The notes under the pieces are model-generated. The model saw only the letters and a program-made list of their open reading frames with translations, did not search any database and was not told where the DNA came from. Position numbers and translations under genes: made by a program. From Stylophora pistillata (taxonomy: Eukaryota): DNA of 64,000 nucleotides. Location of the stretch: positions 825,675 to 889,674 of the forward strand of contig NW_019217799.1 in the NCBI RefSeq assembly GCF_002571385.2, given 5' to 3'. Positions 1 through 64,000 of the stretch are shown piece after piece; the first letter of the stretch is position 1, and each line of letters starts with the position of its first letter.

Positions 1-195
1 ACTCTCACAGTGCCTCCCTTCACCCAGGTGTATAAATGGGTACCAGCAATTTAATGCTGGGGTAACCCTGCGATGGACTGGAATCTCATCCAGGGGGGAG
101 TAGAAATACTCCTAGTCGCTTCATGCTACAGAAACCGGAGTTAAGCACCGGCCTAATGGGCCACTAGTCTCATAAACAGACTTTACCTACCTACC
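1..195 (+). mobile_element. 3' part of a tRNA-derived SINE-like repeat (intronic in IMPDH)
   Basis: CACCCAGGTGTATAAATGGGTACC...GGGGGGAGTAGAAATACTCCTAGTCGCTTCATGCTACAGAAACCGG...(ACCT)n tail. Related decayed copies lie at about 38285-38480, 41660-41920 and 48170-48330. Recognised from memory as a common cnidarian SINE; not searched. Confidence 0.6.
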
Positions 196-362
196 TTGTC
201 TGATATCAGGCAGATGGAAGACATTAATGGTACATACAAGTAGACTATTGTCCTATCAAAAGGTTTATTTTTAGCCTCTTTGAGGTGGTGTCACCTTTGG
301 ATGCTGTCTCCAGTTCAGTTTGGTTATTCTACAGTCTGTAAATTCTTTCCCATATGGTGTAG

Positions 363-1359
363 AGCTATGATGTACTCTGGTGAGCTCAAATTTGAAAAGA
401 GATCAACATCAGCCCAGATAGAAGGAGGAGTTCATGGACTTCATTCGTAAGAATATACATTATTAACAGTCTTTTTTTTTTTGTTTTTTTGGCAAAATTC
501 CTAAACTTTTCTTTTTGTTGGTTCAGCTCTACCGGGTTTTATGTCTGATGAACAGCCGTATGTCCTTTTCAGTGCTCATCTTAAAGTGCCCATAATATCA
601 GAAAATGTTTTTTGCTCATCAAATTCTACGTTTCACCAAATGAACTTTGGTGAAAAAATTTTTCGATTTGGATAAAATGCAATTTTTTTACGAATTTTTA
701 CAAAATTCAAAATTCTATTTTCTTGGGGTTGACCCCTGCTGCTGATCACAAGAGTAACATGCTCAAACTGACCATGTGACTGATGTCTGTGACGTAGGTT
801 CAGGAACCTCACTTGACCTTAAGTTTAAAACCAGTGTTGTCACAAAGAGCTGCAAAGCACTTTTCTGGCATTTTAAACTAAATGGAGACCACTCTGAAGC
901 AAATTCCCACTTGTTTTCAAGTCAGATAAGTCACAACCCAAAATCACGTGTTCCTGAACCTATGTCATGACTCACTTTAAACCGAGGAAGACTGGTGTGA
1001 AAGGTGGACCAAAATGGCGGTAAATTTGAATGTCTTTAAAAAATTATAAAAAAATTGCGTTGAAGCCTCTAATTGATTGGCCCATTCTTCTCCACATTGT
1101 TATCTTTACTTTTCCTATGGTAATAACATGTGAATTTTTCTGACAAGCCAGAGCTTCTGGACTAGAATTGGGGAGCATTTCCTTTATTCTAATGACCTTT
1201 ATATTTGATTCAAGTGTTAAACTGTGAGTGGCTGGTAGGGTATTAAGGTTAAACCTACTTGTTCAATCAAATTTTGTTAGTCTACCAGTGATCATATCAT
1301 ATCAGATCAACACCTTTTTATACTGTTCACTTTTTAGGTTTGAGAAGAGACTCTTTTGA
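363..1359 (+). CDS. IMPDH: Inosine-5'-monophosphate dehydrogenase, last two coding exons (gene starts left of the window)
   Basis: Exon 363-446 (AG/GT, 84 nt) plus exon 1338-1359 translate to [28 protein letters not shown]|FEKRLF*, the characteristic animal IMPDH C-terminus. Confidence 0.93.
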
Positions 1360-2033
1360 ACCACAAGACTTGAAAGCCAAACACACAAAGATCATTTAAT
1401 GAACCTGTACAACAATCCTCAAATAATGCCAACTAGAGATATGTAAATAGCACAAAGAAGAAAATTATTTAATTATGTTAAAGTAAGTGATCATAGTTCG
1501 TTATCATGTGCCTGATGTTTATTTTGAGAGAATTAATTTACAATATTTGATACATTGATGTACCCATCTCTTTTGTTTTGTTTTTGGCTTTTGAAAAGCT
1601 CAGTAAAATACTGCCCAATTTTCAAAGAAATCAAAAGTTATACAAGTAAACAAACCAATGTGATCAGGACTCAGACATATTTATATTTTTTACGAATAGT
1701 GTTATTCCATTCTTTGAAATTCAACATGACATTCTACAAGACAACAAAGTGTCTCTAGTTTATTCCCTGGAGACTTGTGCTAAGGTCTTCTGTTTAAACT
1801 AAATTTTGAAAATCAAACTAGGTGTATCAGGTAAGGAATAGTGGACCAGAAAGACTGGATTTGGTAAAGTAGATACCTATTTTGTTCACTGATAGTAAAC
1901 ACAGAAGGCTTGGAATTGTAAATACTGAAACATGTATATCGGCTCTTATTGGACAGGCTATGGTGCTTTTTAGGTTTGAAAAAGTAGTTTTCCATACCAT
2001 AAACTATCTTATTGCACCACTGCAGCAGATTCT

Positions 2034-2226
2034 TTAACCCCTAACTGCCAGAAGTGATTAACATGTATCCCTATTTTATTTAGCAAACAGGTATTGTGAA
2101 CACTCAAACAGGTAGAAGTTATTATGATCTCAAACTCAAAACTCCAAACTCTCATAAAGTTATGAAGGAGTGTGTAGCTGCAAAAAGGAGGAATTAGCAA
2201 TCAGATCTTGGGAATTGAAGGGTTAC
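2034..2226. mobile_element. MITE of the TTAACCC...GGGTTAA family (decayed)
   Basis: Ends TTTAACCCCTAACT and GGAATTGAAGGGTTA. The internal sequence is the reverse complement of copies at about 12277-12421, 32248-32458, 39873-40367 and 43529-43718. Confidence 0.5.
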
Positions 2227-2407
2227 AAGCTGGTCTTGGCTGGTGTTTTATCAATCCTTGTTTTCGTCCTTGAGAGATTAATTTTTTTTAACTGCAATAG
2301 TCGCTGATGCAGTCACCCCTCTCAGTTTGCTACTTGTATGATATAACTACAATTAGAGTCAATAGAATGAAAATATACTTTTTCACCAATCTCATCATTG
2401 CTCAAGT

Positions 2408-2412
<5 letters not shown>

Positions 2413-2469
<57 letters not shown>
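2413..2469. repeat. (GA)n microsatellite
   Basis: Perfect AG dinucleotide run of about 28 units. Confidence 0.97.
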
Positions 2470-2471
<2 letters not shown>

Positions 2472-5400
2472 CTCTACCCATTGACAAGAGTTATTTTTCA
2501 TAAAAGCAAAATCTGAAATGATTGGCTGGACCCCCACTCCCTCTCTTATCCCTCCGCCTAGTTCCCAGGGCTTTGCAACATTAGCGGTAGAGAGACATTA
2601 TCCTTTACTGGCTCGAAATGTCTCGTCGTTATATTTTCAGCTTGTCTGATACATTATTGAATTTACTCGTGCTCTGTTATTGGTTAGGTAACTTGTAGAT
2701 TGTTGATAAAGAATAGTTATAAATTTATTTCTTGGATTATTGAAGCTGTTAGATCACTGTCGCCGCCAAATTTATCAAATAGTTAAAGGTTTTTAACTTG
2801 AAACCTTTATTTTATCGTACTTGATTACCTTAATATGCTACTTAAACGTCTTGCGAGCCAAACTATATTCTTAATGATGTATACTGATGTTGCTAATCAC
2901 TGTAGAGGAATATTTTCTTGTCTTGTCTAACATTCTTATTCCACATGTCTTGTTCCTTGCGATGGTCAACAGGTGTTATTTTCGTTTAAATGATTAATAA
3001 AACTACGAAAATTGATCAAATGAAGTACAATTGTTGCAATTTGCGCTTATTTCCTCTCTCATTTGGTGGTTATTTTAACAATGCCATTTTGCAAGCAACA
3101 GCACTCCGTACCCCATCAAATGGCGTGAAACAACACGCTTCACGAACAGCTACGGCTTTCGTTAACGTAACTATATGTGGTATTTCTTGGGCGCGCTTCC
3201 TCCTTCCGTCTTTCCATTTGATGTCCCTTTGACCTCGAAAAGAGAACCCCCTCGGGCTTGTTATTCTGCGGCCGATTACTGACAATCAGGATTCTAATCT
3301 GAATTTGATGTTATTGTACTATGCCGTAGAGGTAGTAATTTAACACTGGTCTCTCCTGTTTCCAAAACAAACCTCCGGCGGTCGCAGATAACAAAAAGAG
3401 TTGGCAATCTCTGTTCATAATTGTTTGCCATTAATTGTTCATAGTTATTGCACTTCGGCATTAGGTTTCATAAGGCGGTCTCCCCTCTCGAAATACGTGG
3501 ATAAGGAGCTGCTTGGTCGTTACAAGATGCCAAAGGTCGAGCAGTCTCCGGGAAAATTTTCTCCCAGATTATCAGTTCTGGCGTATTCTTCAAGCATGAG
3601 CCTGTTAACAGCTCTACAACTGACCCTTAAAAAGATTCTGTTGGTTCTAGCCTACCACCATCTCTATTCTAAGGAATCTAGGAAATATTGCCACGAAAAT
3701 TCAACAGCTCGCGTTTAATGGGTTACGGGGAATAAATAAAGACATTGTAAATTACATATATGAATGTTATTTTACTACTTTTATTTATTTATTTTTAACA
3801 CTACAGTCAATTAACCGTACATTATTTTGCTAGGTATTACATCTTTTCTTACTTGCCATAAATTCACAAGTTTGTTATTATTATTAAGTTTTTTAGATAC
3901 ACTTTAGTTTGAAGGTCCACATCAGCTTTTTAGCTCCCTTTTGTCGACCTACGTGACAAATAAAGTAGGTATGTTCTCAGTCTCACTGCTCGTTTAAAAC
4001 CAAGACCGTTTAGTACCCCTCCCCTCCCAATTGCCCCGTAAACACCTCCGAGCCCACCTTCGCTACCAATCCTAAGGAGGGTCGTCTCCATGCATGCATC
4101 CCCCGTTATTCTACGTTCTCGCATTTCCATCAAAGCTTTTTCGATCTTCATTAGCAAAAACAAGATGTTTACGAGAGGAAAATAATGCTCTGGGGAGAAC
4201 CTTCGCAGAAATGTGGGGGGGGGGTGGTGCGGCGATTGAATTATGAAGAACAAAGCATGAATGATGCAGATGACCCGGAAATAATTTTTCTCTGAAATCG
4301 CAAGTTTATATTTGTAGCTGACACGACCTTGAAAGGCTCCAACAAGGGGGCGGCATGAACAACAACAACAACAACGCAGTCTTTAAAATCATCCTTTTAA
4401 TAATAGTCTTTCCTAGAATCATTCAAGATCCCTATTATACAGATAAGATCCTCTTGAATTATCACAGCAACTGGTAAATAACAATAATCAGTTAATAATT
4501 AACTTAGTGAAATAAATCAAGGCATGACCGTGAAACATAAAAACATATCTTTTAATGAGTCCTTCACCCTACCACTGATCTTGGCGCTGTTCAGTTCGGT
4601 TATTTTTTCACTGTTTCACACCACAGTAAGCAAACTGTTGGAAGTAACTCAGCCTCCCAAAAGTTATTGCCGTTCGATAATTTCTTTCAAACGAAGAAAC
4701 CTATCCGATCTGATGTGATGCACGTTTCATTACTGTAACTGACCCATTTTTAACAAACCTTTGGCAGAAGTTCAAGTTTTTTTTAAATATTGTTTGTTCC
4801 TTTCAGCCTCCTCCATAAAAGCATTAAGTAATACATCATAGACATATTTCTTCTTTTTTTTCTTTTTTATGTCAATCAAGTCACACTGCTGACATAACAA
4901 TGCATTATTAATTACAAGCTTAACTAACATACAAAACAAAGCGTCCAGTAATTCAACTTTTTTTTCCCTTAAAGTGCCTCTGTAAAATTAAATTAGATTT
5001 ATTAACTGTTTCTTTTTACAACACTGAAATAGTTTTGAGTGACTTTTCGATTCTTTTTTTATGATCTCATGAAATACTGTCAACGGCCATGTTAGGCGTG
5101 TACGATAATTGATACTCAGTTTCTTTTTTTTACTGTTTGAGGTCACCTAATGGGGAGAGCAGAGATAAATTACTTGACATTATATAAAAACATCTGCCTC
5201 AGTCTGTACACAAAACTAATCTTCAGGACATCTTTTGTACAAATACACCATCCCTCAGACCTATAAAAAAAAAACAACAAACAAACAAAAGAAATCCGTT
5301 AGACCCCGTAACTAACCCCTCGACTCCCATAAGTGACCATAACAGAATTTCTCCTGAAGATATTGAAACAATAACAAGCAGGCAAGTGATGAGAATAAAG

Positions 5401-6081
5401 ACAACTATCAATAAGGGGATCACTAGTGGATGCAGTACCAAATTCTCAGAGCTGACATGATAGAGCTTGTTAAAAAAATAGAGAAAGATGTTTGTCTTGT
5501 CACGAGCGTGGGACAAAGAAACAGTTCTGAGTTCCTATGAGGAATCGAACCTCATAAGAATTTTATGGCAGACAGTGAGTAGAATTACTAGTCATATCTT
5601 GGAAATGAAAGGGGTAACTTGCTCTTCTTACTATGCACTCCTATGAGTGAGATCAATCAAACAAACACTGTCCTTATAAAAATGCAGGCGCTCCCATGTT
5701 ATTAATACTGGACTCAATACACATTTTTATAATTTAGTTTGTTCACGTTGCATACAAAGACGCTCAACACAAACGTTTTTGTTTTCCTCAAAAGACCCAT
5801 AAAAACAGTAACTCTAAACACAGCAACTTTGCAAAAACAGTTCACCACAGGATGAAAAAGGGTACAGAACCCAGTGGACACAAATTTGTTTCCACTTTTG
5901 ATCTACAACTTGAAAACATTGTGAAAAGGCTGCAATGGTACGTTAAAAATGTATACATATTCACGTCATGTTCCCTTTGGGGTATTCTTGACCAAACCCA
6001 CAAAGTGTGGGTACCCTGTGAGCAGAGATGAAACATATCACATAAAAAAAGCAACTTACTGTTCAAATAGTATTTAATAGT

Positions 6082-19695
<13,614 letters not shown>

Positions 19696-22600
19696 CTAGA
19701 GTTCGAAAATTTTAGCTCAAGCTTCACTCAACAAGACACGACCGTTCGTGGGAACTCTCGAAGTCCGGCAATTGCGTCAAACCACAAACAGTAGCCTTAC
19801 AATCACGTCTGAATGCTTGGGAGGATTCTCACCCAAGGAGCATGTGTTGAAATGTCTTACGACTTCGCCATGAAGGTCGTTGTCCGGTTTTCCGAATAAG
19901 TTACAGCGTTCGACTTCGCTTTTAATGCAACAACCAACCACAACCACGCCCGCACACTGAACAAACCATGCGCGACACGACCGCTGGGAACGAAATATCC
20001 CGGATTTACAGCCGAGGGCTGCAATCTGCCTGATCCCATATCGAAGCATCTCAAGTTTTCCATTACTTAGCCTTATCCATGCGCCTAGGATTCACGTTTT
20101 ATCTCAAGTTTCATTGTTTCAAAATCAATTTTAATTTTTATCTGACGAGGTTTCGTTCAAAGGACAACCGGCAATGGATTTAAATACAGCGTCGAAAAAA
20201 AGAAAACAAAAAACAAAAACAAAAAAAAAAAGAAAGGTCACGTGATCGAAATATTTGATTCACCAGGTCATCAGAAACCGACATCAGTAAGGCGCTTGTA
20301 TGTAATATTAACTTTGAAATCAAAGACAAAATAATTATACAAAACTCGCGCGATCATGTTTTCAGTGGCAAAGGTACACTAATCTCAGATAGTTATTCTT
20401 TTCAGTAAGGAAAGTATGAAATGCGGATTAGCGGCATCTTTCTGGGCCAGAGATTGATCAAAAAATGTTCAGTTTTACCACATCTATAGTCAGACGAATA
20501 CATTATGAAGTTCGAGAATGCAGGAGCTAAATCACAAGCGACAGAAGTGTACACGCTTGTGTTAAAGTAAGCCTATTTTTAAACAGTTAAGTGCCTTATG
20601 GCTTGTTTAGAGATCTCCGGTCTGATGTGAGCTATCGGGAGCCATCAACAACCTCACCACGTTTGGCAAATCAAAAGAATTATCGAAAGGCTCTCAAGTG
20701 AATTTTTAGACCATCAGATATTCCCGGCCATTAAAATGCTAAAAAAATTCTTGAACCGTAGTAGAGAAAGTGAATGGCAGTTCACATCAGATGTATGGTA
20801 ATTTTTTTAACTATTTCGCATTTCGTGCGTCATCAAATGAACCCGCAGCGTTTTAATACTTTCGAACTGGACATTTGACTGAACTGCGCATGAATTTTGC
20901 AGGTTTCATTTATAACAGTCACGAATTAAAATCTACTTCCTTTCGAAAGCGTGTTTTTAAGCCATAGAATAAACACTAAAAAGCATCTGTTTACTTAGTG
21001 AGAATTTTTACGACCTATTGATATTATAAAAACTATACATAGCTCATTGCTAATATAACCAAGTACTGGAGCTCTAAGCTTGATATCAAACTTGCAAACT
21101 TAAAGTGATGTTAAGCTAATCAATGCTAAAATGTCTTTTTCTAGAATAACGTTGGTAAAATAATGTCTAAAATTTGTAAATAATCCCGCAATTTGCTTAC
21201 TTTTGTTTTCGGACAATAAACGCGAATTCACAAAGTTTTCCTGTTGAATTGCATTCGTTTTTTAGTAAAAATTGTTTTCTCAAGGACTGGTATCTTAGAA
21301 ACACGAACATACTTTCCATTTAAGAGACACAGCCAATCAAATTATTTTATTGTTCTTTACTTGGTTCCAACATATTTCGTTCTTTGAAATAGTTTTGACT
21401 TATTAACTATGTAATTTATTGTGACAACAATTTTTGGATGAGAACAATGGGTATTTTTTGTCTGAATAAACACAATGCAAGAATATCAACATAACATTTC
21501 TGTGTCGTTTAGGTGACTAGAAAAACCCCAAATGATTTGGATATTATGCAATAGCATATTTGTTGTCAAAATCAAGCACAGCACTCCTTCACTCCTTATT
21601 TTTGACTCTCCTTTGCCTTAAATTTAGTTTAATTATCTTTGAGTTTTCACCATGCACGGAAACTTCTTGAATTAAGCGGGAGTTTTTCACAGATGAATCG
21701 AAGAGAAAATCATAAAGTATTCTGGACTTGGTCCCTGAATATGAATGAATTAATTCAGAAAAATCAACCTCCACGGTGTGAAGCTGTCCTGAGCCGTATC
21801 GATCCCTAATTGATTGAGGCTACTAGCTTATCTAAAACTCAGAAAGAAAAACTCGATCGACCGCTCAAAGGAATGTTGCGCATAAGAACTTAAATGGAAA
21901 ATTACCATTCGGAATTGCTGCGTGTTACCATGGAGACTACTCGGGGAATATAAATAAGGAAAACTGAAACTGCTAGAAATCATTACACGTCCTTCGTTTT
22001 ATTTAGATGTTTGACGAATTTTAACACGTATTTGCAGACGTAATATACATAGTTATTAGTTGGTTTTGCTTAAAAATTTGACAGTGGCCTAGCCTTTCAC
22101 TGCATGTGCTAAGGTGATTGGTTATTTCTCGCAAAAACGTGACTGACTGCAACTGGTAAATTTAACGACAGTTCGTTAACTGACCGTTATAAAAATCGTT
22201 GCTTAACCCATTGAAAACCAAAACTAACAACAAACTCCTTAATTTCAGGTTCAAAGAGCGCCATTTTCGAAGGGAATAATCCGTTTATATCATAAAGGTA
22301 CATGATAGCTTTTATGATATTAGGGAATTCCGTTTGTCTTGGAGTGGAATAGCTCAGTTAAAGCCTTACGTCACACTAAATAAAGACTAAGAACAGCTGC
22401 AACCATAGGGGACAAACCGAATCCAATTATTTAACATATTTTATTAGTTCCAGTTCAGTGAGAGCTGTACGTCTGGCGTATACCATTTTACATACTCCTA
22501 AATTCTGTTTTAATCATAGTATAAGTCAATACGCAATTTTTCTTCCGTGCACACTTCTAGTAAGAAGTATTGATTAATGGTCAAGAGGTCCGCTCATTTC

Positions 22601-23562
22601 GCTATAATATTAGAACAAGAAGAGGATAGATATCACTTGGCAATATTCAAACTTACTATTCATTTATTTTTTTCGCGTATTTTAAATACATTTGAATTTC
22701 TTTCACTTAAAAAGATTGAATTTTCTACTCGACCCCATCTTAGCTTTAAGGGAGAATATGAATTCAGAAGGGAACAGGAAGCAACAATCTTTTCAGTATA
22801 AAGATGGTTTTAATTTTCGATGATCACAAAGAATCTTTGCACTCATCAATGAAACATCTCACCTAGACTACCACGAAAGACTAAGATCTTGACGTTTTTT
22901 AATAAGAGTGATGTTGACAACGATGATTAAAATACCCAGCTCTCCTGACAGCATAGGTTAGCGGTTAATACGACTGGTACGTGCGTAATGTCGTATAAAT
23001 CAATATTTATATTTTTATTGCTGTTTGGTGTTATTTATAAAACTTAGAGTGTCATTTGCATAAATAGATGTGCAGCAGTATTTTTCATTGTGGCGGAAAT
23101 CTACTTAATACGATAAACTTCTTTAAGTCGACTGCTTCGCACATTTCCTGTATATTATGAAGCAAAATGCCAAGAATTTTAAGTATTTCCAAGAGCGCTT
23201 ATTTGTGAACTAGCTCTCCATCACTGTTATGCAACCCAGTCATGACTCACAATTAGATACTGATTTTTCCAACTGATGCGATATTTAGGATATTGACTTG
23301 GCACTGAAGGAAGGGTTACAAAATTGTTGTTGTAATGCAGAAAACATTGAAAATATTGTTTTGTCAGATAAGAAAATCTCCAACAGGAGGCACCTTTTAA
23401 ACAATTCAAGAAAACAATGAGTAAAATGTACAAATCTCATTTTCACTCCGTTACGGAGCTTATTAAGCGGTTATCAAATATCTTGATGATTTAAGTCGAC
23501 ATTTTATGTATTATGATTGATTTCTTTGAGTATGATGATATTAAAACTCCCCGTGTTGATCC

Positions 23563-23670
23563 CATGAGTGACTCATGATGACGTCAGTTGGTTCTCACAT
23601 GACACCCATACACGTCGAATTCTGATTGGTCAGTCTAGGTCTCCTGGGATGAGGCTTGTAAGGGCGGGGG
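23563..23670. promoter_or_regulatory. Cluster of Pol II cis-elements (AP-1, CRE, CCAAT, GC box)
   Basis: TGACTCA 23569-23575 inside the palindrome CATGAGT-G-ACTCATG; TGACGTCA 23579-23586; ATTGG 23625-23629; GGGCGGGGG 23662-23670. Confidence 0.4.
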
Positions 23671-25363
23671 AGACGGGAGAGGGGTTGGTCTGGTTTTATT
23701 GAAGTCCCCAGTTGCTTCAGCTAAAATCAGGCACTATTAGACAAAATGTATAAATTTAATTCGGATTTTTCGCAAAAACCTTTCACGCAATCGGTGAATT
23801 CTTGCTGTCAATTCAGTCCTTGAATGAAACAAATACGTGCATACTTTCTTGACGTAATTGGATGAACGATCACACAAAACCAAAGATAGTTTATTTGGCA
23901 CAATGATCTTTACACACGAACCGGATTTGCCTAGCTTTAGATTCATCCTTTTTAAAAATCTAATGAAAAATATTGGCGGACACAGAATTACGTGAACAAA
24001 ATAAAGAAAAAATGACCTCAAAGATAAAACCGTAATGGCTTTAGCGGTTGACATATTTTAGTGCCCCATCGCAGTGTGCGAGATAGTAACTTACTGTCGT
24101 GAACCATCACGCAAGCCGGCTACTCAACCCCGATGAAAAATTTCAGAACATCGAAACTGAAAGAAACAAAGGCGAAGGACGGTAATGTCTCAAGATCAAA
24201 ACGGGTTGATAAATTAAATTGAGCATTAGAATAATCCACTGCAAAGGTATTGATATTAAAGACAGTAATGGCGAATTGAAAGCTAAATATAGCTAAGTTC
24301 CTAACTGGCTTAGAACAATATAATGTTGGCAATGAAAAAGAAAAGATTTAGATCGAAGTAATTGTCTAGACATAAAAGCTTTGACTTGCGTTGTCAAAAG
24401 AAAAAAATTTGGCCCTGATTCAGAAGGATAGCGAACATCTTTAATAATTTCATTATTGTACTGCACGGAAAAAAGGTAATTTTGTGACAGTTTCATTCAT
24501 GAATAGGATATCCAAGAACTTAATCCATCCTGAGACAAGATTAAGCTTTTACCATACGGCAACTTAACGAAAAAAGAAAACAATTGTAGTTACAAACCAG
24601 AGACTCATTTTAATTTAGCCCGTGAACTTAGTGCTGCTTTTGAGGAAGAAATAAATCCTTATCGTTGCTAATTTCTGACAGGCCTCAGTAAATTATGGAT
24701 GACTCGCCAAGAAAGACAGTGGAAAGACAGCTACCTTTTACACTAATGATTAAAAAGGTAGGCCTGACTAATTATTTCCTCAAATAATCAGCACTAAAAG
24801 TACTTCAAATGTCACCGAAAGTGAATATATACAGCAAACAAACTGACAAGGGCAGATGTAAAATCCCTCAAAGGAAACAGTAAAATGCCACATGCAGGGA
24901 GAATGACAGCCGAACGAACGGATCATCTTGCACCACGGTAGATACAATTACCATTCGCAACTGAAAATCACGAGACACAGCTGAAAATCTTCGTAAAAAC
25001 TTTCAGGGTTTCAACAAAAATGCTGATAAATTTGCGGCGAAAAACTAAGAATTTAAAAACCAGCAGTGGTAATTTTTCATGTTCTGAATGAAAAACTAAT
25101 AACGTTTCTTTGTTGCCGTATTTCATGAAAAACAGAAACGCGACGCTAAAACCACGCGGAGAGAATTATCACAAAATTTAAGAAATCCCCTTTGGCTTCT
25201 TTTCATTGTGTTAGGTTTACAAATTGGATTGGTCACTGATGCATGACAGATTCTAAATCATGTACACGCCCCACAGCGTCCAGGCAAATATATAATAAAA
25301 CATCGTTCCTGAAAGCCTCAGACATTTTAAGATCCTCCATGACTTTTTGTTCTCTCTTGAATT

Positions 25364-28300
25364 TCACTGGCAAGATTCCTCGAGAAGAGCACTGTGAGAC
25401 CTCTTCTTCATTCGCACGAGCTTAGTCAAAGCTGCATTCCAAGGAGTGGTTGGCAGTTTAATCCGATCAGACAAATGTATCTGTGACAAGCTTTTCCTCA
25501 GAAATGTCAGAATTTCGCGATATCGAGACTGCGTTCTGCGAAGACACATCTGAAAGGCGTACAAACAAAGCCACGTGACTTCGTGCTCGTCCAATGAGAA
25601 CGCACTTTCATTTGGAGACAGCTGGAGGCACTTACGAGCACTGGTTGAGTAGAAATACTGCGCCAAATCCAGAATCATTCGGGCAAAAAAAGATGGGTTA
25701 TCCTTTGGTTTGCTACCTGTAACAATAGAACGGAACTAAAATGCCGAACTGACTCAACTTATATTTATGGATACCTTATGGAAACCCCTTTTACCACATA
25801 CTACACTTATTAGAGACTCAAGATGAAATTTTAAATGCTCTTTAGTTACACCTATCGGGCTAAATAATCGCGAAGAATCAAAGAATTATCTCCTCCACCT
25901 TTTCAACAACATTGTATTTCCACGCATCAAGTTTTCTTTTTTGAAAGAACGAGTTTTCATTACAAACGGAAATTAAAGTGCATTAGAAAAGAAACGTCAA
26001 CTTTGTTTGAACTAGATGAATTTAATCAAATATAACGAGGTCGCCATATCTCTAATAAACAGTCCTTGATTAGAAAAATCTGAAACTGGCCGTACAAAAA
26101 TAGACACCTCGGAACACAGGCAGCCCAAGCTCACTACTAGAAAAGCGGACGTAACTCTTAACGTGTTGCGCAACGTTTTATATTTAGAAAGGTTTGTATG
26201 GGATGTTATCGGTTTGCCTTAAAAGAGAGAAAAAAATGTCTTGTTTTGAAACAAAATGGGCTTACCTTATTGCTTTGTTGTTTTCTTTGTTTATTCCGAG
26301 CGTCTCAGGCCATTTTGAAGCGTTTTCGGCGAGTTAGCGCTATGTTGGTGTTCAACTGCTAACTTCTTTCTTTTAGCACTTGAACACCAACATAGCGCTA
26401 ACCCGCCGAAAACGCTTCAAAATGGCCTGAGACGCTCGGAATCAACAAAGAAAACAACAAAGCAATAAGGTAGGCCCATTTTATTTCAAAACAAGACATT
26501 TTTTTCTCTCTTTTAAGGCAAACCGATAACATCCCATACAAACCTTTATAAATATAAAACGTTGCGCAACACGGTAAGATTCACGTCCGCTTTTCTTGTA
26601 GTGAGCTTGGGCTGCCTGTGCCCGGAATTTTAATCACTGCACTATTTATAGTTTAAAATTTTGAGGGGAAGTACCCCAAAGTGAACATCGGAAATATTAT
26701 AAGGTCAAATATCCCGACATCAATTTTCTAAACTTTTTATTTAAAGAAACAATAAGAATGAGTTCCTTGCTTCCCTGCTTTAAGCTGTGAAAACAACTTA
26801 AACCTGAAAACGGAAACGTACTCACATAATTGACCATAAGGGAGATATTTGTCCGGTCAAGGAACCACAAGAATAGGTTTCTGTCTTGTCTTATTACCGT
26901 GAGTGAAAGCCATTCACAATTAAGATCAGACCCAATATCTGAAGGGTACTAAAGCCTCTGAGATCTCGCTCATCGTAATGTTGGTAACCATATAGAGTTC
27001 CGGAAGCTGTTACTTTGACGTTCGTTATCGCTTTAGAAAGAAATTTGCGTCAAAGAACTCTTGAATAATATTTTGTCTTTCTGTGCCCAGCCGCATAAAT
27101 ACAAATTTGTTTTTATCACCCATATGCTGTTTCTCAAGTTTCTCTCTCGATTTAAAAGCCATTGTGGATAATTAATAGAACGTCTTTTGTGACAAATATT
27201 CAACGAACATTCAGTTTATGCGACCGCAATTCTACCAAAACACAGGGAACACTTTTTCTTTTAAAATCCATTCTTTGGCGAAGGTACTTTTAATAACCGC
27301 TTGAAAAAAAATCGACATAGTGTTCGTATCTGCAAAACCCACTTTATTCTCGGCAACCTCAGGCATACTGTTACAACACTTCCAAATAATTCAGTTTAAT
27401 TTATGACGAATATCTCACGGATGCAAGTCACCAGAGGGCCGTCTTCACTTCCCAACAGGAAAATGGAAAACAAACACATGGTCGAATCGACAGAGGGAAA
27501 TTCGAACATTTTCTTTCACAAAAAAGATAAACGTAGAAAGATAATTTTTCCGAACATCAAGCAAAATGTTTCATAATTATTCACCAACTGCTGATGGGTT
27601 GGTGTAACTCATTTTGTCCAGACAAAGAGGCAAAAAAAAAAAGAAGGAAACTATAAACAATAGGATAAAACGCGAGAGAGTTTTTGCTCTTAAAACATAA
27701 TAACAACTTGCAGTTTTTCCAACCGTCCTTAAAAAAAAAGGAAAATTTCGCATCAATGGAGAAAACAGTTTTGGCAAATTAAGTGGGTTTGATTGATTTT
27801 AGATGTATAAGAACAGTGAAGCCATTAGCAACTTTTCAGTTGTCCATCATCAGTAAATGACGGTCTCAATTTTCTGTGATGGAAAATGCATCATCATCAA
27901 ACTCAACATCAACATCGGACTCAATGACTCAGCGCATCTGGTTCCTCCGTCAGTTTGATATCCGAGCAAGCCAAATGCTGGATACACAGCCAAGTTAACT
28001 TCAACTTGCAGACAGATTTCTGGGAGCTGCGTTTTTTTTTTTTTTCTAACTTCTAAATTGGAAGGCAGTCATGTTTATGTCACGGGTTTTAAGCTAACGC
28101 CTGCAATCTAACTAACGCATTTTAATCGGGGACGAATTGAATTCGAGATATCAGGCTACAAAAGAGGATAAGCTCCACATAAGGACTTCCTCTTCACGTT
28201 ATTGAGGCAATATACATTTACTGTCAAGGACACAGGTGTCGATAATAATAATCACATCTCAAAATTGAATCAATTGATTTACAAAGTGCAATCAAATCAA

Positions 28301-31300
28301 TATTTAGAATATTGTGACAATCTGCAAGAAAAAACGAACTTTCCATTGGTGAAAGAAGTGTACTTTTTCACACCTAATCCCCATAAAATTTTCATTCTCG
28401 ACGGTCCTAACGTTATAATACACGGTGTCTAGACAACACCCCTCTAACAACAACGAGAGTACATTGAATTTACTCGCGTCGTTATTGCAAAGAAATGATT
28501 ATTGCTGCCTGAAAATCGAATTTAATTTTAATTTTGTTCCTATTTAATCACTCTGTGAAAGCAACCCATCTCTTTATTTGTATAACAGCCTGAGGTAATA
28601 TTCGAGTATTGATCGTCAAAATTTTCCGGAGACCTGCTTTGTTCACTCAAAGTCAGAATTGTGCGCCAAATTAAGTCCCACTTACCTCTGTGGTCCATTT
28701 AGAATTTTCTTTCCCGCAAATACCAATAACAATTAAAAACATATTTCCTGCCTACCTTTCATTTACAACATCCTTTTGAAAGAAAACTAGTTTAATTAAT
28801 TGCGCTTGTTGCTTGATGGCATCTGCAACTGCAGAGAATTCAGGCCCCGCAAAACGAAAGATTACAGAAGTCATGACTATTTCACTCTCAAGGTCTCAAA
28901 ATATTTTCTCCTCGCTGTCTAACAAACATTTCATATAATTGTAGCTCTGTGAATTTAGTTTTCAATCAAGTGATATCAAAAAATTGATCTGTTTGTTTCT
29001 TCGCGTCACCTTATTGCTCGACATTGCGTTAATAAAGCTACGAGAAATTATTTATTGATCAGTCCTTGGAATGAAAGGAATAAGGTTTCCCCAAACAGTA
29101 CCCCGAAGAAAAAAAGGTTTTATTAGCTAAATTAAAGGCGACAAAATCTTTTCTCCGAAACCAATCAGCGCGCGTTCTACGATTCGTTAAAATTTTCTGA
29201 AAATAAAAAGGCTAAGAATTCACCTCGTGGTAGCTCTTTGACGTAAGTGTGGAACTTGTACGCTGTTAACAGGAACACATGGAACACGTTCAACAGGGTG
29301 TTCTCGCGCGTGTTCATATTTGGGTCCAGGAGCAATGGATGGCACTTTGGGCGTACGGAGTACCGGAGCTTCTTACTAAGGGCTTCACCAGGATGTGCAT
29401 CCAGGGACACAGTCAACGAGTCCCTTAAGAGGGACCCTAGGAAAGCAAGTTGCAGTTTAGTGCAGTAAATATGTTTACCCGCCACACTCAATAAATTTTT
29501 GCCTTTTTCAATTTTCAGTTTAACTTCGTTCCTCGGCTTTCAAACTTTTTTTTTCAAGTGTTGTATTTTCCTGTCTTTGTTGTTAAAGCTCATTTTGATT
29601 ACAAGCTAAGAGGTTATTAGGGTAAATAAACAGCTGGTACTGTCGGAGCAAGGTGTTCTGTCGCACTTTTTAATACTACGAATCGCCTCACTTTGTTATA
29701 AAAAAAATGTCGCAGTTTGTAATAAAAAGGCTGTCGCGCTTTTTAATATCACACCATCGCAGTTTCTGATAAGTTAAGCTGTCGCACTTTGTAATAAACT
29801 TGATATAGATGGTCGGAGGGCGAGTAGATCCAATAATAAACATCATCCTTGTCACTGACCAGACAATTATTATGACAATAACGATAATCAAAGTAATAAT
29901 AATAATAATAATAATTACAATTATGATAATGATTGAGATGGTAACAGCAGAACTCGAAATTAACGCTCGCAAACTCGCAAAGTGCGAGTGACTTTGAGAA
30001 TCTGCGAATGAGAAAAAGATCCACTAGCAAATGTTTGCGATTAGATAGGCGGTAGCTGTCAGGACAACGAGATAGGAGACCAAATACTTCATACCTTTTT
30101 TTATTAAACTTTTCAGCTCATTGAAAGACTGTGCGAAATATGAATCATAATCTTTATATCAGATATGGTCATTGAAATTTCTAATTTAAGAATTTGCTAG
30201 TGCTCTCACCAGTTTGCCAATGGAAAAAAAATCTGACTCGCAAAATTTTGTAGGTGGACCAACAAGTTAGCTTCGAGCCCTGAACAGTGACAGTGATAGA
30301 GATATTGACGAGAACCAAAATGTGTATGATACATTGTCCGGTTTTGCTTAGCGTTCGCCAAAACCATAACATATTAAGCTCAAAATAACACTTTGACAAA
30401 ACAAATAGAGAAGCCTTGACTGTACTCTGTTCTCTTGTAAAGCACTTTGGGAGCGGCTAGAGCACTCGAGAAGTGGGGAGAAATACTCCACTACGTCTCT
30501 TGTTTCTCCCTATGCTCGGTTTACAACAGAACAGACCACAGTCAAGGCTTCTCTCTTTGTTAAATCAACTTCACTTCACATAAAGGAAAAGGGATTAAGA
30601 GAACAATGAATCTTCCACTAAAACTTACCTGTATACCGGGACAAGTCCGGTGAAACTTCAAGTGTGACTGTATCCAAAAGAAAGCCGCACCAAGGAAAAC
30701 GATCGCTCACTCCAATCCTTGTCACCTTGTGGCCATCAGCTGTGACTGCAGTATAGTTGGTCAGCGTTTTGTCATGATTAATGACACACCCATACTCAGG
30801 AATACCAGCACGCATTGTATTCAGGAACTTGTCAGCCAGCCGACGGTGTGGAGTGACAAACAGAAAGTCGTCCACCCATCTTAGCAGGAGGGAGTCTGTA
30901 TCCTGGGCTATTTCAGACAGGTGGGTCCTCTCCATCTGACTATAATAGTAACCGCAAAGCATTGTGGATAGGATGGAACCTTGTGCGATTCCTACATGAA
31001 GGAGAAAATCATATAAGGTAAGAATTCAAAGTGATGCTGGTAACATTTACGGAGAAGCGAATGGTTTTGAGACCTTTTGCTGTTTGTTACCAAATCAATA
31101 GGGCTGCATGATTTCCGCGCATCTTACGTGACCTGGCTTACAGCATTGCTCTACCTCTTAACAAGAAAAGTATCTAACAAAGAGAGGGGGGTTCATGGGC
31201 ATCTTGGACCTTCCAGGGCCCTCTCCCTTCCTCCGCCCTGATCAGAGGCACTGAGAGTAAAGAACCTTGGTCAAGAACACAACACATTCGTGAATGACCC

Positions 31301-34300
31301 GGCCACCGCTCGGACATGGTTGCCTCGCTGATTTGGATCTCAGCGGGCGAACCATTAAGCCACTGCGCCTGCGCCAGCTAACTATTATGTGTTCTGTTGC
31401 ACTATGTAATACTTTATAATGACAGTTGACAAAAATAGCTGTCGCATCTTGCGGTAATTTCAGACCATCGCACTTCATAATTGTAAGCTGTCGTGCCTTG
31501 TAATAACAGTTGTCGCTCTTTGTAATATTTTTGTTTTCTGTTATTGCATAGAACGACAGCTTTTTCGGAGTGCGACAATTTTACCACAAAGTGCGAAAGG
31601 TATTACAAAGTGTGACGATTGTTGCAAAATGCGACAGAACATGATGATGACCGTTTTTTAACTCGAAGGCGCTGATACCCAAACACAATACAGTGACCTC
31701 AACACTTGTGCACGTGGGCACACTGTTCCCTTCTTGGATAATCTCACAGTCATTCTTAATTCTAGGGTTCCTAAAAAAGATATTATTAGATCAGAAGATT
31801 ACCCCCGCATAATTCACCTACCCCCCTCTGCTGGTAATATTTGTTACCCCCGCATAATTCACCTACCCCTCTTCTGCTGGTAATATTTGTTACCCCCCGC
31901 ATAATTCACCTACCCCTCTTCTGCTGGTAATATTTGTTACCAATCTTGACGAAGTTATTAAATATATGTTCTTCCAATAATTTAATCAACTTGTCGCGGT
32001 CCTCTGTTGCATACCAAACGTTATCCACAACGACCACTTGCCTCAGTTTCCACTCGACCACAAGTGAGCGAAAGAAATCTGGGAACAGACGGCAATCATC
32101 TGCGGTACTGACGTCCTTAGAAAACTCTCTGCAATTTTAAAGACAGCAATTTTAAGCACATCGCTACTGGAGACTGTCTAATATTTATTTATTCTGAAAG
32201 TGAAAACGCGACTCCACGTTGTTCAGCAAGAAATACTAACGTTCCTATTAACCCTCTCCGCCCTAAAATCAGAATGCATATTCTCCACACAGTTCTCGAT
32301 ACATCTCCTAAAATGCTGAAAAGGAGAATTTGTAGAACAATCAAGAGCTTCTTTAGTTGGTGATCATCTCCTTTATTGTTAATGACCTTAATGTTTATTC
32401 AAATGTGATATTTTAAAGAAAAATTAGACTCTTGTGACCCTTAGGGGTCAGAGTTTGAGAGGATGCGCTTGGCTTCATGACTACCTTGAGGAACCAGGGT
32501 TTACCCCAAAGCGCGGCTTTACGGGGTTTCCGAACGATGAATTTGAATATATGAAAATCATATACGTGTACTCTTTATTCCGCGACCGAACACTGAGGCC
32601 CTAAAGAAAAGCTTTAGTTATAGGGGCGCAGTAACATGGAACAGCCTGTCAGCTGAGGCTTATATTAGCTGGCCACAACTTTGAAATGTTTTTATTCCGC
32701 TATTGTACATTAAGTTTCTTCTGTCTAGGATTTTATTATAGGTTAATACATTGTACATTAAGATTCTTCTATCTAAGTATTTATTATAGGTTAATTTTTA
32801 AGTCTTAGTTTAATGTGCACGGCTCTTTTGAAGACCACTTATTAGTGATAAGGATTCCGTGGCTAAATAAAGATTGATTGATTGATTGATTGATACTGCG
32901 GTTTCATAAAATGTATGAAAGCGTTCCGCGGAGTAATGAACCATACTTCTGTAGTAGTGGAAATAAGGCCTGAAAAAAAATCAGGATTTCCAAAGTTTGA
33001 AAACAAGCATAAAACTAATCTAAGCGTCAAACGGGGAGCAAATAATTGCGCCCAAGGATAAGTAGTATTGCAAGTTTCTGTTTTTCGAAATGAAGTACTC
33101 GAAAGCATAACTGACAACAAGATTGATGTAACAAGTCGTAGATAAAACTCACTTCGAACTTTATAACCTCTCACTGTTTCCATTGCCCATCTACTTTTCG
33201 TTTTCTCTTTGATTACATATGAATAAGTTCAAAAAACCTTTAAGGACACTCCATTCCATAGGCCTCCTTTCTTGAAAAAGGTCCCAAAAATTAATATAAA
33301 AAAGGGCCCTCTTTGCCAAATTCCTAGAATAAACCCTTAGGAACTCCGCAGGTTAAGAGCCGATCTTATCACTATCACATGCACTAAATCTCAAAGCTTT
33401 GTCGAGGTTTACTGTATGCGGTGTTGGGTGAACAATACATAATTTTAAACTAAAAAAAATAGATTCCAATCGTGCTTGTAAACAAACGACACTCACAAAG
33501 TATCTTTTTTTTTAAATCATTATAAGATTGTCTACGGTATTCACCGGTATCAGTTTATTCCTGGCCCCCTTAAAGCACTTATACATAAAGACAGCCAGGT
33601 GAAGAATTAGTCATAATCGATTGGGGTGGGGGGAAATTCGTGAAATGTGGATCTACACCTTCCTCACCTGTATACCTTTCCACCAGACATGCGCAACAAA
33701 GCAAACCGTCGAATGAGGTATTCCTCCTCCTCCAGCACTTCCTTCATGATGTCAAAAAGTTTCTGATGGAGGATAGACTCGTAGCAATGGCTTACGTCAA
33801 CGTGTACAAAGTACAGCGGTTTCCCCTCCAAACGAGTGCGTGAGCGAGTGGAAAACGGCTTTAGTGCCCGGTAAAGATCATCAGTCCCAAACAATGTAGT
33901 GCCCATCTTTTCTGGGTTGCGCTCTTTCTCGAACTTAACAACTTCAAACAAATTCTTCAGTTTTGAATTCACTGACAGCTCCTTGCTTGTAGGACAGTGA
34001 CGCATGTTGGTAATAGGGCGGACAGTTGACGTCTTCGGCAAAAACCTAAGCAGAGAGAACCCCAGTGAATTTTGCGCGCGAAGTAGGTTCTCTGCTGTTG
34101 CGGTTTTCAACGGCTTGAAGAATTCATCACAAAATGTACGAAGACTAAACTGTTGGATCGTTTCCCAGATAGGCTTTCTATAATAAAAAACCCTCTGACG
34201 GTGAATGCCAGTCTCTGTGATGTAGAAGAAGGTTTTCAGCACAGTCATAAGATAACTGTTCACCAACCACCACATGAACTGCGCTAAAAGTTCCAACTGC

Positions 34301-37280
34301 TTCACAGAGTCAGACAATGCAACGCGCTTTCCACTTCCGCTCTTCCTCAATTGAAGCCACTTGCAGCTAGAAACCTTGATTCCTGACATCATCTGAGCAA
34401 GAGAGAACTTTTCCGCTCGATAGAGGCGGATGAACTTCCCCAGATTTCGAAAGAATGTTTCTTTGTTTCCTGGAGACCCCCAAATTTCTTTTGGAACTAC
34501 TTTCTTACATATACCCTTCAGGAAGCCAACCACCTGAAACAAATAAATCATGAGATTCAGAGTTGGTCGTCGAGGAATGGAGATTTATCATTTTTCGAGC
34601 TAAGTTCTCACTGCATTATTATACACCGAGGGAAAAGTTTCTTAGCAAAGAAACTTTAGTAACATAACACGAAATTCCGTCGAGGCGTTTCTCTCAACGC
34701 AGTGGAATACTATCGGATAATTTTCGCGTCGTATTTAAGTCCCGACACGTTGCTCTTCCTGTCGAACCTATCAAATTTGAAAATTTATTCAAAACATTGC
34801 GAACATCCAGATATTTAAATGTCACAAAATTTCTGATACAGGGGGCTTGGCCGTGTCACAGTGGATGAAAGCTGCATTGACACATCATCTCGTGCGATAA
34901 AAGAATATTTATGAAATCTCTGCAGCAGATTTTGTCAAAATGATACCTCGCACGAATTCAAAACTGATTTGAATTCGTACCAACATTCTGTTGCATGGAC
35001 TAAGATTTTCACGAAATTCGTCTTTCCGCATGCAGCGATTTGTCGCCTGGACCTACACCCTCTCGTTACAGAGCAGTAAACACGGGGCGGATCTCTGCGC
35101 ACAACAGTCGCTGTGACTTGTCACCCATCGTGTCCTGCCTAATAACGTAAAGCAAGTTCAGACTTTCATAGTGTAAAATCTACCTGATGATGTTCTGTAA
35201 ACATACTAACAGCTCGACGATACCTCACTACGTCAACCTTTACTTTTCTCTGGGCGCGACGCTTCCTTTGAGTAGACTTCGCCCGACTCTTTAGACATAG
35301 CTTGTGATAAACCATCTTTACACCAAAAGGAATTCTTTCCAGCATCCTTTTCTTTTTTCCACTTTTGATCACCGGTCTTCCAAAATCGTAACGGCAATAC
35401 AGCTTTACCAAGGTTCTGAATGGACACTTGTGGTGCCTTGCCAGGAACTTGTGTAACATTGGCACTATAGTCTTCAGCCTCTTTGGCAGACGAAAAGGCT
35501 TCTGTTTCCTCCGTGGGGTAAGCTTCAGAGTATTAGACCCATCAGGTTTTTCAACAGCTGCCTGATTCACGATGTTGACATTTGGCTCTTTTCTTTCATC
35601 TTTCTTCATCCCTCCCCGATCGCCACAGGCGCCTAAAAACGTACCTTGCAGAAAAATATGTTGAGCCAGCTTGCGCGCTCCAGCCATACTCACAGGTAAT
35701 GACTCCACAATATGGTTCTTTGGGAACGTTTGGGAAAGATTCGAGGTATAAAACATTTTTGAGCGAGGTATTAACATCTCGTTCAAACAGATACTCTTTC
35801 TGTTTTTCTTCAAACTTGAGCTTCCTCTGCTGTCATCGATCTGCTGTTTACTTGCCTCTTTAAGCTGGCTGTTACTCTGAGCAGTCCCCTTTTGTTTTCC
35901 TTTCCCTGCAAGTTCACTTCGTCAAGTAGACTTGGGAAGAAACTTGATCAGATATTTCCACGGTTTACTTCCACCCGTCGCTTCATTCTTCTCGTTCTCG
36001 ACCCTCACTGCAATAGAAACAGATTTCTTTCTTTTCAAAGTTTGAACATGTGTTTGTTCCTCAACACCGACAGGCTGTGGGAAAACCAGACCACCCTGAT
36101 ACTTCAATCTCGGCTCCTTTGGTTGTTCTCGAGAGGTTTTGCTGATAACGCTACCCTGAGTTTCAGATGAATCTACAAGGTCAGTGGTATTTGACATTAC
36201 TACATCGGAAAATTCTTTCCCAACTTTAGCCTGATCTGCATCAGCAACTGTAACAGCTGTCGCACTCTCCAAGAATGACTTTGCTGTAATTTCAACATTG
36301 ATCAGACCGTCTTCCGACAACAAGGGCGAGGTACTTTTGAGGACGTTAGAATTTGTGCTTGACTGCTTTTTAGATGGATTTGGATTATCTCTTGAAACAT
36401 CATCGCTGTCCAAACTGTCACGCTTTCGTTTTCCACTGCTCTGGGGTACTTCAGCGAGATGAGTAACAACACTGCTACTGTTTGCGTTCATTTGGACAGG
36501 AGCTCTTGAGAATACAGGCGGGTGATCCGTAGTTGAAATTGCATCAGCTAATTCAGAGCAGTTTACTTTGGCTCTGACATTTTCACGATATCTCCGAGCT
36601 CGCTTGCCACCTCTTCTCGATTTTCGATTTAATATCGCATTCAAAGTACCTCTATCTTCTACTGTTTCTTCTGCTTTTTTTACGGGAAGTGGAGTGAACA
36701 CATCTGCTGATGTCATTCTACTCAATCGCGTTATGGGATAACCAGCGACTTGGAAATAACACGAGTTCACCTTGGCAAATATGGACAAATTTTGTAACAA
36801 ATGGATCATCAAGTCGTCTCCTATACGCTCGTGAAGCAGCTTCCAGGCTCTCGCTGTTCGCAAATAACTTACAACAGTGTTGGGATAGCTGTTCTGGATT
36901 CCAACCGTCCCAGCCACTATTCCCTTCTTTCCATATCCAGTCAACGACTCAAAGCCGTATGCTAAAACATTTGTCTTGTTCCCACGGCAAAAGTGTTCAA
37001 TAACTCTAACAGTTATTTCCTTAAGGGTAAACCATTGTGTTTTACTTGGCTTAAATGGCGGCGTGACTGGCTGATCCCGCGGAACCGCGATCAAAGTCGT
37101 TTTCAGAAGAAGTCGATACTCGTCAGGATCGCCATCTTGGATGAGCTTGAGAGCTTTATCTTGTTGGACCTCACGTATATAGCGAATCAACACAAAATGC
37201 TTAGCGTAAAACGATCCAATAATCTGTGGGATTTTGCAAATTTGGATTTTATTCCTCTTCTTTGCCTGTTTGGTCGCCAT
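25364..37280 (-). CDS. TERT: Telomerase reverse transcriptase (6 exons; in-frame TGA at 35924-35922 in exon 1)
   Basis: Exons 37280-35184, 34533-33668, 32128-31914, 30991-30629, 29436-29224 and 25716-25364 are phase-consistent GT-AG (4107 nt). TEN/GQ: NVLAYGF, WKLLHERIGDDLMIHLL, YFQVAG. CP: RHHKCPF. QFP: QVVGFL..VVPKEIWG. T motif: FFYITE. RT motifs: 1 LRFLPK, 2 RPI, A FVHVDVSHCYESI, B' QKRGIAQGSILS, C LRWVDDFL, D GIPEYG..INHDKT, E FPWCG, followed by the CTE. Confidence 0.96.
26115..26620. mobile_element. Foldback non-autonomous DNA transposon (P-element-like ends) in TERT last intron
   Basis: Near-perfect inverted arms of about 245 bp, starting CACAGGCAGCCC and ending GGGCTGCCTGTG, with a loop of about 10 nt. 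Flanks CTCGGAA / CCCGGAA form a 7-bp TSD with one mismatch. CANRG termini with 7-8 bp TSDs are typical of the P superfamily. Confidence 0.85.
30401..30560. mobile_element. Palindromic MITE in TERT intron 4
   Basis: Inverted ends ACAAATAGAGAAGCCTTGACTGT / ACAGTCAAGGCTTCTCTCTTTGT. Confidence 0.7.
31390..31641. mobile_element. MITE with internal TGTCGCAC-type short repeats
   Basis: Inverted ends TGTTCTGTTGCA / TGCGACAGAACA. A related partial copy lies at about 29653-29800. Confidence 0.55.
31799..31941. repeat. G-rich (sense strand) minisatellite, 3 x 45-47 bp, spanning the TERT exon 3 donor
   Basis: Plus-strand units TTACCCCC(C)GCATAATTCACCTACCCC(TCT/CC)TCTGCTGGTAATATTTG at 31799-31843, 31844-31889 and 31890-31936. 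Confidence 0.95.
32571..32893 (+). mobile_element. 5'-truncated CR1/L2-group LINE 3' end nested in a SINE, antisense in TERT intron 2
   Basis: Translates to LFIPRPNTEALKKSFSYRGAVTWNSLSAE (typical ORF2 C-terminus). The 3'UTR has a 48-bp tandem duplication, AATAAA and an (ATTG)n tail. It interrupts the host repeat ATATGAAAATCATATACGTGTA|CTGCGG. Confidence 0.7.
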
Positions 37281-37443
37281 CACATATGCATGAGGCTTCA
37301 CTTTTCCCGCCGCGATAATATATTCTTCTACTGGAACCGCTGACTACATTGTATGCTGTAATATGCCGTGACTCGTCAGTGCTCGACCCGTGACCAGTCC
37401 TCACCAGTCGCCTGTCAGTGAAATATTTATTGAAGCAATCAAA
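37281..37443. promoter_or_regulatory. Putative bidirectional promoter between TERT and MANBA
   Basis: 163 bp between divergent ATGs (37280 on -, 37444 on +), CpG-rich. E2F consensus TTTCCCGC at 37303-37310; partial ACTACA motif at 37343-37348. Confidence 0.65.
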
Positions 37444-40101
37444 ATGGCGATCATAGTCAAAGGAAAAGTGATCGTATTTAGAATAACAATAATGCTCTAT
37501 AATGTCATCCTGATACATTGTGGCATTGTAGAAGTCAATCTCGGAGGCACCTGGATTGTTTCGAATGCAAATAACAGTATTTCTGTGCCCGGAATTGTTC
37601 CCGGAAATGTTCACACAGCTTTGTACAGGAATGGACAAATTTCGGATCCGTACTTCCGGTTTAATGATGTTAAGTATCGCTGGATAGCGTATGATAATTG
37701 GACGTACACAAGGTCGTTGGAAGGTTTGAATAAAGTTCTTTTCTTTCATTTTATTTGACTTACCGGTACTTGTCGTTGTGAATGTCGTTAACATTGCTAA
37801 ACACAGAGAACTTATCTGTCAAAATTTGAGCACCAGCAGACCTTTCGACTGGCTCTTGTATATACCCCGGGGAATGTTGCTTCAGCTTAGAGTAGTAAAC
37901 AGTCCGTAATAGTCGTATGCTTTCGACTTTGTAGCCATAATACACCGAATTAAACTCAATGCCAAAGATTTCAAAATTCAAGTTCTTGAGATGTTTGATT
38001 TTGAATCACCTTTCCCCCCCCTTCCCCCCCTCTTTCATCTAACTATGATCCTAGCCTCTTGTGGCACAAAGTCAGGGGTGTTTCCTAAATGGACCCCATC
38101 CATCCAAAATCTTAGATATTACAAAAACATTGCTGCGTTTGAATAATAATCCAGCAGCTATTCCTGAATGTTTTGTTTCTAGATTTCACTTTTTTTTTAA
38201 ATTTCACCAAATTTGTTTTTTAGAGATTTGTTTTAGAGCTAGATTTAGTAATCTTTTCAGAAGACTAGGGACCTTAGGAGGGTAGTGGCCTATCTGGTCA
38301 GGGCTTGCCCCATCAGAAGTGACCAAGTGTACATGCTAGTCCAATCCTGGTTCTACCAGTTTTTTTTTCAAGTTTGACAGTCCCCAAGTATCCATTTGTA
38401 CTCCAGGATGGACAGTCCCTTTGAAAGTTAAGTGTCTTGCCCATTAATACAAAGACATGACCCATCTAGGGGCTTGAACTAGGATAGGTGGTTTAGTAAA
38501 TGTGAAATTGCTTATATGTGTTCTTTTGTAAAAAGTAAAACCTTCAGTTGGTAAATCAGCTGGATTTTCTATCCTTTTTTCCTTTTTGTACTTAAAATTT
38601 ATAGTTTAAAGCAAGCATGTACACCAAGCTTTTTCAATTCAGATTAAAACTTTGTTAAATGTTTCTTGCTCCTCAGTCAAGATAGATTTTGAAAATTCTT
38701 AAAAGTGCATTTTCAAAATTGGCACATATTGGATTTGGGAGACCATGAAATGTGCTGTTGCAAAGAATTTATTGTATTAAAAATTCTTCGTACAAAATAG
38801 ATTGGCTGTTTACTTTAACGTATTCTTAACCTTTCATGCAATGTGTTCTTATCTTCCTATGATGATCTTTTTGCTCCCAGTTTCTGAAGATGTCACATCA
38901 AAAGGGAACATTCTGTTGGTTTTCGAGGGCCTGGACACAGTTGCTGCAGTTCTGGTTAATAATATTGAAGTTGGCCACTCAACAAACATGTTCCACAGAT
39001 ACATCTTCAATATTAAGGAGGCTCTAAAAACTGGTTTGAACAAGATTGAAGTGCGCTTCACTTCTGCAGTGCTCTATGCTAAAGGGCAAGCCAAAGTGTA
39101 TCCATATCGTGTACCCCCTGAATGTCCAGTCCCAGTTCAGCGTGGTGAGTGCCATGGAAACTTTATCAGAAAAGAACAGTGTTCATTTAGTTGGGTAAGC
39201 CATTGTTATAAGTCAAGTTATCAATAGATTTTATTTTCATCATAACATAGCCAATACATTTATGATATTAAGTAATTATGAAATACAAATAATCTATTTT
39301 AAGGACTCAGTCAGTGCAGTGATTCTCCAAAGTTTGGGTGTGCTTTATATCTCAATGAAAGTATGCTGGCTTATGAAGCAGCTTTTAATTATTATGGGAG
39401 TTCCAATCTAGTTACCATAATCTTAAAACCTCAAAAACTGAGTCACCTTTGAATTTGTGCACATTAATGACTCTGATAATGACAAAGATATCAGAAGTTT
39501 TGGATTGAACATTTGAATTGCAATTGGCTGTAAAGGGATGTATGTTAGACTTGACTTGGGTACCTGGTGAACTCCTACTGTCCTGCATGTGTTATTGAAA
39601 TCAACTATGATTTGCTCCTGTTCCTTTTTTAGGACTGGGGACCAGCCTTTGTTCCTCAAGGGATTTGGTGATTTTTTTTTTCTTCTATTTAAAATTAAGA
39701 TATGTGAATAACTTAGTTGGTAGTTCTTTTCTTTGCAAGGGGGTAAGGGAATACCATGCAGCAATGATGAGATTGATGATCCTTTTTTTAGAAGTTAAAA
39801 TTGCCAAATTACCAAGGAGTTACAGAGAGAAAAAAACTAAACAGTCAGATTCAATTCTCAATCTTACACCCCTTAACCTGTCAACTCCCAAGATCTAATT
39901 GTTAATTCTCCCCTCTTGTTGCTACACATTTCCTTGTAAATCAGTTATGAAAGTTTGGTATTAAATCAGGATAACAACTTTTTTTATCCAACTTTGCTTC
40001 GTAGAGTACAAATAACGCACGAGACAAGTACAAATATCACGTGATATTTGTACTCCAGAAATATCCGCGAAATTTGCCTGCACTGAAATAACAATTTGGC
40101 A

Positions 40102-40135
<34 letters not shown>

Positions 40136-40172
40136 TGGGTAGTATTGCTGAGTATCTTTACACGTTGTTTAT

Positions 40173-40205
<33 letters not shown>

Positions 40206-43200
40206 AGCACAACTTGTAAAAATACTCAGTGATACTACACAATAAAACGTCTAATAAGATATATCTACTTGATAAGTTTGAATATTCTCATTACTATTTT
40301 GCTGGATAATGTATGGATATTATAAGGAGAAGTTACATGTGTATCAATCGTAGGTGTTAAAGGGTTAGGAGCCTTTTAGGGATTGCTTTTCATTTTCAGA
40401 GTTTGTTTCCAGTACCCCCTCCCCTGATCAAGTGCCTGCTACATGTACTAAGCTATGAACAACCCAACCTCAACCAACAAAGTCATGATTTTCTGTTGTT
40501 TTATGTAACATTTAATTGAAAATCTCATAGGAATGAAATAAGTGTTCGTTGAATAATACCAGAGAAAGATCAAATAGTAGTTTAAGTTGTTAGCTATGTT
40601 ATCCATTCTCTTACAGCTAAAATTATACATAAGGAATAAAGTATTCTCTGTTTTCAGTGCTAGTAAGTTTACCAGCATTCATGTTCAGTGAAGCAAACAA
40701 TATAAAGCAATATTTTCAAGACTCCACATATGATTTCTTTTCAAAAATCTTTTTTTCAAAATTTGAGTTGCCAAACTCAGGGTACAGCTTATCTGTGAGT
40801 GGGGCTTGTCTCTTAGTGTTTACAGTAATAATAATAATAATAATCATTTGCGATCTGTAGTTGTCATGTGTTTCTATCTATGATACTGTGCCTGTACTGT
40901 AAAATGTAGGAAGAGCCACGCCCTTCTAACAACTTTTTTGGGTTACTGGTACTTATAATTAAAGTAATTTTTTTCACTCATCCTCATCTTATTTACTCTG
41001 CAGGAGAAATGTATCTCTGCAAGCTTACAACTCAGCTGTTATAAGGGACATCACAGTAACACCTAAAAAAGGTTATTCTGACAGAATTTAGATATATTTA
41101 TTTGATAAGTAATAATCCTTCAAACATTTGAATCTGAAGGAAGTGCCACACTTTGATTTAAAAAAAAAATATTTTTCTTGCTTTCATGATGCACTCCCTT
41201 TCAGGTTCAACTAATATCACGTGGGAGTTGTCCATGACACTTTTTATGGATTCTGCTGAGGATGGTGTGACAGGTACAATAATCTTCAGCCTTCCTCAGC
41301 TGTCACGCTCTCAGAAGCTGGTCATCAAACTGTCACATGGTATCCATAAAATTTCTTTCCCAGAGATGCTGTTTACAGAAAAAGATGACATTAAGCCTTG
41401 GTGGCCTCAAGGATATGGCAAACCAAATCTCTACACAGTTAAGGTACTTAACCTTCAAAAAAATAAAATAAGATGTGTATGCTTAATGCGCAGATTGTCG
41501 GCAAGTTGAAGCATGATAAGGGATGGGATTCATGGGCAGAGTGAGAGCTGAGGGGGTGAAGGAGGACAGATCAGAATCATTGATTTTGGCTAAATACACA
41601 TAGAATGGTTTCAGTAGCAGCAGCCGGCAGCAGGTAGATCTAAGGGAGAGTGTTTTCTCATGCCTAGTGACCCATTCAGCTAGAGCTTATCATGGTTTCC
41701 ATAGCATGAAGCTCCCTCCCCAGGAGGGTAAGCCACTCAATCATAAGGCTACCCCCCCAGCATGTCATTAGGCTTCCCTTGCTGATAACCACTCCCAGCT
41801 GGAGAGGTAGACCAAGTTTGAAAGTTAAGTTTTTTAGTCCAGCAACACAATGACCTGGCCAAGTCTCAAACTCGGACATCCACCACCCTAACCATAATAA
41901 GGCCACCCTGTCTTTCACACAGCAGGTAACTCTACCAGCCTGTAATTTGCTGGCTACCTACTTGTAGCTAGTTAACAAAATATCAAATTTACTCAAATTG
42001 GTTGGCTTTGAGGAACAACAAAGCAACTGTTGCACCCCCCCTCCCTTCCCTGCACTTGAGATCAGCTTCAGTACAAGGTGAGAAAACATGAGTGAAGTAT
42101 GTTATGGTCTCTTAACATTCATGCATTTTCTTGCTTGGAGGCATGGAAAAACTGTGCATTTCTCAGGTCAACCTGATCAAACTCGTGAAGATAATCAAGT
42201 CAACTGGGTCATTCAATGCGGGTGGTGTCACATGGACAACTGCTGCATAGAAGTTTTGGACCAATCCCAATATCTGAGCAATTGAGCACCCACCCACCCC
42301 CACCCCATGACCCAACAACAGTGAACAGATAACAAGGTGGGGTTAACTTTTTTTGTTAGGGGAGGGGTGGGTGTCTAGTCACTCAGATACTGAAATTGAT
42401 TACCAGGCAGCTTGAAGTCAGGAATGATCATTAACGTTGAACAGGTTGTGTTTTTGAGCTCCTCTGGTGATGAACAATCAAGTATTAGTCGTAACATTGG
42501 TTTCAGGAAAGTGAAACTTGTACAGGAACCAATTGCTTGTGCTCCAGGTTAGTAAATCAGAAATGAAAATGAAGAGGCAATTTTAATTATACATTTCTCT
42601 TCACATTACTTCAACGTACATTACATAATCTTTGTTATTTTAAGTCAACTACTACTATTCCTAAATTTTAATTGAGTCACATGAAAGCTTATTTCTTTTG
42701 CAACCGCATGGTTATGTATAATGTTTACCTTTAAAATCTCCCATGATTGCCATTCTTCTGTGCACTGCTGAGTATATCTTATGATTTCAACAATCCTCTG
42801 TACAATCACACTGAGTGTTATTTTCATTGGTGTGAAAAAGTGTGACTCCAAGAATCACACTTCAATCACACTTTTCTTTGCATAACTTAAATTTCATTGG
42901 ATTCACTAGTAGCTGTGTTCTGTCTGTTTCAGGACGGGGATTTCACTTTGAGATCAATGATTTACCAATATTTCTTAAAGGAGCAAACTGGATTCCTGCA
43001 GGTATGCAACTAAAAAATTTCAAAATTAATGTAAGAATAATGTATCAGTCGTCAGTAATCTTAAACAGCAGCACAATTTTACATAACACCCTCCCCCCTT
43101 AACTCTTGTGCCTTGGGTGTGATTCTTATGCCTGTGAAATGACACCTCCCATCTCGTGTCAATTTCGACCTGTCAACCAATGTCTCTCACTTAGCATAAA

Positions 43201-46200
43201 ATTATGAGCTATTGTAGTTTTACCCGCTGACAAATTTTTGATACCTGTAGAGTGTATATTGGCAGTTTCTGTGTTGCAAAAAATAAAAACTAACCACATT
43301 TTAGCATGTGTGGGACTGAGTAAGAAAAACTCTGGCATTCATTGACCTGCCATGCCATGCTGGGATGTGATACCATGTTCACAATATTAGCCACAACAGA
43401 GCAAATTAAAACAAACCTTTAATCCACTAATTAGTGACCTAGATTTGACTTAAGAAGTGCAAAATTGGACGTTGATTCCACTATTTTTTATATATTATCA
43501 TTGACAAATGAAAAGTAGACATTACTCTTTAACCATTAGAGTGAGCAGGATTTAATTCCTCATAACAATAAAACTGCTAAATTAAAAAGATCATGAAGTT
43601 AAACGAAATGATTGCCAACCTGAAAAACTCTGATTGTTAAACAAACTCCCTTTGTCAGTATCAAAGGAAATGTATAGAGTATGGAGAACATGGACGCTGA
43701 TGTTAGGCTGTTAAGGGTCGACGCGCAATCTTTTATGTAAAACAGAGACTGTTATGTGTCAATACAAAGGGGAATAACAGAATTAAGTAACTGAGGGAAA
43801 GGGTGTGGCATGCGATGGAATCCACTTTTCTGGCGATTCTGTAAACTTTCTCTACACTAAAAATTGTTTTCTTTGAAAATAGACGGTGTAAAGCCGACCT
43901 TATCTCATTTTCTTTCCAGATGCCTTTGAGGACCGTGTGACGAGCTCAGTTCTTTGGAATCTTCTCAAGTCTGCAGCTGATGCGAACATGAACGTCGTGA
44001 GGAACTGGGGAGGAGGAGTCTATCAAAAAGATGAATTTTACGACATAGCGGACGAATTAGGGTATTGAATTAGTAAATAAAAGTAAACGTGTAATCAACC
44101 AGATTGAGCGGTTTTTATTTGAGTGTCGTAAAACCAAAACCAAATTAGTCCTATCGGCGAGTCAGAGGAAGGGATGAGAAGGGAAGATAGCCTTAAAAAC
44201 AAATGAGAACTCAGAGACAAATCAACCAAACTGCCTAAAGCGCGGGAAAACACGGCCGACCAAGTCGTGATTAGTTTTGCTTCTGATTGGTTGAGAGAGT
44301 GGCGCGAGTTTTCTGGACAAAGCAAAGTAAAGCAAAACAAAAAGCGGCAGTCTAGATTTCTAGAGCGCTAATTGCTTAGAGGCTTGCAATGAGCAATATA
44401 TATTATAAATTGAGTATATCATCATCATTATTATTATTATTATTATATTAGAGACTGTCGTTATTCGTCATCTTCCTCTTTTCACACAGCACTTATCATT
44501 TACCCAGCAGACTTTGATTAAAAAACATAATATATTTTTTTCATTACTGTTTAGATTACTTATATGGGAAGAATTTATGTTTGCCTGTGCTATGTACCCG
44601 GTTGATAAAGATTTCTTGAAGTCAGTCAAAGAAGAAGTACAATATCAGGTAATTTCTCCAGCTTAGGCATAATGTAGTCTCCTCCAATCTCGCAGAATCC
44701 AAGCTGTAAGCCTTAGGCTGAAGATAACTTGCTAAGGGGTTTCCAGAAGCCCAGAGTTATATATGGAGAGAAGGGGGCATTCAAGGAAGGGAGAGAGAAT
44801 TTTTGTTCGGGAAGGGGATGTACCACCACCGATAAGGGGATTGTTTTAAAATGAACGGAAAAAAAAAACGCACCGGTTGCCAATGCAACAGGGTGAAAAA
44901 AACTTTTCTTTTTAATTGATTTTGTTTAAACCACGTTATGCCTTCTCGCTCAATCTCTAGAGTTTTATCCTGCGTCAAAAGCAAAAATTTTTTTTCTGAT
45001 AACATAGCCGAAAAATATTACGAACAAATGTAAACTCGACTGAACGGACGATTGTCGGATTATCAAATTTTGAAAAGTTCATAAAACATTAGTACGTTTA
45101 TGTTTTTTAAGGTGCGTCGGCTTCAGCACCATCCGTCCGTTATACTATGGAGTGGTAACAATGAAAATGAAGCAGCTCTGGCCGACAACTGGTAAGCTCT
45201 ATATTAGCTTTGATTGGGTCATGGATTTAATTAAGTCATTTTTATCGTGAAATGATTGATTTTGTTTGTTGTGTTTTGTGACGATCTTAGAAGTTTGTGT
45301 ATAAACATAGCATCAAAAATTGGACATGTCGGATACAGATCAAGATGTCAAGTGGTTTTGGTGTCAAGAGGTCACGGTTTTCTGCGCTACACCTCGGTCA
45401 TTTATCTTTCGTTTGCATTCTCATCGGTCGTTGTGTTGTGTAGGTTTACTCTAATTCGTCGTCGACTCTTGTTTTTCTTACAAGTCTTTCCGCGCCTTAC
45501 GCAGGTCACGTGTATTTGCTTTACATTATTTTCATTGGATATCGTGTTTTCAGTTCACTGTGATTGGTCAACGAGTTTTTAGCTTTGGTTTTCTTTGGTT
45601 TCTTCTTTGATAAAGGAATCGTTAACACATCATCGGAAAAATGCCGATTTCTTTAACGCCTGAATAACCTGAAACATTTGCGATTCTTTTTAATCTTTTT
45701 ACGGAGGATATGGATGATGTCTTTAAATGAAATTAAAAGACACTAAGACTATTTAATACCAACTTCAGATATCTTGGCAGTCAAAATTTTTTGTTGTCTT
45801 CACTTAAATAGGTACAACACCAGCTCCTCGTTCACGAGGTACTCCAATGATTATAGGAAGGTAAGTTTTTGGTGTCTGTGGGTTGGGTGCAAATGACCAC
45901 ACATAAGTGTTCTACAAAAAGTTATCTGGTATCTACGGTAAATTATGATGTGAAGTATGAGTGACGATCGTAGTGTAACTTTTGAGAGTACCTATCTTAT
46001 AAGCACTTAGAAGAACTTACTTTTACCAACCCCTCTAACGGGATGGGGGGAGGGGGGAGGGGGGAAGGGAGAGAGGTACTCAGTAGAGGGCTTAAAGGTA
46101 ACCTTGGGGTATTTGACTCAGGTAATGACTAATATTCTCCCCCTTTCTTATACATATTTCCGGCTCAGGCAGCTAATTTTCAACAAATGTTATTTAGGAC

Positions 46201-46975
46201 ATGCGAAAGTAGTTATTCAATCAAACTATTGAGTAAAAAAAAAAAACCGTTTTAAACACGAAAATATTATTGTTTAATGATTTGCTAAACATGGCTCGTG
46301 TGCATGTTGAATCGTATCTGAATAGTATGCACAACGATGGGAAAAGTCTAGGGAAGACCGTTCAAATTTTCTTTTGGTATTGATCTTTTTAACTAGCAAG
46401 AAAGGGCAATGACAACGAAACCGAACATGCGTGTTATCCAGATTTATCCAATTAGTCGCCGGTATGTTATGAAATAATTCGTTTTTGCCGTTAGCTGTGT
46501 ATCATCATGCGCATGGGAGGTGAAGGGAGCAATCAAGAACCCAAAGTTGCTGTTTTATTATTAGGCGTATTTTGCATGCCTTAAACTTCCCAAGGGCATA
46601 TATAGCCCTCTGTGTTGTGCTAAGCAAAAGACCATTGTCAACGTATAAATTCCGTGTCTATTTTTTGTTGTGCATACAAGAGATCAGGTGTCACTTATCG
46701 TCTCCTGTAGGGAGGGGAGGTGTGACTTGAGAAAGCCGTCAAGCTGACCAAAGATACTTTCTTAATAGTTGTATATAGATACTATTATGGAGACGCTGGA
46801 AAACGAAGACAAGAGCCGACCTTTTCTCTCATCGTCTCCTTCGAATGGAGTAGATACCGAGAAGGAGGGATGGGTGGCGAAGAATCCAGGGAGCCCCTAT
46901 TGGGGAGATGGTAAGTATTTTTTATTGAAACTCGTAAAACATGTTTTTGACAAATGCCAGGTTGTGTTTATGAAT

Positions 46976-47007
<32 letters not shown>

Positions 47008-47090
47008 TTGTGTCGGTGGGGGTAACAAGGTCATTTGGTTTTATCAACTGAGTTGATAACGTAAATTAGTCACCATAATGGGTTTAAAAT

Positions 47091-47123
<33 letters not shown>

Positions 47124-49031
47124 GAATGTTCTCTTTATGGGCGACACCTGATGTTTTGCGCTATTTGTGTCTTTTATTTATGAGTTTCTGGCTCGTAAGT
47201 ATTTCAATTAAATTTTTTCACAAATACCTTTTTAAAGTGCGCAGTTTATATTTGAAAGTGACATTTGTCAACTTAGAACAACTTTTTGAAATGTTAGGGG
47301 CTGGGCTTGAAAGCCAATCAAAAACTATTCTCCAGCCTTACGCGATTTTATTAAAAGCTGAATGACTTGTCATTTGGATCTCTGATTGTCTCGCAAGCTC
47401 ATGTTGTTGTGATGCAGTGGTTTTTCCTTTTTGGATTTTTTTCTTACTTACCAAACGAACAATCATTAGTTACGTAACCGTTTTGTTTCAGTGCACTTCT
47501 ACGACTACGAGATGGACTGTTGGAATGTCAGCGGCTACCCTAAGCCCCGTTTTGCATCTGAGTATGGTTTCCAGTCCTACCCGTCTTTTGAGACTCTAGC
47601 GCAGGTGTCAGTGGAAGAGGACTGGGCCTACAATAGTTCGTTCATGGATCATAGGCAACATCATGCAGACGGTTTGTATCTTTCCGTGAAGAGGCTTTCC
47701 TCTGACTCTTGTCGTTCGTCACAAAACACGAAGTTTTTGTGAAGTTTTATGAGAAGTTAAGTTAATGGACGTGTGTACGACATAAACGCGCTAGCATTAT
47801 CATAATCATTATCGTGATTGCTATTATGATTTAATTTTATGTTTTGTTTCAGGTAATGAGCAGATGTTGAGCCAAGCTAAGAAGCATTATAAACTTCCCA
47901 ACTCAACAGAGCCTTTGAAAAGATTTTTGGACACTCTTTTTATTATCCAGGTAAAATAATCCCATTTCTTGCCATTGGACATAGTCAGTTTACATAATTT
48001 TTATCGAAAGCTATCGTTGGCGCACGCGCCCCTGGGGTTTAGTCTTTGGGGTCAGGAGGGGGCATAATTGTGAAGTACTAACCCCGTTTTGTTGCGTGAA
48101 TCGACCGAGATTATGTCTATATCGTCTAAGTCCCCCCCCCCCCCCCCTCTACGCCAAGAAATGTCGTTTGGTTTTACTGACAGTTCGCTAGTCCTCACAA
48201 TCCTGGATGGAGAAGGACAGTAAGAATAAGGTCTTTTCTCCAGGAACTCAACGCCTTGACTCGGGCAGAGCTCGAACCCAAACCTCTTGCCTCAGCGTCC
48301 AGCACTATTACCGCTAATCCACCACGTGTCTCATACAACTGTCAATTAACTTTGCTCTACATCCCTCTATTCTTCAAGAATAGCATTATGTGACGGGCAC
48401 CGTGAAACGGGTGGAAATGAGAAAAAATGACGTGACACACTCACCCTCACCTAATCCCTCATAATAAATGACACACTGGTTACTTTTGCATTTTTTTTTT
48501 CAAGGTGGCTCAAGCTCAGTGCATGAAGACAGAGACTGAACATTACAGACGTTTACAGAGTGAATTAGTGAAGGTGGGTTTGAATCGCAGTTATGTTATT
48601 TGACGGAACTTTGTTTGGATAATTGGCCCTTTGATTTTCTCATCAGGGTGAAGGAAGAACAATGGGCACAATATATTGGCAGTAAGTGATTGCTTTATTA
48701 ATTTGATCGCCTTTTTGAATTAAAAGTTGATAGAAAAGAATGTAAGAGACATTAATTTTAAGTCAACTGTTTTTTGTAGAAGATCCACAACGTAAAAAAA
48801 TTTGACACGATGAGAATACTTATGTACAAAATGGCTTTTCCTAAGACACGTGGCCAAAGTTACAATAATAATAATAATGATAACACCTTTATTTAGACAC
48901 GATAATGTTTAAAGCTGAACAGCTTGTGGGGTCGTGTGTAAATGCAAATAAACTCTAAATTAGATAAATTCAAATGATGTTAGTTTTTGAGGAGAGGGGA
49001 AAACCGGAGTACCCGGAGAAAAACCTCTCGG

Positions 49032-49063
<32 letters not shown>

Positions 49064-52000
49064 TCATGACGCCGGGTTCGGGAATCGAACCCAGGACACA
49101 TTGGTGGAAGGCGAGCGCTCTCACCACTACGCCAACCCTGCCCCCCTAACTATTGAAATAATTTCACTAGAAGCAATGTTGCTAAAATCAAAGGAAATGC
49201 GCTTTTTTTTTAGCTTTAATTTTGGGTGATACCCAATGACGGCAAATAACATGAAGACTTCCTTTTGTTTCTCTCTCTCTCTCTTGTTTTTTTTCTCCTT
49301 TTTTCGGGGAACATTTTAAAACACTAACGCTGTATGAATAGGAACGTGATGAATCTGCATTGTTTCGCACTGCCTGTAAAAGATAAATTTTGCGGGTGGG
49401 TTGTTTTATGCTGTCATCCAAACCGCAAGGTTTCTTGCTTTGCAAGCGGCTAGGTGAATAGGATGAGTAATATCTTATTGTGGGGGGGGGGATAAGGCAG
49501 TTTGTCTTCCCTTTAGCCTACCTTTGTTTATTATTTCTTGTTGTAAGAAAACATCTGAAGTCGGCATGGTAAAGAGACTTCACCAACAACTAATTTTTTA
49601 CTTTCTATTGACGGTTTCAGGTTGAACAGTATTTGGCAGGCTCCCACTTGGTCATCTCTGGAATATGGAGGTCGTTGGAAGGTACAACAAACATCATGCA
49701 CTTTCATTTTCACCATTATCCATGACTGTCGTCGTGTGCGCACCGCTAGTCATTTTGATATCAACGGAAATTTTAAGATTGGAACCATACAGGCTTAAGT
49801 TATAACTGAGCAGCTGTGCGGTTTCCCCATAGGTTGTAAAAGGGTTAAAGCCTATGGGCCGGTTGTTTAAACAAGAATTAACCTTTGTCCATCCAAACCG
49901 CGCTCTATACAGTCTTGAATCAAGAAAATATATCAACTAAACGTCAACTTTCTGCGAAACTGTGAAAAGGGCTTATAGAAGGATCTAATTATTAATAAAA
50001 ACATATATGAGGAATTTTCGAAGTTTTTATCGCGGCTCAGATAAGACCTCGTTTCGATAAAATACCCAATATGTTTTTTGTTGTTGTTTATAGATGCTTC
50101 ATTACTTTGTGAAAGATTTCTTTGCGCCAGTTATGGCGTCGCCATACCAGGAGGGTGGCAAGTTCAGGCTCTATGTAGTATCCGACCTTATGAAGGTAAA
50201 AATGCGCAAATGTTTTGTCGTCACAGTATCTTAATATGTGTAAAGAACACCTGTGTAGTTTTGCACTCAGTCAATCCCAAGAGAAATCTGGGCCAATTGT
50301 GACGTTCTCTGATTGAAATACTGCAACCCAATTAATGGAATCGCAAATGAGCATCCAAAATCTTGTTTGCTGCCGTTTGAATGACCGTCCTAACTTTTAA
50401 ACAGTATTTGCTCGGTACCAAAAAAAGTCGATATTCATGCGTGTTGGGTTAAAGGTCATGTGATTTGGATCGGGTCGTTCAAGTTTTTCTATCCTCCACA
50501 GGGATCTGTTTGAAGTGTCTCTTTATTGCTGTTGAATTGTGAAGTTTTAGTCGATGCCTTCTGTGGTTTCAGCCAATCTCGCAAGGTGCTGTGTCTCTGA
50601 AGGCGTGGTCATGGTCTTCCTTCACACCACTGTACGTCAAAGAGGTCGCATTTAACATTGATCAACAAACTTCGGTAAGTTCGGTTGGCTGTTTCCATTC
50701 TTGTGGTGTTTGGTGAAAGAGAATAGTTGAACGTGGCAGTCAAACGTTTGCGCATGTGCGAACGCTGTAACAAGTAGGTGGCGTCAGTGGCGTGCTTTCA
50801 GGCTGTTAGAAGCAAGTTGTCTCACACAAGTTACAAACAATCACACAAACCAGAAAATCACGGTGTTTAAGAGCGTATGACTTTTTTGGTAAAGCTCAAA
50901 ACAGAATGGTAAATCATCAGGATACCCGTACTTGAATAAGCGTTGTGCTCAAGGAGTCGCGAGTTTCCTTTTCCCTGTTTTCCCTACTTGCAGATTTCAA
51001 TGAACGTTTCAATTTTCTTTCGCTTATTTTTCGACTCAGTGGTTGTTTCTTATGTTTCCCTTAGAATTTTTGCGCGGGAAATTGGCGCGCGGGCGCCTAA
51101 AGTTGATCCCTTCGCGCATGCCCTACGTTTGACCGCTGAACTGAACAGTTGTGGGTTAGCCTCAGGAGGCAGCCTGGTCTGACTTACATATCCGTGCTGG
51201 TTGTTCATAGAAATTGGTTTATGAAGATAAAGTGGATACTCTCTTACACTCCAGCAAATGTAAAAGTGCTCGACATTGCGTCTTTACTGTGAAACCTATG
51301 GACGCAAGCACAGGCGAAGATCTGGGACCGACAAACGTCTTTTATCCGACGAGTCTGTCGGAAGCACTGGGTATGAGCGATCCAAGATTGAAGGTAAACG
51401 ATGAATGTTTATAGATAATCAAGTTTTTACGAATTATAAATTATTAATAATTTATTTTTAAAAAATCAATGTGATAAACAGCGCAGCCCCCAAAAAGAGT
51501 ATCAAACTTTTATTCTTTTAATTTTTGTTGTTAATTTTTTGGCAGATCGTAAAAGTTGCGCGAACGCCCAAAAAAGGAGAGTATAGTGTGTATATTGAGG
51601 CCCAGTCTCCCGCTTGTTATGTGTGGCTTGTAGCCGAAGATGTCCGTGGACGCTTCTCAAATAACGGTTTTCTTCTGATCGAACCTTCCAAGACGGTATG
51701 AACTTGAATAAATCTTATTTTACTTGCTATTGAATTATCCAGCGCACTTACGCATCCAGTACGTTTTTATTCTTTATTCCTGGGAACGAGGTTTGCATTT
51801 ATCCATGCAAACCTTCCAAGACGGTATGAACTTGAATAAATCTTATTTTACTTGCTATTGAATCATCCAGCGCACTTACGCATCCAGAACGTTTTTATTC
51901 TTTATTCCTGGGAACGAGGTTGAATGATAGCGTAGAGAAAACGCGAAAAAAGTGTGAGGGGAAAAAAAAACGGTCAAACTAACAAACAAGACTATTTTGG

Positions 52001-52128
52001 TGGTACAGATCTTACAATTGCTGCACTGTCTTCAAATTCAGGTGATATTCTACAGTTGGCAAGACACCACTGAAGACGAACTAGAGAAAAGTCTTTACAT
52101 CACGTCTCTTTATGATTTATATGCTTAG
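37444..52128 (+). CDS. MANBA: Lysosomal beta-mannosidase (glycoside hydrolase family 2), 22 exons
   Basis: Exons: 37444-37723, 38881-39194, 39633-39667, 41004-41071, 41205-41443, 42445-42547, 42933-43001, 43920-44061, 44555-44648, 45112-45191, 45812-45860, 46769-46910, 47492-47671, 47853-47950, 48505-48573, 48647-48681, 49621-49681, 50094-50195, 50573-50674, 51211-51393, 51546-51695, 52042-52128. Motifs: [49 protein letters not shown] (acid/base Glu), [10 protein letters not shown] (nucleophile Glu), [17 protein letters not shown]. Confidence 0.96.
39981..40264. mobile_element. Double-hairpin non-autonomous element without TSD, nested in a TTAACCC-family MITE (39873-40367)
   Basis: TTTTTATCCAAC...GTTGGATAATAA-ATCTC-TTATTAGACG...CGTCTAATAAGATATAT. 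Removing it restores CAACTT|CTACTTGATAAG, matching the host-family copy at 12379 (CAACTTCTACCTGACAAG). Confidence 0.75.
44105..44345 (+). mobile_element. Interspersed repeat (second copy at about 55370-55625)
   Basis: Both copies share GAGTGTCGTA...AAAACCAAA...AAAGCGCGGGAAAAC...TGATTGGTTGAGAGA...TTTTCTGGAC...CAAAGCAAAGTAAAGCAAAAC. Confidence 0.65.
47040..47125 (-). mobile_element. Penelope-like terminal fragment with hammerhead-like core
   Basis: The minus strand reads TCTGACGA-AGGGCTAACGCTC-AAAAC-GTC-AGA, followed by ATGGTGACTAATTTACGTTATCAACTCAGTTGATAA. Confidence 0.55.
48864..49145 (-). mobile_element. Full-length tRNA-derived SINE
   Basis: Minus strand: A box TGGCGTAGTGG, B box GGTTCGATTCC, central GGTTTTTCTCCGGGTACTCCGGTTTTCCCC core, and a (TTA)n tail. 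Confidence 0.85.
51682..51921 (+). repeat. Direct duplication (about 112 bp, period 128) of the MANBA exon 21 donor region
   Basis: AACCTTCCAAGACG|GTATGA...CCTGGGAACGAGGTT at 51682-51793 and 51810-51921. Confidence 0.92.
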
Positions 52129-52613
52129 ATAATTTAGTTATATAATTTTGCCATCCCTGACATAGATGTTATTAATTAGATCTAGAAAGTCGGTGAGTTT
52201 TCAACTCGTCGTCCTTTGTGAAAACTCAATTTTGTAATTTTTCATTCAAGTAAACAGCTGTCCATACAACCAGGTATCGATAGTTAAAGAAAACAACAGG
52301 ATGAAAATGGAATTGAACAAAACTTGTAAAAAAAAAGGCGAACACTTGAACTTGCATCTGCTACATACTTAAAAAAAAGTCGTCGGATGTTACGATAATT
52401 CGTCGTGCGATTTGCAGAGACTGTGATACTTTCTTTCCCCTTGAGCGGGAACTTGAATAGTAATTGCTTGGCAGTCACTAGTTATTCTTAAAGTTTAAGC
52501 TGTTAGTTCATCCCATTTTTCGTGCGGCGTTCGTGCGAGAAAAACCACTCGGAGAACTCGGGCGAAGAGGCACTTTTGGAGCGAAATCTTTGTGAAACGC
52601 GTTGAGGGTTAAC

Positions 52614-52683
52614 CAACCTCATTCCCAGGGCTTTTTGAATATTTTGGCGCCAAAATATTCAAAAAGCCCTGGGAACGAGGTTG
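52614..52683. mobile_element. 70-bp hairpin MITE (CAACCTC.TTCCCAGGG ends)
   Basis: CAACCTCATTCCCAGGGCTTTTTGAATATTTTGGC|GCCAAAATATTCAAAAAGCCCTGGGAACGAGGTTG is a palindrome with a single mismatch. Confidence 0.8.
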
Positions 52684-54140
52684 GGGGTTAACGGAAGATC
52701 GACGGCCACGCGGTTTGTGCCTGTTAAGACAGATCGTTATTTTTTTATTTTTTTTATTTTTAATTTAAAGGTGCATTTTATCGGCTCAAACAACACTTAG
52801 CTAAATGAATGTAACCAATTTAAACTCAACCCGCAGAATTGGATAACACCATTGAATAAAATTGTACGAAGTGCATCTATGTTGCTTAGCAATCCCTGAA
52901 ATATGGATTGAAATTTGATGTGTTTTGATTGAAATTTGTAGAAAATCGCTAATGTTACGTGTAGCAGATATTTCATATGATTCTCCTTTGTTTCTGAGAA
53001 TTTTAGGACTCTGCAAAAGATTCTAATATAAGCATTAGCAGTACAAGTATTTTGAACGCACTGATCGTTTCAAAACAGACTTTCAGTTGTCGATTTCGTA
53101 CGTGAAAAAAAATATCTATTAAATATTATACCATCTCTTTCAGGGAATGTGTTTGCCAAATGAACAAATATTTCTGACATCGCTTTCATTGTTAGTTAAT
53201 TAGCATTTTTTAATGAAAAGACTTTTATATTGTGAGGTTTATGATTGCCAATAAATGTTTTAGCACTAACAGGACGCCGGAATTTGCTCTTTTGGTACTT
53301 AGTGTTCGACAATGCGCGCCATCCTTCGCAGACATTCGGTGGGAGCCCTCGTCGACCGTAAGCAATATAACTGGTAACTCCGCCATCGTAACTTCTTGAT
53401 AAACAAATAGATTATGAGCTCGAAATTCTTTCGTGTGACTGTTTATGAGGGCGAAGCAGGGTCATGTTTTTGTGTAACCGCCGGGCGTATGGCAATTCGC
53501 TCACTGTCTGTGACTCACTGTCTATCACGGAATAGAGAGCGAGTAGCGAGGGCAGTTCGATTGCAGGATTTGGGATGGAAAGCTAATAGATTACTGCTTG
53601 TGCTGGGTATTCCCCAGTTTCTGCCCGGGAATATTCCGTCATGTGGCGCGCGGAGAGGGGGGTATTTGAAGGATAATGATGAAGTTGATTATGGTATCAA
53701 CATTTATTTCTTCATGAATCAATAAAAAACCCTAGTAGCTAAGTCATTGAAAGCCAGTTGTGTCAGCCTGTGTCTTTTTATTTTAGCTAACCACCGCTAG
53801 CAAACGTCATTGGTAAAAATCCATAAAACTTAATCAATGGTTGATGAATAATTCTTACGGAAGGGGAAAAAATAAATTAACGCTAAGACAGTCGATCAGC
53901 GTTGAAGAAACTGATACTTTTTTCCATGACAAGGTGATAACAGGTCATTCGTCTTAAATGTTCCTTTTAAGCATAATTATACAAAAGATTAATGAAGCAA
54001 ATCGAAAAAATAACTGAGTTAAAAAAATGCTGATATAGGAGTAAAGGTACGGTGATTCCTGCCAGATTTGATTAAAATAAGTTTTCGGAGAATTTTTCAT
54101 CGTTACGGGAGTAATTTGGATCTTAAGATCATGAAACAAT

Positions 54141-56844
54141 CTAGATCTCTACGAAGCCATAATTGCCTATCACTTCCTCCACCCACTTGGTGACTATAAA
54201 CATGTTAGCGTACACACCATATTTGTGCGGCCGTGCGCATTCATGACCCCAGGAAACTATTCCTGTAAGATAAAAGCGCCCGCGGTGCTTGCATGCTAGA
54301 GGACCTCCACTGTCGTACTGACAAGCATCGACACCTCCTTTCTCGAATCCAGCGCAAAGAGCCCTGCTATGAACGGTTCCATTGTAGGATTTGGCGCTAT
54401 TGCAAATTTTCGGTGGGACCAGGCGTACCTTGGCCTCGCGCAGAATGTCAGGTTGTGCGCTATTCCATTGGGTGTGGCCCCAACCAGTCACATAACATTC
54501 TTTTCCCCAGGGGAATTTCATCGTCGGACGAAGGAGGCAAATCGGAGAAACGAAGTGGTCATAGATGGCAGGCTCTGACAGACGAAGTAGGGCTGCCCGA
54601 GTAAAAACAAACAAACAACTAATATGAAACAAAAATAACTCAGTTGTTTCTGTGAGGATCACATAGTTTTCAGAGTGAACGGAAGGGGTTAATAAGCTGT
54701 CGCAAATGGAGTATAAAGGGACGACTATAAAAATGAACTGTCGATGAGGGGGTCATTAGACCGCTACAGAACCTAAGGGGTGTAAGGAAAGTTTTAATAT
54801 GACACGACCAAAATTCCCTGACCCCCCCCCGTCCTTATTTCCGGTTCTTAAGAGTGTATGGGAGCCTTAAGTCTTATGTCACTCACCCACATCATAATCG
54901 GGTGGCGTATCGTAAATTCCTTCAAGGAACATTGACTTGTATTTTGGATGAAGATAAATCGCTTCAATGTCCCTGCTCTGCTCAAATACTTCTTTGTCAA
55001 CCAAATGATGTTCACCTAGGACCGCTTTCCAGTCTGATGGCTTTGTAGAGGTATATGAATCTAATGGGGAAAGGTTTGAGAGAAAATCAAATCAGAGAAT
55101 GGTGAAACAGTTACAGGTCCGACATCACCAACAATACGAGCAGCCCCTGATTTTCGACTAAGTTTCTCACGCGAGTTGTAAAAGAAAGTAGATGGAAAAA
55201 GAAAATGTTGTCAGCTGCGCGCTGACAACATTTTTGTATTGCGCATACACAACTGTGGAGTGAGGAACACGAAAAGTAAGCCTTAATACCATTGTTCCAA
55301 TTTTTTTTTACTTGCGTGACGGGCTTCGCCGTTTTGATGTCTCTGAGAGTCCATATTTCACAATAGCTATTAAAGCATTTTTCGATGGAGTGTCGTAGAA
55401 GTAAAACCAAAGTGATCACAACGACCAATCGAAGGAAAGGAAAATACCGATGAGAACGAACTGTAAAATGAGAAATCTGTCTAAAGCGCGGGAAAACGTG
55501 AGTCAGCAAGTCGCAATTAGTTTTAGTTTGGCATCTGATTGGTTGAGAGAATGGCCTGAGTTTTTCTGGACCAGTAACAAAGCAAAGTAAAGCAAAACCA
55601 ATGCAATTATGGATGACTTTCGGCTAAGGAAGGAAAGTACATATTCAAACCTCCAATAATAAAGTAACTCTTATCTTAGAGAGCACAAAAATACCTCATG
55701 CGCAGGAGTTTACTTACCGTGGAAACAATGAGTAGCCGATACGACCCAGTGAGGAGAGATGAGGGAGCCTCCACAGAACTGTGACTGATTGAAGAGCAAA
55801 GCAACTTGCCAGGGCCATGCGCCCTGTGCACTCTGGGTACCTCCCACGATGCGACGAAATAGGCTCGCACTGTCACTCCTTAGATCAGAAAATCTTTTAC
55901 CACAAGATCTGTATCCTGGAATTGAAAACGGCGAAACGTTAAAAGGGTTATCTTTTGTGCATGAAAGATAAGTCGATCTAAGTCAAAAATGTCTTAGAAT
56001 ATGAAAACTTAGGCCAGGTATTAACGGTTACCTGACAACATTAAATCGAGTACAACCATGCTCCAGTTTTCTGGATGGTTTGTTTTGGAAACTGACTGGA
56101 CGAGATGAACGGGTTTGATCTGAGTATTTCAGATATTTGATCTGGGCTCTATCATGTTTTTTTTTCTTATCTTTTTTCAAAAGGAACCATTCGTTTAAAC
56201 TTCAAAAAGGGAAAAGATCTTGCATCTGTTCAGTAGAAATAGTGCCGGTGGTTTGCCAACAGCATCCCACTGGTTTTACGACTCCTAAGAAAAGTATTAA
56301 TCTATGTATAAAATTTTCTAACAGACCCGTCCATCGAGCCTTATTTTGTTAAAAAATACAGGAAAGCAGTGGTACCGGTATTACACCCAATTACTGCCGA
56401 AATTTTGTAAGCGGTGCCATTTTAAGATTGTGGCATTGATTGTGTCGGCAACTGAATTTTCTGTGACATGATATACAACAGTTATGCGGCATGTCCTCGA
56501 GACTATGAAAAAGTTACCGTAACCCCTGTATGTTTGGATAAACTGAACTATTGAGTTGCATCTGTAAAGAGCGGAACTCCTCGACGGGTTAAATCATTTT
56601 AAAGTGACAATAGTTTGGAATTAAAGTCCTTGTCCCAGAAATGATCGTAGGGGTCAGTAATATGAATGTCGAAAATTAATGTCATGTTGGGCCATCTGCT
56701 CGTAAAATCAACTTCACCGTGTATTATTATTCACCCTCAGGAAGAAATTTATGTCGGAGTCCTGAAAAAGAAAAAAGTAGATTACTCACCATCGGAGATT
56801 TCGCAAAAGAAGAAGGAAAATAAGAGAGGAAAAACTTGTTTCAT
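54141..56844 (-). CDS. Secreted trypsin-like (S1A) serine protease zymogen
   Basis: Signal-peptide exon 56844-56790 ([18 protein letters not shown]); uncertain exon 56284-56057; exon 55915-55718 (CG..RR/IVGG, WPWQV, FCGGSL, SATHC); exon 55060-54887 (DYDVA); exon 54592-54141 ([24 protein letters not shown]). The His/Asp/Ser triad and S1 Asp189 are present. Confidence 0.88.
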
Positions 56845-58950
56845 GACAAGGGTGATTGTTGCAGAAATGACCTCAGCCGGTAAAATCTTGTGGTTTCCAG
56901 TTGCAATCGAGGAAATCTGCCAGTTCCCTTTTTGCGATTGAAGCTTTAATATACTGAGTCAACAATGAACTTAACAGCTGCAAGCAGAACCATGTAAATG
57001 ATAAAAAAAAGTAATTTCAGGAGCGATTATAGTGTGGAGCAATTACCAATCCAAAAACATTGAATAATCTGAGATAATTTCCATCAATTAACCGAGTAAA
57101 TATAAAAGATTTTTAATTTACAGACCGTCCACGTTAACAATTACTGCTAAACATTATCTGGCAATTTTCATTAAGCCGAACAGCTTTTGTCCTTTTTTCC
57201 TTCCTGGCGGTGTTTGGCCTTCTTAGATATACTAATGAGAAATACACCCCATTTCCTTTTAAATTTACAGCTCTTTTCATGACAGATCTTCCGTGTGTAA
57301 GTTCTTTTCAGATATTGTTAATGACCGAATTTTTTTTTTACTCGACCCACCAGGAGCGAGCATATAGCAAAGGCATTGATCAATTAAAACTCTCTTGTGA
57401 CTTTTGGTTGATACTGAAAAGAAGCCTAGGTTTGTATTAAGACGCAGCTTGAAAAGCGGAGCAGAATATGCAACGAAAATATCATAAAAGCAGTTATTGT
57501 TAGACTTTCCCATTTGAACTTAATAAAGGTAGCACTCATCCATGTTTGATTTTAATTTGTACCTAATTCCTATTTGAATGAAATGTTTGTTTACTGAATT
57601 GAAGAAATAAGCTCTTCCTTTCATATCGTGCCTTGACCCAAACTATCGAGAAATAACTTTGAAATCTCTTCGAAAGCTCAATGTACAATTTTCGGTATTG
57701 AAAGTGTCGAGGGCTTCAAACTTGCCTATTTGTTTGTTTTGGATTGGATAACAAACACCTGGTACTATGGATATAGATTGGTAAGGACTGACTTTTCACT
57801 GAACTGCTGAGCACGGTGGAAGGGACCATAACTCGTCCCGTGAGAAGCCTGACCTCGTACTTAATGTTTCTTACCCCAACCCTTGCAAAATTTACAACTT
57901 TATGAGATCAATTACATCGAAATTGAGGCTAAAAATAGATGAGGTTGAATCCAACCGAGAGCGTTTGGACTAAAAGTAGTTGATTGGAAATAAGGTGATT
58001 AGTAGTACTTATCTGCGGCCGCACGGTTTTGGGCAATAAATGAACAACGATACATTGCACAGATTAGATAGGAAGTTTTCATTTACCTAAATGATTTAGG
58101 TAAATGATTTAGGTAAATGATTTTTAAATGATTTTGTATGAGCGTAAAGGACGAGGATATATATCTCTCTCCCTCTCTTTTTTATCTTTTTCATAAATAC
58201 AAAATTCTCTAAAATTGATTTCACAACAGATCATATCACTGTCACGTGTTATTAAGAGAATGTGAAAACATCTCCAACGATATTATGAATACTAGAAGTG
58301 CCGCAGGTTTAATAAAGTGAATATTTTCAATCATATCGTGAATAAATCATACATCTGCCTTTTTTTCAGTTGTAGAGGTCAAACTTTTACCGACGGCGGG
58401 AGACAAAAATTTCAATAAAATCAATTGCTATTCTCCCGAATCGAGCCAGAAACACACTCACACGTACAAACCTATGAACAAAAGTTTTTTCGTCGGCCTG
58501 TATCCGTATTCGAAAAATATGGTTTCCCCTAAACTACCGATTTTCCATTGTTTTACGCAATGAATGCAGCTCTTTCAAAATAAAAGTTGGGTAATAACTG
58601 TCAGAAAGTTTTCCCATAAGGTGAGAACACTCGGTTTTTTTCGATAAGAGGAGTATGGCATTTCGTATAGATTTTGTGGACATTTTATACCAAATCTAAT
58701 TAAAAAAACGTACTGAGCGCCTGTTACGAACTGATTCGTTAAAATTTGGCTTTGTTATTAATGAAGAGAAGTTCATATGGGAGCCAGTGCAGATTATTGC
58801 CTGGCTAGGTACTGTCTTGGACAGTAATCAAGGTTTTATTTCTGCTACCGAACAGAGAATTTCAAAGTTGAAGGCGAATATTGATTCTGTCCTCAAGGGA
58901 GACTCTATGATTGTGAATGTGAGAAATTTGGCAACTGTTGTAGGCCAGAT

Positions 58951-59265
58951 ATATATCTTATTAACCAAGCGCGAGGGCCGTACTGGGAGAATATCGGCCC
59001 GAGGTCTTGACAGTACGGACCGAGCGCAGCGAGGTCCGTACAAAAAAGACCGAGGGCCGATATTCTTCCATTACGGTCCCGAGCAACCTTGGTTAATATG
59101 AGATTTATTATACGACTGAAGTTCAAAGGGACACAAGTGCGGTATCATTCGGGACCATTCGGGACAGTGCCCGGTCCAATACTTAGAGAATGTTGGACAG
59201 CAAATAGAGCATTTTGATTGGTTGATTTAGTTATTGGCCCTCTGACTGCCCGAGTCGTGTAATAA
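58951..59265 (+). mobile_element. 315-bp double-hairpin non-autonomous element, copy 1 (in the DIRS RT region)
   Basis: ATATATCTTATTAACCAAGCGCGAGGGCCG...AGTCGTGTAATAA. Excision restores CAG AT|T ATA TCA (QIIS) in frame, with no TSD. Confidence 0.88.
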
Positions 59266-59869
59266 TATATCATTAACGCCTTGTGTGGGCAGTGTGACAA
59301 GAATCCTGACTAGATCATTATGTGCTGCTGTAAATACCAAAGTGTCGTGGAATTCTACTGTGGAATTGACGAAGAAAGCTTGTAACGAATTAATATTTTG
59401 GAGTCAGAATGTCGACTCTCTTATTCGCCGTTGTCCTTGGCTGCCTTTGTCTCAGCCAGCTAAATTAGTTTACTCGGATACTTCTGATTACGTTTGTGGA
59501 TCCTTCATTCATAGTGAAGGCAAAATTTTTCAACAAAATTGGTCTACAATTGAAAGCAATAACAGCTCCACATGGAGGGAGCTTAAAGCTGTAGATCGAG
59601 TTAGCTTTGATCAGTTTTGCTCCTAGTCTTTTAGGTAAGCAGGTTGCATGGTTTACCGATAACACAAATGTTGTTAGCATCGTTCATTCTGGCAGTAAGG
59701 TTACAGAGCTTCAGGGTTTAGCGGTTCGAATTTTTCACGTTTGCGTTAGTTTTGGAATTTCACTCGAGATGAAGAGGATTCCCAGGGATTTTAATTCTTT
59801 TGCTGACCATTTAAGTAGGATTATTGATATTGATGATTATACAATTAATGATGATGTTTTCCAAACTTT

Positions 59870-60360
59870 GGATGTTCGATGCACGGGGACCGCATACCAT
59901 TGACAGATTCGCATGTAGTTATAATGCTAAGCTTTCCCGCTTCAATTCCAGATTTTACCAGCCAGGTACTGAGGCTGTGGATGCTTTTTTACAAGACTGG
60001 GAGTTTGAAAACAATTGGTTACTCCCTCCAGTTTCGCAAATTGCGAGAGTGGTTGATCATTTAAAGTTGTGTAATGCAGAGGGTACACTTGTTATTTCTA
60101 TGTGGAAGTCTTCGTATTTTTGGGTATTACTGTGTAAGGATGGAAGACACTGGAACTGGTTTGTTCATGATTGGGTTGTGCTGCCCAAATTTAAGCAACT
60201 CTTTGTGAGAGGTAAAGCTAAGAATGACATGTTTGGTGCAAGAGAGTTGTCTTTTGCAGTTGTCGCACTGCGTGTTAGTTTCAAGTTGCCTGAGAGGAGA
60301 AATCAAGAAGGATTTTGCACTCATGACAGTGGCTGTTGCTCTATATGTCGCAACGGCTAG
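59870..60360 (+). pseudogene. DIRS-encoded DNA N6-adenine methyltransferase-like domain
   Basis: GPHTIDRFA...FNSRFY.PG..AVDAF.QDW...NWLLPP...GTLV...W pattern downstream of RNase H, as in DIRS1/PAT elements. Confidence 0.7.
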
Positions 60361-60582
60361 CATCTTTTGTACACAGTTAGTCGGAGTCTTTTGTTACTCC
60401 ACGGTCTGAATTCACGTTTGCCCGCATTATTTGTTTGTTATTATTTGCAAGAGTTCCTCGGAATTGTATTAAATGGGAGGCAGCATTATTTTCAGATTTG
60501 TTAGTTACTTTAGTACTCACAATAAAGTTATCTTTTTGCTTCTGATTTCTCCTTTGTTTTGTGTTTTCTTTTTTCTGTATAG

Positions 60583-61900
60583 AGATTTTCCAAGAGGGCC
60601 TCTGGAAAGATACTTCGTTTAAGGATCCAGATTTACAGTCCCTTAGCTCCAGGCTCCAGACGACCATTTTGTTAGCGAGAGCTCCTGGGACGGTAAACAT
60701 GTATGACAGAGCCTTCAGGAAGTGGGAGGAATTCGCCTTGCGCAAGCAGGAGCTGTCGTATTTCCCTGCTAATCCTATGTACGTTGCTATTCATTTAAAA
60801 CATGTTTTAGAATCCACCAGATCGAGTGCCTCTGTTGATACTGCTTTTTATTACACGACTCGAGAAGTCAGAGGGCCAATAACTAAAATCAACCAATCAA
60901 AATGCTCTATTGCCGGTCAATATTCTCTCAGTATTGGACTGGGCACTGTCCCGAATGGTCCCGAATGATACCGCACTTGTGTCCCTTTGAACTTCAGTCG
61001 TGTAATAAATCTCTTATTAACCAAGCTTGCTCGGGACCGTACTGGAAGAATATCGGTCCTCGGTCTTTTTTGTACGGACCTCGCTGCGCTCGGTCCGTAC
61101 TGTCAAGACCTCGGGCCGACATTCTCCCAGTACGGCCCTCGCGCTTGGTTAATAAGATATATTTATACTATCAAGTGGGCTCACGAGTCAGTGGGTCTCG
61201 TATCCCCAACGGATAACCCTTTGGTTAACAGGGTGCGGGATGCCGCCAAGAGAATTTTAGGCACTAAAAGGGGTAATAGAAAAGAACCTCTTTCCATTGA
61301 AATTCTCATGGATGTAATCGATAGTTCTGATTTGTCCAATACCCTTTAACTTAGAAATGTATGTCTTTATGTGCTTTGTTATGCAGGATTTTTTAGGTCG
61401 GAGGAAATCACAAGAATACGAAGAAGTCATATTAAGTTTCTTGAAGACCACATGATAATTAAGGTTGAGAAGAGTAAAACTGATCAGCTTAGGCAAGGAG
61501 ATGAAGTTGTTATCGCGAGTTCAGGGGCAGCGCTTGTCCAGCTTCCATTCTTCAACAGTATTTGAGTAGGTTGAACATCGATCCTCATTCGGATGAATTA
61601 ATTTTCAGGCAGTTGGTCAAGACCAAGTCGTCTTATAAGATGGTTAGCAAAGACAAGCCAATTAGTTATTCTAAGTTCAGAGATCATTTATCAAAGAGTT
61701 TACGTAGTGTAGTAACTGACCCTTCTGTTTATGGCACCCACTCGTTTAGGTCAGGTGGGGTTTCCAAGGCTGCCAATAGTGGAGTGGGTGATCGCGTTTT
61801 TCAGAGGCATGGGCGAGGGAAGAGTGTTTCAACCAAGGACGGCTATGTTAAAAATGATATTGCATCTAGAATTTCAGTCTCTAAATTCTTAGGCTTTTAG
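60583..61900 (+). pseudogene. DIRS tyrosine recombinase (disrupted)
   Basis: SAM-like N-terminus (RAPGTVNMY..AFRKW) and catalytic residues AGFFRSEE, KSKTDQ, HSFRSGG, HGR and DGYV. Interrupted by an insertion, a stop and a frameshift. Confidence 0.85.
60848..61162 (-). mobile_element. 315-bp double-hairpin non-autonomous element, copy 2 (in the DIRS recombinase)
   Basis: Near-identical reverse complement of 58951-59265. Excision restores GCT TT|T TAT ACT ATC AAG TGG (AFYTIKW), with no TSD. Confidence 0.88.
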
Positions 61901-62019
61901 CTCCTAGGCAACTGTCTACTTCTTCAAGCCCTTTCTTTGGCTTCTATGTGTTTCTTCATTATTGTACGCTGGTGCTCGGCCGAAACATGCAAAATAAACC
62001 TAATAGTTCACTATATTAG

Positions 62020-64000
62020 TGTCTGTTGAGTAGTGTAGCTGCAATCGGTCATTTCGTTAAGAACTGTCCACTCAATCGAAGACAAGGTCACTCGAGCATT
62101 GCAGAACATGATTGCAAGCAGCAAGATGACAGTATAGCCTTGAATTCCAGCACGACTCGTCGGAATAGAGATATTCGTTGGTACATTGGCAGTGGTGCTA
62201 CAAAGCATATGACCTTTGAGAGAGATTTAATCGTCGATTTCTACGAGTATGAGCAGCCCTCAAAGATCTACCTTGGCGACAACAGAGCAATTGAAGCCCT
62301 TGGAGAAGGAAAAGTGAACCTTTCATGCTATGATGAATCAAATGCAGTTAGATTAACTTTAAACAAAGTACTGTATGTGCCCAATTTATCAAAGAACTTG
62401 TTGTCTGTTCCTGCTAGGACGCAAATGGGAGCAGAAGTTTTATTCGATGAAGGAAAGTGTATCATATCCAAGAATGAAAGAAGAGTCACCATTAGACACT
62501 TGGTCGACAGTAAACTCAACATGGTAAACACAGATGGAGAGGCTCACATCGCCAGTGCGCCATCACAATTGCTGGAGCAATGGTTTTCTTGGTTTGATCA
62601 TTTGAATTACTCCTATATTGATCGCTTTATAAAAGGAAAACTTGTTGAAGGCATGAGCTGCTCAAGTGGTGAAGTGAACAAAGAATGTGAAGCATGTGCA
62701 AGAGGGAACATGCACAGAATTCCTTTCCCCAAGAAAAGTGAAAAGGAAACACATCAGCCCCTCCAACTCGTACACAGTGACCTCTGTGGCCCAATGAATG
62801 TTGATTCTGTTGGTGGAAGCAAATATGTCCTTACATTTACTGACGACTACACCAGATATGTCACAGCGTATTTCATCAAGAGCAAGTCTGAAGTGTTATC
62901 AAAATTTGTGGAATATGTGGCAACGATGGGAAATAAAACTGATTTGCGAGTACGAGCCGTTAGAACCGATAATGGTGGAGAGTATACATCCCAGAACTTT
63001 AATAGGTTTTGTGCCGACAAGGGGATTGCACATTAGCTCACCGACCCGTACACACCAGAGCATTTAACAGCGTTTCAGAGAGGCTGAATCGCGCACTAAT
63101 TGAATCTGCAAGATCCATGCTCATTCATGCAAAGATGCCATTGAAGTCTTGGGCAGAAACTGTAAACACGGCTGTATATCTACACAACCAGAGTCCCACA
63201 AATGCACTAAAGGACAAAACGCCATTTGAATGTTGGTTTAGGAAGAAACCAACTGTGTCAAATTTGAAAGTTTTTGGAAGTGTCTGTTTCGTCCACACCC
63301 CAGATCCCTTACGAGAGAAGCTTGATCCGGCCCAAGAGCCGCAAAGCAGTATTTGTCGGATATCCATCGGAGAGTAAAGGCTACAAAGTGTATGAAGTGG
63401 ATGTTAAACGTTTCACAAGATGCAGAGACGTCATTTTTCATGAGAACAAGTTTCACATATTTGACGAAGTTACCAACAGCACATTCTTCTAAAAAAGCAA
63501 TGTAGAACCCGATGACGTCGGAGATGAGCCACAAGTCTCCACTGTTCCTACCATTCCAATCACTATCACAGAGTCTCCAGAGTATTTACCTTCACTAGGA
63601 CAACCTATGAAGATACTTTTACGCAACAAGTGAGAAGCCTTGGTCCAACCAGACAGAGAAAAGCACCAGACAGATTTCATCCAGAAGAATGTTCCATGTC
63701 AGAATCTTTAACTGCCGAGAACGAAGAACCGCAGTCAGTTGGTGCAGCAAGAAACAGGCTACAGTCGCTAAATCCACTACCGAAGCAGACTGATATGTTG
63801 CCCTAAGTCGAGCAACACAGGAAGCCATCTACTTACGAAAGCTATTGGCTGATCTAGGTTGTAAAGCTATCTCACCCACAGTGTTAAAGGAAGACAATCA
63901 AGGTGCCATAGAGCTATCACGGAATCCAAGATTTCATAACAGAACAAAGCACATTGATGTCGCATTTCACTTTATTCGTGAGAGAATAGCCTCAAATGAA
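62020..64000 (+). mobile_element. Decayed Ty1/copia LTR retrotransposon (gag knuckle-protease-integrase, RT deleted, RNase H C-terminus)
   Basis: GHFVKNCP knuckle; WYIGSGATKHM protease (DSG mutated to GSG); integrase LVHSDLCGP, FTDDYTRY, RTDNGGEY and ERLNR; RNase H EDNQGAI...RTKHIDVAFHFIRE. Integrase-before-RNase H order is copia-type. Frameshifted. Confidence 0.92.

What the first reader, a model, noticed from the sequence alone, without database searches (positions are those of the whole stretch)
35775..35968. In-frame TGA splits TERT exactly in the TEN-TRBD linker: recoding, exitron or two-piece telomerase
Seen: the ORF-track entries 35922-37301 and 35166-35813 are one reading frame broken by a single TGA (35924-35922): ...PKST*RSELAGKGKQK...SLKKNRKSICLNEMLIPRSKMFY. 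The rest of the 4.1-kb CDS has no other lesion. (a) The context is UGA-C (ACU UGA CGA), the leakiest known stop class, so readthrough or selenocysteine is possible. (b) A frame-preserving 63-nt GT-AG segment (35968-35906; GAA|GTAAAC...CTTGAC...TTGCAG|GG) contains the stop, so splicing versus retention could be an on/off switch. (c) Unspliced, the mRNA encodes a 452-aa TEN+linker protein, and the next in-frame ATG (35777) lies just before the TFLY-like motif, giving a complete TRBD-RT-CTE ring; isolated TEN is known to complement a TEN-less human TERT in trans. (d) A nonsense allele (e.g. CGA>TGA) or a consensus error. Options a-c are inference and would be a new mode of telomerase control.
Basis: partly seen in the sequence, partly recalled or inferred. 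Interest (0 to 1): 0.85.

Follow-up and report, generated by a model that had tools for sequence, protein, structure and literature searches.

The report
Private stop codon in coral TERT
The stop codon that splits the coral telomerase gene exists only in this reference assembly: other colonies and the nearest related coral carry an ordinary Gly or Arg codon there, and the mRNA is not spliced around it, so it is a private nonsense allele or a base error, not a new way of controlling telomerase.

Summary
On the minus strand, one TGA (35924-35922) interrupts the 2,057-nt first coding exon of a TERT gene. It lies in the TEN-TRBD linker, about 45 codons before the TFLY-like motif.

On the coding strand, an RNA run reads AGA (Arg) at that base. 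Another RNA run and a DNA run read GGA (Gly). The closest orthologue, from a Tara metagenome, has GGG (Gly). Thirty-eight of 42 coral homologues are 578-782-aa reading frames, long enough to run through this region.

Spliced mRNA contigs from two studies run straight through the proposed 63-nt GT-AG segment. One of them removes the true 690-nt intron next door. Such GT-AG pairs surround almost every codon by chance, and the segment encodes the best conserved linker motif. No SECIS was found.

Verdict: this is an ordinary TERT gene. The TGA is private to the assembly, at a tri-allelic codon. It is either a real, probably heterozygous, null allele or a consensus error, and I could not separate these. 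The scan earlier noted private stops in other genes of this assembly.

The parts
35922..35924 (-). In-frame TGA, codon 453 of TERT. + strand base 35924 is A in the window, T in RNA run X8 (AGA, Arg), and C in RNA run X17 and DNA run X11 (GGA, Gly).
   Evidence: (table 3)
35224..37280 (-). TERT first coding exon (ATG at 37280): TEN domain, linker and start of TRBD. It ends in phase 2 at a GT donor.
   Evidence: (joint)
35906..35968 (-). Proposed 63-nt GT-AG exitron. It is not spliced in mRNA contigs. It encodes the conserved linker motif, and its acceptor AG is absent at the aligned position in the closest orthologue.
   Evidence: (tables 5, 8)
35931..35966 (-). Linker motif KPWKYLIKFLPK, the most conserved stretch of the linker in 23 coral orthologue reading frames. 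It ends two codons before the TGA.
35775..35777 (-). Next in-frame ATG, just before the TFLY-like motif (RSKMFYTS). There is no evidence that it is used as a start.
34534..35223 (-). True intron, 690 nt, GT..AG, removed in the same X8 contig that runs through the 63-nt segment and the codon-453 site.
   Evidence: (table 5)
33668..34533 (-). Next TERT exon: Telomerase_RBD (E 7.7e-40) and the start of RT.

Best explanation
This is an ordinary single-copy TERT gene of a reef coral; earlier scan notes name the genome Stylophora pistillata. In the species, codon 453 of its large first coding exon is a sense codon (GGA Gly or AGA Arg), and the exon is translated as one continuous TEN-linker-TRBD frame.

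The TGA is a single-base state private to this reference assembly, at a weakly constrained, tri-allelic codon. It is one of two things. It may be a genuine allele of the sequenced colony, most likely heterozygous; that would be a null allele exposed to nonsense-mediated decay, because the stop lies far upstream of many exon junctions. Or it may be a base error of the consensus. My odds within this explanation are roughly even. Neither case involves recoding, regulated splicing or a split enzyme.

Shown: sense codons in other samples and in the orthologue, collinear mRNA, and a single genomic copy. Inferred: heterozygosity and NMD.
For: -, table 3: at + strand 35924, run X8 (polyA RNA, same species label) reads T, i.e. 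AGA, at depth 13 of 13. X17 (RNA) and X11 (DNA) read C, i.e. GGA. All three readings lie more than 120 nt from a contig end.
-, tables 5 and 8: X8 record 20 runs collinear over 35222-36254 and, in the same contig, skips 34532-35221. It is therefore mature mRNA that keeps the 63-nt segment.
- X16 record 8 runs from 35925 through the proposed donor. Another X16 contig ends, with unmatched letters beyond it, at the 33668 exon boundary, so X16 is also spliced RNA.
- the closest orthologue (P0001, locus L002) reads ...KFLPKSS-G-RSE..., with GGG at the aligned codon.
- 38 of 42 coral homologues are 578-782-aa reading frames, long enough to run through the region.
- the assembly holds only one copy.
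- no SECIS at E up to 1 over 22500-37800.
- 19 of 26 coding variants are non-synonymous, so the linker is weakly constrained.
Against: Whether the A at 35924 has read support, and at what fraction, is therefore unknown. Contigs drop minor variants, so a rare spliced isoform or a rare TGA allele in the other samples cannot be excluded. X17 also covers intron sequence, so it says nothing about splicing. X17 and X11 are labelled as metagenomes; they are more than 99% identical to the window but may come from sibling lineages.
Confidence: 0.9

Rival explanations
1. Programmed stop-codon readthrough or selenocysteine insertion at UGA-C yields full-length TERT from the TGA allele as a regulated step.
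For: The stop is UGA followed by C. From my own knowledge, this is a relatively leaky context. There is only one lesion in the gene.
Against: The stop is not conserved: three other samples have AGA or GGA, and the orthologues have Gly, Glu or no residue there, never Cys. No SECIS-like RNA was found in 22500-37800 at E up to 1. The downstream context is CGA AGU, not the CUAG known for efficient readthrough (own knowledge).
Confidence: 0.02
2. The 63-nt GT-AG segment is an exitron, and its splicing removes the stop as an on/off switch.
For: A frame-preserving GTAAAC...TTGCAG segment encloses the stop.
Against: Mature mRNA contigs of two studies (X8 and X16) are collinear through the donor, and X8 through the whole segment. 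No such joint was reported in any of the four runs laid. Such GT..AG pairs occur around virtually every codon. The segment encodes the best conserved linker motif. The acceptor AG is replaced by AA at the aligned position in the nearest orthologue.
Confidence: 0.02
3. Two-piece telomerase: a 452-aa TEN+linker protein and a TRBD-RT-CTE ring started at ATG 35777 assemble in trans.
For: The stop and the next ATG bracket the domain boundary. From my own knowledge, trans-complementation by an isolated TEN domain has been reported for human TERT.
Against: The split is absent from the other individuals and from all 42 coral homologues examined. Reinitiation after a 452-codon ORF is inefficient in eukaryotes (own knowledge). 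No transcript start was seen inside the exon (table 6: none).
Confidence: 0.01

Closest known systems
Canonical metazoan TERT gene, in which one large 5' exon carries the end of TEN, the linker and the start of TRBD (as in human TERT exon 2; own knowledge)
   Same: The domain order TEN, linker, TFLY-like motif, TRBD, RT, CTE was confirmed by Pfam. The long, poorly conserved linker lies in one large exon, and the frame is continuous in the orthologues.
   Different: This assembly carries a single TGA at codon 453. The corals share a linker motif, KPWxYLxKFLPK, just before it.
Heterozygous TERT loss-of-function alleles, as in human telomere biology disorders (own knowledge)
   Same: If the base is real, it is a premature stop in TERT that truncates the protein before TRBD and RT. 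It would be carried next to a normal allele.
   Different: No read-level proof of the allele, no phenotype, and no frequency data are available here.
Exitrons and small cnidarian introns
   Same: GT-AG ends, and a length that is a multiple of three, inside a coding exon.
   Different: No junction was seen in RNA contigs, the content is conserved as coding sequence, the acceptor is not conserved, and the pattern is expected by chance.

Membership tests
TERT (telomerase reverse transcriptase) | TEN domain at the N terminus | tested here: met
   PF11474 TEN_TERT, E 9.2e-10, 39.4 bits against a cutoff of 25
TERT (telomerase reverse transcriptase) | Telomerase RNA-binding domain | tested here: met
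   PF12009, E 7.7e-40, in exon 34533-33668
TERT (telomerase reverse transcriptase) | Reverse transcriptase motifs | tested here: inconclusive
   RVT_1 gave only 16-19 bits on single exons, below the cutoff of 29.6.
TERT (telomerase reverse transcriptase) | C-terminal extension | tested here: met
   PF21399 TERT_C, E 9.2e-14, on the reading frame at 29491-29177, plus a weaker hit on the frame at 25678-25364
Selenoprotein gene | SECIS element in the 3' UTR | tested here: not met
   No SECIS family at E up to 1 in 22500-37800, both strands
Selenoprotein gene | UGA aligned with Cys or Sec in orthologues | tested here: not met
   Orthologues have Gly, Glu or a gap. Conspecific samples have Arg or Gly.
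Programmed stop-codon readthrough | Stop codon and its context conserved across individuals and species | tested here: not met
   Sense codon in 3 of 3 informative runs and in the orthologue
Exitron / alternatively retained intron | Splice junction seen in RNA | tested here: not met
   No joint at 35969>35905 in the four runs laid (three of them RNA). X8 mRNA is collinear across it while splicing the neighbouring intron. These are contigs only, so minor isoforms are not excluded.
Exitron / alternatively retained intron | Splice sites above chance and conserved | tested here: not met
   136 such segments enclose this codon, against a mean of 87 per codon. The acceptor AG is AA at the aligned position in L002.
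Split (two-gene) telomerase | The split is present in relatives or in the population | tested here: not met
   38 of 42 coral homologues are 578-782-aa reading frames long enough to cross the site, and all 23 aligned cross it without a stop. Other samples have a sense codon.

The most novel reading that the evidence does not exclude
The TGA is a genuine allele segregating at a Gly/Arg/stop tri-allelic codon of coral TERT. Carriers, even homozygotes, would keep telomerase activity through UGA-C readthrough, or through a TEN fragment acting in trans on a ring started at ATG 35777.
Probability: 0.03. Interest if true: 0.7.

Novelty: not a real feature. Interest (0 to 1): 0.1.

Why it matters
It matters little for telomerase biology, because the species' TERT is a normal, continuous gene. 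The result has practical value. Gene models and comparative studies that use this reference should treat codon 453 as Gly or Arg, and should not report a truncated or split coral TERT. Together with earlier scan notes of private stops in other genes of the same assembly, it flags either a measurable load of heterozygous null alleles in the reference colony or a class of base errors in the assembly. Either would be worth one systematic read-level check.

Tried and rejected
- **Selenocysteine:** an Rfam scan at permissive E over the gene and its 3' flank found no SECIS, only three chance-level hits to unrelated families.
- **Second copy or haplotig in the assembly:** none; the region matches only itself.
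- **TGA allele in other public assemblies:** I looked by exact product, with the 452-aa N piece and the 203-aa ATG-35777 product. Neither is on record.
- **Exact DNA pattern around the site, with N at the variable base, in JGI metagenome contigs:** no match, with the same caveat.
- **Literature on coral TERT:** two papers hold the search terms; judging by their titles and abstracts, which is all I read, neither bears on this site.
rejected. The other alleles are GGA and AGA, and the variable base is not in a CpG.

Full report
**Observation.** Reading the minus strand confirms one open frame from 37301 to 35166 with a single stop, TGA at 35924-35922, in the context ACT TGA CGA. The first ATG is at 37280. 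The next in-frame ATG after the stop is at 35777, directly before a TFLY-like stretch (RSKMFYTS). From my memory of the human protein, the following residues resemble the human TERT TRBD entry. Pfam finds TEN_TERT in the 452-aa piece upstream of the stop (E 9.2e-10). It finds Telomerase_RBD (E 7.7e-40), weak RVT_1 and TERT_C in downstream exons. The window holds only A, C, G and T, with no N.

**What other samples show.** The look-up of sequencing runs identified the organism as a coral. Twenty runs from 9 studies hold the stretch. I laid four of them on 33400-37800:
- X8: polyA RNA with the same species label as the window.
- X16: spliced RNA, judged by a contig that ends with unmatched letters at exon boundary 33668 and by zero depth over the intron.
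- X17: RNA labelled as a coral metagenome.
- X11: DNA labelled as a metagenome.

At + strand 35924, where the window has A (the T of TGA), X8 reads T, which is AGA (Arg) on the coding strand. X17 and X11 read C, which is GGA (Gly). Each reading is from one contig, at full depth and far from a contig end. No run reads the window's base.

X16 does not cover the base, but its 621-nt contig starts exactly at 35925. The same geometry (a contig ending one base from the variant) occurs at the proven heterozygous sites 36255 in X8 and 36546 in X16. I infer that X16 is probably polymorphic at 35924 as well.

**Splicing.** X8 record 20 is one contig that lies on 35222-36254 and on 33668-34531. It skips 690 nt with GT..AG ends on the minus strand. 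After the tool's +2 shift, the exact boundaries are exon end 35224, intron 35223-34534 and next exon start 34533. The contig is therefore mature mRNA, and it runs collinear through the whole 63-nt segment 35968-35906. X16 record 8 also runs through the proposed donor. No joint at 35969>35905 was listed for any run. X17 also covers intron sequence (record 15), so it says nothing about splicing. Contigs cannot exclude a minor isoform.

**Chance.** 136 frame-preserving GT..AG segments of 30-300 nt enclose this codon. The exon-wide mean is 87 per codon, and 96% of codons have at least one such segment of 100 nt or less. The GT-AG pair therefore carries no information.

**Orthologues.** A search with the 452-aa N piece found 42 coral homologues, 38 of them reading frames of 578-782 aa, long enough to span TEN, linker and the start of TRBD. 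I aligned the two window pieces as separate rows with 23 of them. The closest, P0001 (73% identity, from a Tara metagenome scaffold, locus L002), has Gly exactly where the window has the stop. The next closest has Glu, and the others have a gap.

At the DNA level, L002 reads TCT AGT GGG CGA AGT where the window reads TCT ACT TGA CGA AGT. The window's acceptor CAG|GG is CAA GG in L002. The 63-nt segment encodes KPWKYLIKFLPK, the most conserved stretch of the linker in all 23 rows. Splicing it out would delete the only constrained part of the linker.

**Recoding.** Rfam at permissive thresholds found no SECIS over 22500-37800. Orthologues show no Cys at the site. The stop is not conserved in any comparison. 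These results fail every defining feature of a selenoprotein or of programmed readthrough.

**What it is.** The gene is single-copy in the 398-Mb assembly. The TGA is a state private to the assembly, at a codon that carries Gly or Arg elsewhere. The linker is weakly constrained within the species: 19 of 26 coding variants are non-synonymous.

**Real allele or consensus error?** I could not decide this.
- For a real allele: natural single-base differences are far more frequent than base errors in short-read assemblies (own knowledge). The site is demonstrably polymorphic, and a heterozygous TERT null is viable in other animals (own knowledge).
- For an error: 5 of about 33 variable sites are tri-allelic, where uniform mutation would give fewer than 0.5. 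At four of them the window base is private and a + strand purine, while the runs carry C or T.
- Also for an error: window-A sites that differ number 16, of which 12 are transversions. Window-T sites number 9, of which 3 are transversions. This strand asymmetry is unexpected for real substitutions.
- Earlier notes of this scan report private in-frame stops in other genes of the same assembly. These are untested leads.

My odds are roughly even between the two.

**Comparison with the known.** The gene is a canonical TERT by domain content. Nothing here differs in kind from an ordinary gene carrying a private nonsense variant or base error in a reference assembly.

**Limits.** The exact-product and exact-pattern look-ups for the TGA allele elsewhere were blank, but these collections may withhold records of this genome, so the blanks mean nothing.

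Noticed in passing
window 37305-37424 (with 37424-37723 + strand): TERT sits head to head with a + strand gene. That gene's first exon, 37424-37723, encodes a Glyco_hydro_2_N2 domain (E 1.4e-13). RNA contigs of TERT reach 37305-37317. The neighbour's X8 contig carries Illumina adapter letters just before 37424, which marks a transcript end. Only about 110 bp separate the two 5' ends, so this is a likely bidirectional promoter. A head-to-head gene with the same domain is present in the orthologue locus L002.
   Followed up: partly
window 35931-35966, minus strand: KPWxYLxKFLPK is a short, strongly conserved motif inside the otherwise fast-evolving TEN-TRBD linker, shared by 23 coral orthologue reading frames. 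Its function is unknown.
   Followed up: no
window 33843, 35374, 35924, 36121, 36211: Five tri-allelic sites occur among about 33 variable sites in four runs. At four of them the window's base is private and a + strand purine, while the runs have C or T. There is also a strand-asymmetric excess of window-private A. This points either to mutation hot spots or to a class of consensus errors in this assembly.
   Followed up: partly
window 37283: A 6-nt indel lies just 5' of the TERT start codon, in RNA run X8 and DNA run X11 relative to the window (table 4).
   Followed up: no
window 36048 and 35430: The reference haplotype carries further non-synonymous differences where the other samples match the orthologue. 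At 36048 the window has His and all four runs and the orthologue have Gln. At 35430 the window has His; three runs and the orthologue have Gln, and no difference from the window was listed for X16.
   Followed up: partly
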